Shown here: positions 1-64,000 of the stretch, piece by piece | How positions within the stretch are numbered: the first letter of the stretch is position 1 | How the letters are laid out: the number at the start of each line of letters is the position of its first letter | From: Escherichia phage dhabil | Sequence record: MN850621.1 | DNA: 64,000 nt | Reading direction: 5' to 3' (one strand) | The notes under the pieces: model-generated | What the model was told of the DNA's origin: nothing | Databases searched by the model: none | Seen by the model: the letters and a program-made list of their open reading frames with translations, nothing else | Made by a program: the position numbers and the translations under genes

Positions 1-224
1 TCACCTGTAGCCACCAGTCCATCACCAGATTTTTCGATGAATCCTTTCTTAATCAATACACCAATGTTAGAGTTAACTACCGCAGCACTAAATTGTTCAC
101 TCAGGGCTTCGCGGACTTCGCCTGAAGTGATGAAGTTATTCTTGATGATATGTACTAAGATAGAAGCCGTTTTTTCATTCAGGACGTCTTCAGAAGCTTT
201 GATGATATAAGTAATTTTAGACAT
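1..224 (-). CDS. motA: MotA middle-transcription activator, N-terminal ~74 codons; rest of gene lies left of the window
   Basis: ATG at 222-224 with GGAG upstream; translation MSKITYIIKASEDVLNEKTAS...NSNIGVLIKKGFIEKSGDGL matches the T4 MotA N-terminal domain as I recall it. Confidence 0.8.
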   Translation of the reverse strand, partial: MSKITYIIKASEDVLNEKTASILVHIIKNNFITSGEVREALSEQFSAAVVNSNIGVLIKKGFIEKSGDGLVATG

Positions 225-247
225 TTTAATCTCCGATAACCATTTAT

Positions 248-287
248 TTGATAGGTCTATAGTATCATGTTTAAAGCAGAAGTAAAC
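248..287 (-). promoter_or_regulatory. T4-early-type promoter cassette for motA
   Basis: Minus strand GTTTAC (282-287), 17-nt spacer, TACTAT (259-264); contains the 20-mer core TTGATAGGTCTATAGTATCA. Confidence 0.6.
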
Positions 288-328
288 TTTATTTTGAGCT
301 CTTTTCCAAGAGCTCTGGTAAAAATTAC

Positions 329-544
329 TTAGATTGATAGGTCTTTAATCTCGGCGATTAAAGCGGCTTTTCCTTCACGAAGTTTTTCCAGTTCACGACC
401 ATTAGAGCCGCGAACTACTAAGGAATTTATCTCCACTTCCAGCCAATTTAGTTTTTCAACTAGTTCTTTACGTTTAGCATTCATACCAGGTTTAACTTTA
501 CCGAAACGGATGGTAGCGTTTTGGGTATTTTTCATCTTATTCAT
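329..544 (-). CDS. hypothetical protein, 71 aa, basic
   Basis: ATG at 542-544, SD GGAG; sits between motA and gene 52. Confidence 0.5.
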   Translation of the reverse strand: MNKMKNTQNATIRFGKVKPGMNAKRKELVEKLNWLEVEINSLVVRGSNGRELEKLREGKAALIAEIKDLSI

Positions 545-572
545 TTTTGTATCTCCATTTCACTCTGTTGTT

Positions 573-612
573 TTGATAGGTCTATAGTATCATGTTTAAA
601 GCAGATGTAAAT
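573..612 (-). promoter_or_regulatory. T4-early-type promoter cassette
   Basis: Same 20-mer core as 248-267; minus-strand ATTTAC-N17-TACTAT; near-identical 40-bp copy of the element at 248-287. Confidence 0.55.
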
Positions 613-627
613 ACTTTTTTGCACTAA

Positions 628-652
628 ACCAAAAAAGGAACCCGAAGGTTCC
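628..652 (-). terminator. intrinsic terminator, GC stem with UUCG loop plus U-tract
   Basis: Stem GGAACC/GGTTCC at 637-652 with loop cgaa (UUCG on minus), followed on minus strand by TTTTTTGG. Confidence 0.65.
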
Positions 653-757
653 TTACTTTTTAAAGTGTGCTGCTATTAAACCTATAGCTAAGCCCGTCGC
701 CAGGCCTAGGATAACAGCAAAGATACAGAGTAACAAGAACTCGACTCCAAGGCTCAT
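653..757 (-). CDS. small hydrophobic peptide, 34 aa
   Basis: ATG overlaps the gene 52 stop (ATGA); translation MSLGVEFLLLCIFAVILGLATGLAIGLIAAHFKK; below ORF-track size cut-off. Confidence 0.3.
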   Translation of the reverse strand: MSLGVEFLLLCIFAVILGLATGLAIGLIAAHFKK

Positions 758-2133
758 AGAGCCTCCAAATCTTTAACATACTCAGTTACAACATCAGTGG
801 TTTTCCAGTATTGATGCTCTTCTTTCTTAGCCTTGGCTTCCAAAGCCAGTTTCTTAGCTTCATCGGACGTGATATGGAAAATGTTCATTGCTACGAGTTT
901 ATCAGCATATTCACCGTAGACTTTATTACCGGCCAATTCTTCGGTTAAAACCTTACGGGTCTTACCTTGGATAACCACTACACCGTCAATAACATCTTTA
1001 ATGAATGTAGCTTTAGCCAATGCCAGTTTGAAAGCTTCTTCGGTTTCGATGATTTTACCATCAATACGTTTTTGTACAAAGGTCTTACGGACCTCAACGA
1101 AATCACGAATCAGTTCAACTGCATCTTCGTAAACCTTAAGTTTACCTTTCTCATTAATGACGGTCAGGTTTTGCGAACGACGTTCGATTAACCCGAAGTC
1201 CTTCATGATTTTTTCGTGCTTCTTATTTTCTTCAGTAGGCAATTCATATTCTTTACGAATCTTAACCTTGAAGCCGAAACCATTCTCGTCACAGTCGTCA
1301 TCATACGTGATATACCCTTTGTCTTCTAAAGGGTCCAACACCTTAGCCACGTATGTTTCACGGTCATATTTGTACGGGATTTCTGTAATATGCATTTGGG
1401 TTCGAGAGGTGAACTTATACGTTCCACGAATCTCATAACTTCCAGGTTCAATCTCAACAACTTCACCACGGAATTCCGGATAAGCTACCTTAGGCTTGGT
1501 TACGCGTTTTTCTTGAAGAACCTGCAATACAGCTTTCTTAACAGAATCAAAACTATGAGGAAGAATATTAGTTGCATAACCAGTTGCAATACCGGAAATA
1601 CCATTAAGAAGAACAGTAGGAATAATAGGCAGATAAAAAGCTGGTGGCTTATGTTCGACATCCGCATGAACCGGAGCATATTCTGTATCCTTATAAACCT
1701 TTGCGAAATTAGTTCCAATTCGTGCAAAAATATAACGAGAGGCTGCAGCCTTTTGAACTAATCGAGAACCAAAGTTACCTTGGCCATCCAACAGTGGGAA
1801 GTTGTTGTTCCATGTGTTAGCCATCAAAGCCCCTGCTTCCTGAGCAGAACCTTCACCATGGTGATATCCAAGGTCGGCTACACCACCTGCAATAGAAGCT
1901 AGTTTGTGGAATTTTTCTTTATTACCACGAGCCATATCAAGACAACGAGCAACTACAAAACGTTGTACAGGTTTAAAGCCATCAATCATATTTGGAATGG
2001 CGCGGTTTTCGACAGTATACATTGCGTAAGCCAGCGCTTCGTTGTCGATAATGCTTTTTAAGTCACGACGAGTAAAAGCGTCATCGTAAACATCTAAGGA
2101 TTGTTTAAAAAGGGTATCAATTACATCAGCCAT
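754..2133 (-). CDS. 52: DNA topoisomerase II medium subunit (GyrA-like)
   Basis: 459-aa ORF, ATG at 2131-2133; type II topoisomerase A-subunit-like; position downstream of ac/stp as in T4. Confidence 0.9.
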   Translation of the reverse strand: MADVIDTLFKQSLDVYDDAFTRRDLKSIIDNEALAYAMYTVENRAIPNMIDGFKPVQRFVVARCLDMARGNKEKFHKLASIAGGVADLGYHHGEGSAQEAGALMANTWNNNFPLLDGQGNFGSRLVQKAAASRYIFARIGTNFAKVYKDTEYAPVHADVEHKPPAFYLPIIPTVLLNGISGIATGYATNILPHSFDSVKKAVLQVLQEKRVTKPKVAYPEFRGEVVEIEPGSYEIRGTYKFTSRTQMHITEIPYKYDRETYVAKVLDPLEDKGYITYDDDCDENGFGFKVKIRKEYELPTEENKKHEKIMKDFGLIERRSQNLTVINEKGKLKVYEDAVELIRDFVEVRKTFVQKRIDGKIIETEEAFKLALAKATFIKDVIDGVVVIQGKTRKVLTEELAGNKVYGEYADKLVAMNIFHITSDEAKKLALEAKAKKEEHQYWKTTDVVTEYVKDLEAL

Positions 2134-2137
2134 AATT

Positions 2138-2278
2138 TTACCATACTAGTGAATGAATAACCATAATAACATCGGAAATAAAAAGCACAACTTGGATAAG
2201 ACCGAATATTACTCCATAATACAGCGCTACTAATAAAGCAGCAAGGGCTACAGAGTAGCCCAAGATTTTCTTAATCAT
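2138..2278 (-). CDS. small membrane protein, 46 aa
   Basis: ATG at 2276-2278; hydrophobic MIKKILGYSVALAALLVALYYGVIFGLIQVV...; overlaps the preceding gene end by 8 nt. Confidence 0.4.
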   Translation of the reverse strand: MIKKILGYSVALAALLVALYYGVIFGLIQVVLFISDVIMVIHSLVW

Positions 2279-2432
2279 TTTTAATCATCTTAAGTAAACC
2301 GACAAAAGTAGAAAGAACCCAGCCAATAAACAGAAAACTTAAGAATACCGGACCAGGGGTCCATACACCTAAAAAGAAGCAAACTGAACAGACCATAGCC
2401 ATAATAAGTTCAATAAAAACTAGGATAATCAT
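2271..2432 (-). CDS. small membrane protein, 53 aa, at the position of T4 ac
   Basis: ATG at 2430-2432 preceded by AGGAAAAT; two predicted transmembrane segments; between stp and gene 52. Confidence 0.45.
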   Translation of the reverse strand: MIILVFIELIMAMVCSVCFFLGVWTPGPVFLSFLFIGWVLSTFVGLLKMIKND

Positions 2433-2442
2433 ATTTTCCTCA

Positions 2443-2520
2443 TTAGCGTCCGAAGACGCCTTTAGTTTTAAGATTGTTACGATAGAACTGCATCACATGT
2501 TCGTTATGGAAATTACTCAT
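2443..2520 (-). CDS. stp: Stp peptide, 25 aa
   Basis: Translation [25 protein letters not shown] matches T4 Stp as I recall it; ATG overlaps the upstream stop (TAATG). Confidence 0.8.
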
Positions 2521-2969
2521 TAGTAAGCCTGCAGAACGAATTTGAAGTTATCGGCCAACATACGGTTCATTTCTTCCAGTGTCTGGAGGTCTGAACTATG
2601 GTTGCGAGTGAAAGCCATAGCGATTTGACCTTTACCGAAGCCTGTAGTCAGTGGTTTCATTTTAGAAGCCGGCACATAAAGAACTTCATACACAACACCA
2701 TTCACTGCCATAGTGCGAGCTGATTGTGAACGTTTCTTACGAATGTTAGCTACGATACCATCAAGACCTTGAGCTGAACGTTGGTTGCCGACATAAAAGC
2801 GTGCAGCTACGACACGAGAATCTGCTTCACCTTTAACAAAGAAGTAGAAGCCTGGCTGGGCTGAGATTTCTTTAGAAGGCTTACCATTTTGGTATTCGCC
2901 ATTCTTAACATAAGCAACAGTAGTAGCACCAGCAGACAGAACGTTACCGCGAGTCATATAAGTATTCAT
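2520..2969 (-). CDS. ndd: Ndd-like nucleoid disruption protein
   Basis: 149 aa, ATG at 2967-2969; size and position immediately upstream of stp match T4 ndd. Confidence 0.55.
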
Positions 2970-3010
2970 ATCAATTTCCTCAGTAGATTAATGTTTTGTT
3001 ATCCAGTCAA

Positions 3011-3047
3011 CGAGAACCATTATAACATGATTCTCGAGGTTGTAAAC
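3011..3047 (-). promoter_or_regulatory. early promoter with flanking inverted repeat
   Basis: Minus GTTTAC (3042-3047), N17, TATAAT (3019-3024); arms cgagaa/ttctcg flank the -10. Confidence 0.55.
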
Positions 3048-3391
3048 TATTTTTGTAGCTGTTCTAAAATAAATCCGCTAGTATAAAAGGGAGCATTATA
3101 AACCTTGTTCAGTGGGTTCAAAGCCTGTCCGTAAGTATCACGTAGTTCTTTGATAACGTTTTCATAACTCACGTAGTAAGCACTATGATAACCAGGGTCC
3201 ATACTCATACGAAATTTAATGAACCGATAAAAGCCTGTTTCCGGGTCTTGAACGAAAACGAAATCAGCACTCGTCATAATCTTTGAATGTACGCCGGGAA
3301 TCATACTTTGATTGAATGCCACCGATGCATCCTGAAGGCTGAGTTGTTTAAAGAACATTACCTTAGCATTACCAAAAAAGATTTTAGACAT
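3047..3391 (-). CDS. hypothetical protein, 114 aa
   Basis: ATG at 3389-3391; no motif recognised. Confidence 0.45.
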   Translation of the reverse strand: MSKIFFGNAKVMFFKQLSLQDASVAFNQSMIPGVHSKIMTSADFVFVQDPETGFYRFIKFRMSMDPGYHSAYYVSYENVIKELRDTYGQALNPLNKVYNAPFYTSGFILEQLQK

Positions 3392-3405
3392 GATAATTTC
3401 CTCAA

Positions 3406-3651
3406 TTATTCAGGGTCAACTGCGCCATCCCACAGGTCAACTTCTTCTGATGATTCCATCAGTTCATCAACTGTGAAGCACTCAGTATTATTTTCAATAG
3501 CAAAACGCTTTTGATAAAAAGGATAATCCAAACAGTTTTCAGTACGAATAGGCCGCTCGCTATTATCCATTAAAGGAGAAATACGAATCAATTGTTGACC
3601 ATTACCTAAGACAAATTTTTCACCAACTGCGATATCTTTAAAAAGTTTCAT
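3406..3651 (-). CDS. hypothetical protein, 81 aa
   Basis: ORF-track start is TTG at 3693; moved to ATG 3649-3651 with SD GAGGAAAA. Confidence 0.4.
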   Translation of the reverse strand: MKLFKDIAVGEKFVLGNGQQLIRISPLMDNSERPIRTENCLDYPFYQKRFAIENNTECFTVDELMESSEEVDLWDGAVDPE

Positions 3652-3777
3652 AATATTTTCCTCAGAAGTTAAAGAATACACGTACATGGTCAATCATAAA
3701 AACTATTGGGAAAATGCTCAATACAACCAATAACACAAACATGTTCCAAATTGCTTTAAGTAAGTTTTTCATAATCA

Positions 3778-3827
3778 TCTCCATTAGTTGATAGGTCTAT
3801 AATATCATGTCTAATGGAGATGTAAAC
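3778..3827 (-). promoter_or_regulatory. promoter cassette with RBS-pairing stem
   Basis: Minus GTTTAC (3822-3827), N17, TATTAT (3799-3804); 10-bp arms 3778-3787 / 3811-3820, right arm contains the SD GGAG. Confidence 0.6.
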
Positions 3828-4225
3828 ATTGATTGTTATCATTATTACTGGAAATAATATCACTCATATTAAGCGCCAGAACCTACTCAAACCCTGCGCT
3901 CCCAATTTCAAGGTTAGAGCGGTTGTCAAAGATTTTGCACCGACCTTTAACCTGGCTGGATGCGTAGAACTCCGCAGTTTCTTGAACATCAAAAGCATAC
4001 AACCTTGTTTCTAAATCGCGATAACGTGGTTCGCCGTTAAGTTCAAACCAAATCATAATAGTTACTGGGATCATTTTCGGGTTCCTTGTTTGTTGGTGTA
4101 TGAGTACTATAACATGCTAAATCTGAGATGTAAACTGATTTATGCTAATTTCCACAACAATAAACTAAAGCATATACAAATAATTGGAATACAAGTCATC
4201 CAAATAAGGCACCACGTTTTGCTAC

Positions 4226-4491
4226 TCAAAACACCACCTCTTTTATCTCAATCAATCCCCTGTGCAATGCGGTGCGAAGGTCATAAAGGATATCTATACC
4301 GTCAACATTATCCAGTTTACCGTCGATAAGTTTTTGTAAATCTTTTTTTGACGCTATCAAAGGGCGGAGAAATTTACATTCAGAAAGAGATAACTCTGTA
4401 GTAACATCATCACCTTCACCTGATGCATCATACATAGCGGCGACAACCATACCCGTAACTTTGTGTTTAGCGTAATATAATTTGATATCCA
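4226..4491 (-). CDS. hypothetical protein, 88 aa
   Basis: ORF-track start 4552 runs through the promoter; moved to ATG 4489-4491 with SD GAGGAG. Confidence 0.45.
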
Positions 4492-4509
4492 TTTTGTTCT
4501 CCTCATTAG

Positions 4510-4550
4510 TTGATAGGAAGATAGTAACACCATCCATGGCGTATGTAAAC
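4510..4550 (-). promoter_or_regulatory. T4-early-type promoter cassette
   Basis: Minus GTTTAC (4545-4550), N18, TACTAT (4521-4526); TTGATAGG core variant. Confidence 0.5.
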
Positions 4551-4563
4551 ACTTATTTTAAAA

Positions 4564-5040
4564 TTATAAGGCGAGATACCAGCCGTTGTAATTACTCTTA
4601 CGGACTAGCTTTTTGATGGATTCTCTGTCACCAGAGAACTTAGGAGTGAACAGGACGTCGCCTGCCTCATTTACTGAAGTGTCGAATATAATTATACAGT
4701 CTGCAACTTTATGATTCAAGAGCGGTCCCAGGTTTATCCCTGTTCCATAAGGGAAGTCACCCGAGTATCCTGTAGTGCAGGAAATCCACTTAGAATCAGA
4801 TTGGTGGGTCTTGACCTCTACACGTAGTCCGCAGTACATAGGATGGGCTAAAACATCCCAGGCGTAGGTATAAGGGTCGTCATGGTCTTCCAGACCACTG
4901 TTGACATATCCTTTCAACCAATCAGCAACCATGTACTCTGCATACGTTGCAATAACACACCGAGTCAATACTTCTTTCTTATCTTGGGAGGGGTCTTGGC
5001 TTAAGGAATATAATACGGTATCCTTAATCTTGACCTTCAT
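4564..5040 (-). CDS. hypothetical protein; start uncertain
   Basis: In-frame ATGs at 5082 and 5040; 5040 chosen for SD GGTGA and no overlap; region corresponds positionally to T4 denB/ndd.x. Confidence 0.4.
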   Translation of the reverse strand: MKVKIKDTVLYSLSQDPSQDKKEVLTRCVIATYAEYMVADWLKGYVNSGLEDHDDPYTYAWDVLAHPMYCGLRVEVKTHQSDSKWISCTTGYSGDFPYGTGINLGPLLNHKVADCIIIFDTSVNEAGDVLFTPKFSGDRESIKKLVRKSNYNGWYLAL

Positions 5041-5053
5041 TTCACCCGTTAAA

Positions 5054-5353
5054 TCAGATGTCTTCAGGGTAAATGTCGGCATCGCTGCCAATCGGAGTAA
5101 CCCCGGGTTCGTCTTCACCATAAATGCCTCGAATATGAAGTTCACCATAATAAATTCGGTCGTTTGGTTCTAAAATATCGGAATCAATTAAAGGAAATTC
5201 ACCTTCGACCACCTCATCACATTCTAGAAAAGCGTAATGGACATCGCCAGGATGTTTAACGAGCTTAGCACAATAAACAGTACCTGCTCGATGGAACCCA
5301 CGCAAATTAGAAATCTTGATATCACGTTCACCGACATTTAGGTAATTAATCAT
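5054..5353 (-). CDS. hypothetical protein, 99 aa
   Basis: ORF-track start is GTG at 5362; ATG at 5351-5353 chosen. Confidence 0.4.
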   Translation of the reverse strand: MINYLNVGERDIKISNLRGFHRAGTVYCAKLVKHPGDVHYAFLECDEVVEGEFPLIDSDILEPNDRIYYGELHIRGIYGEDEPGVTPIGSDADIYPEDI

Positions 5354-5354
5354 T

Positions 5355-5552
5355 TTACTCACCGAAATAAGAAATACGAACCTCTAAACAATGCGCATAT
5401 GCACCCATCGCATCCAGTTGGGCAATCAGTAACCCTTGTTGACGGATATCAAGAGTTTCAAAAACACCACCTTTAATAAACTCTTCGAGAGCATTAATTT
5501 TCAGGACCAGTTGGTCGTATTCTTCAATTACACGTGCTTGGAAACCTAACAT
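5355..5552 (-). CDS. hypothetical protein, 65 aa
   Basis: ATG at 5550-5552 with SD GAGGAA; immediately downstream of rIIB. Confidence 0.45.
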   Translation of the reverse strand: MLGFQARVIEEYDQLVLKINALEEFIKGGVFETLDIRQQGLLIAQLDAMGAYAHCLEVRISYFGE

Positions 5553-5590
5553 AATTCCTCATTAGGAGGCCGAAGCCTCCATTTATTAAT

Positions 5591-6559
5591 TTAGTATTTG
5601 TATTCGTTTGCGAACTGTTCAGTGACGTCTTCCAGAACTTCATAATAACATACACGCATTTTAGCATCACCGTAATCGACTGGGATACTAACAACATCAC
5701 GTGGGTTAACTTTACATGAAACTACTTTACAGTTAGAGTTACCAAAATGACCGATATAGCTACGAGAGCAAACATGCAGACCCGTTGAACAAGTTACTTC
5801 GTCGTCATCATTTACACGCGAACGAGGCATTTTAACTGGCTTACCTGGCGAGTTATCAAACGTACCAGTACGGCAGTCGGTGTAATCGGAGTTAACAACT
5901 TTCCATGCGATAAAGTGGCCGTCTTCAGTGATTTTGATATCGTTCGCGACCAGGAAGTCGAACAGACGCTGTACGGCTTTTTCGCTTGGGTTTTCTAACA
6001 GATTCTCAAGGAACGGCAGGTAGAATTCAAAATCTTCGCCATTTTCCATTGAGGTGATAATACGGTCAATCAACCCTGAACGTAATTCAATACCTTGATA
6101 AACCAGACGTCCACCTTCAATACGAACGTTACCTTTAACGAAAGCCTTGACAGCTTCTTTAATGGAAATCAGTTTAATCGCATCATCAAAACGGGATTCT
6201 TTAAGAGCCTGTACGATGGCATCAAAATGTTTGTTCTTATTAGTAGTGTTCCATACTGTACGACCTTCAGTGATGGATACGAATTTAGAACTGGCGTTCC
6301 AGATAATTTCTGGACGAGAACCGCCGATAGTAATATCCACCGGAACAAATCGAGGTTCGTTAGGAACCGTTACTTTGATATTTCCGGTAATAACCACTTG
6401 AGAACGTTTAGCTTCTTCAGCATTTTTCAGGACTTTACGGATGCTATCAACCGAGACACTGTACCGGTCGGCCAACTCATTCTGGGTATAATTACCAGAA
6501 GTATATAACTTAACGATGTCGACTTGTTCGGATTTAGTCAAACACTTAATATTGTACAT
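5591..6559 (-). CDS. rIIB: rIIB protector from prophage-induced early lysis
   Basis: 322 aa; N-terminus MYNIKCLTKSEQVDIVKLYTSGNYTQ matches T4 rIIB as recalled; adjacent to rIIA. Confidence 0.9.
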   Translation of the reverse strand: MYNIKCLTKSEQVDIVKLYTSGNYTQNELADRYSVSVDSIRKVLKNAEEAKRSQVVITGNIKVTVPNEPRFVPVDITIGGSRPEIIWNASSKFVSITEGRTVWNTTNKNKHFDAIVQALKESRFDDAIKLISIKEAVKAFVKGNVRIEGGRLVYQGIELRSGLIDRIITSMENGEDFEFYLPFLENLLENPSEKAVQRLFDFLVANDIKITEDGHFIAWKVVNSDYTDCRTGTFDNSPGKPVKMPRSRVNDDDEVTCSTGLHVCSRSYIGHFGNSNCKVVSCKVNPRDVVSIPVDYGDAKMRVCYYEVLEDVTEQFANEYKY

Positions 6560-6573
6560 AATATTTCCTTAGA

Positions 6574-8784
6574 TTAAGCCGCTTCCACGGCTTTCATGAA
6601 TTTAACGATTTGAGCTACAGAAGCCTCGGTAATGGATGTTCCACGACGATACATGTAATCCGAAACTAAATGGTAATCGGATTCAAACTGTACAGTCATT
6701 TTATCATTGTTACTTGAAGCATTATTGGTTAGCGTATTGAACGTCGTGTTACAGATTTTCTTGATAACAGAAAGTTTGTCATCAGTGATATACCCATGGA
6801 AATTCATATAACGGAATATATCATAGAAATTGCTCAGACGAGTATATGCTTCAGACACCGGCTTATCACTGAAATATTTAGTCATAAAACCAAGCTCAGG
6901 GAACTTAGCAATAATTTCAAGATAATACCTTGCACGGGTATTACTACCAATATAATCATCAATATCTACAGCATCTAGTGCTTCGGCATAAGCTTCTAAC
7001 GTGGTTTCCATCAAGCATTCACATTGGCCTAACTTTTTAATCTTTTTGGCAATCTGAGGGCGAATGATATGGAATTCGGTAGCACCAATCAAATTAGCCA
7101 TACGGCACATGGTAGTGGTGTTGATGTCAAAGATACCATAAGCTTCATCCATTCCCATGATATCAGAACGACTACCAAACAATACGTACCCTGTAATTTC
7201 TTCTGCTTCTGCAGCAGTTAAGTATAAGGTCTCTTGTTGCCAACGCCCGTCTTTAATGAACCAACGATAAGCACTTGGTGTTTTAGGACGAGGTTCGGAT
7301 GAACGAACAGTAACCGGAATCCACGGCTTAACAATTTTATTCAGTTCAGAGACTTTATAAAAATGAATTGTGTCGCCTTTAAAAAGTTCTTTAACCTTTT
7401 CAAGTTGTTGCATTTGCAACATTGAATTCGGGTCAACAAAAATAAGGTCTGTTCTGTATTTAGGAATATTGTGCTCTTTAACAATTTTCTTGGCCGAAGC
7501 GCTGTTGTCCATTGCTAAGGCCCAAAGTCCTCGAACTAATGGCACACGACCCTTTTCATCATCATAAACAATATGGATTTCTTTATTATTAATACCTAAT
7601 AGGCCACTAAGTCCTGCTACCGAAGAAGTATTACCACTCGGCTTAATTCGTTTCAAACGTGGGTCCATACAAACTTCGTAAACAACACCCAAATTAATAA
7701 GGTCGTTTTGAAGTGTATAACGTTGGTACAATTTCTCGTATGTTAATTTTTCAGTTGTGAACTCTTTAGTAACGCCTCTTTTAGAAAGATAGTCGCGAGC
7801 ACTATAACCTAGGTTAGAAAGGTCACGATAAACATGACGTGGATTATCAGATTCAACCCATTCCTGTGTATCGTTTTTAAAGACCAATGCATCCAAGGCT
7901 TCGATACGAGTTGCGATATTTTCCATTGTGCGTTTATCAAGAGACAGCACTTCACGAGATGGAGCGATATCTAACGAACCCATAGGGAACTTAATATAAA
8001 CTACATCATGGCGAGTACGCATCCATGTGCCTTTAATATAAGCCGAATCCAATGGATAAACAATACCACCATAAACGGCATAAAGCCCTGAACGTTCAAA
8101 ATCACCGTAGCCGGTATCGGTTACAGCATAGTAGTCATCAAATTCAGGGAAATAATCAACTTCGGCCCCATCAACATCACCAAGCCCAATGAACGGGCGC
8201 ATGATATATCGAACTTCAGTTTCAAACTTACGGAAATCTTCTTCGTCGACAGGAACCGTGATTTCGATACCTGTTTTGTCGCCTGGTTGCATTGGTTCAA
8301 CGAATGTAGGTTTAATCTGCGGCCCGTCACCATCCATATAAGCTACATAACCGCGAACTTCACCATTATGCCAGGATGTAATATTAAACGTTTCGGTATA
8401 ACTGAACGGGGATTTAGAACCAAGGCCAAATCCACCAATGAAATCGTTAGAAGCAGTTTTAGATGATGCGAAATAAGAGTTATACAAACCGGTTTCGTTT
8501 TCATCACCACGAATCTGGAAATCGCTCATACCTGGACCGAAATCACGACACACAAAGCGTGGGTCGAGCTTACCAGGAACCTGTACTTTCCAACGTTCTT
8601 TATTACCATTCAGAATATGAGCATCGATCATGTTGGTAATTAGTTCACGAACTACAGCACGCACCTTATTACTATAAAGGTCTGATGAAAGAATTTTAAA
8701 GACCTTAGGTGAGGCCTGGATAGTAAATCCTGTGGACTTAGCACCATTACCAATGATTTGTTCTTTTTCGGTTTCAATAATCAT
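6574..8784 (-). CDS. rIIA: rIIA protector from prophage-induced early lysis (GHKL-type ATPase fold)
   Basis: 736 aa; N-terminus MIIETEKEQIIGNGAKS...VVRELITNMIDAH matches T4 rIIA as recalled. Confidence 0.9.
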   Translation of the reverse strand: MIIETEKEQIIGNGAKSTGFTIQASPKVFKILSSDLYSNKVRAVVRELITNMIDAHILNGNKERWKVQVPGKLDPRFVCRDFGPGMSDFQIRGDENETGLYNSYFASSKTASNDFIGGFGLGSKSPFSYTETFNITSWHNGEVRGYVAYMDGDGPQIKPTFVEPMQPGDKTGIEITVPVDEEDFRKFETEVRYIMRPFIGLGDVDGAEVDYFPEFDDYYAVTDTGYGDFERSGLYAVYGGIVYPLDSAYIKGTWMRTRHDVVYIKFPMGSLDIAPSREVLSLDKRTMENIATRIEALDALVFKNDTQEWVESDNPRHVYRDLSNLGYSARDYLSKRGVTKEFTTEKLTYEKLYQRYTLQNDLINLGVVYEVCMDPRLKRIKPSGNTSSVAGLSGLLGINNKEIHIVYDDEKGRVPLVRGLWALAMDNSASAKKIVKEHNIPKYRTDLIFVDPNSMLQMQQLEKVKELFKGDTIHFYKVSELNKIVKPWIPVTVRSSEPRPKTPSAYRWFIKDGRWQQETLYLTAAEAEEITGYVLFGSRSDIMGMDEAYGIFDINTTTMCRMANLIGATEFHIIRPQIAKKIKKLGQCECLMETTLEAYAEALDAVDIDDYIGSNTRARYYLEIIAKFPELGFMTKYFSDKPVSEAYTRLSNFYDIFRYMNFHGYITDDKLSVIKKICNTTFNTLTNNASSNNDKMTVQFESDYHLVSDYMYRRGTSITEASVAQIVKFMKAVEAA

Positions 8785-8791
8785 ATTTTTC

Positions 8792-8995
8792 TCAATTCAG
8801 GTTACGTTTAAAAATATCTGCTACTTCAAGGAGCTCTTCCTTAGTAGCGATGTCGTTGAGTATTTTATACCGTATTTCCTTAAAGCGTTCTTTAAAATCT
8901 TCAGCTGCATTGATATCAAAAAATCTCTGGATTAGCCGGAATTCTTTATGGACAGCTTTATCGAACAAATCAATGTTGACTTTAAAGTTTGTCAT
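8792..8995 (-). CDS. hypothetical protein, 67 aa
   Basis: ATG at 8993-8995; position of T4 rIIA.1. Confidence 0.45.
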   Translation of the reverse strand: MTNFKVNIDLFDKAVHKEFRLIQRFFDINAAEDFKERFKEIRYKILNDIATKEELLEVADIFKRNLN

Positions 8996-9305
8996 TTTTA
9001 ACTACCTCATGTTGAACATATTCTCTGGTAGAACCTAGTTCAGCCAGAATTCTTCTCATAGAACCCATTGTACTTTTGTGCTCTCTGTGGCGATACAATA
9101 TCTCTAGAACCTTTTCCTGGACAACGGGAGAGAGCGCCTGGTTATCTTTAATCTTTAAGGCAATAGATTTTACAGCCTTAAGGTATTCTAGTCCCTTACC
9201 GCTTGTAATCACTACTCCTTCATCTTTACAGTTACGAATAGCGGTTTCCATAAAGGATAAAGCCAAGTTGTCAGTGTTCACTATACTATTATCTTGCATA
9301 ATCAT
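8982..9305 (-). CDS. hypothetical protein, 107 aa
   Basis: ATG at 9303-9305; own promoter upstream. Confidence 0.45.
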   Translation of the reverse strand: MIMQDNSIVNTDNLALSFMETAIRNCKDEGVVITSGKGLEYLKAVKSIALKIKDNQALSPVVQEKVLEILYRHREHKSTMGSMRRILAELGSTREYVQHEVVKNDKL

Positions 9306-9324
9306 ATTCTCACCTCTTAGAGAA

Positions 9325-9353
9325 TCATATCACACTTTTAATCTGTTGTAAAC
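9325..9353 (-). promoter_or_regulatory. sigma70-like early promoter
   Basis: Minus GTTTAC (9348-9353), N17, TGaTATGAT extended -10 (9325-9330). Confidence 0.5.
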
Positions 9354-9375
9354 CCCGAAAAGGGCCCGTAGGCCC
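9352..9375 (-). terminator. intrinsic terminator
   Basis: Stem GGGCC/GGCCC 9362-9375 followed on minus strand by TTTTCGGGG. Confidence 0.5.
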
Positions 9376-9575
9376 TTAATTATTCAATTTTGTAGACTTG
9401 ACCTCGAACTTGATAAAATTCGCCTTCCCAGGTTTCTACCATAATGGTCACATACTCTGCGAACAAAGGTCTCTTCTCGGCCCAGAGGTATCCAAATTCA
9501 CCGGTGGCTAGCGTTATCCAGTACTTTCTCATAAAGTCTCCTAATTGTATGGCACTCATGTACCATACATATTTA

Positions 9576-11393
9576 TTACGACATCCAGGCCTTACGGAGT
9601 TGAGGGTCGTTCCCGAGGAGCATTTCGAACTGTTCTTTCCAATCTTCAGGCAATTGAACTACATCAAATTTAGGGTCTTGAATCATTCGACGGTATTCAG
9701 CTTTCTCAAGAGAACCTAAACCTTTAATATATCGAATAGAATGTTTCGGTAGAGAGTCCTTGGCTTTGGTATAACTAGGAACATCATAAAACCATTCTTG
9801 TTCTTTACCGACCTGGGCAATAATCACCGGAGTTTTACAGAATCTCACTCGACCTTGTTCGAACAATTCAGGCCATTGACTAAAGAAGGCTAGCAATGAT
9901 GGATAAATCGAACCAGTACCATCCACATCAGCATCGGTCATAATGGCGATATTACGATAGTTGGTTTTATCTGCAGGTTCGCCAATAACCAATCCAGTGA
10001 TTGCACAGATATCAAATAGTTCCTTATTCTTCATGATATCTGTTGCTGTCATTCCCCAGGTATTCATAACCTTACCACGTAATGGATAACCACCTTGAAG
10101 GTCTTTATTACGGACTTCAATGAAAGGACCCATAGCGGAATCACCTTCAGTCAAGAACAGGGTTGTATCGGCATCTTTACCGTATAAGTTAGCTTTAATA
10201 TGCTTATGGACCTTGGCTTTAGAAGCTTTCTTAGCAGCTTTAGTTTCAGCAGCCTTTTCAGCTGCTAATTTACGTGCTAAAGCAGCTTCGACGATAGGCA
10301 TAATAAGCCCTTCGTTTTTAAGAATATACTGTGAGATTTTCTTTGCATCAATTTGAATATGATTACGAATTTCACCGAATGGTGACGTCAAACGCTCTTT
10401 AGTCTGGGAATCAAAACGCATATTACTCATATCACGAATGAACATTACCATCGTAAGGCATTCTTTAACACGAGCCTTTGTTACTTCAATTCCACGATAT
10501 TTCTTTTTAATACCAGGCAGAAGGTGCTCACAAATATCATCGAATACACATTCAACGTGGTGACCACCATTCTTAGTGTGGATATTGTTTACATAAGTCA
10601 GTTGACGGAAACCATCTGGAGATGTAGTAAATGCCATTGAGACATTATCGGTTTCTTGAATTACTACATCTTTACCAAATTGATTAGCATACTTTTTAAA
10701 GTTACCATCTACTTTTTTACCATTAAAAGTAAATTGGATACTAGGATAAATTACAGCTAGGGTTTTAAGACGATCTAAAGTAATATCCAGATAAATTTGG
10801 GTCAAACTATTTTCTTCGAAATGGTTAAAGTCTGGAGTGAATATAACCGAAGTGCCTTTATCTTTGGATTTCTTAGTAGTCCAACCTTTGTTTTCCATTC
10901 CGTTAGAACAGTTAACAGTAATCTCATTCTCACCATCAGAGGTGATGCCTGTGAACAAAACGGAGAAGATATTAGTTAAACTACTACCGACACCATTCAT
11001 GCCACCTGTCTTACGCTCTGCGTCATCTCCAAAGTTACCACCAGCCTTTGGAATAGTCCATGCAGCTACAGGACCTGGAATTTGTTCACCGTTTTGGTCA
11101 GTAACCATTGCTTGTGGAATACCACGGCCATTATCAGAAACTGAAACCTGATTATTCTTAATTCGGACATCAATTTTGTTTGCGAATTTAAAATTAGTAC
11201 GAATAGCTTCATCGACAGAGTTATCAATGATTTCATCAATTAATTTAACTAGCCCTGGAACATAGTTCACCTGTGTAAAATTACCGAACAGGAATCGACC
11301 ATGGGCTTCATTAGCACTAGAGCCAATATACATCCCACTACGTTTTTTGATATGTTCAATGTCGGACAGTACTTTAATTTCATTCTTAATCAT
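9576..11393 (-). CDS. 39: DNA topoisomerase II large subunit (GyrB-like ATPase), continuous 39+60 ORF
   Basis: 605 aa, ATG at 11391-11393; GHKL ATPase plus TOPRIM region; length equals the sum of T4 gp39 and gp60, with no interruption. Confidence 0.9.
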   Translation of the reverse strand: MIKNEIKVLSDIEHIKKRSGMYIGSSANEAHGRFLFGNFTQVNYVPGLVKLIDEIIDNSVDEAIRTNFKFANKIDVRIKNNQVSVSDNGRGIPQAMVTDQNGEQIPGPVAAWTIPKAGGNFGDDAERKTGGMNGVGSSLTNIFSVLFTGITSDGENEITVNCSNGMENKGWTTKKSKDKGTSVIFTPDFNHFEENSLTQIYLDITLDRLKTLAVIYPSIQFTFNGKKVDGNFKKYANQFGKDVVIQETDNVSMAFTTSPDGFRQLTYVNNIHTKNGGHHVECVFDDICEHLLPGIKKKYRGIEVTKARVKECLTMVMFIRDMSNMRFDSQTKERLTSPFGEIRNHIQIDAKKISQYILKNEGLIMPIVEAALARKLAAEKAAETKAAKKASKAKVHKHIKANLYGKDADTTLFLTEGDSAMGPFIEVRNKDLQGGYPLRGKVMNTWGMTATDIMKNKELFDICAITGLVIGEPADKTNYRNIAIMTDADVDGTGSIYPSLLAFFSQWPELFEQGRVRFCKTPVIIAQVGKEQEWFYDVPSYTKAKDSLPKHSIRYIKGLGSLEKAEYRRMIQDPKFDVVQLPEDWKEQFEMLLGNDPQLRKAWMS

Positions 11394-11417
11394 GTTATTT
11401 CCTCATGTAGTAGGAGA

Positions 11418-11442
11418 ATATTATCCCATTTCACTTAAAGCA
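11418..11442 (-). promoter_or_regulatory. MotA-dependent middle promoter for gene 39
   Basis: Minus ttTATGCTTTA (MotA box TGCTTTA, plus 11436-11442), 12 bp, TAATAT (11418-11423), then SD GAGGAAA and ATG. Confidence 0.55.
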
Positions 11443-11459
11443 TAAAAGGGCCGAAGCCC
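11441..11459 (-). terminator. intrinsic terminator, UUCG loop
   Basis: Stem GGGC/GCCC 11448-11459 with loop cgaa, followed on minus strand by TTTTAT. Confidence 0.5.
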
Positions 11460-11720
11460 TTAATCAAATCGGATGGTCGACTTTTTAAAGAATAACCCAG
11501 AACAAACTGTTCCTTCAACCCTTTTACCTGTCGGACCTACAGCAATAAAGCCTGTACGTTGGAAATCATCTTCAGAACAGCCAAATAGGTTGTATCCTGT
11601 GATTTGGATTTGTTTGTAGCCATTTGCATCCAATACACGGGCGGCATTATCGGCATCAGTACAACCAACCAACGAAACTGCTAGTACCAGAGCTGCAATA
11701 GAACGATTAACGTATTTCAT
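11460..11720 (-). CDS. putative lipoprotein, 86 aa
   Basis: Signal peptide with lipobox LVGC near the N-terminus. Confidence 0.5.
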   Translation of the reverse strand: MKYVNRSIAALVLAVSLVGCTDADNAARVLDANGYKQIQITGYNLFGCSEDDFQRTGFIAVGPTGKRVEGTVCSGLFFKKSTIRFD

Positions 11721-11904
11721 AATTTCTCACTTAGTCAGCAGGTCGTAAAAACCGCCATTAACATGTTTAGGGGCCGAGACTAACCGAACAGCCAGCCGAT
11801 GGCAATCAGGACAAACATCGTTATCTCTTTCAGAGATTTTCTTGATTTTTTCGTATTCTTTTGCACAGTCTTCAGATTGGCATTTGTAATCATAAAGTGG
11901 CATG

Positions 11905-12342
11905 TTATTCCTTAAAGTGTGCTTTCAGCATCTGGTAAACGGTCCAGGCTTCAGAGTTATTAGAGATAGTGATTTTAGTCAAAGGGAAATCACTCGGTTC
12001 ATATGGGGCTGCATCTTCAGACTGGTCTTCGTCTTCAGAGAAACCATCTTCGGCCCATTCGTCTTCACTGTCAACTACAACCATTTCCGTAAAGAATTTA
12101 CGCTCGCTTGGATATAAAACCATATCAATGTTATCGCCATAAGCCAAGTCTGCATTAAATACATATCCAGCCGATACTCTAACAGGGCAAAAACCTTCAG
12201 AATTGACAATAATATCTGCTATAGAAGAATTATCAGGATTTCTAATATTATGGGAATTCAGCTTACGGAATTCAGCTTCTGCCGCGTCATCTTTAAAATA
12301 GTACCATTTACCTTTTTCAAATTCGAGTTCTTGATTAAGCAT
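11905..12342 (-). CDS. hypothetical acidic protein, 145 aa
   Basis: ORF-track start 12435 overlaps the upstream gene; moved to ATG 12340-12342 with SD GGAAGGAAA. Confidence 0.4.
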   Translation of the reverse strand: MLNQELEFEKGKWYYFKDDAAEAEFRKLNSHNIRNPDNSSIADIIVNSEGFCPVRVSAGYVFNADLAYGDNIDMVLYPSERKFFTEMVVVDSEDEWAEDGFSEDEDQSEDAAPYEPSDFPLTKITISNNSEAWTVYQMLKAHFKE

Positions 12343-12553
12343 TGTAAGTTTCCTTCCAGAAGTCGGTGCCTTCAGCAGTGATTTCACGGAACACTGCATA
12401 GATAGGGTTTTTATCGCCTTGATTTTCGTATACATAAACCGACGATAAATGAGAAAACGTATCAGAATGTTCCTTTTGAACCACGATTAAATCAGGGTTG
12501 AACAGAACGTCTTCAAATTCTTCACGAGTCGAGTTCACAGTAACTTTAGCCAT
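12335..12553 (-). CDS. hypothetical protein, 72 aa
   Basis: ATG at 12551-12553. Confidence 0.45.
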   Translation of the reverse strand: MAKVTVNSTREEFEDVLFNPDLIVVQKEHSDTFSHLSSVYVYENQGDKNPIYAVFREITAEGTDFWKETYNA

Positions 12554-12572
12554 TTTATTTTCCTCTCATTTG

Positions 12573-12613
12573 TTGATAAGGTAATAGTATCACTACCCTA
12601 CCGTATTGTATAC
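12573..12613 (-). promoter_or_regulatory. promoter cassette variant with degenerate -35
   Basis: Core TTGATAAGGTAATAGTATCA with TACTAT -10; -35 is GTATAC at N18. Confidence 0.35.
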
Positions 12614-12626
12614 TGTTTTTTTAAAC

Positions 12627-13190
12627 TTATGCACGATGAATATTAGCATACTCGACAATAAAGCTTTCAGGAACCACCTTAAAAGTTCCAAGGAACACGA
12701 TGTTATAAAGCTTAACGCCTTCTTCAACCCACTGGTCTGTGATGTAACCGGACATGCTGGTGGTTTCATAAGTACCGAAAAGTTCGTCATCGTATTCAAA
12801 CGGCTTAGGGGAAACGAAAAAGACACCTTGACCTAATTCCCATTTAAAATCAACACCCACATGAGACTGGTCGATAGTTTCAACGTCTTGAGCTACTACG
12901 CCACGGATATCATTGCTTTCACATACATACCCATCATGGGATTCAACTTCTTCAACCACTGGGGTATGAACAAGTTCAGGAACTATTGGACGCGCTTTCC
13001 AGCCCTTAGAAATCAAAGTGACATAGCGTTCTTTAACATAACCTACAGTTGAAGAAACGAAACCACTGGAACGAAATGCCTGGACTTTAACAAGACCACG
13101 AGAGAAATTGAATCCAATAATAATACATTTTTTACCAGCAACTTTAGATTTAGAATCTTCGGAAACCGATACGATATCACCAATTTTCAT
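12627..13190 (-). CDS. hypothetical protein, 187 aa; paralog of 13268-13816
   Basis: C-terminal motif GYITDQWVEEGVKLYNIVFLGTFKVVP shared with the next gene (WVTDQWIEDGVELLNVVHAGDFSVVP). Confidence 0.5.
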   Translation of the reverse strand: MKIGDIVSVSEDSKSKVAGKKCIIIGFNFSRGLVKVQAFRSSGFVSSTVGYVKERYVTLISKGWKARPIVPELVHTPVVEEVESHDGYVCESNDIRGVVAQDVETIDQSHVGVDFKWELGQGVFFVSPKPFEYDDELFGTYETTSMSGYITDQWVEEGVKLYNIVFLGTFKVVPESFIVEYANIHRA

Positions 13191-13230
13191 AATATTACCT
13201 TTTGTTTAGGAATTAGGTTTATTCTCCATA

Positions 13231-13265
13231 AGAGCCATTATAACATGGCTCTCGATAAAGTAAAC
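13231..13265 (-). promoter_or_regulatory. early promoter with flanking inverted repeat
   Basis: Minus GTTTAC (13260-13265), N17, TATAAT (13237-13242); arms agagccat/atggctct. Confidence 0.55.
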
Positions 13266-13267
13266 TA

Positions 13268-13816
13268 TTAATTCAATACATTAACCACTGCACTACGAGG
13301 TACTACGCTAAAATCACCAGCATGTACAACGTTCAGCAGCTCAACACCATCTTCAATCCACTGGTCTGTTACCCAACCACAGATAGGATTATCAAAAGGA
13401 CGACGGATAGCCACAGCAGCACACAACAGGTCGGTAGGGCCTTGTTCTTCAACTTCTTGGAACAGGATGAACTCATCTTCATAAACCAGGTTTTTCTCTA
13501 TTTTGTTATTATCTAACCGGCGACCGTGGATGACGTAAGATTTGTCAAACCACTCACTTTTGGCGAATTCTTCAACAATAAATTCGCCTTCGCCAAAAAC
13601 ATAAGTCAGAGTTTTATAACCGGAAATCAGGGCCTTAGTTTTAAATTCAGGTTCAACCAGTTTGTAGGTTTTGCCGATTTCGATAGTCTGAGTAGTCATA
13701 GTGGGTTCCTTAATTTCCAATGGTTTAATAGGGGCTACATAAGTGCTTAAAACATCAAAATCAATCAATTTGGCCGCCGGGTTCGGTGTGTATTTGGGAT
13801 TATAATTAAATTTCAT
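13268..13816 (-). CDS. hypothetical protein, 182 aa; paralog of 12627-13190
   Basis: ATG at 13814-13816; shared C-terminal domain with the downstream gene. Confidence 0.5.
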   Translation of the reverse strand: MKFNYNPKYTPNPAAKLIDFDVLSTYVAPIKPLEIKEPTMTTQTIEIGKTYKLVEPEFKTKALISGYKTLTYVFGEGEFIVEEFAKSEWFDKSYVIHGRRLDNNKIEKNLVYEDEFILFQEVEEQGPTDLLCAAVAIRRPFDNPICGWVTDQWIEDGVELLNVVHAGDFSVVPRSAVVNVLN

Positions 13817-13818
13817 AA

Positions 13819-14322
13819 TTATCTCATTTCAATAAAATCTACGAGTTCAGCATGGGATTTGCGGAACATTACTTGGCGGTCACCAATGACTACCTCATCT
13901 TCAGGTATTTCGTAAACAGCAAGATAGAATCCTTTAGAAGATAATTCTTCGCGCTCTTCACGAGTGAACCAGCGCATCATATCATACTCGCTGGCAAAAG
14001 CAAAATGGTAGAGGTTAACAAACCAACCCGGAATATAATCGTCACAGTCTTCATAATCAGGTCGTTTCCACTTAGTTCTAATGGCTTTATTAGAATTTTC
14101 TACCAACAACTTATCTTGACTTGGTAGTGGGATATTTTTATTAATGCTATGATGATGTCTAAAAATAGGTCTGTCCAAACCTACTTCCAATAACCAGCCT
14201 TCACTCCATGAGTCTGTTGTACTTCTATACGGGGTCATTTGAGTACAGAGGTCTCGTCGTATTGTGATAGCGTTTCCATCATCTAAGATACTGAACGATG
14301 ACTCAACTCGATAAATTTTCAT
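13819..14322 (-). CDS. hypothetical protein, 167 aa
   Basis: ATG at 14320-14322 with SD GAGGAG. Confidence 0.45.
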   Translation of the reverse strand: MKIYRVESSFSILDDGNAITIRRDLCTQMTPYRSTTDSWSEGWLLEVGLDRPIFRHHHSINKNIPLPSQDKLLVENSNKAIRTKWKRPDYEDCDDYIPGWFVNLYHFAFASEYDMMRWFTREEREELSSKGFYLAVYEIPEDEVVIGDRQVMFRKSHAELVDFIEMR

Positions 14323-14329
14323 TTTGTTC

Positions 14330-14378
14330 TCCTCATGTTGATAGGGTAGATAATATCATGTCATGAGGAGAAGTAAAC
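14330..14378 (-). promoter_or_regulatory. promoter cassette with RBS-pairing stem
   Basis: Minus GTTTAC (14373-14378), N17, TATTAT; arms tcctcatg / catgagga. Confidence 0.55.
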
Positions 14379-14382
14379 ACTT

Positions 14383-15057
14383 TTATCGATTTTTTACACT
14401 TAATGGGTCTGGATTCTCAGGAACATCTTCTAGGTTTAAAGCATATCGTTGGGCATATTTCAGCATCAAGATATCCTTAGCACAGTCATGGATAGAGTCA
14501 TGAGCAACAAAACCATTCAATGTTCCGTTAGGCAGAGGGCACATGCTCAATCCTCGCGTCAGTGAATACGCTTCAATAGCTGTACGGATATCACGTTGGT
14601 TCCAGAATTTAACCGGTTCCAACTTGGTGGTATCGATTTCGTTCTCAGGAACACCTTCAGAACGATAAGCATCGCGAATAAGGTCCACTAAGATTGGAAA
14701 GTCAAAGGACATTCCGCGACACCACATCTGGGATTTCCATTGGTCCACTTCGTTTTTACGACAGTATTCCAGGAAATTACCAAGGCCGATAGAAGTAGTC
14801 ACATCAATTTCGGACGGAGCCAGGTTTTTACGTGCTTCAGGTCCTTGTTCTTTCCACCACTGCAATGTGCTTTTAGAGAACAGACGTTTATCACGTTGAG
14901 AAGCCAAATCGAATTTAATACGAAGGCCGCGTTGAGTAAGCTCTTCAAAAGATTCTACTACCTCTGGATTAGGGTCATAAGCAATTACGGCGAGGTCAAT
15001 AACTGCTGCATTTTGGGTAGTGGCAAAGGTTTCAAAGTCAATAATTATATCTTTCAT
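14383..15057 (-). CDS. dexA: exonuclease A (DnaQ-like 3'-5' exonuclease)
   Basis: 224 aa; N-terminal IIIDFETF acidic exonuclease motif; size and position as T4 dexA. Confidence 0.75.
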   Translation of the reverse strand: MKDIIIDFETFATTQNAAVIDLAVIAYDPNPEVVESFEELTQRGLRIKFDLASQRDKRLFSKSTLQWWKEQGPEARKNLAPSEIDVTTSIGLGNFLEYCRKNEVDQWKSQMWCRGMSFDFPILVDLIRDAYRSEGVPENEIDTTKLEPVKFWNQRDIRTAIEAYSLTRGLSMCPLPNGTLNGFVAHDSIHDCAKDILMLKYAQRYALNLEDVPENPDPLSVKNR

Positions 15058-15344
15058 TTAACGTACCTCATAAGGTCTCGGATTTGGCCAACAGTATAGT
15101 CTTCAATATAAACCGAAGAGATATTGTCATCCATCAGTTTTTGCACTGCAATAAAATCGCTTTCAATCTCTTTAAGTGAATGCAAGACCTTATGAGCCTT
15201 GCCACGGATATTTGTATCGTCTGGGTCGACCTTAATAATATATTCCGTCTCGAATTTCAACTTATAAAATTGGTCTTTAGTTACTTTAATCATATTTTCC
15301 TCAAACATAATAGGCATCAGTACGAGCACGGGTAATACTAACAT
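15054..15344 (-). CDS. hypothetical protein, 96 aa
   Basis: ATG at 15342-15344; between dexA and dda. Confidence 0.45.
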   Translation of the reverse strand: MLVLPVLVLMPIMFEENMIKVTKDQFYKLKFETEYIIKVDPDDTNIRGKAHKVLHSLKEIESDFIAVQKLMDDNISSVYIEDYTVGQIRDLMRYVK

Positions 15345-16632
15345 AAGCCAGCTGTGAAGCTAAATTCGCATCAGCCATGTGCATACACGGAGTATAGATG
15401 AAACTGTTTTGGACAGTAAGGCCCTGTGATTTATGAACAGTGCTCACCGGAAGAGCTCTAACCTTAGTGAACATTCGCTTGGCTTTCCAGAAATCAGCCC
15501 ACTTAGGTTTCTTACCGGTTCCACGCATAGCCTTGTACTCAGTAGCCACCTTAGCCAAGAAATAATGGAACTTCTCAACTGAAGCCTCATCAATAACTTT
15601 CAAGTGTTCTACATAGTACTCGTCATCCTCATCAATAGATTCAACCTGGAGGTCCCAGTAATTAATCATCTGGCGAGTGCCTACATCCTTGGCAGACAAG
15701 AACAATGAGGTATGGTTCACATCTAAAATACGAACCATTTGCCCGTTATTAAAAATGGTTTCAGAGAATTTCTTACCGTCGTATTCAAGCTCCTTCATAA
15801 AAGGCTCTTGCATCACGAGGATTTCACCCTTGATATAAGGCGCATCGGTTTCATAAAGCTTTTTACGAATAATGCTATTCAGCTTTTCAACCGATTTATT
15901 CGTATAAGCAAACATCCGGTTCTCAAACAAGGCATCGGCATCTTTTACGATGGAAAAATAATTCATCATAAAATCTTTTAAGGCTGTTTGAGATTTGAAA
16001 CCATGGACACCATGGCCTTCGAATATACAATCTCGGAACCATCCACCATTACGGATTTCAGTAGCAACCTCAATGATAGGAGCATTACTACGCATTACTT
16101 CAGTAAGGTGTAGCTGTTTAATTTTAGGGTGGGTAAAGAATGGAGACAACTGAGGACTACCATCACTTCCAGGTTCTACTGGCTGTAACTGAGCTCGGTC
16201 GCCAATCCCTAGTACAGTGCACCATGGTGGAACCGATGCTTCGATAATCTTAAACAACTTACCGTCAATCATTGAGCCTTCGTCGACCACAAGAACATTA
16301 CATTTGCTCAAGTCAGGAGCTTCACGCTGTTCAAAAATATCCTGGTCTTCGTATGTAGTCGGGTTAATCTTTAAGATTCGGTGGATTGTCGATGCTTCTT
16401 GGCCTGCGAGTTTCGACAATACCTTCTTGGCCGCGTGTGTGGGTGCGGTCAAAATAACTCCGAGTTCGCCATTCTTGACTAAGTGGTCAAGAATAAATTT
16501 AGTAAGGGTCGTTTTACCTGTACCGGCAGGACCATTCAATGTAATCCATTCGCCCTTACGTCGTTTAATAGCTTCAATGATTTCTTTAAAGGCCGTCCTC
16601 TGGCCGATGTTCAAGTCTTCAAATGTAATCAT
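15301..16632 (-). CDS. dda: Dda SF1 DNA helicase
   Basis: 443 aa; Walker A GPAGTGKTT; N-terminus collinear with T4 Dda as recalled. Confidence 0.9.
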   Translation of the reverse strand: MITFEDLNIGQRTAFKEIIEAIKRRKGEWITLNGPAGTGKTTLTKFILDHLVKNGELGVILTAPTHAAKKVLSKLAGQEASTIHRILKINPTTYEDQDIFEQREAPDLSKCNVLVVDEGSMIDGKLFKIIEASVPPWCTVLGIGDRAQLQPVEPGSDGSPQLSPFFTHPKIKQLHLTEVMRSNAPIIEVATEIRNGGWFRDCIFEGHGVHGFKSQTALKDFMMNYFSIVKDADALFENRMFAYTNKSVEKLNSIIRKKLYETDAPYIKGEILVMQEPFMKELEYDGKKFSETIFNNGQMVRILDVNHTSLFLSAKDVGTRQMINYWDLQVESIDEDDEYYVEHLKVIDEASVEKFHYFLAKVATEYKAMRGTGKKPKWADFWKAKRMFTKVRALPVSTVHKSQGLTVQNSFIYTPCMHMADANLASQLAYVSITRARTDAYYV

Positions 16633-16925
16633 GCCAATTTTACTCGCTTAACATATAAAGTGTCTAAAACTAATTTCAATTCTCGTGCATGTTCTTCAGT
16701 CGGAAAAACAGTTTTTGTTTCCCACTTATCAAACCACCATTTTCTAGGTGTGCATACTGTTTCAATACGTCCCATGCGTAAATATCGGTTTGTAGTATAT
16801 GAATAGTTGGCAAGTTCATATTCTGCGCCCGCTTTTGTGGTGTATAAGGTCACCTTTCCGTCATATTCTAGCGGATGTTCGTACCCATCTTTGTCTTTGT
16901 GAACTAATACGTATGCATAGTACAT
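16629..16925 (-). CDS. hypothetical protein, 98 aa
   Basis: ORF-track start is GTG at 16928; ATG at 16923-16925 chosen. Confidence 0.4.
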   Translation of the reverse strand: MYYAYVLVHKDKDGYEHPLEYDGKVTLYTTKAGAEYELANYSYTTNRYLRMGRIETVCTPRKWWFDKWETKTVFPTEEHARELKLVLDTLYVKRVKLA

Positions 16926-16929
16926 CACG

Positions 16930-17679
16930 TTAACCTCTAATCAGTGAAAAAATTGAAGCATTCAATGGAAGACCTTTTTTCAACTTCAATTTGTCAATAA
17001 AAGAAAGGTGTTCTAAACGCTCCAGACCTTGAATAATTTTATCATACATATCGTAACGCGTTTCTGCTTCAGACAATTTAAACTTGACACGCCAATCAGG
17101 CCCACCAATTAAAGATTTAAGACCTTTTTCCATAGTACCGATTGAAGCGTTAGAACCGTGGATACGGGCCTTAACTGCGATAACAGAAGGAGTCTTATCA
17201 GTAGCTCCTGATTTAATAAGGTCTTTAAGACGTTTTTCACGTTTTTTAAGACCTCTTTGGGTATCTTTTATATTTTTAACGATTTTACGGATTTTATAAT
17301 AGTTATCAGGAGTAACTTTAAAACTATTAGGCATTTTAGAACTACCTGAAATACGAACTGCTAAACGAGTCTGAGCACGTTTCAGTTCATCAAGGGACAA
17401 ATCGGCACGTAAGCTGTTATACTTAACTTTAACTGGGATTACATTACCCTCAATATAGCCGATATCGTTGTTAAAACGTTCAAATGAAATCTTGTCATTA
17501 ACTGAATTTTCATCAAAGTACTCGCCCGAATAAGCGCACACTTTTTGTTCGAGAAGTCTACGAACATACTTACTAGACAGATTGAAGTCCTTACCGCGTT
17601 TACAAGCAGAAGCTTTGGTGTGTTTGCGGCGGTTGTAAACCTTTAACTCAAATTCATCGTTAGTTTTAATAGTAGGCAT
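16930..17679 (-). CDS. hypothetical basic protein, 249 aa, at the position of T4 srd
   Basis: ATG at 17677-17679; Lys/Arg-rich C-terminal half; assignment by position and size only. Confidence 0.4.
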   Translation of the reverse strand: MPTIKTNDEFELKVYNRRKHTKASACKRGKDFNLSSKYVRRLLEQKVCAYSGEYFDENSVNDKISFERFNNDIGYIEGNVIPVKVKYNSLRADLSLDELKRAQTRLAVRISGSSKMPNSFKVTPDNYYKIRKIVKNIKDTQRGLKKREKRLKDLIKSGATDKTPSVIAVKARIHGSNASIGTMEKGLKSLIGGPDWRVKFKLSEAETRYDMYDKIIQGLERLEHLSFIDKLKLKKGLPLNASIFSLIRG

Positions 17680-17708
17680 GATATTTTTCTCATCTTACGG
17701 ACGATTAG

Positions 17709-17748
17709 TTGATAGGTCTATAGTATCATGTTGCTTAATAAAGTAAAC
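17709..17748 (-). promoter_or_regulatory. T4-early-type promoter cassette
   Basis: Exact core TTGATAGGTCTATAGTATCA; minus GTTTAC (17743-17748), N17, TACTAT. Confidence 0.6.
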
Positions 17749-17817
17749 ACTTTTTTGCTTTAAATTTTCGACGGTATAATGAATCAAGGACTTTGCCTTT
17801 CAATTAAACCGGGTGGT

Positions 17818-18432
17818 TCAGTAAGAAAGAACGGAAAGATTCCATAATGTATAATCTTGCCATCCACAAACTCTCTCAATAGAGTCTACGCGTAGCGTAG
17901 TTCCCGCAGGGAACATCATCTCATCTTCATCGTTTACTAATTGCAAGTTTGAAGTACGAGTTATTTCTGGATATGGCCCGTTGAACTCTTCGGGAGGAGC
18001 GCCACAAATCATTTTAAAGATTGCTTCCTGGTAATCAAATGCAAAAGGTGCATCATTAATACAGAAAATATTTTTGGTTCCGTAAAAATTATATGAAGCA
18101 AAGTTACGGGCCACCTTAAAATCTTTAGAGAAGCTCATTACTCTGTCAAATTCAATTGTGGCACCAACACATCCTACCGATTCGAGGTATTTCAAAGTTT
18201 TCTTAGAAATTCCACGGTACAGTTTGTCAGGCACTACAGAAGTTAGATTCTTACGAATGATTTTGTTCAAAGTTTCTTGGATAGAATCAGGTTTATTTTC
18301 CATGCACTGCCAGAGGACACTCTGTTCTAAATCAGAGTACTGCCCGTCTATTTCACCCTGAATGTTTTCACGGAAATCATCACATTTAACATTGTCATAG
18401 AACTCTGATAATTTATGATTTGGATATAACAT
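17818..18432 (-). CDS. modA: ModA-like ADP-ribosyltransferase
   Basis: 204 aa; R-S-E pattern (LYRGIS, SFSKD, DEDEMMF); paralog of the adjacent gene; position as T4 modA. Confidence 0.55.
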   Translation of the reverse strand: MLYPNHKLSEFYDNVKCDDFRENIQGEIDGQYSDLEQSVLWQCMENKPDSIQETLNKIIRKNLTSVVPDKLYRGISKKTLKYLESVGCVGATIEFDRVMSFSKDFKVARNFASYNFYGTKNIFCINDAPFAFDYQEAIFKMICGAPPEEFNGPYPEITRTSNLQLVNDEDEMMFPAGTTLRVDSIERVCGWQDYTLWNLSVLSY

Positions 18433-18446
18433 ATTATTCTCCTCAG

Positions 18447-18487
18447 TTGATAGAAAGATAGTACCACAAGCATCCTTGCCTGTAAAC
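18447..18487 (-). promoter_or_regulatory. T4-early-type promoter cassette variant
   Basis: Minus GTTTAC (18482-18487), TACTAT (18457-18462), spacer about 19. Confidence 0.4.
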
Positions 18488-19056
18488 TAAAAATCTAACA
18501 TTTTTAAATGAATTATTTTGTACTCGATTTCGTATGGGTCTCTTTTGATAGTTTCGATTTCCACAATCTCGAACCGTGATAGACTAGAGACCATGAACTC
18601 ACATTCAGTTTCGACCATATCATAGAGGTCTATCCGGGTTTCATCTATTTCAAGTTCGTCCACATTCCCTGCAAGAACAAGGTCGATAGCATGATTGTAG
18701 TAGTCGAAAATGAACGGTGCATTCCTGAGACTTAAGATGGTTTTAGTTCCATATTCCCACGCCCCTGCGAACTGACGAGCCTGAGAGTATTGTGTACTAA
18801 AAGAAGTAACACGGCCGGGAGACCACTGGCATCCGACAGAAAGAACTTCAAGTTGCTCAAGTTCTCTTGGAGTAATCCCACGATAAAGCTCTACCGGAAC
18901 GACCGAAGTAACATGCTTACGAACTAGTTTGTCTAGGTCATAATGGAAGTTAGGGTCTTTTTTGGCATCCAGACATTTCTCTAACAACGCTTGTTCAGAT
19001 TTTGAAAATTTAGAATTGATTCGGTCTTGATAAAGACATTTTTGTTCGATGTTCAT
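18487..19056 (-). CDS. modB: ModB-like ADP-ribosyltransferase
   Basis: 189 aa; LYRGIT, SFSTQ, ECEFMV motifs parallel to the 17818-18432 paralog. Confidence 0.55.
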   Translation of the reverse strand: MNIEQKCLYQDRINSKFSKSEQALLEKCLDAKKDPNFHYDLDKLVRKHVTSVVPVELYRGITPRELEQLEVLSVGCQWSPGRVTSFSTQYSQARQFAGAWEYGTKTILSLRNAPFIFDYYNHAIDLVLAGNVDELEIDETRIDLYDMVETECEFMVSSLSRFEIVEIETIKRDPYEIEYKIIHLKMLDF

Positions 19057-19058
19057 AT

Positions 19059-19109
19059 GACCTCCAGTGATTTAGAGGTCATTATAACATGAAGGGAGGA
19101 GGTGTAAAC
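19059..19109 (-). promoter_or_regulatory. early promoter with RBS-proximal hairpin
   Basis: Minus GTTTAC (19104-19109), N17, TATAAT (19081-19086); inverted repeat gacctc/gaggtc next to the start codon. Confidence 0.6.
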
Positions 19110-19363
19110 TACTTAAACACACCAAGTGGGACGCCAAACACTGCAATGTCAGCAGCTTGGCCTGTTAAGGATTGGGTATATGAAGTATAAGAGCTTTTTG
19201 GTTGATAAGAGCTTTTTATTTCCGGCGCCTTGGTCATAATCTTAGGAGCTTTTGCCTGAATATTTTTTTGCTCGATTTCCTTACGAGCTTGTTTACGGTC
19301 TATATCTAATGCCGATGTAGGTATATTTGTTAGCCAATTCATTATTTTACCCAAGGTGCCCAT
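19109..19363 (-). CDS. hypothetical protein, 84 aa
   Basis: ATG at 19361-19363. Confidence 0.4.
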   Translation of the reverse strand: MGTLGKIMNWLTNIPTSALDIDRKQARKEIEQKNIQAKAPKIMTKAPEIKSSYQPKSSYTSYTQSLTGQAADIAVFGVPLGVFK

Positions 19364-19530
19364 GGTGGAGGGTCTTGATAGTAAGAAGCTAGGTCGGCCA
19401 GGGCATCTTTAGGCAACTTAAAGCCGTGCTTCTGTATAATCATATCAAGTTCATTGACAAGGTCAATAGGCGGCTCCTGAGTTGTTTCAGGCTCAGGGTC
19501 CGGAATGACGAACATATCAAATAAGTCCAT
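19342..19530 (-). CDS. hypothetical acidic protein, 62 aa
   Basis: ATG at 19528-19530. Confidence 0.4.
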   Translation of the reverse strand: MDLFDMFVIPDPEPETTQEPPIDLVNELDMIIQKHGFKLPKDALADLASYYQDPPPWAPWVK

Positions 19531-20021
19531 TAGTAACCACCGATAGGACCATAACCATACATACGAGCTCGTAACTTAGCATCACGAATAGCTTCTTCAG
19601 TCATAGTAAAACGTAAGCCAATATCAAAGTGTTTCCAAATCTGTCGTTCGACTTCAGTAAGGTCTTCGGTGGTGGAAATCAAATATGTACGACCTTTAAG
19701 ACGTTCGTTGGACATTCTATCAGTATCTTTATAGAAAATATCCATTGTTCCTTCGGCATATGGGTCCGCCGGATAACGATAACCCTTGATATGTAATGCT
19801 TCAGCCAGGCTAAAAGGACACCCCTCAGCAACATCAACATTTTTATTATGATATGCCTTCATTAGAATATTTTCTGGCAGCTTAATATCTTTTAATCGTG
19901 TTTCTAATTGGGTGATAGAATTCATGCCGTTGTCAACAAGGATAAGGGCAGCCGTGGCATCATAAGGCAGCGTTTGACCGGATGAATCACGCACATGGAA
20001 TTCTAGTTCATAAACTTTCAT
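19530..20021 (-). CDS. hypothetical protein, 163 aa
   Basis: ATG at 20019-20021; position of T4 mrh. Confidence 0.45.
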
Positions 20022-20171
20022 TATGTTTTCCTCTTTTTAGTTTACCTACTAAAGGGCCATCCGGAATTTTATTTTCCTGGATGTATTTCTCGTTTTCTTC
20101 CATCATTTTACTACCAATTTTAAGAAGCAAATCCATTGCCTCTTTAGTACGTGCTTCAGCTTCTTCAATAG

Positions 20172-20372
20172 TCATGATTTATCCCCATAGATATCACGCA
20201 TAATCCTAAGGGCCTCGCGTTCTAATTTCTTTTCGCGTTCTTCACGGATACCTTTAAGAATCCATTCCTCAGATTCATGTTTCATTTCTGCGTTAGCTTG
20301 GTCTAACCAACCGTCATCAAGATAATCACCAGGACGGTCTAGCCAATCTTTAAGCCATGATAAAGGTTTCAT
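20172..20372 (-). CDS. hypothetical protein, 66 aa
   Basis: ATG at 20370-20372. Confidence 0.4.
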
Positions 20373-20689
20373 TAATCACACGAGCTTGACGAAGAGTCAC
20401 AGCTTCCTGAGTCAGAATAAGACGAATCGCCGGTCCAAGAACTAACGGCAGCCGCAACCATAATAGGAGTGGTATCAATATGGTTTGTACGACGAGTTTC
20501 TAGGTGTTCTTTTAACTTTTTAGAATTCAGTGGTAACGCACCAACACCAACATTACCTGCTTTTTCAGGCTGACGGATAACTTCTTCCATCATACCATCA
20601 CCCATGTAAACGTATTCCTTTGGGCCCGAGATAGGAACCATCCCTTCACCAGGTTTGGTCTTGAAAAAATTCTTAAGCCAACGAATCAT
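20372..20689 (-). CDS. hypothetical protein, 105 aa
   Basis: ATG at 20687-20689; Ser/Asp/Cys-rich C-terminus. Confidence 0.4.
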   Translation of the reverse strand: MIRWLKNFFKTKPGEGMVPISGPKEYVYMGDGMMEEVIRQPEKAGNVGVGALPLNSKKLKEHLETRRTNHIDTTPIMVAAAVSSWTGDSSYSDSGSCDSSSSSCD

Positions 20690-20895
20690 AGGAAACCTCG
20701 TTTAAATTCAACTTTATCAATATCATCAGTCTCGTGACGGATTTCGGCATTAAATTCGACAGAACCGTCTTCATGCATCATAAATGAATGGACAATAACT
20801 TCGGTATACCAAGGAGTATAGAAGTACTTTTTCAATACGTGATTAGCGATAATTTCATCCAAAGTTTTATTTGGTTTAATCCAACGATTTAACAT
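20686..20895 (-). CDS. hypothetical protein, 69 aa
   Basis: ATG at 20893-20895, ATGA overlap with the downstream gene. Confidence 0.4.
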   Translation of the reverse strand: MLNRWIKPNKTLDEIIANHVLKKYFYTPWYTEVIVHSFMMHEDGSVEFNAEIRHETDDIDKVEFKRGFL

Positions 20896-20960
20896 AGTGT
20901 TCTCCTCTATAAGATAGGTCTATCTTAACTCGGTCCAATAAGAAAGTAAACCATTAAAAA

Positions 20961-20984
20961 CGAAAAAAGGAACCCGAAGGTTCC
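20961..20984 (-). terminator. intrinsic terminator, UUCG loop
   Basis: Stem GGAACC/GGTTCC 20969-20984, loop cgaa, minus-strand TTTTTTCG; same stem as the terminator at 637-652. Confidence 0.65.
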
Positions 20985-20990
20985 TTATAA

Positions 20991-21224
20991 TTAAACAATA
21001 TCAGTTGGCGTAAACATCGCCGCGTTCTTAGTTCGCCAATCAGCAGCATCAGTAACTACGGTTGAGTAGGCCGCAACTGCAGAAGGGAAAGTCTGATAAT
21101 GAGAATTAGCGATACGATGCTCATTAGAATAGATTTCAAACGGAACCGAAACCTCAGTACCTTTAACTTCTTTACCTTCACCAGCTGGATGCGTAAAGGT
21201 TTTTATATTAACGAAACCACCCAT
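20991..21224 (-). CDS. soc: small outer capsid protein Soc
   Basis: 77 aa; VNIKTF...SHYQTFPSAVAAYSTV matches T4 Soc as recalled. Confidence 0.8.
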   Translation of the reverse strand: MGGFVNIKTFTHPAGEGKEVKGTEVSVPFEIYSNEHRIANSHYQTFPSAVAAYSTVVTDAADWRTKNAAMFTPTDIV

Positions 21225-21392
21225 AATTAACTCCTTTGTTGTTTAATTACAGGCGTATTTATTACTTTGAATTCGCCAAAGCTTCAATGATTTCTCTGTC
21301 TATTTCTTTAGTTATTTCGTTACGTAATAAAATAGCGGCCGAAGCCCTTTTCTTATTCAACTTTTTGAGTTGACGTTTATTTAAACGAGGCA

Positions 21393-21914
21393 TTAATAAC
21401 CTCGGTCTTGACGAGCAAAGTTCTCGGCATTTTTCAGATAATACAGTTTAAAGATTTCTTCAGCGGTCAGTCCAAGACCCTGGAACATATTAAGAACAAA
21501 GTGCAGAATATCAATCATCTCGAATTTGATTTCGAGCTGGTCTTCAGGAGACAACTCGTCAATACGACGATTACGGAATTCAGCATGTTGGGCTTTCCAA
21601 GGCTTCCACACACTAGAGGCAGCTTTTTCGCCATTACTCATACCGCCAAGAGAAGTCAGCAGTTCACGGAATTCATCATCAATATAATCTTTCTGGTTGC
21701 GAAGCCAATCAACAACTTGACCTGCTGTAGCTAGTTCATCAGGATTGGTGTTGAATTCCGATTTTTCAGTGGCCAGACGAACCTGTAATGATTTCTGCAT
21801 ATCAAGCATAACTTGCAGAGGGTCTTTATCTTCGTGAATCAGAGCATTAAAATAAGCTTCTTCAGCTTTATCAGCACCAGCAATAAGTTGAGAACATTCA
21901 TTAAAATGAGCCAT
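21393..21914 (-). CDS. 56: dCTP pyrophosphatase (gene 56)
   Basis: 173 aa; size and position between soc and 61 as T4 gp56. Confidence 0.65.
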   Translation of the reverse strand: MAHFNECSQLIAGADKAEEAYFNALIHEDKDPLQVMLDMQKSLQVRLATEKSEFNTNPDELATAGQVVDWLRNQKDYIDDEFRELLTSLGGMSNGEKAASSVWKPWKAQHAEFRNRRIDELSPEDQLEIKFEMIDILHFVLNMFQGLGLTAEEIFKLYYLKNAENFARQDRGY

Positions 21915-22005
21915 TATATTTTTCCTTTTTCAATTCATTAATAAGTTAGATAATTATAAACTGTTAGACTAAAGCGAATAAATATTAATTTAACAGGAGG
22001 ATAAC

Positions 22006-22206
22006 ATGGGCAGTATTTTTTACCAAATCTGGAAATTGGCAGAAAAGAAAGACAAGAAAATGATGTTAGGTTTTCTTGCGCTAGACGTATTCCTTTGGAA
22101 TCTTCTAGTAGTCCCTGTAGCCGCTAGCCAAGGGGTAATTTTACCAGCGGTTACAATGGAACACGTGTTAAGCATAATTGGATTCTTTAGCGGAGTTCCT
22201 GTCTAA
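22006..22206 (+). CDS. hypothetical membrane protein, 66 aa; only plus-strand candidate with a strong RBS
   Basis: AGGAGG at 21995-22000, 5-nt spacer, ATG at 22006; hydrophobic C-terminal half; lies in the 56-61 intergenic gap. Confidence 0.4.
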   Translation: MGSIFYQIWKLAEKKDKKMMLGFLALDVFLWNLLVVPVAASQGVILPAVTMEHVLSIIGFFSGVPV

Positions 22207-23231
22207 ATTTTAGAATATTTTGAAAGCCTCATTTTTGCCATTAACCCTTGGGCTATATTAGCTTTCATATATGCCAATACATCATTTATATCAGCTTTAT
22301 CTTTCATAACCATATCATTTATATCTTTAGAAGGCCACGGAGCCTTGTCCCAGAATAGAACCCTTTCGCCAGCATCAACTAGGCGTTGCATACGCTTAAT
22401 TGTGTCAGGATGACGGGGTTCATTGTCCATTACCCACGCTCTTGTTTCTTTACATGGAACTACTGATAAGTCTAATGACCCACCAGTAATTGCTATGGCA
22501 TTAGGGACAAATAAAGAATCAATAGGACCTTCCATTACCCACACCAATTGACGTTCGTCAACTGTATCCATTCCATATATTTTTGTAGCTTGGTCATGAG
22601 CTTTTATTGTAATATATTTTTGTGGAGCATCTTTACGTAAGGCTCGGCCCTGAAAACTTTCTATTTGTTTATCCTTATTGAAAATAGGAATAACCAAACG
22701 AGGCTCAGGCATTTCTTTAGAATAGGTTCCTGGATTAACTGAGTTAACCAATGCAGGCCATTCTTTAGTAAACCATAACCGATTCCATTTATTTTCAGGA
22801 ATGCACCGCAACGTCACATATTTGATAATAGGATGGTCCTTCGGCATTCTATCTAATCGTTCGCAGAAATTAAGCTTTTCAATGACAGGCATCTTAGCTT
22901 TAATTTTTTCAGATATCTCCACCTTAGGTGCAGCTTGTCTCCCGAACGATTGCTCTTTATGTTTCTCAAGAATATATTCCCGATATAAATCAGGTTCGTA
23001 TTCGTATAGGTACTTCTTAATTCCTGCCGAATAATCACAGTTAAAACAGTGTAGCATTACAGAGCCGTCATTGGCCGGATAGGCCCAGAATCGAGCTTTG
23101 TTTTCATCTTTTTGGGAGTCACCACATACACGGCAACGACAGTTTAATTTAAAATCACTACCAGTTACTTGTCTGAATTTAGGTTGGTAATTCAAGGCAC
23201 GTACAGCAAATTCTCTATCGACATATGACAT
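22203..23231 (-). CDS. 61: DNA primase (gene 61)
   Basis: 342 aa; zinc ribbon CRCRVCGD...CFNCD and TOPRIM EGPIDS; same length as T4 gp61. Confidence 0.9.
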   Translation of the reverse strand: MSYVDREFAVRALNYQPKFRQVTGSDFKLNCRCRVCGDSQKDENKARFWAYPANDGSVMLHCFNCDYSAGIKKYLYEYEPDLYREYILEKHKEQSFGRQAAPKVEISEKIKAKMPVIEKLNFCERLDRMPKDHPIIKYVTLRCIPENKWNRLWFTKEWPALVNSVNPGTYSKEMPEPRLVIPIFNKDKQIESFQGRALRKDAPQKYITIKAHDQATKIYGMDTVDERQLVWVMEGPIDSLFVPNAIAITGGSLDLSVVPCKETRAWVMDNEPRHPDTIKRMQRLVDAGERVLFWDKAPWPSKDINDMVMKDKADINDVLAYMKANIAQGLMAKMRLSKYSKI

Positions 23232-23269
23232 TATTTTTCCTTGGGCTCTAAATTAATAGAGCCATTATA

Positions 23270-23431
23270 TCATTCGTTTTCGGATTTTTCTTTACGCTTT
23301 TTAGATGGGATTTGTTCAGGCCCTTTGTTGACGACTGCGCCTGAGGTAGTTCCGGAGGCAATATTAGATGGATTTCCATCAGCATCGCCTGCGACCATAT
23401 CTTCGTTCATAACTTCTTTAAAAGATTTCAT
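23270..23431 (-). CDS. small charged protein, 53 aa
   Basis: ATG at 23429-23431 with SD AGGAG; TATAAATA 14 nt upstream. Confidence 0.35.
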   Translation of the reverse strand: MKSFKEVMNEDMVAGDADGNPSNIASGTTSGAVVNKGPEQIPSKKRKEKSENE

Positions 23432-23444
23432 AGGCTCCTGGCCT

Positions 23445-23452
23445 TATTTATA
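23445..23452 (-). promoter_or_regulatory. T4 late-promoter-like TATAAATA box
   Basis: Exact minus-strand TATAAATA (plus tatttata) upstream of the 53-aa ORF. Confidence 0.45.
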
Positions 23453-23639
23453 TTACGAAAATAGCTTTATCACCATTTGCATCAGTGACTTCATACGTAT
23501 CTTCGTGGTAAAGTGGAATAATCCAAGTTAAGCCATCACCTGCAATAATATGGATAGCTTCTTGGTCTTTTGATACGATTTCATATTCTTCGAACAGTTC
23601 GAATACAGAAATCTTAGAGCCTGTACACATTGCAGTCAT
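23448..23639 (-). CDS. hypothetical protein, 63 aa
   Basis: ATG at 23637-23639; 61.x interval. Confidence 0.4.
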   Translation of the reverse strand: MTAMCTGSKISVFELFEEYEIVSKDQEAIHIIAGDGLTWIIPLYHEDTYEVTDANGDKAIFVI

Positions 23640-23640
23640 A

Positions 23641-24081
23641 TTAACCTCGGTTCATAAAGGCATTAAAAATCTGGTCGTCGATTGAATAAACCGGAGCTTC
23701 CAGAATTTTCAACAGACTGTTTTTGATATACTTGCTAGGGATATCCATATTAACGGCATCATTCAATTCGTTGTCCCGGAGGATATCTTTAAATTCAAAC
23801 CCTTCAAACTCAACCTTGTCAGGAATACCATCAGAGAAAAAATAAACCAATTGGTGCATTGTATTACATGAAAATAATTTAGACTTCACTGCAATAAGTT
23901 CTTCCCAGTGGTTTAATTCTCTATTAAGAAGTTTATGGGCAAATATAATCCTATCATCACTATCAACAAGAAAATAACCTAGGTACTGGTGGTCGTCGCT
24001 CCAAAACATCCTGTATGCTTGTGCATTTGGATTTTTACAACGAAGCTTTTTGATAACTAAATTTCTGTTAATCTTATTCAC
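23641..24081 (-). CDS. hypothetical protein, 146 aa
   Basis: Starts at GTG 24079-24081 with SD AGAGGTGA; no in-frame ATG near the start. Confidence 0.4.
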   Translation of the reverse strand: MNKINRNLVIKKLRCKNPNAQAYRMFWSDDHQYLGYFLVDSDDRIIFAHKLLNRELNHWEELIAVKSKLFSCNTMHQLVYFFSDGIPDKVEFEGFEFKDILRDNELNDAVNMDIPSKYIKNSLLKILEAPVYSIDDQIFNAFMNRG

Positions 24082-24367
24082 CTGTCACCTCTTTAACAAT
24101 ATTTTTGTTATCGAAATTAGCATCACAGTACAGAACATAGTTATACTGCATAACACCACTAGAAGCCAATTGGTCAGATACTTCTTTAACCATATCAGGA
24201 CGGTCGCGTTTAGTGATGTTCATGATATCAGCGTAAATCTGATGTTCAACTGACTCTTGGTCTGCAGTCATAGACCATTCACAAAGGTCTTTATCCAATC
24301 CGGCAGTTACCGGAGCCGTGCCACATGATGCTACTGTAAGGATTGCTGCGATTAATAACTTTTTCAT
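24074..24367 (-). CDS. sp: Spackle-like periplasmic protein
   Basis: 97 aa with signal peptide MKKLLIAAILTVASCGTAP; size and position between 61 and dmd as T4 sp. Confidence 0.6.
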   Translation of the reverse strand: MKKLLIAAILTVASCGTAPVTAGLDKDLCEWSMTADQESVEHQIYADIMNITKRDRPDMVKEVSDQLASSGVMQYNYVLYCDANFDNKNIVKEVTGE

Positions 24368-24384
24368 TTTTAACTCCTCATTAG

Positions 24385-24426
24385 TTGATAAGGCCTATAG
24401 TATCACTACCATAGACCGTTGTAAAC
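24385..24426 (-). promoter_or_regulatory. T4-early-type promoter cassette
   Basis: Minus GTTTAC (24421-24426), N18, TACTAT (24397-24402); TTGATAAGG core variant. Confidence 0.5.
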
Positions 24427-24427
24427 T

Positions 24428-24667
24428 TTATTTTAACGAATCTTCTAAATAAATTTTACGGAATTTACGTTTGGTCTGACGAATCTGACGCTTAGTAGGC
24501 TTCACAGGAAATTCGAAGAACTCTACATATTCCTGTTCATAATCATTATGACCTACTGAAAGAACTAGTTCCCAGCTGCTTACGGTGCGTTGGATAAACA
24601 TATTATGTTTACCAAAAGATTTATTCCAAAAAGAGCTAGGGGTTGGCTTCATTAATACAATATTCAT
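24428..24667 (-). CDS. hypothetical protein, 79 aa
   Basis: ATG at 24665-24667. Confidence 0.4.
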   Translation of the reverse strand: MNIVLMKPTPSSFWNKSFGKHNMFIQRTVSSWELVLSVGHNDYEQEYVEFFEFPVKPTKRQIRQTKRKFRKIYLEDSLK

Positions 24668-24808
24668 TTATTCCTCGTCTTCGTGTTTATGAGCAATTTC
24701 TTCGTATTCGCTATTGCAGTCTAAACAAGTTGCGTTGTCCCAAGCATCAAATACCGCCTGGTCTTCACATACCGAACAACCACATACTACACATTCAACC
24801 TCTTCCAT
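24668..24808 (-). CDS. zinc-ribbon protein, 46 aa
   Basis: MEEVECVVCGCSVCEDQ...CLDCNSEY; two Cys pairs; below ORF-track cut-off. Confidence 0.4.
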   Translation of the reverse strand: MEEVECVVCGCSVCEDQAVFDAWDNATCLDCNSEYEEIAHKHEDEE

Positions 24809-25012
24809 TTAGATTTCCTCAATGCGGGCATCATATTCAAAAACTTTATTGTCATTAACAAAGGCTTTCACCAGTGCATTATTCACTTCTGCATACTGCA
24901 CTGTAACCCATTCAATCATTTTTTGGTCACTAACATCCAGCGCAGTTTCTTTGGTAAACATATTACCGTTTTCAAACCAACCAATAAACACTACGTTCTC
25001 TAATTTATACAT
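24809..25012 (-). CDS. dmd: Dmd-like antitoxin (inhibitor of RnlA/LsoA)
   Basis: 67 aa; VVFIGWFENGNMFTKE...YAEVNNALVKAF resembles T4 Dmd as recalled; position beside gene 41. Confidence 0.55.
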   Translation of the reverse strand: MYKLENVVFIGWFENGNMFTKETALDVSDQKMIEWVTVQYAEVNNALVKAFVNDNKVFEYDARIEEI

Positions 25013-25330
25013 TTAGATTTCCTCACAGAAGGCCCATTCAGCGTGATAAACCGTAGCGCCTTTGGTATCATTTAAACAAACCACATCTACCGGAGCAATT
25101 ACACGATAAAGACGAGGTTCTCCTCCCACCGAACGAGCAGCTCGTCCAGCATAAATCTTAGCCAAACCAATGTCCTCAGTAAAGAACACACGATTTAGGT
25201 TTTTCTTACGACCAGTTTCAGACAGAACTCCTGTTTCCTCAGGAGGACAAAGCATATTACCAATATTAGCAACACTACAACTTCCATGATAATACACTTT
25301 ATATTCTGCTTTACAGTCGATGGTTTTCAT
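25013..25330 (-). CDS. hypothetical protein, 105 aa
   Basis: ORF-track start 25342 lies in the promoter; moved to ATG 25328-25330 with SD GGAGAA; contains YYHGS motif. Confidence 0.4.
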   Translation of the reverse strand: MKTIDCKAEYKVYYHGSCSVANIGNMLCPPEETGVLSETGRKKNLNRVFFTEDIGLAKIYAGRAARSVGGEPRLYRVIAPVDVVCLNDTKGATVYHAEWAFCEEI

Positions 25331-25334
25331 TTTG

Positions 25335-25383
25335 TTCTCCAAGTTGATAGGTCTATAGTATCATGCCTACAGGAGAAGTAAAC
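25335..25383 (-). promoter_or_regulatory. promoter cassette with RBS-pairing arms
   Basis: Exact 20-mer core; minus GTTTAC (25378-25383), N17, TACTAT; arms ttctcc/ggagaa. Confidence 0.6.
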
Positions 25384-25390
25384 CCTTAAA

Positions 25391-25412
25391 ACAAAAAAGG
25401 AGCCGAAGCTCC
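25391..25412 (-). terminator. intrinsic terminator, UUCG loop
   Basis: Stem GGAGC/GCTCC 25399-25412, loop cgaa, minus-strand TTTTTTG; directly after the gene 41 stop. Confidence 0.6.
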
Positions 25413-26852
25413 TTAAAATTTGATAGATGCTGCTAAATCGTCTAAATCGCTTCTATTAACACGCGACTGGCGATTGACCTCTGCTTGGCGGTTCATTTCA
25501 CCTGTAGCCTCACGAACGGTGTTCACTGGACCTGGGTTAGAATCGTCTTCAACTTCATACCAACGCTGGTTTCCTTTCTTAACACCAATCTTAAATTTGT
25601 TGTAGTAGCTCTTATCGCCATAACGAGATTTAAGCTGCTTAACCATCTGCATACCCATCTGAGCAAACTCTTCTGTCTCGACCACACCTAACATGAAGTC
25701 TGCCGTATGTGCAATACCAAAGGATTCAGCAATATCGGCCATATCGATTTCGGCCGCAACATTCGCACCACGAGTAGTCTGGGCTGCAGTCCACAGCAAT
25801 AATTTCTTCTCTACTGCAAGGCCACGTAGTTCTTCGGCAACCATCTTAATCAATCCGTAACTGTTTTCAGAGAAAACTTTCGTACGAGATGAAGCACAGA
25901 TAGCCAAGTAGTCGACGATAACGACCTGTGGGACAAAGTTTTGTTTGAGCTTGTATTCGTTTAATAATGCACGGAATGTATCGGCATTAGCACCACCAGT
26001 AGGGTACTGTTTAATCTTTAAACGACCTAAAGTAGCAGTTGAACGCCACTTATCCATCTTAGCTTTATATTCAGGCCATGAGACGTGACCATCATCAATA
26101 TCATCCAGTGATACATCCAGAAGGTTGGCATCGATACGCTTAGCACATACTTCCTCTGCCATCTCCATGGAGATATAAAGAACATCATAACCGGATTGAA
26201 GGTAATCAGCAGCCAATGAACATAGTCCAAGAGACTTACCTACGTTTGTTCCTGCCAACAATACGTTTTCAGTACCAAACTCAGCGCCACCCTTGGTAAT
26301 CTTATTCAGAATATTAAGACGGAATGGAACCTTACGGGCTTTATCAGAATAACTTTTAAAACGTTCTTCATAGTCATCCATCCAGTCATGGCCTAATTCA
26401 GAATCGAAACAAATCGATAATGCATCGCGCATGATATCCGGAATGGCACCAATACCTGGGAGTTTTCTATTTTGTTGCTCAACCGGAAGGTCGGCATTAG
26501 TTTGAATTTCAATAATTTTTGAAGTGGCATTATACATCGCTGCCTTCTGAACATATTTCTCTGTCTCTTTAACCAACCATTCTTGGTCTTCAGGGCCTGC
26601 ATTCAGAGAATTTAAAAGCTCTTTAGCTCCTTGGTGTTCAACTTCTGAAAGGGTGCTGTTATCTAATGCAATACTCAAAGCATTTTTAGAAGGCACCGCA
26701 TTATATTCATTGACATGTTTTTTTATTTCTTTGAAAAGGGTCTTTGCCGGACCCTGGTCAAAATAAGAATCATTCATATAAGGCCAGACCTTAGTGAAAT
26801 AATCACTATTGCCTAGCAGTTGAGCCAAAATAGTTTCTACCACTTCCACCAC
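25413..26852 (-). CDS. 41: replicative DNA helicase (gene 41, DnaB-like)
   Basis: 479 aa; starts with GTG; Walker A GTNVGKSLG; N-terminus MVEVVETILAQL parallels T4 gp41. Confidence 0.9.
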   Translation of the reverse strand: MVEVVETILAQLLGNSDYFTKVWPYMNDSYFDQGPAKTLFKEIKKHVNEYNAVPSKNALSIALDNSTLSEVEHQGAKELLNSLNAGPEDQEWLVKETEKYVQKAAMYNATSKIIEIQTNADLPVEQQNRKLPGIGAIPDIMRDALSICFDSELGHDWMDDYEERFKSYSDKARKVPFRLNILNKITKGGAEFGTENVLLAGTNVGKSLGLCSLAADYLQSGYDVLYISMEMAEEVCAKRIDANLLDVSLDDIDDGHVSWPEYKAKMDKWRSTATLGRLKIKQYPTGGANADTFRALLNEYKLKQNFVPQVVIVDYLAICASSRTKVFSENSYGLIKMVAEELRGLAVEKKLLLWTAAQTTRGANVAAEIDMADIAESFGIAHTADFMLGVVETEEFAQMGMQMVKQLKSRYGDKSYYNKFKIGVKKGNQRWYEVEDDSNPGPVNTVREATGEMNRQAEVNRQSRVNRSDLDDLAASIKF

Positions 26853-27166
26853 CTCTTAGATTTAATTTTATCCAGTTCTTCTTGTATTTGCATTGTAACA
26901 CATTTTTCTACATGAAGCGCTAGCTCTTCTTTTCGGTCTTCGGAAGGAGTTCCGAAATCAACCGACACTTTTCCATCTTTCTCAATAACAATATTCATCA
27001 CATAAATGATGTGAGCAGTGCCATCGGGTAATGTAAGCATAATTTCCTGCTTAACAGAACCCATTGACTTACGGATTATATCTAACGATTTCTCATAATA
27101 ACGAGGGTCACTAGGACCCTCTTCAGTATCTTTAACAAAATTATCTAAATCAGATAAATCAGTCAT
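26837..27166 (-). CDS. hypothetical protein, 109 aa, at the position of T4 gene 40
   Basis: ATG at 27164-27166; between uvsX and 41. Confidence 0.45.
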   Translation of the reverse strand: MTDLSDLDNFVKDTEEGPSDPRYYEKSLDIIRKSMGSVKQEIMLTLPDGTAHIIYVMNIVIEKDGKVSVDFGTPSEDRKEELALHVEKCVTMQIQEELDKIKSKRWWKW

Positions 27167-28331
27167 CTAAATCCATCTCTTCTAAATCGTTTTCGATATC
27201 AGCAGCACTTTGAGCGTCACCACTCAATTTAACTGCAACGTTCTTAGAGACACGAGAGTTAATAAGGTCGTTCACGGCATCATCGACTTCTTTAATAGAA
27301 TTAATTGCACCAAGCTTATACTTATTCTCGATTGCTTCACGGAACGGGGCATGTTTAAACAGCGGTCCCCAGAACTCGACACAATCGGTAGCTTTAGCAC
27401 GCCATGATTTTTCTTCTTGAACCATTTCACCTGTAGTTTCGTCAAGGAATGCACGATTATACCAACCAGCTTTAGGTTTCACGACAAAGCCAATATCAGT
27501 AGCCATTTCAAGCAGACCACTAAACGGGTCGATACCACCTTCAAAGTTCACAGTAATTGGGAACGTTGATTTCTCTTTAACAGTACGAGATTTTTCGGCC
27601 TTCAGGGTGAAGTCATAACCAGTGAGCTCAGTACCATCTTTAACCTGACGTTTAGAGATAAAGAATACGGTAGAAGCAGAGTACAGAATACCAGTACCAC
27701 CACCCATAATCTCTTTAGGATACATTCCACCAATTTCCATAGCCGTATGGTTAATTGCTACGCAAGGAATGTCCTTGATAGTCAAATAAGGTGTTACGAT
27801 ACGGAACAGAGATTTCAGAGACTTAGCACGAGTCATATCACCTACAACTTTCTCGTTCAAAGCATCTTCGGTTTCTTTCTTAGAAGCGGTGTTACCGATG
27901 GAGTCGATAAAGATAATAACCTTTTCACCACGAGTAATTTCTTCCAATTGGTTGGTCATGTCAACCTTCAGTTGTTCGACTGACTGGATTGGCGTATGAA
28001 CCACACGTTCCAGGTCAACACCCATTGAACGGAAATAAGATTCTGAAGCACCGAACTCAGAGTCATAGAACAAGCAAATTGCGTCTGGATATTTCTTCAT
28101 ATATGCCGCAACCATAGTTAATCCAAACAACGTTTTAAAGTGTTTAGACGGTGCAGCAAAGATTGTCAAACCTGATTGTAAGCCTGCATTCAACGCACCA
28201 CCCAATGCAATATTAAGCATAGGAATACGAGTAGGAACTTCGTCACGACCATTAAACAATTTAGATTTGGTCAGATCGGCAGTCATTTTAGAAGTAGAAG
28301 CTTTAATCAAACGGGATTTTAAATCGGACAT
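27159..28331 (-). CDS. uvsX: UvsX recombinase (RecA-like)
   Basis: 390 aa; RecA-fold Walker A region; same size and position as T4 UvsX. Confidence 0.9.
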   Translation of the reverse strand: MSDLKSRLIKASTSKMTADLTKSKLFNGRDEVPTRIPMLNIALGGALNAGLQSGLTIFAAPSKHFKTLFGLTMVAAYMKKYPDAICLFYDSEFGASESYFRSMGVDLERVVHTPIQSVEQLKVDMTNQLEEITRGEKVIIFIDSIGNTASKKETEDALNEKVVGDMTRAKSLKSLFRIVTPYLTIKDIPCVAINHTAMEIGGMYPKEIMGGGTGILYSASTVFFISKRQVKDGTELTGYDFTLKAEKSRTVKEKSTFPITVNFEGGIDPFSGLLEMATDIGFVVKPKAGWYNRAFLDETTGEMVQEEKSWRAKATDCVEFWGPLFKHAPFREAIENKYKLGAINSIKEVDDAVNDLINSRVSKNVAVKLSGDAQSAADIENDLEEMDLDD

Positions 28332-28409
28332 TATATTTTTCCATAGGCACCATTATATTTTTCTCACGTTTTTAAGATAGGGTAATTATATCACTTCACA
28401 GCTATAGCA

Positions 28410-28541
28410 TTACTTAATTCCTCGGTTGATAGCCTTATCGACTATCTTCCGAACTTCTCGTTTCTCGAGCCAGCATAATACTAGAAGGGCTCCGAAAGAG
28501 AATAATAACAAACCTATAAAAAGCAATAGAGGACCTAGCAT
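28410..28541 (-). CDS. small membrane protein, 43 aa
   Basis: ATG at 28539-28541 with SD GAGGACG; hydrophobic MLGPLLLFIGLLLFSFGALLVLCW; below ORF-track cut-off. Confidence 0.3.
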   Translation of the reverse strand: MLGPLLLFIGLLLFSFGALLVLCWLEKREVRKIVDKAINRGIK

Positions 28542-29428
28542 ACTACGTCCTCATAACGTGGCATTTCGTACTCAGAATGAATATGGGCACCGAAATAAAT
28601 GAATTCAGCCAGACCAGGATGGAATACTAAACCTGGGTTCTCATGATAAATGATATGTGGTCTTGATTTCAGAATCTGATAATATTCAACCTTACTCGGT
28701 TTGAATTTAACAATCTCTACATCAGGACGATAGTCTTCACGCTTAAATGAATCATTCGGGTCGGTGATATAAAGACGAGCACCTTCAGCGGCAGCTTGGT
28801 CTACAACTCTTTCGAATTGATAGCACTTATCCGAAATACGGAATGGATGGAAAATACCATCAATTTTAATAGGCGCTAGACCATCAGAGTAACGCTCAAT
28901 TACTGCAGGATTAATTACCTTTTGGTCTACAAAAATCTTATCAGAGGATGCACCTCGTGACACCAGGACGTCTTTCTGGCATTGATTCAGGACTGTAGTA
29001 TAAAGTGAACGTTCAACTGAAGCCACATCAATATCAATGAACTCATCGATATAATAACGAGGAACTTCAGGGTCCATTGTGATATTAAAGTTGAATTGTA
29101 CAGTATGAGCACCATCATAACCGGTGATATCGGTTACCAGTCCTGAGCAATCATAGTATTCGATTAGTGAATCGACTACAAACTCATTTTCGGACCAGAA
29201 ATGTTTACGGGTTTCATAAGCATTTTCTTTATACCAAAGTGGTACGAAATTCAGTTCTGGGAATAATTCAATGCATTCTTTGATATCGCTCGAATTTCTA
29301 GGATAAGCCAGATAATCACCTGGACGAGCACGATTTAAATGGAGTTGAAAATTACCGTCCTTAAGGACGGCATATTCACCTGTTTCGTAACTACGCATAC
29401 TGAAAATAGGAACGATAAACAAACTCAT
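28535..29428 (-). CDS. hypothetical protein, 297 aa, at the beta-glucosyltransferase locus; candidate modification transferase
   Basis: ATG overlaps the stop of the ThyA-family gene (ATGA); no motif recognised; sits where T4 has beta-gt. Confidence 0.5.
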   Translation of the reverse strand: MSLFIVPIFSMRSYETGEYAVLKDGNFQLHLNRARPGDYLAYPRNSSDIKECIELFPELNFVPLWYKENAYETRKHFWSENEFVVDSLIEYYDCSGLVTDITGYDGAHTVQFNFNITMDPEVPRYYIDEFIDIDVASVERSLYTTVLNQCQKDVLVSRGASSDKIFVDQKVINPAVIERYSDGLAPIKIDGIFHPFRISDKCYQFERVVDQAAAEGARLYITDPNDSFKREDYRPDVEIVKFKPSKVEYYQILKSRPHIIYHENPGLVFHPGLAEFIYFGAHIHSEYEMPRYEDVVC

Positions 29429-30123
29429 TTCAGGAAACCTCGGACGTAGTCAAAATCACGTTCAAACACGTGTGCACTTACCATGGTGTGGGAATACGTA
29501 CCTAAACCGACACCACACTGTTCGGCAATAAATGCCATCAGTTTACCCTGCAGATAGAAATCCAGCTGCATAACAACAGCGCAGTTTTGTGAACGCATAT
29601 GGGTATGTGCGTACAAACGACCATCACGAATATAATACGTTACTGAATCGGTGCACGGGTATTCTAAGGATTCGTCAGAATCAAGGAGGGCTTGGTCTTG
29701 TTCTTGGAGAATCTGGAACACAACTCTTCGCGAGTTAGCCTTTTCTTTAAGCTCTTTAAGTAGGGCTGGGAGCTGGGCCACAATTCGAGGTCCATAGAAA
29801 GTGTTGAAGTTTGCAGGCAATACGTCACTTTTCGGCTTATCAATGAACTTAGCAACATTAGGGTATTCCTTAAATGCTTCGGCAGCGTCAGTACCACCAG
29901 AAATCATAAATTTCCAAAAGGATTCGGCATATTCATAACTGATACGATTGATACGTGGGTCGGTGAATTTATAGGTGCTGGCATCCAGTACTTCTACTGA
30001 AGCAGAACCAATTTCATAACAGCGTCCGATACGAGAATCAACTGCAAACTGTGGAGCTTCCAGGATTTCTTCGTTCATTTGTTTAAATGCGTTTTCAAAA
30101 CTAACAGCGGTAATGTGTTTCAT
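29425..30123 (-). CDS. 42: ThyA-family pyrimidine hydroxymethylase, dCMP hydroxymethylase-like
   Basis: 232 aa; SRR phosphate loop, Cys nucleophile in YPCTD, Asp 31 residues after the Cys (QLDFY), the position that is Asn in thymidylate synthase and Asp in dCMP hydroxymethylase. Confidence 0.65.
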   Translation of the reverse strand: MKHITAVSFENAFKQMNEEILEAPQFAVDSRIGRCYEIGSASVEVLDASTYKFTDPRINRISYEYAESFWKFMISGGTDAAEAFKEYPNVAKFIDKPKSDVLPANFNTFYGPRIVAQLPALLKELKEKANSRRVVFQILQEQDQALLDSDESLEYPCTDSVTYYIRDGRLYAHTHMRSQNCAVVMQLDFYLQGKLMAFIAEQCGVGLGTYSHTMVSAHVFERDFDYVRGFLK

Positions 30124-30656
30124 TTATTCACCTTATTTTCAATATATTCGTTCAGACGTTTTAATTCTACCATATCAACATTAAGCAAATTATTATGACC
30201 GTCATGATTTAAGATTTTAAACACGTTTTCAAAACATGTTTCGTATTGCTGGATAGTTAGGTTGAACTCATCTTTGGTTAATTTAATAAGGTCATCTTCG
30301 AAGTCTTCGTCTAATGGGTTGCGAGTTAAAATAACCTCGATAACGTTAAATTCAGATTTAAACCCTTTCCAATCTTCCAGTTCTACATAAGGGTCCATTT
30401 CACCACGAAGGAATCCTGAGTAAACAATATTACTTGGATAACCACGGTCAAGGATATAAACGAAATTAGGGTCTAAAAACTTATACAGAGTTTCAACTAA
30501 AGCCTTATCGTTATCAGTTCCTAATGAAATACACTTGCCATTAATCTTTTTAGGAAAATCAATAAGGCGGTATTTCTTATTGGATAACAGATTTTTAATT
30601 AAAGTGGACTTCCCGGAATTATCCGGGCCGTCTATAACAATGATTTTTGGATTCAT
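30120..30656 (-). CDS. P-loop nucleotide kinase, thymidylate-kinase-like
   Basis: 178 aa; Walker A IDGPDNSGKST; DR[YH] motif LDRGYPSNIVYSG; ATGA overlaps on both sides. Confidence 0.55.
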   Translation of the reverse strand: MNPKIIVIDGPDNSGKSTLIKNLLSNKKYRLIDFPKKINGKCISLGTDNDKALVETLYKFLDPNFVYILDRGYPSNIVYSGFLRGEMDPYVELEDWKGFKSEFNVIEVILTRNPLDEDFEDDLIKLTKDEFNLTIQQYETCFENVFKILNHDGHNNLLNVDMVELKRLNEYIENKVNK

Positions 30657-31051
30657 GGATGATAGGCCTTATAACTATCAAGAGTTCCTTCACGAACCAA
30701 TTCTTTAAAGTGGTCAGGACGGATTGCTCGGTCATCGATGATAAAAGTATAACTCGGCTTGTGTGTAAGCAAATTGTGATATTTCAATCCAATTTTTTCA
30801 AGATTCTTAACCAATGCAGGAACTACTTCAACCAAGATTCGACCTGGGCCACATGAAGTCATGCCACGGGCAGTGAACAATGTAATCTCGTACCCTTCAT
30901 CATAAAGCTTATTAATCATGGACACCATTTCGGTGTCCGGTTTAAAGTTCTCATAATCACGGTCATGGTTCCAAATCGTGATTGTGTTATCGATATCAAA
31001 ACATAAATGTGGCTTATTTTCTACTCGATGCGACATTAAATTTTCTTCCAT
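30653..31051 (-). CDS. HAD-superfamily phosphatase
   Basis: 132 aa; motif I FDIDNTIT (DxDxT), motif II LFTARG, motif IV FIIDDR. Confidence 0.6.
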   Translation of the reverse strand: MEENLMSHRVENKPHLCFDIDNTITIWNHDRDYENFKPDTEMVSMINKLYDEGYEITLFTARGMTSCGPGRILVEVVPALVKNLEKIGLKYHNLLTHKPSYTFIIDDRAIRPDHFKELVREGTLDSYKAYHP

Positions 31052-32709
31052 TGTTTGTGGAGTTCAGTAGAACCTGTAGGTTTATATTTTACACCAGTTT
31101 CCTGGTCAAGCAAAACCCACTTATCAGGACAACGAGTAATAATTTGAGCCGTAATAGGGTCACGAACTTCATCGACAAATTCACCCGTAATAAGCTTACG
31201 CTTACGAGGATGCCGCTTCAGCAGCACACTCAGTTGATACAAACCATTATAATAAGCACCCAGAGCTTTCAGAGGGTTATTCTTAAAGTAACCTGCCAGA
31301 GCCATCCAAATAACGGCAATCCAGAGCTTGTGCTTAAATGTGCACATAGGGATATCGTCTAAAGGCATAACCTTTTCGATATCAACGAATACACGAGTTC
31401 CGTTACGAGTTAATCCACCCCATAGAGGGTCTGAGTTAAATTTATCATAGCCATCGATAGAATAAAGCACCTTAGCTTCATCATAAATCGCAGGGCCTTT
31501 AGAACTATTACCGAAATAACCGCGTGGGTCGATGATTTTAATATCACCTTCGTCCGACAGCATAATATTACTGTAGTGCGGGTCGCCATGAATAAGTTGG
31601 TATGGTTCTTTATGTTCAGACAGAATTTCTAGTGCATGGCGGAGAAGTTTTTCAGGGTCGCCTACTTTGAAATCGTTAACGTGGGTAATGCCTTGTGGAG
31701 CAAAGCCTTCAATCAATCCAGCAATAGAAGCATTACGAATAAGGACCTTGTCCAATACTTCTTTCTTAACATCAGAATACCATTGTTCATCGGACGGATT
31801 ATCGATAGTTCCACCAAATGAACGTAATGCACTAATGACCTTATAAACCATGAGGACTTTAGTTTCTTTGGACATAAAGCGGTAGGCATCTGCCATGGTA
31901 CGACCAAAGATACGTTCCATTTTAATGAATTCGCCTGGAGAAAAGTCCACAATACTAGGAACAAATTCAGAATCAATAGAATTATACCAATTGATTTCTT
32001 TAGATTGAATTTCTTTACCTAATTCGTTAGTTGGTACTTTAATGGCCAGATTCTCAGTGAATTCTAATTTATTAAATTCACGATTGATTTCAGATTCTTC
32101 ATGGGCCTTAGCCAGTTTCAATTTGTCACCGACATCAACTACAAAGTCTAGTTTACGTTCGGTCAAATAGACCATTGAATCCAGGTTATCAGCAAGGTCT
32201 TCACCATAATTAGAACGGTCGAAACCTGTCCAGTTAGCCACCTGATACAAACCAACTACGCCACCACCAGTACCAATTTCACGTAAATATGGTTCTTCGA
32301 ATGTAAAACGACAGTCGGTTCCATAGGTATAACAGTAGTCGTTACCCCATTCAACTTTATGACCGATAGGAATGATGTCACACCAGTTAAACAAGACATT
32401 ATGGCCAATGATATCTTCGGCAATGCAATCGATAGCATGGGCCGAACCATTAGCAACATCAACGTTACGAATAGTGAATTTAGGCTTATCGCCAGTAATC
32501 ATGTTAATGGATTTAATATAGCCTTTAACGAGGTCGTTAAATTTGCTGTGGATAACCAGAATAATTTCATCTGATTGGTTACTATACAAATCATACAAAT
32601 GTTTTAATACAGTATGTTGTTTGTAGTTAACCAATACCTTCGGGATTTCGTTAGTAATTGGATACAACCGTGAGCCAAGACCTGCGCCTAAAATAACAAC
32701 CTTTTTCAT
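31036..32709 (-). CDS. bifunctional sugar-1-phosphate nucleotidyltransferase / APH-ChoK-family kinase
   Basis: N-terminus VVILGAGLGSRLYPIT (RmlA/GlmU/LicC-type loop); C-terminus HGDPHYSNIM and IIDPRG (kinase catalytic loop); start moved from 32739 to ATG 32707-32709 with SD GAGGAA. Confidence 0.6.
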   Translation of the reverse strand: MKKVVILGAGLGSRLYPITNEIPKVLVNYKQHTVLKHLYDLYSNQSDEIILVIHSKFNDLVKGYIKSINMITGDKPKFTIRNVDVANGSAHAIDCIAEDIIGHNVLFNWCDIIPIGHKVEWGNDYCYTYGTDCRFTFEEPYLREIGTGGGVVGLYQVANWTGFDRSNYGEDLADNLDSMVYLTERKLDFVVDVGDKLKLAKAHEESEINREFNKLEFTENLAIKVPTNELGKEIQSKEINWYNSIDSEFVPSIVDFSPGEFIKMERIFGRTMADAYRFMSKETKVLMVYKVISALRSFGGTIDNPSDEQWYSDVKKEVLDKVLIRNASIAGLIEGFAPQGITHVNDFKVGDPEKLLRHALEILSEHKEPYQLIHGDPHYSNIMLSDEGDIKIIDPRGYFGNSSKGPAIYDEAKVLYSIDGYDKFNSDPLWGGLTRNGTRVFVDIEKVMPLDDIPMCTFKHKLWIAVIWMALAGYFKNNPLKALGAYYNGLYQLSVLLKRHPRKRKLITGEFVDEVRDPITAQIITRCPDKWVLLDQETGVKYKPTGSTELHKQWKKI

Positions 32710-32769
32710 TATCTGTTCCTCAAGTGAATGTAGATACATTATACACTATTTTTAATAAATTTCTATTGC

Positions 32770-33270
32770 TTAAATCTTATCTTTACCGTATTCCATGCAC
32801 TGTTCTACTGCAGCAGGCACTTTGGTCTTAAGCTTGTTGATTTGTTTCTTATAATCGCGCGCCTTATCGAAGCTCTCGGTTTCGAGCATTTCGTAATAAC
32901 GGGCCTCGTGGACGGAAATCTGTAGATTGATATGGTTTACACACATCGCGTACAGTTTCTGCTTTTTGTACAAATCATCTTGGCGCTTCATTTCTGCCTG
33001 GTGTTTGGCTAGTACCGCTTCACGCTTAGACTCTTGTTCACGTTGGAATTCGATTTCCCTTTGAGCATATTTTGCACAGTTATTACCACATTGATTATTA
33101 GCTCGGGTATACACAAGTCCAGAACCAGCACGGAATTTCATTTCGCCGTCGAATTGTTTCTGTTCAGCTGCAATACGAGCTTTACCAACTTCATCAGCCG
33201 AAACTGCATCGCCGTATTGGACCGCGCAACCTGATAGGAGCATACTCATTGCGATAATTAACTTTTTCAT
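32770..33270 (-). CDS. putative lipoprotein, 166 aa
   Basis: Signal peptide with lipobox LLSGC; coiled-coil-like remainder. Confidence 0.5.
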   Translation of the reverse strand: MKKLIIAMSMLLSGCAVQYGDAVSADEVGKARIAAEQKQFDGEMKFRAGSGLVYTRANNQCGNNCAKYAQREIEFQREQESKREAVLAKHQAEMKRQDDLYKKQKLYAMCVNHINLQISVHEARYYEMLETESFDKARDYKKQINKLKTKVPAAVEQCMEYGKDKI

Positions 33271-33288
33271 AATATCCTCAATTAAAAC

Positions 33289-33415
33289 AGTTATACTTAA
33301 TTTGTGCTATAAGAATAATCCATCCCATGATTAATGTTGGAATCATTGGAGGAATTGCCACTGCCCAATAAATGGTAAAGGCAACCATTATAAGAAATAA
33401 AATAATTATCTTCAT
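33289..33415 (-). CDS. small membrane peptide, about 41 aa
   Basis: ATG overlaps the imm stop (ATGA); MKIIILFLIMVAFTIYWAVAIPPMIPTLIMGWIILIAQIK. Confidence 0.3.
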
Positions 33416-33648
33416 TGTTTAACGATAATGATTTGTGCGTTTGATTTACGTTCAGCGACGATAGCCCAGATTAAAGCCACTACCCAACCAATCATCGTCC
33501 ATCCTAACAGGAGATTAAGGAAGAAGATTCCGACATTGCTACGAGTGCCTCGCAGAAGAGCCAGAATCCATGGTAAAAAGTAACCAATGAACATAATAAC
33601 CAGAGAACCGAATCCTAAAACACCAGCACTAACGATTAAAGCTTCCAT
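33412..33648 (-). CDS. imm: Imm-like superinfection immunity membrane protein
   Basis: 78 aa, two predicted transmembrane helices; directly downstream of gene 43 as T4 imm. Confidence 0.6.
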   Translation of the reverse strand: MEALIVSAGVLGFGSLVIMFIGYFLPWILALLRGTRSNVGIFFLNLLLGWTMIGWVVALIWAIVAERKSNAQIIIVKQ

Positions 33649-33666
33649 TATAATTTCCTCATGTAG

Positions 33667-33708
33667 TTGATAGGAAGGATACTACCACGTTCCATGTGGT
33701 ATGTAAAC
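33667..33708 (-). promoter_or_regulatory. T4-early-type promoter cassette variant
   Basis: Minus GTTTAC (33703-33708), N18, TAGTAT. Confidence 0.45.
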
Positions 33709-33710
33709 AC

Positions 33711-36422
33711 TTAAAAGTCAAACATGTCAAATAATGTTGCTTTTTTCTCGTAGTCGATTTTAGCAGACTCAGTAAAACCGGTCAGAGGTTTGATAAAGGT
33801 CTTTTGGAACAGTACATTGTAGTCCATCCAACGGAGGACTTGGTCACGAATCTGAATCGGAAGTTCAATACCTGACGGCCATGCCATACAAGCTTCACCG
33901 AACGGGTTGCCTTCTTTAAGTGGCAGTACATATACCTTTTCACCATCAACGATACGAGGCATAGTCAAATCACCGGCAGAAGCACGCATGTAAGCTAAGC
34001 AACCTTTGATGTGGTACGGACATTTAGAACCAGGGAAACCGCCTTCATTATATTTCTCGATGTTGTTAGCACTGGATACTGCAGCAATGCTTACATAGTC
34101 TAGTTCGTTAAATTCCTTATTAAACTGTTTGAAATATTCTTGCAAAGAGGCCTCGCCTTCTTGAAGCATACGTCGGATACATTCTTTCAGAGCTTTCTGA
34201 ACCGCTTTAGGTGTACTTGATTTCTGGGTTTCGAGACCCATGATTTTCAAGTGTGGTTCGGCATAGCGAGTACCTTCCATGTCCCAAACGTTCAGTGCAT
34301 AACGTTTCTTGCCTGTCCAGAATCCACCAAGACCTTTAGAACCAAGTGGAGGACCAGCGATAGCTTCTCGGTCCATGAACATCAAGTGCTGTTTATTGTT
34401 CATGTATTCACACATCTCACGGAAGCCTGCATCAATAGCTGGTTCCATACGTTCACGTGCAAATTTATCTAAGAAGTCGACCCAGTGGTTGGTATCACGG
34501 AATTTGTCTTCGCCTACTTTATTGATGATTGCATCGGCCTTAACATAAATGGAGTCGGTATCACCATAGAGCACGAACTTCTGGTTTTCAGTCTTGCACA
34601 CACCATTCAGATATTCGTTAACCTTACGTTCAATCCATTGGAGGGCCATTTGACCAAACAATGTTATTGCAGTTGCGTTCCTGAGGTCATAGTAACGGAA
34701 CCATACGTTACCAAGTGCACCATAAAGGGAGTTGATAAGCAATTTACGGTTAATCTGAGCAGTCATACCTGCGACTTCAGTACGTTCGGCTTTGAACAAC
34801 ATTTCTTTTAAAGAAGAGGCTGACAATTTTTTAATCTGGGCTTTGACTTCGTCAGAGAAGTCGAAACGATAATCAACATCCAATGGACTATCAACAGACA
34901 GATTAGGATTTTCTAATGCTTCTTTAATTAACTCACCATTACGTTGAGCTGCAAGCATATAACCTTTATGTTCTTTACGTTGTAAGAACACCTTCGTGAT
35001 TTCTGTAGGAATCACACCATCACGGTCTTTATAGTACATCATGCCGTTAGGAGAGCAACTGTAGGTGTCGCTAGGACGCGGAGCAGTTCCGGCAATATAT
35101 TCATGTATCGGCGCGTTTGCGAATGTCCCTGCGATGGTCTCTGGGCTTATATTCACTTGTCGAATGATACTCGGGTACAGAGATGTAAGGTCGAAACTCA
35201 TTACATATTTGTACGCGTTAGGAATAGGTTCCTTAACGAAAGCGCCTGGATAAGGTTGAACCGCATGCGATTTGGCCTGAGGAATAACTTTACCCTGTTC
35301 TTTAAGGCTATTAAAGATAATAGCGTCCCAAGTCTTAATTGGACTGAACACCGACTGAATCTGCATCTTGGCATAGTAACCCATGTCCAGACTAAGAAGA
35401 ATGAACTGGCGTTTCATATCAATCTGCACAACACGATATACGTCGATAATGTTATAGGAAATATATCGTTGGTGGTTCGTCTCACGTAACTTGGAGATAG
35501 GACCATCATATTTCAACTTACCTACTTTCAATTCATATTCAGAAACGTAATCCAGAGAATAAGAAGGCTGGTTAGTAAAGCTGAATTTTTTATAAAGGTC
35601 GATATAATCCAGAACAGAGATACCGAACAGTGTAATAATTTCGCGAGCGCCGTACATGTTCTCGATAACTTTAACACGAGTCTTACGATGCGGGCTTAAT
35701 CGCTTAGCAGTGTTCTCACCAAACAGATTTTTCAGACGGTTATAAACGTATGGCACGTCAAATGATTCAACGTTCCATCCAGTCAAAATCACAGGAGTTT
35801 TCTGTTGCCAGAAATTAAGATACTCAAGCATCATTTCTTCTTCAGAATTAAACGGAAGATAAACGATTTTGTCAATGATTTCCTGTGGAACTTCGTCACC
35901 ACCTTCGTCTTGGAGTTTCTCAGCGATTTTAATCGACCACTCTTCGACCGTACCATAAGGTGAAACTAAAAGGTCGAATACATAGAATTTATCATCAATC
36001 GAGTCGTAGTGAGTAATGGCATCGATAGGATGTTTAGCCTGGGCAGGTTCAGGGAATCCATCAGGAGATGTTACCTCGATGTCGAAGTTAGCAATACGAA
36101 TCTTAGAAGAATCATACTTGATTTCTTTACGATAGGTATCAGACAAATAGGCTAATTTATAGTCATCCATACCAAGGGCTTCGAGACCCATATCGTCCAT
36201 GCGCTTCATCCACTGAGAAGCATCGCGCATTGAATCGAATTCTTTCTTAACACAGCCCTTACCGTAGATGTCAATATATTTTACGGCTTGCTCTGGGTTA
36301 GCATGCATAAACATTGTAGGCTTGTAAGGAACTTCACGACTACGTTCGTTACCATTTTTATCGATGTAACGTTCGAGAATATTATCACCGATTTGTTCGA
36401 CTGTCAAATAGAATTCTTGCAT
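33711..36422 (-). CDS. 43: DNA polymerase (gene 43, family B)
   Basis: Near-collinear with T4/RB69 gp43 as recalled (YGDTDS and other family-B motifs); ORF-track TTG start at 36482 rejected; ATG at 36420-36422 (MQEFYLTVEQ) with SD AAAGGA. Confidence 0.95.
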   Translation of the reverse strand: MQEFYLTVEQIGDNILERYIDKNGNERSREVPYKPTMFMHANPEQAVKYIDIYGKGCVKKEFDSMRDASQWMKRMDDMGLEALGMDDYKLAYLSDTYRKEIKYDSSKIRIANFDIEVTSPDGFPEPAQAKHPIDAITHYDSIDDKFYVFDLLVSPYGTVEEWSIKIAEKLQDEGGDEVPQEIIDKIVYLPFNSEEEMMLEYLNFWQQKTPVILTGWNVESFDVPYVYNRLKNLFGENTAKRLSPHRKTRVKVIENMYGAREIITLFGISVLDYIDLYKKFSFTNQPSYSLDYVSEYELKVGKLKYDGPISKLRETNHQRYISYNIIDVYRVVQIDMKRQFILLSLDMGYYAKMQIQSVFSPIKTWDAIIFNSLKEQGKVIPQAKSHAVQPYPGAFVKEPIPNAYKYVMSFDLTSLYPSIIRQVNISPETIAGTFANAPIHEYIAGTAPRPSDTYSCSPNGMMYYKDRDGVIPTEITKVFLQRKEHKGYMLAAQRNGELIKEALENPNLSVDSPLDVDYRFDFSDEVKAQIKKLSASSLKEMLFKAERTEVAGMTAQINRKLLINSLYGALGNVWFRYYDLRNATAITLFGQMALQWIERKVNEYLNGVCKTENQKFVLYGDTDSIYVKADAIINKVGEDKFRDTNHWVDFLDKFARERMEPAIDAGFREMCEYMNNKQHLMFMDREAIAGPPLGSKGLGGFWTGKKRYALNVWDMEGTRYAEPHLKIMGLETQKSSTPKAVQKALKECIRRMLQEGEASLQEYFKQFNKEFNELDYVSIAAVSSANNIEKYNEGGFPGSKCPYHIKGCLAYMRASAGDLTMPRIVDGEKVYVLPLKEGNPFGEACMAWPSGIELPIQIRDQVLRWMDYNVLFQKTFIKPLTGFTESAKIDYEKKATLFDMFDF

Positions 36423-36480
36423 TTCATTTCCTTTATAGACGAGTGATTGTCTTTTGTTTGTTGATGAATCATTATACTCC

Positions 36481-36500
36481 AAAAAAGGGACCGAAGTCCC
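36481..36500 (-). terminator. intrinsic terminator, UUCG loop
   Basis: Stem GGGAC/GTCCC 36487-36500, loop cgaa, minus-strand TTTTTTGG, followed by TATAAT. Confidence 0.6.
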
Positions 36501-36505
36501 TTTGC

Positions 36506-36721
36506 TTAAATTTCTATTGTCAAACGTTTAATAGTCGGATTGCCATCTTCGCCTTTAGTTCTAATCATAGCCTGGAAGACTTGCTGACCTGGATGTAGTA
36601 ACTTATGGAGGTCCTTTTGAAATTCTATTTGGAGCTCTTCGGAAAGGTCAAAAACAGTTTGAGTTGGTGAAAGCCCGTACACCTCTTTAAGACGTTCACA
36701 CATTTCAATTTCAAGAATCAT
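36506..36721 (-). CDS. hypothetical protein, 71 aa
   Basis: ORF-track version overlaps regA; ATG at 36719-36721, 1 nt after the regA stop. Confidence 0.4.
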   Translation of the reverse strand: MILEIEMCERLKEVYGLSPTQTVFDLSEELQIEFQKDLHKLLHPGQQVFQAMIRTKGEDGNPTIKRLTIEI

Positions 36722-36722
36722 A

Positions 36723-37085
36723 TTAATTACCAATGGTATACTTAGACAATAGTTCCCAGTCATTTTTCTGTTTAAAGGAAATGACACGGAAATTATTAGT
36801 AATTTCGAACAATTCAGAATCGTCTACAATATCAATAAGTCCCCAATCCTTAAGAAGCTGGGCGATAGAATCGCGGCGTTGGTAGTCTTCACCATCGATA
36901 TCTACCTGGCGACCGTCCATACGCAACATCTCTTTAAAGTGGACAATATAATACCGTCCTTGCTTTTGCAAAATGTGGCAGGATTGATATAGTTTCTTTT
37001 CTTTATTATTAGCGATACCCATACGAGTCAGGGTCTCTTTCACTTTTAGGAAGTCTTCAGGTTGCTTCAGAGTAATTTCAATCAT
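36723..37085 (-). CDS. regA: RegA translational repressor
   Basis: 120 aa; MIEITLKQPEDFLKVKETLTRMGIANNK...NNFRVISFKQK matches T4 RegA as recalled. Confidence 0.85.
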   Translation of the reverse strand: MIEITLKQPEDFLKVKETLTRMGIANNKEKKLYQSCHILQKQGRYYIVHFKEMLRMDGRQVDIDGEDYQRRDSIAQLLKDWGLIDIVDDSELFEITNNFRVISFKQKNDWELLSKYTIGN

Positions 37086-37091
37086 TTTAAT

Positions 37092-37664
37092 TTACCATTC
37101 CAATGCTTTCTTTTTCAAGTCTTTTTGTTCTTTCACATTTTTAGTTACGGATTTCAGGAACTCGTCCGTAACCAACCCTTTCATCTTCTTAAGCATCGCC
37201 GGAAGATGGCCTTTAATTTTATAAGTCTCGAGATAACGATAAGCGTCATCATTATTAATTGAATGGTATTTCATTAATAAACGAGTAATAAAAACTACAC
37301 TAACTTCATCATCATGGGCCTTAGCCCATTTACCAAATCTCTTACCCTTAGGAACAGCATGTAAAAGATAGTTGAAGTGGCTTTGGTCGTCAAGTTTAAG
37401 ACAGTTAACCATCGCGGCTTGCATAATGCAATCTACGTGTTGGCTCAAACTATTATCTAGCCAAAATTGATTATAGTTTTCTGATTGAGCCAGGTTACGT
37501 TGTTTTTTACCGTATGTGATATCGTTCATAATGGCAAACAATTCGTTTTCAGCCTTTTCTTTAAATGAATCGGCTAAGGCTTGAATAGCAGCGTCGTTAC
37601 GTTGTTTCCAAGCAACTTCATGTTCATTCAGTTCAACGTCATCATCAAAAAGACTTATAGCCAT
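37092..37664 (-). CDS. 62: clamp loader small subunit (gene 62)
   Basis: 190 aa; between regA and 44 as in T4. Confidence 0.75.
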   Translation of the reverse strand: MAISLFDDDVELNEHEVAWKQRNDAAIQALADSFKEKAENELFAIMNDITYGKKQRNLAQSENYNQFWLDNSLSQHVDCIMQAAMVNCLKLDDQSHFNYLLHAVPKGKRFGKWAKAHDDEVSVVFITRLLMKYHSINNDDAYRYLETYKIKGHLPAMLKKMKGLVTDEFLKSVTKNVKEQKDLKKKALEW

Positions 37665-38614
37665 TGGAGCTCCAGAGCAAGTTGGATAAAAAGATAAGTC
37701 AGGTGAATTTCTGGGTTAGCAGCAATACCATGGTATTGGTTATTTTCACCGACGATTTCATACATTCTAACAATGCTTGGCCCAGGCAATTTACCATAGA
37801 GTTCGTTAGCCAATGTCATAATAAAGTTGGTATAATCATTGACATGACGTGGAGCTAATGCACGGAGTTCTTTAAAGTTTTTATCTTTCAGTGCAGCCAC
37901 TACTTCATCAATAGGCGAATTGGTATTCATTACAATACTCAAAATGCCTGTATCGATTTTACCACTTGAGGAATAACGGTCTAGTTGGTTAACTGTTTTA
38001 CGGAAGTCAGGGAAGTTTTGTTTAACTAAAGCAGCAATAACTTTAAGGTCTTCGACTTCGATATTTTCGTTTTTACAAATTGCTACTGCACGATGAATCA
38101 TTTCTTTCATCATGGTTGTTTGGTCAGCTGGAGTGGCTTCACCAAATTTAATTACGCGACAACGAGATTGAAGTGGACCGATAATACCGTCAATATTGTT
38201 TGCTGTAATAATTACAGAACAGTTTGAGGAATAGGCCTCTAAGAATGAACGAAGGTGGCGTTGAGCTTCAGCAACACCAGCACGGTCGAATTCGTCAATA
38301 ACAATTACCTTACGTTTACCTTCGATAGATTTAGAAGATGCAAAACGAGTAAGTTCGTTACGAACGAAATCAATACGACAGTCGGAACCGTTAACAAACA
38401 ACATGTCTGAATTTGTATCAGCACACAATGCTTTAGCCACGGTAGTTTTACCTGTGCCTGGTGAAGCAGAGACTAGGATAATGTTAGGGATTAGGCCCTT
38501 ATTAACAATGGCTTGGAGAGTTTCTTTATCATGAGCAGGCAGAATACATTCAGATAAAGTACCTGGACGATATTTCTGTTCCCACATGAATTCATTATTA
38601 TTTACTGTAAGCAT
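37655..38614 (-). CDS. 44: clamp loader large subunit (gene 44, AAA+)
   Basis: 319 aa; Walker A SPGTGKTT, Walker B VIVIDEFD. Confidence 0.9.
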   Translation of the reverse strand: MLTVNNNEFMWEQKYRPGTLSECILPAHDKETLQAIVNKGLIPNIILVSASPGTGKTTVAKALCADTNSDMLFVNGSDCRIDFVRNELTRFASSKSIEGKRKVIVIDEFDRAGVAEAQRHLRSFLEAYSSNCSVIITANNIDGIIGPLQSRCRVIKFGEATPADQTTMMKEMIHRAVAICKNENIEVEDLKVIAALVKQNFPDFRKTVNQLDRYSSSGKIDTGILSIVMNTNSPIDEVVAALKDKNFKELRALAPRHVNDYTNFIMTLANELYGKLPGPSIVRMYEIVGENNQYHGIAANPEIHLTYLFIQLALELQWL

Positions 38615-38675
38615 ATTAATTTCCTCAGGTTTGTTTTTACATTATACTCCAAGGGAGGAATTTCCTCCCTATGCT

Positions 38676-39374
38676 TTAGAACGAGTGGCTTGAGCCTGCT
38701 TCCATAGCTAATACATAAGAAGCTTGTGTACCTTCAAACTTAGCTGCAAATCGAGCATCCTGACCTTCACCACGAGCCCATAGCAATACATGATAATCGG
38801 CTGGCATCATTTTCATATTGGTTTTGTTAATGATGAACTTAAAGTCAGGACCGTCATGATCGGCTACTACCAAAGAATACAGTGGACGAGTTAATTCTTT
38901 ATCGTCGACTTGTTTATAACCGTTGATAACAATTTTACCATCGTCTACAGTGATTGCAAATGTATCAATACTCAGACCAGAGGACACACGCATCAACTGT
39001 TGATAATCTTCGGCTTTCAGGTCGAAAATAACTTCAGCCACAGGGAACGGGATAGCTTTACTTGGGAATGCGATTGTGCTTGGGTCAGCAATAGGCCACT
39101 TAATTGTTGAACGTTGGTCTTTAATAATTAATGTGGTTTGGTCTTCACTTACCGAAACTTCAGCACTTTCTGATACCAAAGACAGAATACTTAAGAAGCC
39201 ATTCAAATCATAGATTGCTGCTTCGATATCGAAGGTATCACTTACAGTAGCTTCACCATAACTTGCACCGGTAACAGATCGGGTCAGAATGGTGTTACCT
39301 GGTTTAAGCATAATGCCCGGGTTAATACCAGAGAAGTTTTTAAGAATGTTCAGGGTTTCTTTAGAGAATTTCAT
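38676..39374 (-). CDS. 45: sliding clamp (gene 45)
   Basis: 232 aa; N-terminus ...LKNFSGINPGIMLK and C-terminus ...FEGTQASYVLAMEAGSSHSF match T4 gp45 as recalled. Confidence 0.9.
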   Translation of the reverse strand: MKFSKETLNILKNFSGINPGIMLKPGNTILTRSVTGASYGEATVSDTFDIEAAIYDLNGFLSILSLVSESAEVSVSEDQTTLIIKDQRSTIKWPIADPSTIAFPSKAIPFPVAEVIFDLKAEDYQQLMRVSSGLSIDTFAITVDDGKIVINGYKQVDDKELTRPLYSLVVADHDGPDFKFIINKTNMKMMPADYHVLLWARGEGQDARFAAKFEGTQASYVLAMEAGSSHSF

Positions 39375-39396
39375 AATGTTTCCTTATCAAGTCAAA

Positions 39397-39816
39397 TTAA
39401 GCAATTACGATCATTTGTTTACGGATTGATTCAGGCAGAGATTCAATATACTCTGGAATCTGGGAAGCAACCATAGCACCGGCTTCAAGCAACTGCTCAT
39501 CAGGGTCGACGCAATAATCATCTTCTAAACGTTCAGAACCGTCGCGGTCGATAACAAGTTTAGCACCTGCGGCCAGTGAATCATTATAATGGCGACGCAT
39601 GATTTCTACCCACTTATCAGATACGTCGTTATCAATAATACCGTAGAGCATGAACTTAGTTTCTTGTGGAAGAGACTGCAGTCGACGGGCAGAGTTGGTA
39701 TCAATATTCAGCACCCATGATTTACGGATACGGTTCTGATTATGCGGGTTGGAATCAGTACGGATGGTTTTAACTTGGATATCTTTAACTGTAACGCCAT
39801 TAGAAGTAGCAAACAT
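39397..39816 (-). CDS. hypothetical protein, about 139 aa, at the position of T4 rpbA
   Basis: ORF-track start is TTG at 39858; in-frame ATGs at 39831 and 39816; start uncertain. Confidence 0.35.
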   Translation of the reverse strand: MFATSNGVTVKDIQVKTIRTDSNPHNQNRIRKSWVLNIDTNSARRLQSLPQETKFMLYGIIDNDVSDKWVEIMRRHYNDSLAAGAKLVIDRDGSERLEDDYCVDPDEQLLEAGAMVASQIPEYIESLPESIRKQMIVIA

Positions 39817-39872
39817 AATATTTTCTCTCATTTGGTTGGTAAATGTATTATAAATCAATATTTTAAAGCAAT

Positions 39873-40064
39873 TTAATCAAAGTACTCGTAGACAAACCAT
39901 GCTGGATTTCTATTTGACATGATTTTATCATATTCTGACTTAAAAGCATTTTGGAGATAATCTTCAGTAACAAGATGTTCGTCTCCAGAGAAGTTGTTAA
40001 CTAAAACATATCTCTTTATTTCCGGAACGGCCAACAAATGCTGGCCTGTTATAAAATCACTCAT
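39873..40064 (-). CDS. hypothetical protein, 63 aa
   Basis: ATG at 40062-40064, ATGA overlap with the gene 46 stop. Confidence 0.4.
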   Translation of the reverse strand: MSDFITGQHLLAVPEIKRYVLVNNFSGDEHLVTEDYLQNAFKSEYDKIMSNRNPAWFVYEYFD

Positions 40065-41743
40065 TCCATCACCGTGAATCGTCCAACTTTCTTCATTTGG
40101 AGATGTTGGCCATAAGCTTGTGGGTCATGGTCTCGGTGAGAGATAATGAACACGTTCGTATCCTCAAGGCTATTCAAGATGGTTGCAATGCTCTTAACGC
40201 CTTCAGCGTCAGTTGCACTGTCAAATACCTCATCAAGAATCAGTGTGGATATATTAACACCTGATACCCTAGAAGCAATATCACGCCATGTAAAAAGAAG
40301 TGCGATATCAATACGTGCTTTCTCACCCTGTGAAAATGAAGCATAACTAAAGTCTTCACGTCCACGTGATTTAATCGTCTCATTGAATTCTTCGTCTAGA
40401 GTAAAGACGTAGTCCGCTTCCATAATCTTCAAATAAGAATTAATCTGCTTATTAAAGATAGGAATGTATTTCTTAATAATGGAACCTTTAATACCGGTAT
40501 CCTTCAACATTTCTGTCAGAATTCCACGATGATATTTTTCCATTACCAAGGACGATTTGGTAGAGACGATTTTATCAAGCTCCGCTTGAAGCGTAGCAAT
40601 CTCTTCAGCATTACTTACGAACTCAGCTGCTGCCTGGTCAATTAATACCTTAACCTTTTTAGCTTTCTCTACAGCAGTAATGGCTTGCTGCTTATGAGTA
40701 GCTATCTGAGATTTAATAGCCAAAGCTTTATTGCGTTGTTCGGTTACTTGGTCTTTAATGAGCTTGAGTTCTTGGTATTGCTCATTAATCTTATCCAAAG
40801 ATTTTTGAAGCTCAAAGTTTTTATCCTTAATTTTAGTAAGGATATTACCATGCTCTTCTAACCCTTGCATACACGTAGGACAATGGCCACCGGTTTCGTA
40901 TAACTTAATTACCTTTGTAAAGGTTGCCATATCATTTTTGATTGCAAATCCTTTATTACTCAGGTCACTCATGGAGTTGCTAGGGTCATCATCTACGATA
41001 ACATTGAGTAATTCATCAGTCAGGGATTCTATGCTCGCCTTCGCAGTCCTGGCTTCTTTAACGAGCTCATCATACATTAATTGTAGACGGGCAGCGTTCT
41101 CGCCGGATAATTTACGTTGACGTTCTTCGTTGTCGTTATAAATTTTAATTTGTTGGGTAATAGAATCTTGCTTAACGTCTATTACTTGGATTTGGCTATT
41201 AGTCTCACGAATCAAAGATTTGTTCAACTTATCCATATCCGCTAATACAGAAACCTCTAAGAGGTCTTCGACGAGTTTTCTTCTTGCAGGAGTGGATAGG
41301 CCCATAAAAGGGGTATATCCAGCTGTGCCGAGTACGACAATTTGTTTAAAGCTTGCGTAGGACATTCCGATAAGCTGTTCAAATTCCGCTTGGAAGTCTT
41401 TACTGCTGGCAGATTCATCAAGACGTTCACCGTCACAAGAGATTTCAAAAACGTTGGGTTTTTGCCCGCGTTTGATATAGTATTCTTTGCCATCATATTC
41501 CATCCACAGTTCGACCAAAAGGTCTTTCTTGTTACTTGAGTTAATCAACTGCCCTTTCTTAACATCACGAAAAGGCTTACCAAACAGAGCAAATGTTACA
41601 GCTTCAAGGAATGTTGATTTCCCTGCACCATTTTTACCTGTGACTAAGGTCTTTTGGACCTTATCAAGTTGGATTGTAATAGGCTGCTGCCCTACCGACA
41701 TAATATTTTTATACGTTACTTTATTTAACTTAAACGTTTTCAT
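40061..41743 (-). CDS. 46: recombination endonuclease ATPase subunit (gene 46, Rad50/SbcC-like)
   Basis: 560 aa; Walker A GKNGAGKST; zinc hook GGHCPTC; coiled-coil middle. Confidence 0.9.
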   Translation of the reverse strand: MKTFKLNKVTYKNIMSVGQQPITIQLDKVQKTLVTGKNGAGKSTFLEAVTFALFGKPFRDVKKGQLINSSNKKDLLVELWMEYDGKEYYIKRGQKPNVFEISCDGERLDESASSKDFQAEFEQLIGMSYASFKQIVVLGTAGYTPFMGLSTPARRKLVEDLLEVSVLADMDKLNKSLIRETNSQIQVIDVKQDSITQQIKIYNDNEERQRKLSGENAARLQLMYDELVKEARTAKASIESLTDELLNVIVDDDPSNSMSDLSNKGFAIKNDMATFTKVIKLYETGGHCPTCMQGLEEHGNILTKIKDKNFELQKSLDKINEQYQELKLIKDQVTEQRNKALAIKSQIATHKQQAITAVEKAKKVKVLIDQAAAEFVSNAEEIATLQAELDKIVSTKSSLVMEKYHRGILTEMLKDTGIKGSIIKKYIPIFNKQINSYLKIMEADYVFTLDEEFNETIKSRGREDFSYASFSQGEKARIDIALLFTWRDIASRVSGVNISTLILDEVFDSATDAEGVKSIATILNSLEDTNVFIISHRDHDPQAYGQHLQMKKVGRFTVME

Positions 41744-41946
41744 GTATTGTTCTCACGAATTGTTTGTTCAGCATATTCTAGCATTTCTTCGGAAGAAGCA
41801 AACACGTCGTCAAGTTCCATGGCCCATGAAACACCTTCAGAATATTCAGAAGTGACATACATAGTTCCGGTATACCAAGAACCATCCACGTCCCATTCTA
41901 CATTACCGAACCAGCCATCGCCAATATGAAAATCATGTTTATACAT
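41740..41946 (-). CDS. hypothetical protein, about 68 aa
   Basis: ORF-track start overlaps the upstream gene; ATG at 41944-41946 used. Confidence 0.35.
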   Translation of the reverse strand: MYKHDFHIGDGWFGNVEWDVDGSWYTGTMYVTSEYSEGVSWAMELDDVFASSEEMLEYAEQTIRENNT

Positions 41947-42202
41947 TTTCATCATTATAAGCATCCTTGATGCATGATTCAGCCATATGAATTAATGCCT
42001 CTGGAGTATCATCTTCCATTACATTAAAACTAAATTCTACAGCCCAATCGGTAGCAACATAAACTTTAATAAGCTCGCCGGTATCACGAGTGCTCACGGC
42101 TTCAAACCAGAACTTAATTGTACTAGGTTGACCATCATCATCAATAACTATACAGTCGTGTTCCAGTTCAAGTCCCGATTTTTTGAATTCATCTAAAGTC
42201 AT
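41939..42202 (-). CDS. hypothetical protein, 87 aa
   Basis: ATG at 42200-42202, ATGA overlap with the gene 47 stop. Confidence 0.4.
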   Translation of the reverse strand: MTLDEFKKSGLELEHDCIVIDDDGQPSTIKFWFEAVSTRDTGELIKVYVATDWAVEFSFNVMEDDTPEALIHMAESCIKDAYNDENV

Positions 42203-43221
42203 CGTGTAACCTCATTATAAAGTTGTGCAGCCATAGTCTTAAGGGCTTTAACATCGGCTTCAGTGTGGCCATCAGGAAGGGCGTCGATATAATCATACAT
42301 CATATCCAAGAGAGATTTAACTTCATCTTCCTCTTCAGAATCATCGATATAAACACTATTATCTACCTTAGACACAATACGTAAAGAGTGAACAACCTTT
42401 TCAAGCTCTGATTCGAACTTAGTAAGGCCATCATCAATTTTATCGACTATAACACGAACTGCGATATTTGTAAAATCTTTGTAATCGATAGTCGCGTTAG
42501 GGTAATGAATCTTACGATGCCAACAGGTTTCATTAATGATGAAATCCATTTTATGAGTTTCGGTATCAAAAATCCAGAAACCACGGGGGTCGTTCTCATC
42601 ACCTGCAGTCAGGGTCCATGGAGTACCAATGTACTTAACGTTTGCTGCATCAGAAATAGTGTGGAAGTGACCAGACCAAACTTGCTTATACTTTTTAAGG
42701 AAATCAGGTTCTAAACCATGGGATTTCATTCCTTTATAGAAATAGAAACCATTTAATTCCCAATGACCAATACAGAAATCTGCTGTGGTATTTTTGATAT
42801 GGTCCATGATATCGGTCGTGTTTTCTTCACACATCCATGGAATCAAATCAATTTCGGTGCCATCAAAGTTAACCGTAGTAGGTTTTTCAATAACCTTGAT
42901 ATGGTCATATTTACCCAGAACTTCAGAAGCAGCATTAGGAGTTAAGGTATTTTTGTAGTGCATATCATGATTACCAACAACAGTATACATGGTAATGCCA
43001 TTAGCTTTAAGCAAATCAGAGATTTCGCGAGCGAATTCCATACACTTATGGGTAATTGCTTTACGAACGTCAAAGATATCACCATACTGAATCCATACAG
43101 TAATACCATTTGCTTTAGAATAATTGATGGCGTCTTTAATGCCCGACAATTGAATGTTTTGCACCCAAGGGTCGTCGTTCTTAACTCCAAGGTGCCAGTC
43201 ACCTGTGTTTAATATTTTCAT
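42199..43221 (-). CDS. 47: recombination endonuclease nuclease subunit (gene 47, Mre11/SbcD-like)
   Basis: 340 aa; calcineurin-like phosphoesterase motifs GDWHLG, GDIFD, GNHD. Confidence 0.9.
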   Translation of the reverse strand: MKILNTGDWHLGVKNDDPWVQNIQLSGIKDAINYSKANGITVWIQYGDIFDVRKAITHKCMEFAREISDLLKANGITMYTVVGNHDMHYKNTLTPNAASEVLGKYDHIKVIEKPTTVNFDGTEIDLIPWMCEENTTDIMDHIKNTTADFCIGHWELNGFYFYKGMKSHGLEPDFLKKYKQVWSGHFHTISDAANVKYIGTPWTLTAGDENDPRGFWIFDTETHKMDFIINETCWHRKIHYPNATIDYKDFTNIAVRVIVDKIDDGLTKFESELEKVVHSLRIVSKVDNSVYIDDSEEEDEVKSLLDMMYDYIDALPDGHTEADVKALKTMAAQLYNEVTR

Positions 43222-43244
43222 AATATCCTCGCTTAATTAAACCT

Positions 43245-43270
43245 ATTTTATCATCCATTCAGAAAGCAAA
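43245..43270 (-). promoter_or_regulatory. MotA-dependent middle promoter for gene 47
   Basis: Minus TTTGCTTTC (MotA-box-like), 13 bp, TAAAAT (plus 43245-43250), then SD GAGGA and ATG. Confidence 0.45.
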
Positions 43271-43287
43271 AAAGGAGCCTAAGCTCC
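43268..43287 (-). terminator. intrinsic terminator
   Basis: Stem GGAGC/GCTCC 43274-43287, loop ctaa, minus-strand TTTTTTGC. Confidence 0.55.
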
Positions 43288-43510
43288 TTTACCAATTAAT
43301 ACGCCATACAGAGGTTCATGAGAAGACCTGAACTTGATTTTCTTATAAGTAATAGTACCTTCATTTTCCGCTTTAATACGAGCAGCTTCAAATTTAAGTA
43401 TCATCTCATTTTTGTCAGATTTAATCTTATCAAAATCCATCGAATTCGTCATTCATAAAACCTCTTAAAAATCAGGATGTTCGTCTTTCATTAGCCACCT
43501 GTCCATGTTA

Positions 43511-43711
43511 TCATCGTTGCCACCATTTCTTAAGTTGGTGCGAATCCACCCAAACCTTGGCTACAGGCTCAATCCGAAAAATTTCATCGGAATATTGCCC
43601 AACCATTTTATATTCGGTTTCAGTCTGCTTAATACAAATATTACCGTATGAGCGAAGTCTGAAGGCGGCTCCAATAAGAAGCCGTTTAAAGGGTTTATTT
43701 ACTAGCGCCAT
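43511..43711 (-). CDS. hypothetical protein, about 66 aa
   Basis: ORF-track start 43795 overlaps the upstream gene; ATG at 43709-43711 used. Confidence 0.35.
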   Translation of the reverse strand: MALVNKPFKRLLIGAAFRLRSYGNICIKQTETEYKMVGQYSDEIFRIEPVAKVWVDSHQLKKWWQR

Positions 43712-44006
43712 TGATAATTTCCCAAATCTGTTTACGCGTAGTTTCCCACATAACTCTAACGATTTCGTCAGTAGTTGGTTGACGGTAAATACCACGTAAT
43801 TTAATTATAGCATATTTGTAAGCTTCGAAATTGTTTTCGAGAACAGCGCCCTGAGCATGTGTATTAAGACGCTTAATTTCACGGGCATTCTTTTTAAGAA
43901 TTTTGGCAGCTTGAGAAGCGGCTTCTTTAGCATTATTCTCTTCTAAACGCTTCTGGGCTTCTTCAATTTGCTCTTCGGTCAATTGAGAAATGTCGGTGCT
44001 TTGCAT
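43695..44006 (-). CDS. hypothetical protein, 103 aa
   Basis: ATG at 44004-44006; charged, helical-looking. Confidence 0.4.
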   Translation of the reverse strand: MQSTDISQLTEEQIEEAQKRLEENNAKEAASQAAKILKKNAREIKRLNTHAQGAVLENNFEAYKYAIIKLRGIYRQPTTDEIVRVMWETTRKQIWEIINGASK

Positions 44007-44007
44007 A

Positions 44008-44235
44008 TTAATCCTTGTAATTCAGTTTTATATAAAAATCTTCGTCGGTAACGTGATAGTTATAAGTTAATGTTCCTTTTTCAGCTTTAATTTCTACCGA
44101 ATCAGGGTGTTTTGGGTCTATTACAATAGGAAGCTTGGCAATATCCTTAAGATACATTTTAAGAACATAAGGAATTGCCGAATACTCTCCATCTACTTCT
44201 TCTAAAAGGCCTACCAGGTTAATCTTGAGTTCCAT
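44008..44235 (-). CDS. hypothetical protein, about 75 aa
   Basis: ORF-track start is TTG at 44256; ATG at 44233-44235 used. Confidence 0.35.
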
Positions 44236-44776
44236 ATAAAAAATCCAGCTCACCAACTTTAGATTCGGCGCTCTTATCAGACCCTGGCGCTTTAACTAAA
44301 GAGGTTTCATACTGAGTCATTTTGTCGTAAATATCCTGGATAAAAGTTTCATCTGCGATACCTACCATGTCGTCGTCATTAGCGTCATAAACGTTATGGA
44401 CGAAGTAGCTGTATTTCTTTGCCATTTCTTTGCGTTCTTTCTTGATACGCTGAACAAAGGCATTAAAACAAGCCATAGTGATATATGCATGTGGGTTGTC
44501 GTATTTTGTTTCGTCGAAGTTGTGAAGACCTTTAATAGAAGCTTCGATTCCATCAGCAATCATTTCTTGCTTCCAAGATTGGGTATACCCGGAGAAGTTG
44601 AAACGCTTAGAAAGGCCTTCAGCAATGAGCATAATAGCCAAGCCGATAACATCGTTCTGACGAACTATTTTATTAGGATCGGTATTTTCTCGGAGCTCTG
44701 TTTTCCACTGGGTAATGGCTTTCAGAAGCTCCTTATTATTTACATAGTTATTTTTAGTCAGTTTAATTTCGGTCAT
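44219..44776 (-). CDS. 55: late sigma factor (gene 55)
   Basis: 185 aa; same size as T4 gp55; position between the gene 47 side and gene 49 side. Confidence 0.8.
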
Positions 44777-44842
44777 TGTTACCTCAGATAACTCAAATCA
44801 TAGGTCTATTATATCATAGTATTTGAAGACCCGTTTAAAGCA

Positions 44843-45106
44843 TCAACGGAGTAAGCAATAAGCCTGAAATACTGTTTCAAGAATTTTTTTGAACTCTTCG
44901 AAGGAAGGGGCTCCTTCAAATCCTTGGCTTTGAATATAAAGGCAGAATTGTTGGTAAAGGACTAAATATTCGGATTGGTTGTATTTGGAAATATGAGACT
45001 TCCACACTTCAGAAGTCTCTCCGCAAATAAACTCAACATTCATATAGTTATCTATTAAGAAAAATCCTAAGCCTTCATAAGCCAATGTTATGGATACAGG
45101 CGTCAT
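44843..45106 (-). CDS. hypothetical protein, 87 aa
   Basis: ATG at 45104-45106. Confidence 0.4.
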   Translation of the reverse strand: MTPVSITLAYEGLGFFLIDNYMNVEFICGETSEVWKSHISKYNQSEYLVLYQQFCLYIQSQGFEGAPSFEEFKKILETVFQAYCLLR

Positions 45107-45369
45107 TGTAGGAATCGGGCTCCTTCTAGTGCATCATCAAGATTATCAAACTCGTCAACGTAATCAATACCGCCGACCTCATCTTTAGCGTATAGCCAGT
45201 ACCGTTTAAATTCATATTCGATAATAAAGTGGTCACCCTCAATCTGGAGAACCCCATCACTATTAAATTGAACTGCATAACCTGTAAAGCGGACATCATT
45301 CAAGAGTTCTTCTTTCATAGCAATCATTTCCAAGTTTTTATCGTAATTAGAGAGTTTTATTTTAATCAT
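45103..45369 (-). CDS. hypothetical protein, 88 aa
   Basis: ATG at 45367-45369. Confidence 0.4.
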   Translation of the reverse strand: MIKIKLSNYDKNLEMIAMKEELLNDVRFTGYAVQFNSDGVLQIEGDHFIIEYEFKRYWLYAKDEVGGIDYVDEFDNLDDALEGARFLQ

Positions 45370-45610
45370 TTAAATAATCCTCAAATTCATTTAATGTCAT
45401 GCCTTCGTCCCAAGCTATTTTAGGATCGGGCATTTTCATATAAGTGGTCTTAGAGCTTATAGGAAATATCCTGAAATCGCGATGACTTCCACTTAACATA
45501 TTAGCCGCTTTTATAATAGTTTCACTATTATTCATCATAGGGGTACGTTGGAAACCGGCTAAAGATTTAAGGACTATTATAACCGATACATCTTCAGGCA
45601 AATTACTCAT
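45362..45610 (-). CDS. hypothetical protein, 82 aa
   Basis: ATG at 45608-45610. Confidence 0.4.
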   Translation of the reverse strand: MSNLPEDVSVIIVLKSLAGFQRTPMMNNSETIIKAANMLSGSHRDFRIFPISSKTTYMKMPDPKIAWDEGMTLNEFEDYLND

Positions 45611-45936
45611 TTAGCAGCCTTAACAATTTTCAGGTCAACGAATTTTTTCTTACGTTGATTCTTCATACGACGGATGGTTTTGTCCGTGATTTCACCCGGG
45701 CACCAAGCTTTAGATTCGACACCAAAGGCGGCCACATCAAACTCGTCGAGAATATATTGAACCAGGATTTCACGAATACCGTTCTTACCAATTTTTTGGT
45801 CTTTAGAGTGCATGATTGGTAACAGTTCAGCAACCCATTGGTCAAGAACCTGAGGAGTTACAAAGCCGGTTTTCATCAGTTCGTTAACTTTATCGAAAGC
45901 GAAAGAGTTCAGTACGTTTTTAATAGCTTGTGACAT
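45607..45936 (-). CDS. hypothetical protein, 109 aa
   Basis: ATG at 45934-45936; initiation region identical to that of the gene at 52456-53301. Confidence 0.45.
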   Translation of the reverse strand: MSQAIKNVLNSFAFDKVNELMKTGFVTPQVLDQWVAELLPIMHSKDQKIGKNGIREILVQYILDEFDVAAFGVESKAWCPGEITDKTIRRMKNQRKKKFVDLKIVKAAK

Positions 45937-45966
45937 AATAATTTCCTCAGTTTAAAATTTATAATC

Positions 45967-46005
45967 CGTGGGACCATTATACTCTGGTCCCAAGAGTTTG
46001 TAAAC
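45967..46005 (-). promoter_or_regulatory. early promoter with flanking inverted repeat
   Basis: Minus GTTTAC (46000-46005), N18, TATAAT (45976-45981); arms gggacc/ggtccc. Confidence 0.5.
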
Positions 46006-46205
46006 TATTTTTGTGCTAATGCACCTTTCCAACCTTCATACATCATCGCGGCCGATATTAATATTGCTCCTGAGCATTTTGAATATTTGTTATTCCAAAA
46101 CCAGTTTAGAAAAACTTCGTCATCAATACCTTGAGCTATCATATTTTCAAAGAACTGACGACGAGCTTCAGCAATTCGTTGTGATAATTTAGATTCAGGA
46201 TTCAT
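46005..46205 (-). CDS. hypothetical protein, 66 aa
   Basis: ATG at 46203-46205. Confidence 0.4.
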   Translation of the reverse strand: MNPESKLSQRIAEARRQFFENMIAQGIDDEVFLNWFWNNKYSKCSGAILISAAMMYEGWKGALAQK

Positions 46206-46337
46206 TTAAATTTTCCAGTTACCGTTTTCATCAATAAATTCAATCCAGTCATTTACTGACCACTTAGTCGTATCGCCTTTTGGAGCAACATTTAAAGTGT
46301 ATAATCCTTGTTTAAAAAGCATACGTTTGATATTCAT
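46206..46337 (-). CDS. hypothetical protein, about 43 aa
   Basis: ORF-track start overlaps the upstream gene by 86 nt; ATG at 46335-46337 with SD GAGGAAA used. Confidence 0.35.
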   Translation of the reverse strand: MNIKRMLFKQGLYTLNVAPKGDTTKWSVNDWIEFIDENGNWKI

Positions 46338-46344
46338 ACTTTCC

Positions 46345-46638
46345 TCAGCTGTAACGATAGCATTCGTTTGATTTACGTTTTGCAACTCGATGAGAAGTAT
46401 TGTAATCAGGTTCATCGTAGTTGTAAACATCTTTTTTCAGTTTTCTTACTTCTTTACGAAGTTGGCGGTTCATTTCATTCTTAACTTCAGAATCAACGCC
46501 ACGCATACGTTTCCACTTGTCAGATCGGAAGATATTTTCTTCAACTCGTTCCTGACTTACGCCATCTGGTGCTTTACGGCGTCCGGAATAATAAAAATCT
46601 TTTACAGACAATTCTTTACGACGGATAGTTTTACCCAT
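46345..46638 (-). CDS. hypothetical basic protein, 97 aa
   Basis: ATG at 46636-46638. Confidence 0.4.
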   Translation of the reverse strand: MGKTIRRKELSVKDFYYSGRRKAPDGVSQERVEENIFRSDKWKRMRGVDSEVKNEMNRQLRKEVRKLKKDVYNYDEPDYNTSHRVAKRKSNECYRYS

Positions 46639-46640
46639 AG

Positions 46641-46895
46641 TTACCTCAACAGTTTGTATCCAATAAGATTTTTAATATACTGGATATCTTTGATATCCAA
46701 ATCCAACTTAAGGTCTTTCAGACGGTCGGCCAGGGTCAAAAAGGTTACATGCTTCCAATTCTTCACTGGGCAGCAATAAGTCTTAGGACCATTTGCAATT
46801 TCAATATTCTTATCAGTGATGGTGAGAAAAATCAAACGTTCATCATCAAGATTAAGGGTGATGACATTTTTCATTGAATGCAATTTCAGGCTCAT
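46641..46895 (-). CDS. hypothetical protein, 84 aa
   Basis: ATG at 46893-46895. Confidence 0.4.
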   Translation of the reverse strand: MSLKLHSMKNVITLNLDDERLIFLTITDKNIEIANGPKTYCCPVKNWKHVTFLTLADRLKDLKLDLDIKDIQYIKNLIGYKLLR

Positions 46896-47085
46896 AATTT
46901 AATTTCCTTAGCTATCGAACAAAATACACCACGGTCACAAATCATTTTAATATTAAGGTCAATTATGGTATACCACACGTCCAGGCTAGATATTTCAGTT
47001 ACTAGAACAGCTTTGCCGTTGATTGAATAATACTGGTTGACTTTAATTTCTTTATCTTGGATAGTCATAATGTTCTCCTCATGTG

Positions 47086-47126
47086 TTGATAGGATAGACT
47101 ATAACACGTGAGGAGAGGAAGTAAAC
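47086..47126 (-). promoter_or_regulatory. promoter cassette with RBS-pairing arms
   Basis: Minus GTTTAC (47121-47126), TATAGT at N16; arms cctcatgtg / cacgtgagg. Confidence 0.5.
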
Positions 47127-47127
47127 A

Positions 47128-47445
47128 CTAATCTTCAATTAAATCTCGGTCATAGCCAAGCTCAATCAAAAGGGATTTGAAGGCAGGAATATTTTCTATT
47201 TTCTTATTATCAACAAAGATTACAGGATAGCGTATAGCTAAGCTCTTGAAGCCTGCACGTTTGGCCAATGATACTATAAGAGGCTTGTCATATACTGCGC
47301 CTGACGGCGTCTGATTAATCACAGGATAGAAAGTATGTGGGATAGAAAGGGAATTTAGGAGCGATAGAACTGCAATGCACCCTGGACAGCGCATGACTGT
47401 CTCAGGTATACCGTAAATCTCAATTTTAGTTAACTTTTGGTCCAC
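47128..47445 (-). CDS. thioredoxin-fold redox protein with CPGC active site (glutaredoxin/NrdH-like)
   Basis: Beta-strand KIEIYGIPE followed by CPGC; likely GTG start at 47443-47445 with SD AAGGAG; the 159-aa ORF-track form overlaps the upstream gene. Confidence 0.5.
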   Translation of the reverse strand: MDQKLTKIEIYGIPETVMRCPGCIAVLSLLNSLSIPHTFYPVINQTPSGAVYDKPLIVSLAKRAGFKSLAIRYPVIFVDNKKIENIPAFKSLLIELGYDRDLIED

Positions 47446-47722
47446 AGGAAATAACTCCTTGGTAGTCCCAAGTTTTGATAACTTCGTCTTCATTAGTTCC
47501 ATATGGGATGTAAATCTGGATAAGGAACCCGGTATCATCAAAAGAGAAGTAGACCGTAGGTTTAATACCGTGAATCTCTGACAGAGCATAGATGTCCTTG
47601 AGGTCATCTTCCTTATCTTTAAAGAATTCTGGGTTCAGGTCACAGTCATGGAAGTACCATTCTTGGCCAAACTTGTCCCAAGCACCCCAATCAGTAGCTA
47701 CATATTCTTCAAAACGTTTCAT
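47426..47722 (-). CDS. hypothetical protein, 98 aa
   Basis: ATG at 47720-47722. Confidence 0.4.
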   Translation of the reverse strand: MKRFEEYVATDWGAWDKFGQEWYFHDCDLNPEFFKDKEDDLKDIYALSEIHGIKPTVYFSFDDTGFLIQIYIPYGTNEDEVIKTWDYQGVISCGPKVN

Positions 47723-47934
47723 TCTTTAACCTTCATCATTTTAGAAATAACACTATGGACAGACTGGATTCGTTTTTCGAACTCAGACTCTTCAAGACCC
47801 TTTTCAGTACTCAGCGCACCAATCATCACAAACAGCAATCCGAATGGGATGACCAGGATTAAAAGACACACAATAAACAGGACAAATGTAATATTGGCCA
47901 GGATATCAGAAACAGCGTTACGAAATTTATTCAT
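47719..47934 (-). CDS. small membrane protein, about 71 aa
   Basis: ORF-track start is GTG at 47946; ATG at 47932-47934 used; one transmembrane helix. Confidence 0.35.
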   Translation of the reverse strand: MNKFRNAVSDILANITFVLFIVCLLILVIPFGLLFVMIGALSTEKGLEESEFEKRIQSVHSVISKMMKVKE

Positions 47935-48055
47935 TAAAGAACCCACATATTAGTTACAACAAATAACCATTGAGCAGGATACTCAACACCCATAATACGC
48001 CCTGCATCGTTCAGAGATTCAACTAGAGCATAGAATGTGTAGCCATAAAAATTAA

Positions 48056-48529
48056 TCATTTAAGCGATTTCCTCAGTTGTTTTTTAAATGAATCAACCAT
48101 TTGTTTTTTGGTATCAGATTCATTATAAGTCATTCCGTGTGAAAGCATTTCAGCAATCATTTCTTCCTTACCTAATCTACTGAACTCTTTGGTTTTATCA
48201 GGAACGAAATTAGGATGGATATTGTTTTCGGTATAATCAGCTTTTAGATAGACCAGCAAATTCTCTAACCATTCGAGGTAGTCAACGTTTTGACCTTTAA
48301 GACCAGAACGGTTGAACTTATGCTTCATTTGTCCTTCTGCAGCATTGCACAGGTTACATAGTAAACCACGAACCTTACCGGCTTTTGGCCCGTTCAATTC
48401 ATGGTCGTGGTCAAGGTGGTTACTTTGAACATCAGGGTTTAATTCACGTTTACAAATCAAACACTTACCATGTTGTGCATCATAAAGTTTTTGTTTTTCT
48501 TCTTTGTATAGTTTGCCAGTCAACAACAT
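48056..48529 (-). CDS. 49: endonuclease VII, Holliday junction resolvase (gene 49)
   Basis: 157 aa; HLDHDHELNGPKAGKVRGLLCNLCNAAEGQ matches T4 endonuclease VII as recalled. Confidence 0.9.
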   Translation of the reverse strand: MLLTGKLYKEEKQKLYDAQHGKCLICKRELNPDVQSNHLDHDHELNGPKAGKVRGLLCNLCNAAEGQMKHKFNRSGLKGQNVDYLEWLENLLVYLKADYTENNIHPNFVPDKTKEFSRLGKEEMIAEMLSHGMTYNESDTKKQMVDSFKKQLRKSLK

Positions 48530-49030
48530 AATAAACCCTTACCATTATTAGATAAGGGTATTTATTAAACGTTATAAAATGAGCGATGCAACCTTTTAAA
48601 TTGACGAATCATCTTTTTGGTAGGACGGGTATATAATCCTACACAAGTGGCCATAAACTGGTCAGTAGGACTTCCTTTGATAAGAAGTTTCCAGACCTTG
48701 TCACCATTTAACTTTTCGGTATAGACTAATTTAGTTTTCATCAGAAGACCTCGTCAGAAAAGCGGAGTTGCGCTTCAAGCCAATGGATATAATCGGCTGC
48801 AGCTTTAATCAAATCAGACTCTAGGTCAGGTAAAGAACCCGAATCCGATAACTCGTAAAGCGAATGTTCAATCAGACGGCCTTTATGACGGCCAATTTCA
48901 ATTTTGGTACTCATATCCAAACTCCATATCGATTAAATCATTGTTTGAAGGTTCATTATACTCTATTTCGGAATCGTTGTAAACCGGTTCCTCTGGCTCG
49001 GTAGTTTCCCACCGAGCGACATACCACGGC

Positions 49031-49339
49031 TTAACGGTCACACCACCAACTACTTACTTCAAAATCAGGCTCGCCGTTTTCCCAATACCAAGGGCCAACC
49101 GGATGCCAATCACCATGCTCATCTTCTTCAAATTCTTCGGATTCGAGCCCGACGTATTGCCATTGAACTTCATAAGCAGTGCCACCAATTACAACAGTAT
49201 TCTCACCATACGGATTAGCCACAGCAAAGTCAATACCTTCTGCTTTAGCCAACCAAACCATGTATTCATAGAGTTTATATTCTAGGTCGTCTTCGGTGCC
49301 ATCACCTAGAAAAATGGTTTGTTCGTTTAACCCAATCAT
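49031..49339 (-). CDS. hypothetical acidic protein, 102 aa
   Basis: ATG at 49337-49339; Trp/Glu-rich. Confidence 0.4.
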   Translation of the reverse strand: MIGLNEQTIFLGDGTEDDLEYKLYEYMVWLAKAEGIDFAVANPYGENTVVIGGTAYEVQWQYVGLESEEFEEDEHGDWHPVGPWYWENGEPDFEVSSWWCDR

Positions 49340-49508
49340 AATTCCACCATAAATTCAAATAACTGGTCGCGTACACAAGTATCAGTCCAACCCCATTCGT
49401 TGGCTTCTTCTTTTAACCAATCCGGGAGATTTGCTAATACGGTTTCTTTACTAGGGGCAGGAGTATCAAACTCTCCTGCACAGGTTTTATAGGCCATATC
49501 AAATTTGG

Positions 49509-49772
49509 TCATTTGAAATACGCCCGCAGTTGGTCAAAGCCACCAATAGAAGTTCCATCAGGAGCAAATACCTGAGGCATAGTCAAACCTACTTGAGATT
49601 CACGACCAAGAGCAGTCAAGAGTTCAGCAATCTTCTCATCATCAAATACACCTTTTTCCGGCATCACGTTAATGAATTCGTAAGGTTGTTTCTTAACATC
49701 AAGTAGACGTTTGGCATTATCACAGAAAACACAACGGTGAATATTTGAATCGTAACCATAAACTTTAAACAT
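49509..49772 (-). CDS. nrdC: phage thioredoxin/glutaredoxin NrdC
   Basis: 87 aa; MFKVYGYDSNIHRCVFCDNAKRLL...GGFDQLRAYFK, CVFC active site, matches T4 NrdC as recalled. Confidence 0.85.
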   Translation of the reverse strand: MFKVYGYDSNIHRCVFCDNAKRLLDVKKQPYEFINVMPEKGVFDDEKIAELLTALGRESQVGLTMPQVFAPDGTSIGGFDQLRAYFK

Positions 49773-49773
49773 T

Positions 49774-50010
49774 TTAAATTCCTAATACTTGTTTGAATGC
49801 TTCAGAACGGTCAAGTTCTGTTCCATATTTTTCGAGGTGTTCGTATTTTAAATCATAAACATCAGATAGTATATTATTATACGAACGAGTTAAAGCAGAT
49901 TTCAATACTGAATAACTGTCCGGGAATTTACCATGCTCTTTATAATAAGCCAAAGTAAGTTCGCGAACCGCCTTATCGGCGGCCTCTACATATTCTTTAC
50001 GCTTTGCCAT
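49774..50010 (-). CDS. hypothetical protein, about 78 aa
   Basis: ORF-track start is TTG at 50025; ATG at 50008-50010 used. Confidence 0.35.
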
Positions 50011-50218
50011 TTTCGTCTCGCTCAAATTTGTGCTTACAATGACGGCATTTATACTGAAGCGGATTATGACGCCATTGAATCAACTGGACCTGTTCAGTTC
50101 CACATTCAGGACAATTTGGAACATTCTTAGAAGCTCGTTCGCGACGTTCGACAATTTTAATAATTTGATTCCAATCAGGAATAGTTTGGTCGATATCATC
50201 GGCTAATTGATATTTCAT
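49997..50218 (-). CDS. zinc-ribbon protein, 73 aa
   Basis: CPECG...CRHCKHKF, four-Cys ribbon. Confidence 0.45.
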
Positions 50219-51225
50219 TTCAACAGCTCCAGAGCTTGTTCAAGACGGTCTAAACGATTGGTAGACTCTTCCCAAAGTTTCTTGGCAGCGGTATATTGGC
50301 CAGTCAGTTTTTTGTTAATAGCAAGGGCATCTTTATACGCTTTTTCTAAGGCAACGATTTCCGGTAACTTGGATTTAGTAATTGGTGTAGGAGCCATGAT
50401 AGGGCTATTCAAGTCATTAATCAAGTCTTCTAATGTAGCAGGCTCTTTATCGGTGTTCACAATTTCCTCACATTTTTCTTGGTAAATTTCAGCATCGGTT
50501 TTTGGAACAGGACATTTGATTTCGCGGACTTTTACTAAGACCTCGTATCCTTTCCAGCCATAGAAATGTTTTACTTCTTGAGTCTCATATTTCTCTACTG
50601 TATCCATAAAAGCTAAGGCTTGTTCGATAATATTCAAGGTGTCGTAAGCAATATCTTGATACTTTACAACTTCCGCGTCATCTTTAGGTTTCCTATTAGG
50701 TGACCAAATAACAGAAATAATAGCTTTTCCTTTATAACTATTTGTTTTAATCATGCAATTAGCCATAGGGTGAATAGTACGGGAATCACCAGAAACTATG
50801 GTTTTAGAGGCCGCTTTGAGAATTAATGCAGAGTTAGCCTTAAATTCGCTAGTCCAACGCTGTGGAAATAGACCACTAGGATCCATACCTTTCATTTTGA
50901 TATAGCTTTTTAAAACATCACCAAACCATTGGTAGCTAACAACGTGGCTGGAACCTGGGTGTTTCTCTTTGCCAAACTCTGAAAGGATATCCTTATTAAC
51001 CAGCCGCGAAAGCAGTCGAGAACCTTTAAATGTATCTATGATATCAGGGATAAACAAACGCCCTGCAATCTTTTCTATTTCAGATTTAAAATACAGCGAC
51101 AAATCTTCGTCAATTTGGTCTACCCATTTATTGATATTAGAAACTATCACCTCATATGGGGTTAATGGAGGGGTATTGTCAGTGATATACGTAGTAAAGG
51201 CATTGATGTATTCAGTACGGGTCAT
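50215..51225 (-). CDS. hypothetical protein, about 336 aa
   Basis: ORF-track start 51285 lies in the promoter; moved to ATG 51223-51225 with SD AGGAG; C-terminal coiled-coil-like tail. Confidence 0.45.
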   Translation of the reverse strand: MTRTEYINAFTTYITDNTPPLTPYEVIVSNINKWVDQIDEDLSLYFKSEIEKIAGRLFIPDIIDTFKGSRLLSRLVNKDILSEFGKEKHPGSSHVVSYQWFGDVLKSYIKMKGMDPSGLFPQRWTSEFKANSALILKAASKTIVSGDSRTIHPMANCMIKTNSYKGKAIISVIWSPNRKPKDDAEVVKYQDIAYDTLNIIEQALAFMDTVEKYETQEVKHFYGWKGYEVLVKVREIKCPVPKTDAEIYQEKCEEIVNTDKEPATLEDLINDLNSPIMAPTPITKSKLPEIVALEKAYKDALAINKKLTGQYTAAKKLWEESTNRLDRLEQALELLK

Positions 51226-51242
51226 GATATTCTCCTCAGTAG

Positions 51243-51283
51243 TTGATAAAAGGATTATACTCCATCCGTCCTTGGATGTAAAC
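51243..51283 (-). promoter_or_regulatory. T4-early-type promoter cassette variant
   Basis: Minus GTTTAC (51278-51283), N18, TATAAT (51254-51259). Confidence 0.5.
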
Positions 51284-51284
51284 A

Positions 51285-52178
51285 TTATTTTAGAGCTAAT
51301 AGTGCCGCGCGAAGCTTGTCACGCTGGTTTTCCATATTCTTGATGCGATTAAGAACGTCTTGAATACTCTTTTTCTCATCTTCAATCTGGCCATTTAAAC
51401 GATGGATTGATTCCTGGATGCTATCTGCATAATAGGTCTCAATAGGTTTCATCGTAGGGTTAGTAACAACCAAAGAATTATCGGGTTTAATTTTCCAATG
51501 ATACGGTTCGGAATTGAATGGACTGGGCACCGCGGTGGTTTTGAATTTGTCATAGGCTGCATACTGGCCTACGCTGTCACATGATACTGCAGAGATACGA
51601 CGTTCCATTTGTGGGTCCTTTTGTTGGGATTGATAAGGGGCATAAGATAAAAGATATTCGCGAGTTAGTTTAACTCTTATATACACTGCATCGGCTTGCC
51701 CTGAACAATCGGCATATTCATCGGTTGTAACTTTATACGATTCTACTGCCTTAATACGGGTCATTGCTTCCCTAAATAAGGTTTCGAATGCTTCACGAAG
51801 GGCCTTATTACCTTTTGAGGTAGGACGGAAACGAACTTGGATACCGTCAGCCAGAATATTAATGACCAGGTTACGAGCCGTAAAATTAATATTCTTGATA
51901 TTAACAGGAACCGTAGAAATACGTCCTGCGGTAGCCAAGAGGTCTTTGATATTAGCTCGTAATGTTGCACCAAACAGGTGGGCTGGGCGACGGCAATAAT
52001 CGTTCAAAGAAGAAATATAAGTTCCTTTACGACCTACGCCATAAGTATAATTACCATTACAAATATGACCAAAGTCAGCTAGCCGATCGATAGCGATACG
52101 ACGAGTCGTGTCATGGTCGTATATAGAGTATTCTTTACGTGTTTTAATATTCATATTAAAGTCCAAATAATTTTTCAT
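51285..52178 (-). CDS. hypothetical protein, 297 aa
   Basis: ATG at 52176-52178; alternative coupled start at 52152-52154; no motif recognised. Confidence 0.45.
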   Translation of the reverse strand: MKNYLDFNMNIKTRKEYSIYDHDTTRRIAIDRLADFGHICNGNYTYGVGRKGTYISSLNDYCRRPAHLFGATLRANIKDLLATAGRISTVPVNIKNINFTARNLVINILADGIQVRFRPTSKGNKALREAFETLFREAMTRIKAVESYKVTTDEYADCSGQADAVYIRVKLTREYLLSYAPYQSQQKDPQMERRISAVSCDSVGQYAAYDKFKTTAVPSPFNSEPYHWKIKPDNSLVVTNPTMKPIETYYADSIQESIHRLNGQIEDEKKSIQDVLNRIKNMENQRDKLRAALLALK

Positions 52179-52371
52179 AGAATTTAGCGATAGGCCAAAA
52201 CACCATCATAATGACCAAAACAACCCAAAGTAGGGGCCATACTAGTGTAATGAATACTGCATCATAGCTTGATTCAATTTCGATTGGATTCCAATCACCT
52301 GATTTATGAATGATAAAGGTCGTCATAAATCCTAGCACAAAGTAAAGGAGAATAAAACCTAAGATTTCCAT
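52156..52371 (-). CDS. small membrane protein, 71 aa
   Basis: ATG at 52369-52371; two hydrophobic segments. Confidence 0.45.
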   Translation of the reverse strand: MEILGFILLYFVLGFMTTFIIHKSGDWNPIEIESSYDAVFITLVWPLLWVVLVIMMVFWPIAKFYEKLFGL

Positions 52372-52455
52372 ATTAACCTATAATGTTTGAGAAAATTAGC
52401 CACAGAACACCCGTGGCTACGATTACATATCCAAGAACAGCGAGCCATTCCATAA

Positions 52456-53301
52456 TTAATCCTTAAGAAGATTTAGGATATCGATATATTTCCGGCGTTC
52501 AGCCTTAGCTTTGGCATTCAGACCAGAGAGTCGGAAAATCTCATCATCTTGTTGTTGGATTGTAACATTCAAGCAAGTAAGCAAATTGCTAAAATACTCA
52601 ATCTGGGCTTGATGTTTCTCATTGCTGCGCACTGGTACAGGTTCCATTTTAGGAGCTTGTTCTGAATGCTCTTCAGCCAGGTCTTTAATTTTATAAAGTT
52701 TAATACGTTGGCCTACTCCAGTTTCAGCATCACCAAAACTAAGAACACCGTGTTGTTCTAATTCAGACAGGGCCAAGCGCAGATGGAACTTCCAGTTGTC
52801 ATATTGACAACCACTAAAAGTTGAAATGGTATACTCATTTTCATTTCCAGGGTGGTTAACAATATTAAAGATAATCCAATCACCTGAACCGTTAGTCTTA
52901 AATGTCATTTGTTTATCAAGACCTTTTGCAAGTCGAGCGCCAAGAGCCAGTAGACGTCGTTGGTTGGCATGAAGGTCTTGAACAACTTCACCAAATGACA
53001 TCGCCGGGATTAAACGACCATAAAGGTCGTAGCCTTTGTTATAATTTTTAAGAATAATTTTGGCATTAGCACGAGACAACATACCTGTTTTACGAAGAGT
53101 TTTCATGACCCGGTCTTCTAACGTAAACGAACCTTTAGTCTTGTCAAAGATTTTAATAAAGTCATCTTTAACAGTACAAACATTGAACTTGTCCCACATC
53201 ATATATAGGACCTTTTCAACCACTTCTTTAGAACTAGGAATACGACCAAATTTAACAACTTTTTTAACTTCAGAACGAATTTGATTAATTGCTTGTGACA
53301 T
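52456..53301 (-). CDS. hypothetical protein, 281 aa
   Basis: ATG at 53299-53301; first codons MSQAI and the 25-bp initiation region are identical to 45926-45950. Confidence 0.45.
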   Translation of the reverse strand: MSQAINQIRSEVKKVVKFGRIPSSKEVVEKVLYMMWDKFNVCTVKDDFIKIFDKTKGSFTLEDRVMKTLRKTGMLSRANAKIILKNYNKGYDLYGRLIPAMSFGEVVQDLHANQRRLLALGARLAKGLDKQMTFKTNGSGDWIIFNIVNHPGNENEYTISTFSGCQYDNWKFHLRLALSELEQHGVLSFGDAETGVGQRIKLYKIKDLAEEHSEQAPKMEPVPVRSNEKHQAQIEYFSNLLTCLNVTIQQQDDEIFRLSGLNAKAKAERRKYIDILNLLKD

Positions 53302-53364
53302 AATAATTTCCTCAGTAAGTAATTAAGAACCTAGAACCATTATACCATCCTTGGTATAAAGCGT

Positions 53365-53889
53365 TTATGCGAGAACCGTCTTTAAACGCTCTTCAAATTT
53401 CTGAAGCAGAGCTTGGCGTTCAGCTCGTTGTGATTTGTACTGCTCGATACGACCTGAAGTGAGGGCGTACTGTTCGTTTACTGATTCCCGCATAAATTCA
53501 GGAATCTCTTTACAAGCTTTGATTTCGTCAAACTTATCAATAACCGCTTGTTGTTCGGCAATTAAGTTATCAAAATAAGCGATATCTGATTTAACGTTTG
53601 CCAGGTCAGATTCAGTAGGCATTAAACGTTTATTACGCTCAGCTTGATAAGCTTGGTTGGTTTCACGACTCCAGTGAAGAGTACGTTTTTTGTTGGTGTT
53701 TTTGTAGAGCTCTACAATACCAACTGAATCGATGACAGCAATCCAGTTCCAACGGCTTTTGTAAATCTCTCCTCCAGATACGGTAATCTCATTACCACAA
53801 GCAACGTCATTAAAGAACTTGCTTTGTTTTTCGGATTTGAAATTACCATTGTTAAAATTAATCAGTGAAAAAATATCTTTAGCGTTCAT
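53365..53889 (-). CDS. hypothetical protein, 174 aa
   Basis: ATG at 53887-53889; coiled-coil-like C-terminus. Confidence 0.45.
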   Translation of the reverse strand: MNAKDIFSLINFNNGNFKSEKQSKFFNDVACGNEITVSGGEIYKSRWNWIAVIDSVGIVELYKNTNKKRTLHWSRETNQAYQAERNKRLMPTESDLANVKSDIAYFDNLIAEQQAVIDKFDEIKACKEIPEFMRESVNEQYALTSGRIEQYKSQRAERQALLQKFEERLKTVLA

Positions 53890-53895
53890 GATAAC

Positions 53896-53944
53896 CTCCA
53901 GTAGTTGATAGGTCTATAGTATCATTTCTACTGGAGATGTAAAC
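53896..53944 (-). promoter_or_regulatory. promoter cassette with RBS-pairing stem
   Basis: Exact 20-mer core; minus GTTTAC (53939-53944), N17, TACTAT; 9-bp arms ctccagtag / ctactggag. Confidence 0.6.
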
Positions 53945-53946
53945 AA

Positions 53947-54288
53947 CTAATAAAAACTTTTTTCACCGGCTTGTCCACTAAACCATGCGGATTGGGTGTT
54001 CTCTTTCCGTTGATGTTTAATACGAATAAGGTATTCATTCCTGATGGCACAGAGTTCATCTCTGAAGTCGCCTGCCAACTTAACCTGCTTACGGTCTAGA
54101 TTTATTAAGGCTTGGGTCTTCGCTGCCAAGAGCAGTCTCTTGTAGTCTCCTTCTTCACAATCGGTTTTGTAAACCTTCTCAGCGAATTGGTGTTTAAATT
54201 CATTATCATAGTCTTCAATAGACTGTTTCATGGCATTAGAGTATTTCAACTCTGCTTTTATAAGGTCATAACTAAATTGTTCGAACAT
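53947..54288 (-). CDS. hypothetical protein, 113 aa
   Basis: ATG at 54286-54288. Confidence 0.4.
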   Translation of the reverse strand: MFEQFSYDLIKAELKYSNAMKQSIEDYDNEFKHQFAEKVYKTDCEEGDYKRLLLAAKTQALINLDRKQVKLAGDFRDELCAIRNEYLIRIKHQRKENTQSAWFSGQAGEKSFY

Positions 54289-54298
54289 AATTTCACCT

Positions 54299-55279
54299 TT
54301 ATTTCAGAAGTGTAACTTCAGCGATTTCGCTCCAGTCATTTTTATCGGTGGCAATGAAGTCCGCCAGGTAAAGAGCCGTGCGTAATGATACGTTACGAAG
54401 ACGAGATACATTGGCCTTCATCCATGCTAGAGCTTGATAAGTCTCAGCATCAGTCAGACCTCGGTTTTGCATCATATCAGTGGACAGGATAACGTCTTCA
54501 ACACGAACCATAATCTCTTCATTCGAGTGAACTCCGAGGTCTAAGTAAACCGAACGAGATACTAAAGCCTGGAGGTGTGGAGCAAGTTTAGTTCCACGCT
54601 CTAATTCACGGTCAATGTCAACGTTGGTGATGAACACGATGGTGCCTTCGTATTCGAATTCTTTATCGATATTTTTATCATCGAGATAAGAACTTGAAGT
54701 GCTCCAGCACACCTTACGTTTCTCACCGGTATCCAATGCGGCTTTAAGAAGGTTCAGGATATCCATGTCAGAGAATACATCAACATCATCAATAAGAAGA
54801 ACACTATTAGGGCCGCGGTTATTCCAAAGCTGCTCGTAAAGACCGATTCCACTAATCTTTCCGTTGATTGATTTATATTCGATAGTTTCATTTTCGTGGG
54901 CATTTTGTAATGCTTTATCTAAAGAGTAGGTTTTACCAATACCTGCGGCACCAGAGATGATAAGGGAACGAATTTTACCATCGATGATTCCGTTAGTCAT
55001 CATGTTCATTACTTTAAAACGTTTGTTGATGCGATGTTTCATTTCTTCAGAGGATTCGGTAACCATTACAGGAGCTTCAGCACCTTCCATTTCAACGTCA
55101 CATTTGAACACCCACACACCACGTTCAACACCATCAATCTGTACGAATACCTTGCCATCACCGAGGTGAGCTTCAGATTCATGAATTTTATTAGGGAACC
55201 AGGTTTTACCTGAACTCATGAACGTACCAGAGATTTCATTACCGCGATAGATACCTTTGTTGATTTTGATAGTTAACAT
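54299..55279 (-). CDS. P-loop NTPase (AAA-like), about 326 aa
   Basis: Walker A ISGAAGIGKTYS, Walker B VLLIDDVD; start moved from 55366 (inside the promoter) to ATG 55277-55279 with SD GGAGAA. Confidence 0.55.
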   Translation of the reverse strand: MLTIKINKGIYRGNEISGTFMSSGKTWFPNKIHESEAHLGDGKVFVQIDGVERGVWVFKCDVEMEGAEAPVMVTESSEEMKHRINKRFKVMNMMTNGIIDGKIRSLIISGAAGIGKTYSLDKALQNAHENETIEYKSINGKISGIGLYEQLWNNRGPNSVLLIDDVDVFSDMDILNLLKAALDTGEKRKVCWSTSSSYLDDKNIDKEFEYEGTIVFITNVDIDRELERGTKLAPHLQALVSRSVYLDLGVHSNEEIMVRVEDVILSTDMMQNRGLTDAETYQALAWMKANVSRLRNVSLRTALYLADFIATDKNDWSEIAEVTLLK

Positions 55280-55306
55280 TATATTCTCCGTTTCACTCAG
55301 TAGATT

Positions 55307-55345
55307 TGATAGGTCCATAATAACATGCTCTACGAGAGGGTAAAC
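55307..55345 (-). promoter_or_regulatory. T4-early-type promoter cassette
   Basis: Core TTGATAGGTCCATAATAACA; minus GTTTAC (55340-55345), N17, TATTAT. Confidence 0.55.
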
Positions 55346-55362
55346 TCTTTTTTGCACTAAAC

Positions 55363-55386
55363 CCAAAAAAGGACCCCGAAGGGTCC
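55363..55386 (-). terminator. intrinsic terminator, UUCG loop
   Basis: Stem GGACCC/GGGTCC 55371-55386, loop cgaa, minus-strand TTTTTTGGG; with the adjacent promoter it repeats the 573-652 cassette. Confidence 0.65.
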
Positions 55387-55581
55387 TAAATTGCGCTCCA
55401 ATAATTATGGAAGCGGATATTATTGATAGCCCAGTTAATACACCGTCTTATCTGCTTAGACGTAGGCTTGCATACGTACTTGAAATTGATTCGTCTACCG
55501 GTTTCTCTACAAACTACTTCAAGATACCAACGACAGGTTTTATGAGGTCTTCCATATGACAGGAAAACCTTGATTTCTTCT

Positions 55582-56592
55582 TTAGCGGTAATAAGAGTTG
55601 TGGTTGTCAAGATACACCTCTTCGACGAACTTGTCCCAGAACTTCATGTCCACCTTCTCAGGTATACCGTTCTTATGAGCTTGTACAGCCAGGACTTCAA
55701 CTTCATCAACAATGTTTTCTAGCAGCCCTTGGACCACTTTAAAAGGCATATCACCTGCTTTTATTGCTTTAATAATAGAAGCATTTTTAAGTGGATAAAC
55801 CAAATCGCCTGTTTGATAGATTTCCTTCAACTGATATCCAGCACGATAAGCGTGGCTCAGAGCTTTCCAGTCAATACCTTCATTGGCTTCGGCCTTACGA
55901 GCACGTTCACCATATTCGGCATCAAGTTTATTCAGAGATTGCTTGAGCTCGATTAATGACAAAGTAGTTTGGTATTTACGACCGAGGACGGTATAGAACG
56001 TTTGAGGACCTGTTTTCTCGTGGTTATGAAATACCCATTCACAGAACTCATTTTCAGGGAGCCGGTGCTTAATATCTTCTACCTTAGTACGTCGTTGCTT
56101 AGTAGAACCATCTTCTTGATAATCAACCCACTGTTCAGGAATCTGGTTAACAATTGCCAGTACACCACGTAAAGCAGCCAGTCGAGAACCCTTAACACCA
56201 TATTTAGAAGCTTGCTTACGGACGTACCCTAAATAGGCTTTCATGTTGGTTGTATAGAAACGCGAACGGTTATCTTGGATAAATTTCCATACATCAGGTA
56301 AATCAGATTTAACCACCATTTCAGGCGGAGTGTGGAGCATATCCAGAGCAACGGTTTCGCCTTCAGCAGCCAGTTTAAAGAAATATTTCAGACTGTAAAG
56401 CTCATGGTCAACATCATCTTTAGTGTTTTTGGAAGCAGTGTTATTCGTGTTCAGGTTGGTATGGTTCATTGCCGTACCTAACAGAATATCACGCGGATGT
56501 GGAACAAAGATTTCTTTAAAATCGACATCAGATTCCGGAGTACTTGTTCCATAAAGGTGGCTACCGAAGTAGCCTTTCATAACTGTTCTCAT
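55582..56592 (-). CDS. Pol-beta superfamily nucleotidyltransferase
   Basis: 336 aa; N-terminal GSHLYGTSTPESDVDF fits the [GS]-x(9-13)-D-x-[DE] nucleotidyltransferase motif; ATGA overlap with the upstream membrane-protein gene. Confidence 0.6.
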   Translation of the reverse strand: MRTVMKGYFGSHLYGTSTPESDVDFKEIFVPHPRDILLGTAMNHTNLNTNNTASKNTKDDVDHELYSLKYFFKLAAEGETVALDMLHTPPEMVVKSDLPDVWKFIQDNRSRFYTTNMKAYLGYVRKQASKYGVKGSRLAALRGVLAIVNQIPEQWVDYQEDGSTKQRRTKVEDIKHRLPENEFCEWVFHNHEKTGPQTFYTVLGRKYQTTLSLIELKQSLNKLDAEYGERARKAEANEGIDWKALSHAYRAGYQLKEIYQTGDLVYPLKNASIIKAIKAGDMPFKVVQGLLENIVDEVEVLAVQAHKNGIPEKVDMKFWDKFVEEVYLDNHNSYYR

Positions 56593-57041
56593 TTCTTAGC
56601 CTCAAAATGGATTACCGGACACATCTTAGATTTACGAGCTTTAATATATTGAATGAAAACATTTTCTTTAATTTCCTTTCCTTCACGTTTAGCTTTAATG
56701 CGTTCCCATTCTTTTTCTTCTTTACGTAAATCGTACCGGGCCCATAAATTCATTAGACCATACACCAAACCAAAAGCTACCGCTAGAATAAGGGCTATTA
56801 TAATCAGTCCTAAAATAAAACCTAAACTTAAACCAACAGGAGTACTCAATACAAAGAACTGCTCCAATATACCGGCACCTGCAACAGTTAAGCCGAAAAT
56901 AGTACTACCTGCAAGCACAGAACACATAAAGCACACCCAAACCATTTTCCAGAAGTATGCGCATAATGATCGCGGACGCGAATAACTGGCATAAAAGCGG
57001 TCATGTAATTTAACATGCCAAGAGTTTTCATTGATAATCAT
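56589..57041 (-). CDS. integral membrane protein, 150 aa
   Basis: Three hydrophobic segments then a Lys/Glu-rich tail; translationally coupled to the nucleotidyltransferase. Confidence 0.5.
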   Translation of the reverse strand: MIINENSWHVKLHDRFYASYSRPRSLCAYFWKMVWVCFMCSVLAGSTIFGLTVAGAGILEQFFVLSTPVGLSLGFILGLIIIALILAVAFGLVYGLMNLWARYDLRKEEKEWERIKAKREGKEIKENVFIQYIKARKSKMCPVIHFEAKK

Positions 57042-57050
57042 AATATTTCC

Positions 57051-57611
57051 TTAAGAGTTCATAGTTGGGATAACAGAGTTCAGATAAGATACTAAAACTT
57101 TTAGCTCGTCCTTCGTAAATACAACTTCATTTTCACCGTCGTGTCTTTGGACCAAGGATAGCAAATCACGGCCCTGGTGTTGATACACGGTTAGTTCGGT
57201 ATCATAATCCATTTCTTCTTCATCACCTTCAAATGTTTCACTAGAACGAATTACGGCATCTTGACCAGGGACTTTCCATTCAACTTCCGGCTTGCATTCT
57301 TCCTGGAACAGTTTAAAAATACATTTAAAGAAATTACTAGAATCGCTAATGCTCAGACATTCTCCGTCTGTTTCCAAATTAAACCCTTTGTCATGGTTAT
57401 AAATCTGGGCCCATAAACCATCATTAATATCAAATACACCTCTAAATCTGCCATTAAGATATTCGTGTTTGTCCAAAACCTTTAAATCATAAAGCGGCTT
57501 GATATCTTGGATAGTCAGTACGATTTTATCGTCTTCTTGTGAAAGCACAATTGCATTATCAACTACTTCAGCAGTCAGGTCACCAAACAGCCCAGATGTT
57601 TCAATAATCAT
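57051..57611 (-). CDS. hypothetical acidic protein, 186 aa
   Basis: ATG at 57609-57611. Confidence 0.45.
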   Translation of the reverse strand: MIIETSGLFGDLTAEVVDNAIVLSQEDDKIVLTIQDIKPLYDLKVLDKHEYLNGRFRGVFDINDGLWAQIYNHDKGFNLETDGECLSISDSSNFFKCIFKLFQEECKPEVEWKVPGQDAVIRSSETFEGDEEEMDYDTELTVYQHQGRDLLSLVQRHDGENEVVFTKDELKVLVSYLNSVIPTMNS

Positions 57612-57621
57612 TTTCCGTTCC

Positions 57622-57804
57622 TCATTTCACATTTTGTTTAATAAAATTTAGCAATTCTTTAAGGGCTTTATCTTCTTCTTTAGAAAGCCTAGTACAATCA
57701 TCAACCGAGTAATGGTGACAAAATGCTGTTTCGAATCTGGCAACTGTACCAGCATAGGCCTCGATAAGCTCTTCAAGCTTTAAGTGCTTTTCTTTGGTTT
57801 TCAT
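57622..57804 (-). CDS. hypothetical protein, 60 aa
   Basis: ATG at 57802-57804. Confidence 0.4.
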   Translation of the reverse strand: MKTKEKHLKLEELIEAYAGTVARFETAFCHHYSVDDCTRLSKEEDKALKELLNFIKQNVK

Positions 57805-57807
57805 AAA

Positions 57808-58017
57808 TCACCGGTTATGTTTTAAAATACTATAAAGCTCTTCGACTTGGCTTGCATCCAGATAAATGACCTCGTCATCTTGTTCCAGGACAATTCCGCC
57901 TTTAATAAGATTCCACTCTACCACTTCAACAGTCATATCATCACCTGAACCTGCTAATGTTTCAGGTTTCAAAACAATAACACCATCTTCAGAATTACCA
58001 CTCGGGTCGTATAACAT
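57808..58017 (-). CDS. hypothetical acidic protein, about 69 aa
   Basis: ORF-track start is TTG at 58092; ATG at 58015-58017 with SD GAGGAA used. Confidence 0.35.
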   Translation of the reverse strand: MLYDPSGNSEDGVIVLKPETLAGSGDDMTVEVVEWNLIKGGIVLEQDDEVIYLDASQVEELYSILKHNR

Positions 58018-58108
58018 TACAGTTTCCTCGCTAACCGTGAAAAGAATAAACCTATTAAAACTGGACCAATAAGCATTGTAAGCCAAGCCCAAGGTTCAAG
58101 ATAGTAAA

Positions 58109-58366
58109 TCATCTCATGCTCCTATGCCAACAGTTACGTGGCTCACGTTTAAAAATTTCATCATGCATTGACTGACAACCTACACAGTATATCACACCCT
58201 TAATAGCTTGACGTCGTGCTTCAGGAATCTCTTCATCACAATCAAAACAATATTTAGCCGATTCACGTTCAACTGCTACTTGCTTACGGGCGTGTACTAT
58301 AGCGGCCTGTACGACCGCTTCCATTTCGAGCTGTTCGGCCCCGTCCTTAGCAAATCCAACGGCCAC
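58109..58366 (-). CDS. TraR/DksA-family C4 zinc-finger protein
   Basis: CFDCDEEIPEARRQAIKGVIYCVGCQ (CxxC-N17-CxxC); start is GTG at 58366 or ATG at 58324. Confidence 0.5.
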   Translation of the reverse strand: MAVGFAKDGAEQLEMEAVVQAAIVHARKQVAVERESAKYCFDCDEEIPEARRQAIKGVIYCVGCQSMHDEIFKREPRNCWHRSMR

Positions 58367-58548
58367 TATGCTTTCAACCCATTAAGATACTCAACCAAGG
58401 CTGCTTTAGAGTTAGCCAAATCTCGTTTACACTGCTCTATTCCGGAATACGAATAACCTTCACAATATTCAACAGCCAGGTCATTGGATGCGTTTTCAAT
58501 GTGCTGGGCGAGTTTGATAATTTTCTCAATCTGTTCGGTAGTTAACAT
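58366..58548 (-). CDS. hypothetical protein, 60 aa
   Basis: ATG at 58546-58548. Confidence 0.4.
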   Translation of the reverse strand: MLTTEQIEKIIKLAQHIENASNDLAVEYCEGYSYSGIEQCKRDLANSKAALVEYLNGLKA

Positions 58549-58561
58549 AATATTTTCCTCA

Positions 58562-58792
58562 TTAAATTTTTTCGAATAATGCCAAAGCTTTTTCGATAGC
58601 TACAGATTTAGTACCAATAACCATTTTAGGCTGTGATTGGAACTTAGTAGCTTCATAAACTTCTAAACCAGTTACTTTACCGTTTTGTTCGATAATAGCA
58701 AAGGTAGCGTTTTCAAAATCTTCAGCTTTAACTTTAAGTGCTTTAGAAGCTTTAGCGATATCGATAACTTTCAGGTTGGTGATGGTTTTCAT
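58562..58792 (-). CDS. hypothetical protein, 76 aa
   Basis: ATG at 58790-58792; first gene after the promoter at 58801-58849. Confidence 0.45.
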   Translation of the reverse strand: MKTITNLKVIDIAKASKALKVKAEDFENATFAIIEQNGKVTGLEVYEATKFQSQPKMVIGTKSVAIEKALALFEKI

Positions 58793-58800
58793 TTTATTCT

Positions 58801-58849
58801 CCTCATTAGTTGATAGGTCTATAGTATCACGTTCCTAGAGGATGTAAAC
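58801..58849 (-). promoter_or_regulatory. T4-early-type promoter cassette
   Basis: Exact 20-mer core; minus GTTTAC (58844-58849), N17, TACTAT. Confidence 0.6.
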
Positions 58850-58858
58850 ACTAAAACG

Positions 58859-58884
58859 AAAAAAGGTCCCACCGAAGTGAGACC
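58859..58884 (-). terminator. intrinsic terminator, UUCG loop
   Basis: Stem GGTCCCAC/GTGAGACC (one mismatch) 58865-58884, loop cgaa, minus-strand TTTTTTCG. Confidence 0.55.
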
Positions 58885-58889
58885 TTTGA

Positions 58890-59276
58890 TTATTCTAACG
58901 TTAACAAATACTTAGTCTGGTAAAAGACACCAGTGATGTCGTCCAAAGTCGATTGGATGGCCTTAGGAAGATTTTTGTAGATTTTATCAGACGCTTTAAT
59001 AAGTTCATCAAGAAAATCTATGGGGTCTTTAGGCAGTTCTGAAGCAGACGGTAGTGATGCTTTATATTCTTTGCCACTAAATCCTAAATACTGTTCACTG
59101 AACTGGTCTAGTGGTCCTTGAACTTCTGTATAATAGAAGTCATATGCTTTGTGTCTTGCATAGCTTTTGGTTTCCAAATGGGCTGACTTAAAATAGGCTA
59201 AAGAAACCAACAGCCAGCCAATATAAGAATCTACTTCAGTCCCTCGACTAAGTACGAAATCATTGAATTTCATCAT
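58890..59276 (-). CDS. hypothetical protein, 128 aa, at the position of T4 rI.-1
   Basis: ATG at 59274-59276. Confidence 0.45.
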   Translation of the reverse strand: MMKFNDFVLSRGTEVDSYIGWLLVSLAYFKSAHLETKSYARHKAYDFYYTEVQGPLDQFSEQYLGFSGKEYKASLPSASELPKDPIDFLDELIKASDKIYKNLPKAIQSTLDDITGVFYQTKYLLTLE

Positions 59277-59553
59277 CTACCTTCATTAGTTTAGCGTATC
59301 GTTCTCCGATAGCCCGACCTTCAATCGAGCAAGACTCTATTGTATTGCAATTTGAAATTTTCCAAGAAGCAGTTACATAAGCCCAGTAGTCTTCGGAAGC
59401 CTTTACACTAGGTTTACTCATTTGCGCATAAACTGGCATCGCACTACTAGCAAAGGCATCCATCAATTTAGGGTCGGATTTGTTTGCTAGTGAAGATGTC
59501 GGGCTTAAACATCCAATCATAAGGATACAAGCCACTGTACGGAAAATACCCAT
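59260..59553 (-). CDS. rI: RI-like lysis inhibition regulator (signal-anchored periplasmic protein)
   Basis: 97 aa; N-terminal hydrophobic anchor; C-terminal EGRAIGERYAKLM resembles T4 RI as recalled; position near tk. Confidence 0.5.
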   Translation of the reverse strand: MGIFRTVACILMIGCLSPTSSLANKSDPKLMDAFASSAMPVYAQMSKPSVKASEDYWAYVTASWKISNCNTIESCSIEGRAIGERYAKLMKVDDEIQ

Positions 59554-59646
59554 ACAAAAGTCCTTTGTTATTTTATACGAATTTGCCTTTCGGCCTTAAC
59601 CGATAGCGATTACCAAAAGCTAAAGCTCTACGGTTAGTATTACTAT

Positions 59647-59925
59647 TTATAGCTTTTTAAGCTTACGACAATAAGAATAGAACACGTCGTTAAAATTATA
59701 TTCAACCCAATTCCTCTGTATAGGCGAGGTAATGGAAAGCATATAATGCGCTTTAATTAAATCCATTCCATTTTTATTAGGACATTCTTTATTATTAGCA
59801 TTATACGTCGCTGCTACAACTTCTATCTCTCTTTTGTAAGCCACATCATCCATGATGGGCGAAAGAACAATATAAGAGATGGCCACAGCGAACGCTAGAA
59901 TTAAAATCTTTGAATTTAGGTCCAT
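59647..59925 (-). CDS. signal-anchored periplasmic protein, 92 aa
   Basis: N-terminal transmembrane segment with VLSP motif; adjacent to tk. Confidence 0.45.
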   Translation of the reverse strand: MDLNSKILILAFAVAISYIVLSPIMDDVAYKREIEVVAATYNANNKECPNKNGMDLIKAHYMLSITSPIQRNWVEYNFNDVFYSYCRKLKKL

Positions 59926-59932
59926 AGTACCC

Positions 59933-60505
59933 TCAACTCGTTATTTCTATCCAGTGCTTCCTGCACAATGACACGTAAGAATCGTTGCCACCTATAGAAA
60001 CTTGGGCTCCGTCCTTAATTGCGATACCATCTTGGACCCTAGCAGTCATAGTAGCTTTACGGCCGCAATGGCACACACCTTTGTACTCAACGAGTTTATC
60101 TGCTGTAGCGAGTAATTCAGCAGAACCAGGAAACAGTTTACCCTGAAAATCAGTTCTTAGCCCATAGCACATAACTGGAACATTATAATTGTCTACTATC
60201 TTTGCCAGTTGTTTTATCTGTGCAGGTTCTAAGAACTGTGCTTCATCCACAAACACACAGTGGATATCTTTTTGAGATTCAGCCCAACGATAGAACTCGT
60301 ATAGGTCCATATCCGGAGTCACTGCATTAGCCTCTTGACTAATCCCTATACGAGACGAAATGGTATGGCTTGATTCTCTATTGTCTATCGCAGGCTTTAA
60401 AAGGAGCACGCCCATACCACGTTCTTTGTAGTTATGAGCCGCTGTTAGCAATGAAGCGGTCTTACCTGAGTTCATTGCCGCATAGTGAAAATAAAGTTGA
60501 GCCAT
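59933..60505 (-). CDS. tk: thymidine kinase
   Basis: 190 aa; P-loop AAMNSGKT; C-terminal zinc ribbon CHCGRKATMTAR...SLCRKH typical of type II thymidine kinase. Confidence 0.9.
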   Translation of the reverse strand: MAQLYFHYAAMNSGKTASLLTAAHNYKERGMGVLLLKPAIDNRESSHTISSRIGISQEANAVTPDMDLYEFYRWAESQKDIHCVFVDEAQFLEPAQIKQLAKIVDNYNVPVMCYGLRTDFQGKLFPGSAELLATADKLVEYKGVCHCGRKATMTARVQDGIAIKDGAQVSIGGNDSYVSLCRKHWIEITS

Positions 60506-60514
60506 ATTACCTTC

Positions 60515-60700
60515 TTAAAGACTATTCACATAAGCAATTAATTCGTTTTCTTTCGCATCAAATCTATTAGCAAATTCTTCCTGATGTTCGGCATCTATTG
60601 GGCCGTATTCATCGTAAAAAGCGTTTGCTTCTGTATGCTCATCCAAAAGCTCATGGATAAGCTCAAACAATCTACTTTTCTGACTAATACTTAAACTCAT
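60515..60700 (-). CDS. hypothetical acidic protein, 61 aa
   Basis: ATG at 60698-60700. Confidence 0.4.
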   Translation of the reverse strand: MSLSISQKSRLFELIHELLDEHTEANAFYDEYGPIDAEHQEEFANRFDAKENELIAYVNSL

Positions 60701-60903
60701 TTAGGTTCACCATATCGCACAAATTTAGGATGTTCGCAATAACCAGAATGAAAACCTTCACCCTTATGATTAGAGCAGCCTTTATTAGAGCAATACCACC
60801 AGTAATCATATTCGCAATTCATTTCATCGTTGCATAAAGCTGCGATTACAGGCCATTCACATTTTTCACATTTGGCCGTTTTAAGAATTCGCACTTGACT
60901 CAT
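60697..60903 (-). CDS. Cys/His-rich putative metal-binding protein, 68 aa
   Basis: CEKCEW...CNDEMNCEYDYWWYCSNKGCSNHKGEGFHSGYCEH. Confidence 0.45.
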   Translation of the reverse strand: MSQVRILKTAKCEKCEWPVIAALCNDEMNCEYDYWWYCSNKGCSNHKGEGFHSGYCEHPKFVRYGEPK

Positions 60904-61354
60904 AATCCACCACTATTAAATCAATATCAGGAGTAAACATGTCGATTAATTTAGAAACCTTGTCCCAATCACCACCAGCAATACCACAACCTATGCGCGG
61001 AATATAAATTCTTGGTTTAAACAAAAGGTCATTTGCTTGTAGATTTAATTCTATCATACAGTTTACTAAAGCACCGTAATCAAGATTAGGGCCTGGTTCG
61101 TATTGGGTGTACAAATTATAACACATACCAAACCCAGTAGGCTTATGTTTAAAAACAATAGACATGTCACCTAATTTATCACGAGAACCATATTCAGTAG
61201 TGGTCTTATCAATTTCTAATATTTTAGGATAGGCCCTTGCTAATTGACCAGCCACCCCTGAACCCATAGTATGAAAACAGTTGCACCCGTGTGCAATAAT
61301 ATTACCTTGAAGAAACAGGGCGACGATATCGCCCTTAATATAATCAATAATCAT
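60881..61354 (-). CDS. macrodomain protein, TARG1/DarG-like ADP-ribosyl hydrolase fold
   Basis: 157 aa; GDIVALFLQGNIIAHGCNCFHTMGSGVAGQLARAY and PRIGCGIAGGDW parallel the TARG1 motifs (LAHCISEDCRMGAGIA and PRIGCGLDRLQW) as I recall them. Confidence 0.6.
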   Translation of the reverse strand: MIIDYIKGDIVALFLQGNIIAHGCNCFHTMGSGVAGQLARAYPKILEIDKTTTEYGSRDKLGDMSIVFKHKPTGFGMCYNLYTQYEPGPNLDYGALVNCMIELNLQANDLLFKPRIYIPRIGCGIAGGDWDKVSKLIDMFTPDIDLIVVDYESSANS

Positions 61355-61707
61355 TTAGAGTTTAGCCCTCGGTTGTAAGAGTCAACGAGTCTGTCTACCA
61401 TAGACGCGCACATTTCTTTGTACTTTTTATCAGACGGAACACATTCAGTAACGTTTAGACGTTGCTCGTATCTTTTAGAAAGAGTTTTCTCTTTCATTCG
61501 GCGATGCTCGACGTCGTTCTGTCCATCTTTAAAAGCAGCTGTTATTTTTGAACTGAATTCAATAACGCATTCAGTATTACTCGGATGACAATAATCTTTT
61601 GCTGTACGGGTGGCATACTCGACAATTGAATTATTTGTATCATCAACCTGTGATGCTAATACTCCCGGAGCAATCAACATAAGCGCTATAGTCATCTGTT
61701 TAATCAT
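61351..61707 (-). CDS. secreted protein, 118 aa
   Basis: Signal peptide MIKQMTIALMLIAPGVLAS; four Cys in the mature part. Confidence 0.45.
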   Translation of the reverse strand: MIKQMTIALMLIAPGVLASQVDDTNNSIVEYATRTAKDYCHPSNTECVIEFSSKITAAFKDGQNDVEHRRMKEKTLSKRYEQRLNVTECVPSDKKYKEMCASMVDRLVDSYNRGLNSK

Positions 61708-62247
61708 TTAATATACCGCCTCAAACATCTTTTTAGATTTTAGGTAATTGGCCTTTTCTAGAACTTCGGAAGCATATTTACTGCCTGCTTTGACATTCCA
61801 GCCCGCATTATAAGAAGCAATCGCTTTTCTCAGGTCACCTTTGTGAACATCAATCCAATAAGACAGCTCAATGTAGGCCCAAGAGGCACTGTTCTGTCGT
61901 TTTTGGACCATGCGAATTATTTCTTTGTCTGACATCTTCCAACCTACCTGTTGAACACGACTTCTTAACGTAGGCAAGTAATTTTGGAACATGCCATAAG
62001 CATGGTGCTTATCTTTATTTAAACCTTGATTAATTCCAGCAGATGATTCCTGCCATAATAATCCGGCCATTATATATCCTAATCCTTTTTGATTAGGGTT
62101 TTCTTTGAACTTTCCCGACTTTTGGTATTGTTCACCGAAAGCATACGCATAATGTAAATTATCGAGTTGTTCATTACTGAAAGTAGGCTCTACGCTATAG
62201 GCAGACATACTAACTGTCAATAGTAAAGTGGCTAATACTTTTTTCAT
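61708..62247 (-). CDS. periplasmic lytic-transglycosylase-like (SLT domain) protein
   Basis: 179 aa; signal peptide; SLT signature QESSAG...YGMFQ (ES catalytic pair and GxxQ). Confidence 0.55.
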   Translation of the reverse strand: MKKVLATLLLTVSMSAYSVEPTFSNEQLDNLHYAYAFGEQYQKSGKFKENPNQKGLGYIMAGLLWQESSAGINQGLNKDKHHAYGMFQNYLPTLRSRVQQVGWKMSDKEIIRMVQKRQNSASWAYIELSYWIDVHKGDLRKAIASYNAGWNVKAGSKYASEVLEKANYLKSKKMFEAVY

Positions 62248-62259
62248 GAGACCTCATTA

Positions 62260-62718
62260 TTAAAGATAGATTACTTTCGTGCTGGTTTTACCTTCTAAAC
62301 GTTTAGAATTAACAAATGCCATACGACATTTTAATGAATATCCTTTATCAGGATGTTTACGATCTACGGTCATACCCAACCATAAGGTTTTATCGGTAAT
62401 CTCGAGACGCAGTGGACGATACACTTTACCTGGGACAATTTCAGATTCTATGTCAGGAAGAGGCTCCTGGATTAAAAATTCATGGATTTCTTTAACATGA
62501 TTGTGGAGCTTCTTGAACAAAGAGAAAACATATTTTTCGTCAATTTCACGTTGGATAGCACGGTCCAACAAGTGATTAGAGTACTTAATAAAGAAAGCTG
62601 GGACACCGCTCTTAATGGCGGCTTTTTTGATGGACGCGTTAAGTTCACGAAATTCGGTTTCGAACTGACGACGTAATTTGTTGCGGCGGATGAATACTTC
62701 TGAATTAATTTCTGACAT
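62260..62718 (-). CDS. regB: RegB site-specific endoribonuclease
   Basis: 152 aa; EVFIRRNKLRRQFETEFRELN...HLLDRAIQREIDEKYVF...YRPLRLEITDKTLWLG matches T4 RegB as recalled. Confidence 0.7.
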   Translation of the reverse strand: MSEINSEVFIRRNKLRRQFETEFRELNASIKKAAIKSGVPAFFIKYSNHLLDRAIQREIDEKYVFSLFKKLHNHVKEIHEFLIQEPLPDIESEIVPGKVYRPLRLEITDKTLWLGMTVDRKHPDKGYSLKCRMAFVNSKRLEGKTSTKVIYL

Positions 62719-62726
62719 TTTGTAAT

Positions 62727-62775
62727 CTCCTGTAGTTGATAGGTCTATAGTACCACGTCTACAGGAGATGTAAAC
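62727..62775 (-). promoter_or_regulatory. promoter cassette with RBS-pairing stem, upstream of regB
   Basis: Minus GTTTAC (62770-62775), N17, TACTAT (62747-62752); 9-bp arms ctcctgtag / ctacaggag, right arm contains the SD. Confidence 0.6.
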
Positions 62776-62780
62776 TGCTT

Positions 62781-63059
62781 TTAGTATTTTTCCTCAGGTT
62801 GGAAAACGGAACGACAGGCCCACATGGATGCTTCTTTCAAGCGTTCGATTGCCGTACGAATCTGGGCGAGGCGTTCATGAGTAAGGTCGAATTCTTCATC
62901 ACTCATTTTATCAACACCGGAGCATGTAAAGGCTTCAACATATTCTTCTTCTAATGCTTTAAAGATTAAGCCCAATCGAACTTCAGCATCTTTAATGGCA
63001 TTCACTTTACCGATTTTATCGTCGGTATGTGGCTTGTAACCTTTGATGTCTTCAATCAT
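62781..63059 (-). CDS. hypothetical protein, 92 aa
   Basis: ATG at 63057-63059. Confidence 0.4.
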   Translation of the reverse strand: MIEDIKGYKPHTDDKIGKVNAIKDAEVRLGLIFKALEEEYVEAFTCSGVDKMSDEEFDLTHERLAQIRTAIERLKEASMWACRSVFQPEEKY

Positions 63060-63274
63060 TTCACTTCCTCGCCAGTTGCGATATCATATTCCACCAAACG
63101 AAGGCCTTCAGTCCAACCTTGCACGGAGATATAAGTAGTTGGGTAAACCACTTCTTTACCATTCCACTGACCACCGTCCCAGACTTCCAGAAAGTCTTGT
63201 TCACCCGGCCCATTAAACCATTCAACAAATCTCTTCAGAGCTTCATCAGAGCCTTCAATTGTCAATTTAGACAT
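63056..63274 (-). CDS. hypothetical protein, 72 aa
   Basis: ATG at 63272-63274. Confidence 0.4.
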   Translation of the reverse strand: MSKLTIEGSDEALKRFVEWFNGPGEQDFLEVWDGGQWNGKEVVYPTTYISVQGWTEGLRLVEYDIATGEEVK

Positions 63275-63563
63275 ATTTTTTCCAGTCAGAAATCATATGA
63301 ATCTCTTGGTCATACGTCAAGAGACTGCGAGTAATAATACCCTTACACGGCCCAGAGATGAACTCGAGAGTGAAGTAAGGAACCTGTTTCATTAATCGGA
63401 TGCTTGGGGCGTGGCATCTAAAACGAGAGCCCTTAAAGGGCCCTGACATGAATACATATTCTAATGGATAGAAATAAGCATATTCGAAATTTGTAGTAAG
63501 GTCCTCTCTTCGAACCTTACGTGAGAAATAACAGAACTCAAAAAGCTCTTCATCAGTCATCAT
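63267..63563 (-). CDS. hypothetical protein, 98 aa
   Basis: ATG at 63561-63563. Confidence 0.4.
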   Translation of the reverse strand: MMTDEELFEFCYFSRKVRREDLTTNFEYAYFYPLEYVFMSGPFKGSRFRCHAPSIRLMKQVPYFTLEFISGPCKGIITRSLLTYDQEIHMISDWKKYV

Positions 63564-63979
63564 TGCATTCCTATCACAAAGAACAGTGGCAGAGGTTTAG
63601 AACCCTGGCACATAAATTTATTCATCATTACCTGGTAAGCTTCATAGAACTTATCCATCGCTGGTAGGCGAATAGGCTCTTCAATAATAATCAATAATCG
63701 GGTAACAGACAGTCCACGATACTTATGGAAGTTATCTTCGTCTAAAAATGAACGCACGGTATCATACACAACAAACCCAGGACCTTCTACTTGAAGGTGT
63801 GGTTGGGCCTTAGAAACCCTTTTTATTATATTACAGATTTCTCGTGAGCGATGCGAAGAACTTGACATAACAATCACATCATTACCCTTGGAAACCCAAT
63901 CCGCCGCGAACTGGGCGATGGCACTTGTTTTACCTGTTTGACGCCCGCCGTCAAGTCGAAGAGTACCAAACTCTTGCAT
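63560..63979 (-). CDS. P-loop-containing protein, 139 aa
   Basis: ATG at 63977-63979; Walker-A-like GGRQTGKTS. Confidence 0.45.
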   Translation of the reverse strand: MQEFGTLRLDGGRQTGKTSAIAQFAADWVSKGNDVIVMSSSSHRSREICNIIKRVSKAQPHLQVEGPGFVVYDTVRSFLDEDNFHKYRGLSVTRLLIIIEEPIRLPAMDKFYEAYQVMMNKFMCQGSKPLPLFFVIGMQ

Positions 63980-64000
63980 TCTTGAAGTAGGTTCATACCA

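What the first reader, a model, noticed from the sequence alone, without database searches (positions are those of the whole stretch)
60881..61354. TARG1/DarG-like macrodomain next to tk: candidate ADP-ribosylation eraser
The 157-aa protein has the two glycine-rich loops of the TARG1/DarG macrodomain subfamily (AHGCNCFHTMGSGVAGQ and PRIGCGIAGGDW). That subfamily removes ADP-ribose from proteins and, in DarG, from thymidine in DNA. A phage copy could reverse DarT-type ADP-ribosylation of phage DNA by host toxin-antitoxin defences, remove ADP-ribose marks, or degrade ADP-ribose-derived signalling molecules. The same window encodes two ModA/ModB-like ADP-ribosyltransferases (17818-19056), so a writer and a possible eraser are both present.
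Basis: partly seen in the sequence, partly recalled or inferred. Interest (0 to 1): 0.6.

Follow-up and report, generated by a model that had tools for sequence, protein, structure and literature searches.

The report
Phage macrodomain tk.4/AdfM, anti-DarT2 eraser
This gene is the T4 tk.4 (adfM) counterpart in a T4-like coliphage: a small enzyme that most likely strips ADP-ribose off phage DNA so the host DarTG2 defence fails, a role already shown genetically for T4, so the finding is correct but not new.

Summary

A 2025 preprint showed that T4 tk.4 is the only T4 gene required on DarTG2 hosts and named it adfM.

One correction: the catalytic Lys of TARG1 (K84) and DarG (K80) is an invariant Gln (Q84) in this phage family, and TARG1 D125 is Ala. 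This is the active-site pattern of Streptomyces SCO6735. That enzyme cleaves thymidine-linked ADP-ribose from ssDNA and needs its Gln85, Asn27 and Gly128. All three equivalents are invariant here.

The protein has no DarT-binding C-terminal domain and no DarT neighbour. The proposed writer/eraser link to ModA/ModB is unsupported. In passing: this tk.4 allele is a recombinant, closer to the Tequatrovirus allele than to its own genus.

The parts
60881..61354 (-). tk.4 / adfM ortholog: 157-aa stand-alone macrodomain protein
61244..61294 (-). Loop 1, residues 21-37 (AHGCNCFHTMGSGVAGQ). H22, G23, N25, C26, G33 and A35 are invariant in 80 homologs. N25 (61280-61282) is the equivalent of SCO6735 Asn27 and DarG Asn22.
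   Evidence: Conservation counts. HMM alignment to SCO6735, DarG and TARG1. The SCO6735 N27S mutant is almost inactive (PMC9411070).
61103..61105 (-). Codon CAA = Gln84, in the motif N-L-Y-T-Q. It occupies the position of the catalytic Lys of TARG1 (K84) and DarG (K80) and of Gln85 of SCO6735.
   Evidence: Codon read directly from the sequence. Gln in 80 of 80 homologs. Profile alignment to TARG1. MAFFT and HMM alignments to DarG and SCO6735. SCO6735 Q85A is inactive.
60965..61000 (-). Loop 2, the phosphate-binding loop, residues 119-130 (PRIGCGIAGGDW). G124 is the equivalent of SCO6735 Gly128. A126 sits at the position of TARG1 Asp125 and SCO6735 Ala130.
   Evidence: The SCO6735 loop RIGCGLAGG and its Gln85/Ala130 replacements are described in PMC5087735.
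61351..61354 (-). ATGA overlap between the stop codon of vs and the start codon of tk.4; the same 4-nt overlap exists in T4
   Evidence: ORF coordinates. T4 coordinates: vs 61386-61733, tk.4 60922-61389.
60881..60903 (-). 23-nt overlap of the tk.4 3' end with the start of the downstream zinc-binding ORF (60697..60903). It is also the breakpoint where JS10 carries an extra ~200-nt ORF.

Best explanation
The gene is the CLB_P2 ortholog of T4 tk.4, recently named adfM (anti-DarT factor macrodomain). It encodes a stand-alone macrodomain. It sits in the tightly packed, co-directional run regB, vs.1, vs, tk.4 ... tk. When a host DarT2 toxin attaches ADP-ribose to thymine in single-stranded phage DNA and blocks replication, this enzyme binds the ADP-ribose in the cleft formed by its two glycine-rich loops. 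It then hydrolyses the thymine-ribose bond, releasing ADP-ribose and restoring normal DNA. Chemically it works like Streptomyces SCO6735 rather than like DarG or TARG1. It has no catalytic lysine. An invariant Gln84, held in place by Asn25, positions the distal ribose and the transition state, and a bound water does the chemistry. It lacks DarG's C-terminal DarT-binding domain, so any protection would depend on the macrodomain alone.

Shown here: the ORF, the fold, the class, the orthology and the active-site residues. Shown elsewhere: T4 tk.4 is required on DarTG2 hosts, and SCO6735 cleaves thymidine-linked ADP-ribose and needs Gln85, Asn27 and Gly128. Inferred: that this particular protein protects CLB_P2 from DarTG2, and that it does so by hydrolysis.
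For: Orthology: 57% identity to T4 Tk.4 over the full length, E=1e-68. The gene order rI.-1, rI, rI.1, tk, tk.2, (tk.3), tk.4, vs, vs.1, regB is the same. There is one macrodomain locus per genome or window.
Genetics in T4: tk.4 was the only significant hit on DarTG2, and a clean knockout was sensitised.
Biochemical precedent for the Gln-type site: SCO6735 hydrolyses DarT-made dT-ADPr on ssDNA and rescues E. coli from DarT. Q85A is dead, N27S almost dead and G128E reduced. The equivalents Q84, N25 and G124 are present in 80 of 80 homologs.
Class-wide activity: TARG1, DarG and SCO6735 all act on T-ADPr and U-ADPr.
Against: No experiment exists on this protein, and none on any Tk.4-type protein in vitro; the T4 paper itself only infers hydrolysis. 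The two lysines that position DNA in SCO6735 (K34, K89) are not conserved here (S32, G88), and the mobile loop is about 6 residues shorter. SCO6735's Val25 is an invariant Gly23 here. Identity to T4 Tk.4 is only 57%, and the central 40 residues of this allele have been exchanged by recombination, so specificity could differ. Catalytically dead SCO6735 still inhibits DarT in vitro, so protection need not be purely enzymatic.
Confidence: 0.7

Rival explanations
1. It counters DarT2 without catalysis. It would do so by binding and inhibiting DarT2 directly, or by shielding or sequestering ADP-ribosylated sites.
For: Catalytically inactive SCO6735 Q85A inhibited DarT activity in vitro more strongly than DarG K80A or TARG1 K84A. 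The other known phage factor, ICP1 AdfB, acts by direct interaction. The T4 data are genetic only.
Against: The protein lacks the DarG C-terminal domain that mediates DarT binding: it is 157 aa, and the DarG profiles are matched only at positions 2-145 of 329 and 1-147 of 338. Every residue needed for SCO6735 catalysis is invariant across 80 homologs, which is what one expects of an enzyme. The PhiKZ macrodomain AdfM does act enzymatically.
Confidence: 0.1
2. It is mainly a small-molecule enzyme, as the historical 'phosphatase / A1pp motif' annotation says. It would be a Poa1p-like ADP-ribose-1''-phosphate phosphatase or an O-acetyl-ADP-ribose deacetylase, clearing NAD-derived metabolites or defence signals.
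Against: The best-scoring Poa1p sequence is the F152A mutant. Wild-type Poa1p has Phe where this family has Ala126, so the second loop differs. No pathway that makes Appr-1''-p was identified in this window. T4 genetics link tk.4 specifically to DarTG2. Nothing was tested for signalling molecules.
Confidence: 0.08
3. It is the eraser for the phage's own ADP-ribosyltransferases (the ModA/ModB-like pair at 17818-19056, and Alt), tuning or recycling marks on host proteins.
For: Two Mod-like ARTs are indeed encoded in the same window. SCO6735 can remove Glu/Asp-linked mono-ADP-ribose from proteins.
Against: By established knowledge, T4 Alt, ModA and ModB modify arginine. No member of the TARG1-like class is reported to cleave Arg-ADPr in the papers read. 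The genes are about 42 kb apart. Expressing writer and eraser together would be futile. The T4 tk.4 phenotype appears only with DarTG2.
Confidence: 0.03
4. It has a wider nucleic-acid role. Besides thymine in DNA, it would remove uracil-linked ADP-ribose from RNA or marks made by other, still unknown ART defences. This is compatible with the best explanation rather than exclusive of it.
For: TARG1, DarG and SCO6735 all reverse U-ADPr on ssRNA. Homologs occur in 2754 of 50,697 phage records across many host genera, which may be more than DarTG2 alone would explain.
Against: T4, which carries Tk.4, is still strongly restricted by the mRNA adenine ADP-ribosyltransferase CmdTAC, so not every RNA mark is reversed. 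No U-ADPr-based defence system appears in the papers read.
Confidence: 0.15

Closest known systems
T4 Tk.4 = AdfM (anti-DarT factor macrodomain; bioRxiv 10.1101/2025.11.20.689424)
   Same: It is the syntenic ortholog: 57% identity over the full length, the same size (155 vs 157 aa), and the same ATGA overlap with vs. It has the same H-G-C-N-C and T-Q motifs.
   Different: 43% of residues differ. The phosphate loop is IGCGIAGGDW here and IGAGIGKGNW in T4. The window's allele is of the RB7/PP01 type (91% to RB7) rather than the T4/T2 type. Its function has not been tested.
Streptomyces coelicolor SCO6735 and Bacteroides BT1257 (Gln-type subgroup of the TARG1/ALC1-like macrodomains; PDB 5E3B, 2FG1, 2AFC)
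   Different: Identity is only about 28-30%. SCO6735's Val25 is Gly23 here. Its DNA-positioning Lys34 and Lys89 are Ser32 and Gly88 here. The mobile loop is about 6 residues shorter. Loop 1 reads HGCNCFHTMG rather than HVCNDLGGWG.
DarG (DarG2) antitoxin macrodomain (PDB 5M3I, 5M31, 7OMU)
   Different: The catalytic Lys80 is replaced by Gln84. There is no C-terminal DarT-binding domain. There is no adjacent darT. The NCBIfam score is 27.6 bits against a cut-off of 250.
PhiKZ gp104, also named AdfM (Cell Rep 2026, PMC13309987)
   Same: It is a phage-encoded stand-alone macrodomain that counters DarTG2. For PhiKZ, removal of ADP-ribose from DarT2-modified DNA was shown in vitro.
   Different: It belongs to a different clade. 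PhiKZ gp104 keeps the DarG-type motif F-P-T-K-D-N-W with the lysine (sequence). BLASTP to the window protein gives only short local matches, E=8e-4 over 33 aa, and it is the weakest of the references against the family profile at 35 bits.
Human TARG1/OARD1 (PDB 4J5R)
   Same: It is the top Foldseek hit, E=5e-10, TM 0.73/0.81. The P-R-I-G-C-G loop is the same. TARG1 also cleaves T-ADPr and U-ADPr.
   Different: The K84/D125 catalytic dyad is absent here, replaced by Q84/A126. Identity is about 20-24%.
Yeast Poa1p, ADP-ribose-1''-phosphate phosphatase (PDB 6LFQ-6LFU)
   Different: Wild-type Poa1p has Phe152 where this family has Ala126. The central part does not align by sequence. Its substrate is a small molecule.

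Membership tests
Macro domain superfamily (Pfam PF01661) | Score above the Pfam gathering threshold | tested here: met
   32.1 bits against a cut-off of 22, E=1.2e-7, covering residues 22-136 and nearly the whole model.
Macro domain superfamily (Pfam PF01661) | Three-layer alpha/beta/alpha fold with a central mixed sheet and two Gly-rich loops lining the ADP-ribose cleft | tested here: met
TARG1-like / ALC1-like macrodomain class | Closest relatives by sequence and structure are class members, ahead of the MacroD, PARG, viral and macroH2A types | tested here: met
TARG1 proper | Catalytic Lys84 / Asp125 dyad | tested here: not met
   Gln84 and Ala126 align with K84 and D125. Gln is present in 80 of 80 homologs.
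DarG (DarG2) antitoxin | 'TK' motif with catalytic Lys80 | tested here: not met
   N-L-Y-T-Q aligns with N-F-P-T-K of Mtb and Taq DarG. The DarG sequences were verified against PDB 5M3I and 5M31.
DarG (DarG2) antitoxin | C-terminal DarT-binding domain (protein of about 330-360 aa) | tested here: not met
   The protein is 157 aa. The PADLOC DarG profile is matched at 2-145 of 329. The NCBIfam DarG equivalog scores 27.6 bits against a cut-off of 250, matched at 1-147 of 338.
DarG (DarG2) antitoxin | Encoded in an operon with darT | tested here: not met
   The neighbours are vs and a phage zinc-binding ORF, in T4 gene order. A bacterial homolog (Pelagimonas) also has no DarT neighbour.
SCO6735/BT1257 subgroup (Gln-type) | Gln at the TARG1-K84 position and Ala at the TARG1-D125 position within an R-I-G-C-G-x-A-G-G loop | tested here: met
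   Q84, A126 and RIGCGIAGG. The subgroup definition comes from PMC5087735 and PMC9411070.
SCO6735/BT1257 subgroup (Gln-type) | Residues shown by mutagenesis to be needed for activity: Asn27, Gln85, Gly128 | tested here: met
   N25, Q84 and G124 are each present in 80 of 80 homologs.
SCO6735/BT1257 subgroup (Gln-type) | Val/Ile25 ('SCO6735-specific feature'), the DNA-positioning Lys34 and Lys89, and the extended mobile loop | tested here: not met
   G23 is invariant. S32 (Ala in most homologs) and G88 occupy the lysine positions. The loop after Gln84 is about 6 residues shorter than in BT1257 or SCO6735. The phage family is therefore best seen as a sister group, not a member in the strict sense.
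T4 Tk.4 / AdfM family | Orthology to T4 tk.4 (full-length similarity plus conserved position) | tested here: met
   57% identity over 152 aa, E=1e-68. It lies between tk.3 and vs, as in T4, JS10 and RB7.
T4 Tk.4 / AdfM family | Protects the phage from DarTG2 | not testable with these tools
   This is known only for T4. It needs a CLB_P2 deletion mutant and plaque assays.
Poa1p-like Appr-1''-p phosphatases | Loop-1 His23 and Ser30, and loop-2 Phe152 (the residues mutated in PDB 6LFS, 6LFT and 6LFU) | tested here: inconclusive
   H22 is present. T29 sits at the Ser30 position (Thr in 46 of 80 homologs). A126 replaces Phe152. The activity itself is not testable here.

The most novel reading that the evidence does not exclude
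The T-even Tk.4-type 'AdfM' may not be a captured DarG antitoxin. It may instead be a separate, lysine-free (Gln-type) lineage of thymine/uracil ADP-ribose hydrolases, related to the stand-alone bacterial SCO6735/BT1257 enzymes and convergent in role with the DarG-like PhiKZ AdfM. Under this reading its central segment (residues ~38-78) is exchanged between phage genera because it determines which DarT2 variants or which nucleic-acid substrates (DNA thymine or RNA uracil) are countered.
Probability: 0.3. Interest if true: 0.5.

Novelty: already known. Interest (0 to 1): 0.27.

Why it matters
The result assigns a specific, testable counter-defence role to a gene present in about 5% of sequenced phage records (2754 of 50,697). 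Two points here go beyond the papers read. First, the T-even AdfM has the lysine-free SCO6735-type active site. It therefore belongs to a different macrodomain lineage from the DarG-like PhiKZ protein that carries the same name. This matters for naming, for mechanism and for predicting which phages resist DarTG2. Second, the gene is a recombination hot spot between T4-like genera, which fits a locus under defence-driven selection. Neither point changes the basic picture.

Tried and rejected
(1) I submitted the alignment containing the T4 sequence for structure prediction.
(2) I queried the PDB with only the C-terminal 102 residues to bring DarG into the printed alignments. That failed because DarG dropped to rank 10. 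I solved it by querying with the Mtb DarG macrodomain recalled from memory, which proved 100% identical to 5M3I and also returned the Taq and Thermosipho DarG sequences.
(3) I first assumed T4 gene 61.2 was AdfN. The paper shows that AdfN is 30.3 and that 61.2 is AdfA. I did not look for AdfN in the window; by synteny it should lie outside it.
(4) The MAFFT alignment misplaced BT1257 around the Gln. The HMM alignment and the published structural alignment agree on Gln82.
(5) The promoter scan was uninformative: 11 sites found against 11.5 expected. The two terminator-like hairpins inside the 5' end of tk.4 are probably chance.
(6) Pfam gave nothing for the Mod-like proteins. PHROGs and tblastn settled that point.
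(7) A weak Arr-ms hit for ORF 25013..25342 found no support in the PDB sequence search.
(8) I checked whether a bacterial homolog sits next to DarT. It does not.
(9) I considered a role against the mRNA ADP-ribosyltransferase CmdTAC. I rejected it as unlikely because T4, which has Tk.4, is strongly restricted by CmdTAC.

Full report
OBSERVATION.
The quoted loops are residues 21-37 and 119-130. The protein scores 32.1 bits on Pfam Macro (cut-off 22, E=1.2e-7). It matches PHROG 335 ('phosphatase') at E=1e-70. No other macrodomain is encoded in the window.

IDENTITY OF THE WINDOW AND THE GENE.
The protein is 100% identical to a translated stretch of Dhakavirus CLBP2 (OZ035781.1). The 6-kb surroundings are 99.6-99.7% identical to that record and to Escherichia phage CLB_P2 (OL770107.1). 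In OL770107.1 this CDS is already annotated 'macro domain protein'.

The gene order is rI.-1, rI, rI.1, tk, tk.2, Zn-binding ORF, tk.4, vs, vs.1, regB. This is the order found in T4, JS10 and RB7. The protein is 57% identical to T4 Tk.4 over 152 residues without gaps (E=1e-68). The stop codon of vs overlaps the tk.4 start (ATGA), as in T4. The gene is therefore the tk.4 ortholog. Homologs occur in 2754 of 50,697 phage records, across Escherichia, Klebsiella, Salmonella, Pseudomonas, Vibrio, Acinetobacter and other host genera.

FOLD AND CLASS.
An AlphaFold2 model built from 80 homologs has mean pLDDT 95.2 and pTM 0.90.
- Foldseek against the PDB puts TARG1, BT1257, Poa1p and the DarG macrodomains first, at E=5e-10 to 3e-8 and TM about 0.7-0.8.
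- There is then a clear drop to 13.7 or less for coronavirus, alphavirus, PARP, MacroD and PARG macrodomains.
- A family profile finds the same set by sequence: BT1257 9e-19, TARG1 7e-17, SCO6735 2e-15, Poa1p 1e-14, Mtb DarG 4e-12.
- The DarG models of PADLOC (E=3.4e-7) and NCBIfam match, but only over their N-terminal macro part. The NCBIfam score is 27.6 bits against a cut-off of 250.

I verified reference sequences against the PDB: TARG1, Mtb and Taq DarG, and BT1257 and SCO6735. The profile-to-TARG1 alignment, a MAFFT alignment and an HMM alignment of all references agree on the following.
- The motif N-L-Y-T-Q(84) aligns with Y-L-I-T-K(84) of TARG1 and with N-F-P-T-K(80) of DarG.
- Ala126 in R-I-G-C-G-I-A-G-G aligns with TARG1 Asp125.

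The catalytic lysine of TARG1 and DarG, and the aspartate of TARG1, are therefore both absent. Gln84 is present in 80 of 80 homologs, T4 Tk.4 included. H22, G23, N25, C26, G33, A35, N80, Y82, P119, G122, G124 and W130 are also invariant.

Gln plus Ala is exactly the pattern described for SCO6735 (Gln85/Ala130) and BT1257 (Gln82/Ala128). Those two proteins were defined as a separate subgroup with a different mechanism (PMC5087735).

WHAT THAT SUBGROUP DOES.
SCO6735 removes thymidine-linked ADP-ribose from DarT-modified ssDNA. It rescues E. coli from DarT and protects S. coelicolor from DarT. Q85A and Q85E are inactive, N27S is almost inactive and G128E is reduced. The proposed mechanism has Gln85, locked by Asn27, positioning the distal ribose while a backbone-held water protonates thymine O2 (PMC9411070). 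TARG1, DarG and SCO6735 all act on T-ADPr and also on U-ADPr in RNA.

The window protein keeps the equivalents N25, Q84 and G124. It does not keep three other SCO6735 features: Val25 (Gly23 here), the DNA-positioning Lys34 and Lys89 (Ser32 and Gly88 here), and the longer mobile loop. Its loop 1 (H-G-C-N-C-F-H-T-M-G) looks more like yeast Poa1p (H-S-C-N-C-N-G-S-W-G). I therefore treat the phage family as a sister lineage of SCO6735/BT1257 within the class, not as a strict member.

WHAT IS KNOWN ABOUT THE ORTHOLOG.
A transposon-sequencing study of T4 (bioRxiv 10.1101/2025.11.20.689424, November 2025) found tk.4 as the single significant hit on a DarTG2-expressing host. It showed that a clean deletion sensitises T4, and it named the gene adfM. 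The authors inferred enzymatic removal of ADP-ribose from structural similarity to Mtb DarG, but they did not test it. Earlier work had shown that T2 and T4 resist DarTG2 independently of the NADAR protein AdfN (PMC11825919).

Independently, the PhiKZ macrodomain gp104 was also named AdfM and was shown in vitro to remove DarT2-made ADP-ribose from DNA (PMC13309987). Translating the published construct shows the DarG-type F-P-T-K-D-N-W motif. It has only marginal similarity to the window protein. Two different macrodomain lineages therefore carry the same name.

MOST LIKELY MECHANISM.
The tight co-directional packing of regB, vs.1, vs, tk.4 ... tk suggests co-transcription, but this is an inference and the promoter scan was not informative. 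I propose that the protein removes ADP-ribose from thymine on single-stranded phage DNA modified by host DarT2, using a Gln84/Asn25-dependent, lysine-independent mechanism like that of SCO6735. It has no DarT-binding domain and no toxin partner, so it would be an orphan eraser.

The fold, the class, the residues and the orthology are shown here. The anti-DarTG2 role is shown for T4 only. Hydrolysis is shown for SCO6735 and for PhiKZ AdfM, not for any Tk.4-type protein. My confidence is about 0.7.

RIVALS.
(a) Protection by binding DarT2 rather than by catalysis. Dead SCO6735 does inhibit DarT in vitro, but the strict conservation of catalytic residues argues for an enzyme.
(b) A Poa1p-like small-molecule phosphatase or deacetylase, the historical annotation. 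The second loop differs from wild-type Poa1p, and the genetics point to DarTG2.
(c) An eraser for the phage's own Mod and Alt enzymes. The two Mod-like genes exist. However, by established knowledge those enzymes make arginine-linked marks, which this class is not known to cleave.
(d) Extra substrates such as U-ADPr RNA. This is possible and not exclusive. T4's sensitivity to CmdTAC shows that adenine-linked mRNA marks are not rescued.

NOVELTY.
The gene, its macrodomain nature and, for the T4 ortholog, its anti-DarTG2 role are already in databases and in the literature. Two modest additions come from this work: the recognition that the T-even AdfM has the SCO6735-type, lysine-free site, and the mosaic allele described below.

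SIDE OBSERVATION.
Every neighbouring gene (rI.-1, rI, tk, vs, vs.1, regB) is 99-100% identical at protein level to Dhakavirus JS10. tk.4 is only 77% identical to JS10 but 91% identical to Tequatrovirus RB7, whose flanking genes are only 25-69% identical to the window's. The divergent stretch is roughly residues 38-78. JS10 also has an extra ORF of about 200 nt immediately 3' of tk.4. tk.4 has therefore been exchanged between genera.

Noticed in passing
window 60881-61354 (mainly codons ~38-78, about 61120-61243) and the junction at 60900-60905: The tk.4 allele is mosaic. Flanking genes are 99-100% identical (aa) to Dhakavirus JS10. tk.4 is 77% identical to JS10 and 91% identical to Tequatrovirus RB7, whose flanks are only 25-69% identical to the window's. 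JS10 carries an extra ~200-nt ORF right 3' of tk.4 that this phage lacks. This suggests inter-genus recombination at a counter-defence locus.
   Followed up: partly
window 23641-24081 (-): A 146-aa ORF sits in the position of T4 gene 61.2 (AdfA, anti-DarT factor A). It shares only the last 14 residues (100% identical) with T4 gp61.2. Pfam AdfA (PF23813) matches only profile positions 197-211, below threshold, and the ORF belongs to a different PHROG (8539). The body of AdfA appears to have been replaced in this phage.
   Followed up: partly
window 25013-25342 (-): A 109-aa ORF lies just upstream of dmd, where T4 has no gene between dmd and gene 41. It has a weak, sub-threshold match to Pfam Arr-ms, rifampin ADP-ribosyltransferase (E=0.029, 15 bits against a cut-off of 25), and a Y-H-G motif. 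It belongs to PHROG 2110 (unknown function) and has no PDB sequence match. It is a possible small ART-like protein, but unproven.
   Followed up: partly
window 17818-18432 (-) and 18487-19056 (-): Two tandem Mod-like ADP-ribosyltransferase paralogs lie next to srd. They are 33-37% identical to T4 ModA/ModB, and both are closer to ModB than to ModA. They match PHROG 832 at E=2e-41 and 7e-38 and have no Pfam hit.
   Followed up: yes
window 60697-60903 (-) and 60515-60700 (-): The two small ORFs between tk.4 and tk are a Cys-rich 'Phage zinc binding domain' protein (PF23895, E=5e-29) and a DUF7438 protein. The latter is 51% identical to T4 Tk.2 and has a weak, sub-threshold match to an antitoxin-type family (Unstab_antitox, E=0.007).
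   Followed up: no
literature, not the window: The name AdfM is used for two unrelated-looking macrodomain lineages. T4 Tk.4 has the Gln-type T-Q motif. PhiKZ gp104 has the DarG-type T-K motif.
   Followed up: yes
L006 6001-6459 (Pelagimonas phthalicica chromosome): A bacterial homolog (41% identical to the window protein) is a stand-alone gene among housekeeping-type genes, with no DarT or prophage genes within 6 kb. This resembles the orphan status of SCO6735.
   Followed up: partly

Follow-up and report, generated by a model that had tools for sequence, protein, structure and literature searches.

The locus considered here raises the question of what two small, adjacent genes next to regB encode, and in which compartment of the infected cell their products would act. 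The window analyzed is a 64-kb stretch of Escherichia phage dhabil (MN850621.1), with 100% DNA identity to phage CLB_P2, a JS98-like T4-type phage. A first-pass annotation, made from the sequence alone, had marked two consecutive genes adjoining regB at 61351-62247, and both were recovered as reading frames of 118 and 179 aa, with regB at 62260..62718. The two had been taken there as genes without known identity, which has to be corrected: they are the orthologs of T4 vs and vs.1. Gene order is as in T4 (tk.4–vs–vs.1–regB), the pair sitting between regB and tk.4, and sequence comparison together with synteny shows the locus to be the vs.1–vs pair of a T4-type phage. Chance reading frames can be set aside, given DNA-level matches of the region to 519 phage records and tblastn matches of Vs.1 to 2,074 such records and of Vs to 795. 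The features of the locus are listed below.

61351..61707, minus strand: vs ortholog, 118-aa precursor, 46% identity to T4 Vs, phrog_1256
61705..61728, minus strand: vs.1/vs junction, with a GAGG Shine-Dalgarno within the 3' end of vs.1 and TAA followed by ATG, sequence ...TTTGAGGCGGTATATTAAATGATT
61708..62247, minus strand: vs.1 ortholog, 179-aa precursor, 67% identity to T4 Vs.1, phrog_600
62248..62259, minus strand: regB–vs.1 spacer of 12 nt, with a GAGG Shine-Dalgarno for vs.1, sequence TAATAATGAGGTCTCATG
62260..62718, minus strand: regB endoribonuclease, lying upstream in the transcription unit shared with the pair, Pfam REGB_T4 at E 2.2e-69
62747..62774, minus strand: sigma-70-type promoter-like site upstream of regB, TTTACA, 16 nt, TG-n-TACTAT, from a consensus scan

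The regB gene, which has a GGAG Shine-Dalgarno, is context for the pair and not part of its function. No promoter was found within the 12-nt regB–vs.1 spacer, so vs.1 and vs would be read from the regB transcript. The site at 62747..62774 could serve regB–vs.1–vs as an early promoter but is weak evidence on its own; sigma-70-like consensus sites in the scan, this one included, did not exceed the number expected from shuffled sequence. Neither the late-promoter sequence TATAAATA near the pair nor a MotA box in front of vs.1 was found. At the vs.1/vs junction the stop codon directly abuts the start codon (TAA-ATG), an arrangement predicted to give translational coupling of vs. In T4, vs.1 and vs are represented by early RNA and middle protein (PMC9697503 supplements).

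Export signals were examined through n-region, core, and cleavage-site features and their conservation in 69 Vs.1 and 35 Vs family members. The Vs.1 precursor begins with MKK-VLATLLLTVSMSAYS followed by VE, for which a Sec leader of residues 1–18 and cleavage between AYS and VE are predicted; Vs begins with MIKQ-MTIALMLIAPGVLAS followed by QV, with a predicted leader of residues 1–19 and cleavage between LAS and QV. Each leader has a basic n-region, then an uncharged hydrophobic stretch with a core within 7–15 residues, and then a small-x-small site with small residues at -3 and -1, after which the mature chain starts acidic or polar; the same is seen in nearly all homologs, in agreement with the first-pass assignment of both genes to signal-peptide proteins. 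The uncharged stretch has a median length of 16 residues among Vs.1 proteins and of 18 residues among Vs proteins. In 55 of 69 Vs.1 leaders this stretch is of 18 residues or fewer, with small-x-small sites, and the combination of length and predicted cleavage site favours a cleaved signal over a SAR-like leader, for which an uncleaved, weakly hydrophobic transmembrane domain of ~20 residues or more would be expected. The leaders of both proteins scored low in the AlphaFold2 (AF2) models, with pLDDT below 50. Taken together, these features suggest that Vs.1 and Vs are exported and cleaved.

The predicted mature Vs.1 chain is of ~18.6 kDa, with a pI of 9.4 and zero Cys, and the precursor matches phrog_600 over residues 1–177 (E 4.6e-67). 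A lytic transglycosylase signature, namely an ES pair and GMFQ, had been pointed out earlier in the larger protein; it is indeed present, and two further motifs accompany it, giving WQE67S68SAG, YG85MFQ88N, SY146NAG149, and Y158. Across the 69 sequences of the T4-like family none of the four motifs (E67-S, G85-M-F-Q88, S-Y146-N-A-G149, and Y158) varies, and the invariant residues are W65, E67, S69, G85, Q88, N89, E127, W131, Y146, N147, G149, and Y158. E67 is kept in 69 of 69 sequences, and the E67-S68 pair in 7 sequences taken from five phage lineages. Homologs from Felixounavirus, Kuttervirus, and a jumbo phage also keep ES, G85, YNxG, and Y158, Q88 of motif II being lost in the jumbo-phage homolog.

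Family assignment by profile was marginal for the dhabil protein itself, for which the Pfam SLT model (PF01464) gave E 0.011 and 15.7 bits, below the gathering threshold (GA) of 21.3. Across the family, Pfam SLT is matched by 61 of 69 members at E<=0.01, with 1.3e-7 as the best value, and no other family was matched; an NCBIfam search returned no match for either Vs.1 or Vs. Searched against PDB chains, the Vs.1 family profile gave matches to goose-type lysozyme only (E ~0.4), which are non-significant and serve for residue mapping only; in this alignment E67 lies opposite the catalytic Glu of goose-type lysozyme, and GMFQ, YNAG, and the Tyr also align. The AF2 model of Vs.1 (pLDDT 89, pTM 0.83) was then compared with the PDB by Foldseek. 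Ranks 1–25 were occupied by MltD, Slt70, MltE, LtgA, goose-type lysozymes, and one GH23-type chitinase, with a probability of 0.92–1.0, E of 0.01–0.13, and TM scores of 0.40–0.51, which are modest. The first-pass annotation had named the lysozyme-like fold as a check on its proposal, and this came out in its favour, all of the top 25 matches to the pLDDT 89 model being of lytic transglycosylase, lysozyme, or GH23 type.

The sub-threshold Pfam score of this sequence and the modest E-values of the fold search would also be expected if Vs.1 were a catalytically dead look-alike that binds peptidoglycan. Such a reading is extremely unlikely, as the 69 T4-like sequences show no variation at any residue of the four motifs, the general acid E67 among them, and four other phage lineages also keep all except Q88. 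Invariance of this kind is the pattern expected from purifying selection on catalysis.

As to the chemistry of an active Vs.1, goose-type lysozymes (GH23 hydrolases) provide both the best PDB profile matches and fold matches. In these enzymes the catalytic Glu is followed by Asp residues for which Vs.1 offers no conserved equivalent: between E67 and G85 neither Asp nor Glu is conserved, D80 of the dhabil protein is Pro in T4, and the 'vdk' segment of goose lysozyme aligns to the Vs.1 profile as an insertion. A single catalytic acid with no conserved Asp after it favours transglycosylase over hydrolase chemistry. Vs.1 is thus best described as a family-1 (GH23) lytic transglycosylase-like protein with a single SLT domain and a predicted catalytic E67, and it probably follows lytic transglycosylase chemistry.

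Compared with characterized enzymes, Vs.1 shares with the Slt70 catalytic domain, MltE/EmtA, P. aeruginosa MltD, and Neisseria LtgA the helical lysozyme-like fold, the ES, G-x-x-Q, and (A/S)-Y-N-x-G motifs, the Tyr, a single catalytic Glu, and a periplasmic location, the last being predicted for Vs.1. Sequence identity to these family-1 enzymes is only 13–20%. Vs.1 is a bare domain of ~160 residues without the superhelical domains of Slt70, LysM modules, or a lipid anchor, and it differs from the family-1 enzymes further in its family-specific invariant W65, N89, E127, and W131 and in being phage-encoded and made early. A similar build is found in VirB1, P19 of plasmid R1, IpgF, and EtgA, which are proteins of ~150–190 aa with a Sec leader and a single SLT domain, presumed to open the wall locally and to a limited extent with no bulk lysis. 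Unlike these four, Vs.1 goes with no trans-envelope machine that we know of. T4 Vs.1 (NP_049725; phrog_600) has the same length, leader, motifs, and regB–vs position at 67% identity, and nothing of substance differs. A marginal SLT similarity of T4 vs.1 was noted by Nolan et al. in 2006, citing the T4 genome paper (PMC1524935), so the SLT-like nature of this gene is already known and has been in print since 2003–2006.

The second gene encodes a protein of 46% identity to T4 Vs (phrog_1256, E 4.3e-34), and its close homologs carry PF26829, ValRS_modifier. The mature chain is predicted at ~11.5 kDa; for T4 Vs the corresponding masses are ~11.1 kDa for the mature form and 13.1 kDa for the precursor. 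C40, C47, C89, and C100 are invariant, exactly four Cys being present in every mature homolog examined, and the C-terminus is conserved as SMVDRLVDSYNRGL. T4 Vs (NP_049724; PF26829; phrog_1256) agrees with it in the placement of all four Cys, ends in the same SMVDRLVDSYNRGL, and occupies the equivalent slot in the gene order. The four Cys and the leader are retained down to ~17–25% identity, and Vs of one lineage has a canonical lipobox (LSGC).

The AF2 model of Vs (pLDDT 78) consists of helices 23–39, 45–68, 73–89, and 94–115. Foldseek against the PDB gave nothing significant for it (best E 0.69, probability 0.23), and against BFVD only Vs orthologs and one phage 'lipoprotein' were returned. 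A recognizable inhibitor fold was considered for Vs and dropped; Spackle, Ivy, PliG, and MliC were absent among the 50 Foldseek PDB matches listed. A profile search of 1.84 billion representatives yielded only 27 clusters, all of ~77–135 aa, with no match outside this small single-domain group; the clusters inspected among the 27 all had the leader and four Cys.

The vs gene is found downstream of vs.1 on the same strand in 64 of 70 Vs.1 loci, and in 55 of these 64 the genes abut or overlap, with a gap of -8 to +7 nt; the T4 genes overlap by 8 nt. This pairing persists even where regB and tk.4 are absent. Vs.1 homologs are also found in Felixounavirus and Kuttervirus, there without a Vs partner, and hence the enzyme does not need Vs. 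With this distribution in hand, the earlier description of Vs.1 as an unusual enzyme, periplasmic and made early, could be judged in its two parts: "early" agrees with the early RNA and middle protein of T4, whereas "unusual" is overstated for a gene present in more than 2,000 records, Felixounavirus and Kuttervirus included. A mirror-tree analysis of 41 loci, in which RegB and Tk.4 served to control for linkage, gave r 0.73 for Vs.1–Vs against r 0.85 for RegB–Vs.1 and a partial correlation of 0.20, which is neither support for a physical Vs.1–Vs interaction nor strong evidence against one.

For Vs, the predicted location stands at odds with the name. In all annotations this gene is labelled 'valyl-tRNA synthetase modifier', and the protein is said to bind cytoplasmic ValRS, an assignment that goes back to Müller and Marchin (1975, 1977), as cited in PMC8076793. 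This label implies cytoplasmic action, whereas the sequence family, through its leader, lipobox variants, and invariant Cys, predicts export. The description of this gene in the first-pass annotation as coding for a second secreted protein therefore stands as far as the exported look is concerned, but its identity as vs and the clash with the ValRS label had been missed.

Published T4 fitness data bear on this clash. Both vs.1 and vs were non-essential in a published T4 insertion screen, and in liquid culture insertions in the two genes were ~10-fold rarer than in neighbouring genes. When LB was compared with M9, the log2FC was -2.19 for vs (padj 0) and -0.87 for vs.1 (p 0.0055, padj 0.155). 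In M9-glucose, vs was the most strongly depleted T4 gene, and it has been reported as the strongest minimal-medium-specific fitness gene; a role in aminoacylation would account for such a defect no less well than a periplasmic role.

A serious, if somewhat unlikely, alternative is that Vs is the cytoplasmic modifier of host ValRS that its label describes. Its adjacency to vs.1 would then be inherited synteny without functional meaning, its N-terminus a non-functional or inefficient signal or a partial membrane tether, and its four Cys ligands for metal. Besides the historical assignment (Müller and Marchin 1975, 1977, as cited in PMC8076793), this reading draws on the depletion of vs in M9-glucose, where amino-acid supply limits, on the basic character of mature Vs, which is compatible with binding to an acidic synthetase and tRNA, and on a Vs–Vs.1 co-evolution not above that of neighbouring genes. 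It has more difficulty in accounting for a Sec-type leader that is kept in every full-length homolog despite free sequence drift and that has become a canonical lipobox in one lineage. Charges are basic before the hydrophobic core and acidic after it, so the C-terminus is predicted outside the cytoplasm, and neither T4 nor CLB_P2 Vs has an in-frame ATG past the leader from which a leaderless form could start. The factor of the 1977 vs paper was reportedly of roughly 10 kDa, to which the predicted T4 mature mass of ~11.1 kDa is nearer than the 13.1-kDa precursor. N-terminally tagged T4 Vs was, moreover, insoluble when made in the cytoplasm (PMC8076793).

Against this alternative stands the reading in which Vs is exported to the periplasm, stapled by disulfides, lipid-anchored in some lineages, and coupled to and working with Vs.1 in the envelope; taken as a whole, it is tentative, possible rather than probable. 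Were it true, the association with ValRS might reflect moonlighting or a mixing of compartments on cell breakage, and the minimal-medium phenotype of vs would report an envelope function and not aminoacylation.

Superinfection exclusion, lysis timing, and cell-wall remodelling had been put forward as roles in the first-pass annotation, and none of the three is decisively favoured by the present results. In a role in lysis, Vs.1 would be an auxiliary enzyme kept inactive by a SAR-like tether or by Vs and freed at holin triggering, setting lysis timing or aiding the lysis of slow-growing cells. We consider this unlikely. The transglycosylase domain itself and the location of vs.1 within a few genes of the rI antiholin in all T4-like loci are in line with it, as is the greater cost of losing vs than vs.1 in the M9 comparison, expected if Vs restrains Vs.1. 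Restraint of a lytic transglycosylase by a small protein is known from Ivy, which inhibits MltB. A further precedent is T4 Spackle, which is made early, is small, helical, and disulfide-bonded, and inhibits gp5 lysozyme as a periplasmic protein (PMC7677548), and "some role in cell lysis" was proposed for vs.1 by Nolan et al. (PMC1524935). On the other side, the RNA is early with no late promoter found near the pair, and the Vs.1 uncharged core, at a median of 16 residues and with a cleavage motif, is short for a SAR anchor. Classical T4 e mutants fail to lyse. As e is also nearly essential in the same insertion screen (mean 2.5 insertions per site), Vs.1 cannot lyse cells alone.

The proposed restraint by Vs likewise meets obstacles, since homologs of the enzyme occur without Vs and the Vs fold has no significant match to Spackle or any other PDB entry. 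Spackle (gp61.3; PMC7677548) resembles Vs in being an early product and a small α-helical bundle with disulfides and a cleaved periplasmic targeting signal, the last three being predicted for Vs, but there is no detectable similarity in sequence or fold. The part of gp5 lysozyme to which Spackle binds is a basic patch (PMC7677548), whereas the mature Vs chain is neutral to basic in its own right (pI 7.8–8.9); with Vs.1 also basic (pI 9.4–9.7), the pair is a poor fit to a Spackle-style interface of acidic on basic.

A role for Vs.1 against other phages or host defences was also weighed, in which the enzyme would alter the sacculus, or make or consume muropeptides, and so block superinfection or an envelope-sensing defence. 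Counter-defence genes are among the neighbours, namely tk.4/adfM (anti-DarTG) and one for an Acb2/Tad1-type protein, and Vs.1 resembles Imm and Spackle in being early, periplasmic (by prediction), and non-essential. Cutting of peptidoglycan would ease rather than hinder the entry of a superinfecting phage, and both vs.1 and vs fell below adjusted significance in the comparison of the T4_REF with the T4_ΔrnlA library and in the RexAB comparison, leaving this role very unlikely.

The explanation preferred here is that of a secreted early lytic transglycosylase, Vs.1, with a coupled and exported accessory protein, Vs; as a whole, it is held to be moderately probable. Vs.1 would be made pre-replicatively from the regB transcript, exported via Sec, and freed of its leader. 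As a small, soluble enzyme of the family-1 lytic transglycosylase type, it would then work in the infected cell's periplasm, where E67 would cleave MurNAc–GlcNAc bonds to give 1,6-anhydro-muropeptides, an activity that may serve limited remodelling or conditioning of the wall and not that of a stand-alone lysis enzyme. Vs would be translated by coupling from the same mRNA, likewise exported, and folded into four helices, with two disulfides most probably holding the fold together. Its part in T4-like phages may be that of an accessory factor working beside Vs.1, either as a regulator or as a periplasmic effector in its own right; an interaction of Vs with Vs.1 is conceivable.

As two catalogued T4 genes found again, vs.1 and vs are mostly ordinary, and their recovery adds little by itself. 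What gains weight is the spread of a small early lytic transglycosylase, predicted to be secreted, through more than 2,000 genomes of virulent myoviruses of Gram-negative hosts (T4-like, FelixO1-like, and ViI-like), together with a measurable fitness effect of vs.1 in T4; this enzyme is a cheap and well-defined target. For Vs, the leader or lipobox and the four invariant Cys cast doubt on a 50-year-old label that has spread through hundreds of annotations, and the location of the protein would redirect how the minimal-medium phenotype of vs in T4 is read.

The two consecutive genes at 61351-62247, which a first-pass annotation had placed exactly to the base, were identified as orthologues of T4 vs.1 and vs, a relationship which that annotation had missed. 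Window positions 60800–62800 are 100% identical to Escherichia phage CLB_P2 (Dhakavirus, JS98-like Tevenvirinae), and the gene order tk.4–vs–vs.1–regB is the same as in phage T4:

60881..61354, minus strand: tk.4 orthologue, 157-aa macro-domain protein (Pfam Macro, E 1.2e-7)
61351..61707, minus strand: vs orthologue, 118 aa; 46% identity to T4 Vs; phrog_1256, E 4.3e-34 (PHROGs)
61708..62247, minus strand: vs.1 orthologue, 179 aa; 67% identity to T4 Vs.1; phrog_600, E 4.6e-67 (PHROGs)
62260..62718, minus strand: regB (Pfam REGB_T4, E 2.2e-69)
62781..63059, minus strand, just upstream of regB: Acb2/Tad1 hairpin-domain ORF, 92 aa (Pfam, E 3.5e-16)

T4 Vs is annotated as "valyl-tRNA synthetase modifier", and T4 tk.4 is named 'adfM' in the HIDEN-SEQ preprint (bioRxiv 10.1101/2025.11.20.689424). 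The 92-aa Acb2/Tad1-type ORF is likely a cyclic-nucleotide sponge against CBASS or Thoeris; JS98 features for this regB-upstream stretch include a vs.4 gene.

In the window, the vs start codon (ATG) directly abuts the vs.1 stop codon and has a GAGG 11 nt ahead of it; in T4 the two genes overlap by 8 nt. Pairing was surveyed in 70 IMG/VR loci with a Vs.1 homologue, whereby a Vs homologue was found downstream on the same strand in 64 and a vs.1–vs gap of -8 to +7 nt in 55. One or two genes intervene in 8 distant loci, and in one phage locus (L039) a frameshift or a sequencing error has divided vs into two ORFs, which start at the usual vs.1/vs junction. The pair is kept even in loci without regB and tk.4; vs.1 and vs are one gene module. 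A Vs.1–Vs mirror-tree test gave no co-evolution signal above linkage. The gene vs is absent from 6 of the 70 loci. A vs-less lineage (L060–L062, L074; about 3856–4561) encodes a non-homologous 146-aa lipobox protein (MKKSIAVVLALSIYGC…) upstream of tk.4, directly so in L061 and L074; L060 ends short of that point.

A Vs profile search of 1.84 billion representatives returned 27 clusters only, all small single-domain proteins. Homologues with a name or a gene context (named searches and loci) all came from T4-type phages, and one record, on a ~169 kb contig, is filed under Acinetobacter baumannii. The Vs.1-type lytic transglycosylase (LT) is spread more widely, with 2,074 phage records by tblastn; two homologues have the leader and catalytic motifs intact:

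L077 (wV8, Felixounavirus), 2501–3094: gp003, ~31% identity by tblastn, directly after and adjoining rIIA/rIIB
L078 (Det7, Kuttervirus), 2456–3073: gp70, ~29% identity by tblastn

No Vs gene lies beside the LT homologue in wV8 or Det7, and Vs is thus a T4-like-specific addition, not an obligatory partner.

Vs.1 of the window matches Pfam SLT below the cut-off (E 0.011; 15.7 bits against 21.3), and a marginal match for vs.1 in six T4-like phages was published previously (Nolan et al. 2006; PMC1524935), so this similarity is not new. The LT case is made much stronger by family-level evidence: 61 of 69 Vs.1 homologues matched SLT at E≤0.01 (best 1.3e-7), and none of the 69 matched any other Pfam family. 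The ES and GMFQ signature first noticed in the larger protein is present, and all four family-1 LT motifs (W65-x-E67-S, G85-M-F-Q88, S-Y146-N147-A-G149 and Y158) are invariant across the 69 sequences; E67-S68, G85, Y146-N147-x-G149 and Y158 are kept in Felixounavirus, Kuttervirus and 310-kb jumbo phage homologues at 26–33% identity. An AlphaFold2 model from the 69-sequence alignment (pLDDT 89, pTM 0.83) was confident except for the leader. Its best 25 PDB fold matches, consistent with a lysozyme-like fold, were MltD, Slt/Slt70, MltE, LtgA, goose-type lysozymes and one related GH23-type chitinase, with probabilities of 0.92–1.0 yet modest E-values (0.01–0.13) and TM-scores (0.40–0.51). In profile-to-PDB sequence alignment, E67 aligns with the catalytic Glu of goose-type lysozyme. 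Hydrolytic g-type lysozymes are distinguished from transglycosylases by an Asp after this Glu, whereas neither that alignment nor the 69-sequence alignment contained a conserved Asp after E67. By motif and fold, Vs.1 belongs with the GH23 family-1 LTs; its chemistry is inferred to be that of an LT.

Signal peptides had been proposed for both proteins, and this is supported by predicted leaders in Vs.1 (MKK-VLATLLLTVSMSAYS/VEPTF) and Vs (MIKQ-MTIALMLIAPGVLAS/QVDD; slashes mark predicted cleavage). Across 69 Vs.1 and 27–35 Vs homologues, N-terminal sequences vary freely while a basic start, an uncharged core (median 16 residues in Vs.1, 18 in Vs) and small amino acids at positions -3 and -1 are retained. 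Mature Vs.1 is predicted to be ~18.6 kDa, basic and without cysteine, and mature Vs ~11.5 kDa. Every mature Vs homologue examined has exactly four cysteines, and C40, C47, C89 and C100 are never replaced, even in homologues of only 17–25% identity. In the Vs AF2 model (pLDDT 78) of four helices, the Cys pairs flank helix–helix turns 1 and 3, an arrangement that would suit two stapling disulfides; alternatively, the four may form a metal site. One Vs lineage carries a canonical lipobox (MKKLFVLLVVVALSGC/K; L033, L035, L053, L039; about 3549–3875), which makes sense only in an exported protein. Together, these features strongly suggest that Vs.1 and Vs are both exported.

The main rival explanation is that Vs really is a cytoplasmic valyl-tRNA synthetase modifier and its pairing with vs.1 mere synteny. 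It draws on historical biochemistry, as far as this is relayed in a citing paper (PMC8076793), and on the minimal-medium phenotype of vs, but is contradicted by the leader kept across the family, by the lipobox variants and by the invariant cysteines. In the HIDEN-SEQ transposon screen of T4 (bioRxiv 10.1101/2025.11.20.689424), vs was the most depleted gene in M9-glucose (log2FC -2.19, padj 0), with vs.1 falling less (-0.87, p 0.0055, padj 0.155). A polar effect of vs.1 insertions on vs is possible, although full polarity sits poorly with the weaker effect of vs.1. Both genes are non-essential; in liquid LB their insertions were ~10-fold rarer than those of neighbors (means: vs 26.6, vs.1 22.6; vs.3 652, tk.4 290, regB 179).

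The following transcript signals were located around the pair:

62774..62747, upstream of regB: σ70-type site (promoter scan; such matches are at chance level)
62722..62739, minus strand: regB Shine-Dalgarno GGAG (ACAGGAGATTACAAAATG)
61317..61335, minus strand: stable RNA hairpin GGGCGAUAUCGUCGCCC with U-rich tail (ΔG -14.2 kcal/mol, z -3.0)
61048..61073, minus strand, inside tk.4 and towards tk.3, tk.2 and tk: MotA-box-type middle-promoter match (TGCTTTA, 12 nt, TAGAAT; 10 such matches in the window against 3.45 expected)
59644..59651, minus strand: late-promoter motif TATAAATA, one of two exact matches in the 64-kb window
59260..59553, minus strand: rI antiholin orthologue, ~90 nt downstream of that motif

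The 12-nt regB–vs.1 spacer contains a Shine-Dalgarno and no promoter, and the promoter scan found no late promoter near vs.1–vs; rI lies within a few genes of the pair in all T4-like loci examined. The regB Shine-Dalgarno is the same as the motif that RegB itself cleaves, as in the autoregulation of T4. Those of vs.1 and vs are GAGG, unlike GGAG, so the transcript downstream of regB may be spared from inactivation by RegB. The hairpin begins 16 nt past the vs stop codon, within the first codons of tk.4, and might serve the regB–vs.1–vs unit as a terminator, as an attenuator or as a structure at the mRNA end; its stem is conserved in T4, where coding constraint may be the source, as the same sequence encodes a KGDIVAL motif.

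T4 e mutants classically fail to lyse. In addition, e was nearly essential in the HIDEN-SEQ screen (bioRxiv 10.1101/2025.11.20.689424), and from these two points Vs.1 would be unable to dissolve the sacculus alone. T4 vs and vs.1 are in the early RNA class and the middle protein class (PMC9697503 supplements), the latter meaning that both proteins are made. Most likely, Vs.1 is a soluble single-domain LT exported via Sec, which would be active in the infected-cell periplasm from the pre-replicative period; early RNA, no late promoter in front and the need for e in lysis point to limited wall remodelling, not lysis itself. For Vs, the most likely role is that of an accessory exported together with Vs.1, acting as a regulator of Vs.1 or an independent effector. 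By analogy with Spackle, which regulates gp5 lysozyme (PMC7677548), Vs might regulate Vs.1; against this, the PDB fold matches listed for the Vs model included no known inhibitor, mature Vs is not acidic and the LT occurs without Vs in other phages.

With the orthologues catalogued in T4 and the vs.1 SLT similarity in print, the first-pass finding is already known. Neither the predicted export of Vs, hence its clash with the modifier label, nor a quantified tightness of vs.1–vs pairing was found stated in the literature searched. Predicted export conflicts with the cytoplasmic annotation of Vs, and it is the localization of Vs, alone among these findings, that could matter.
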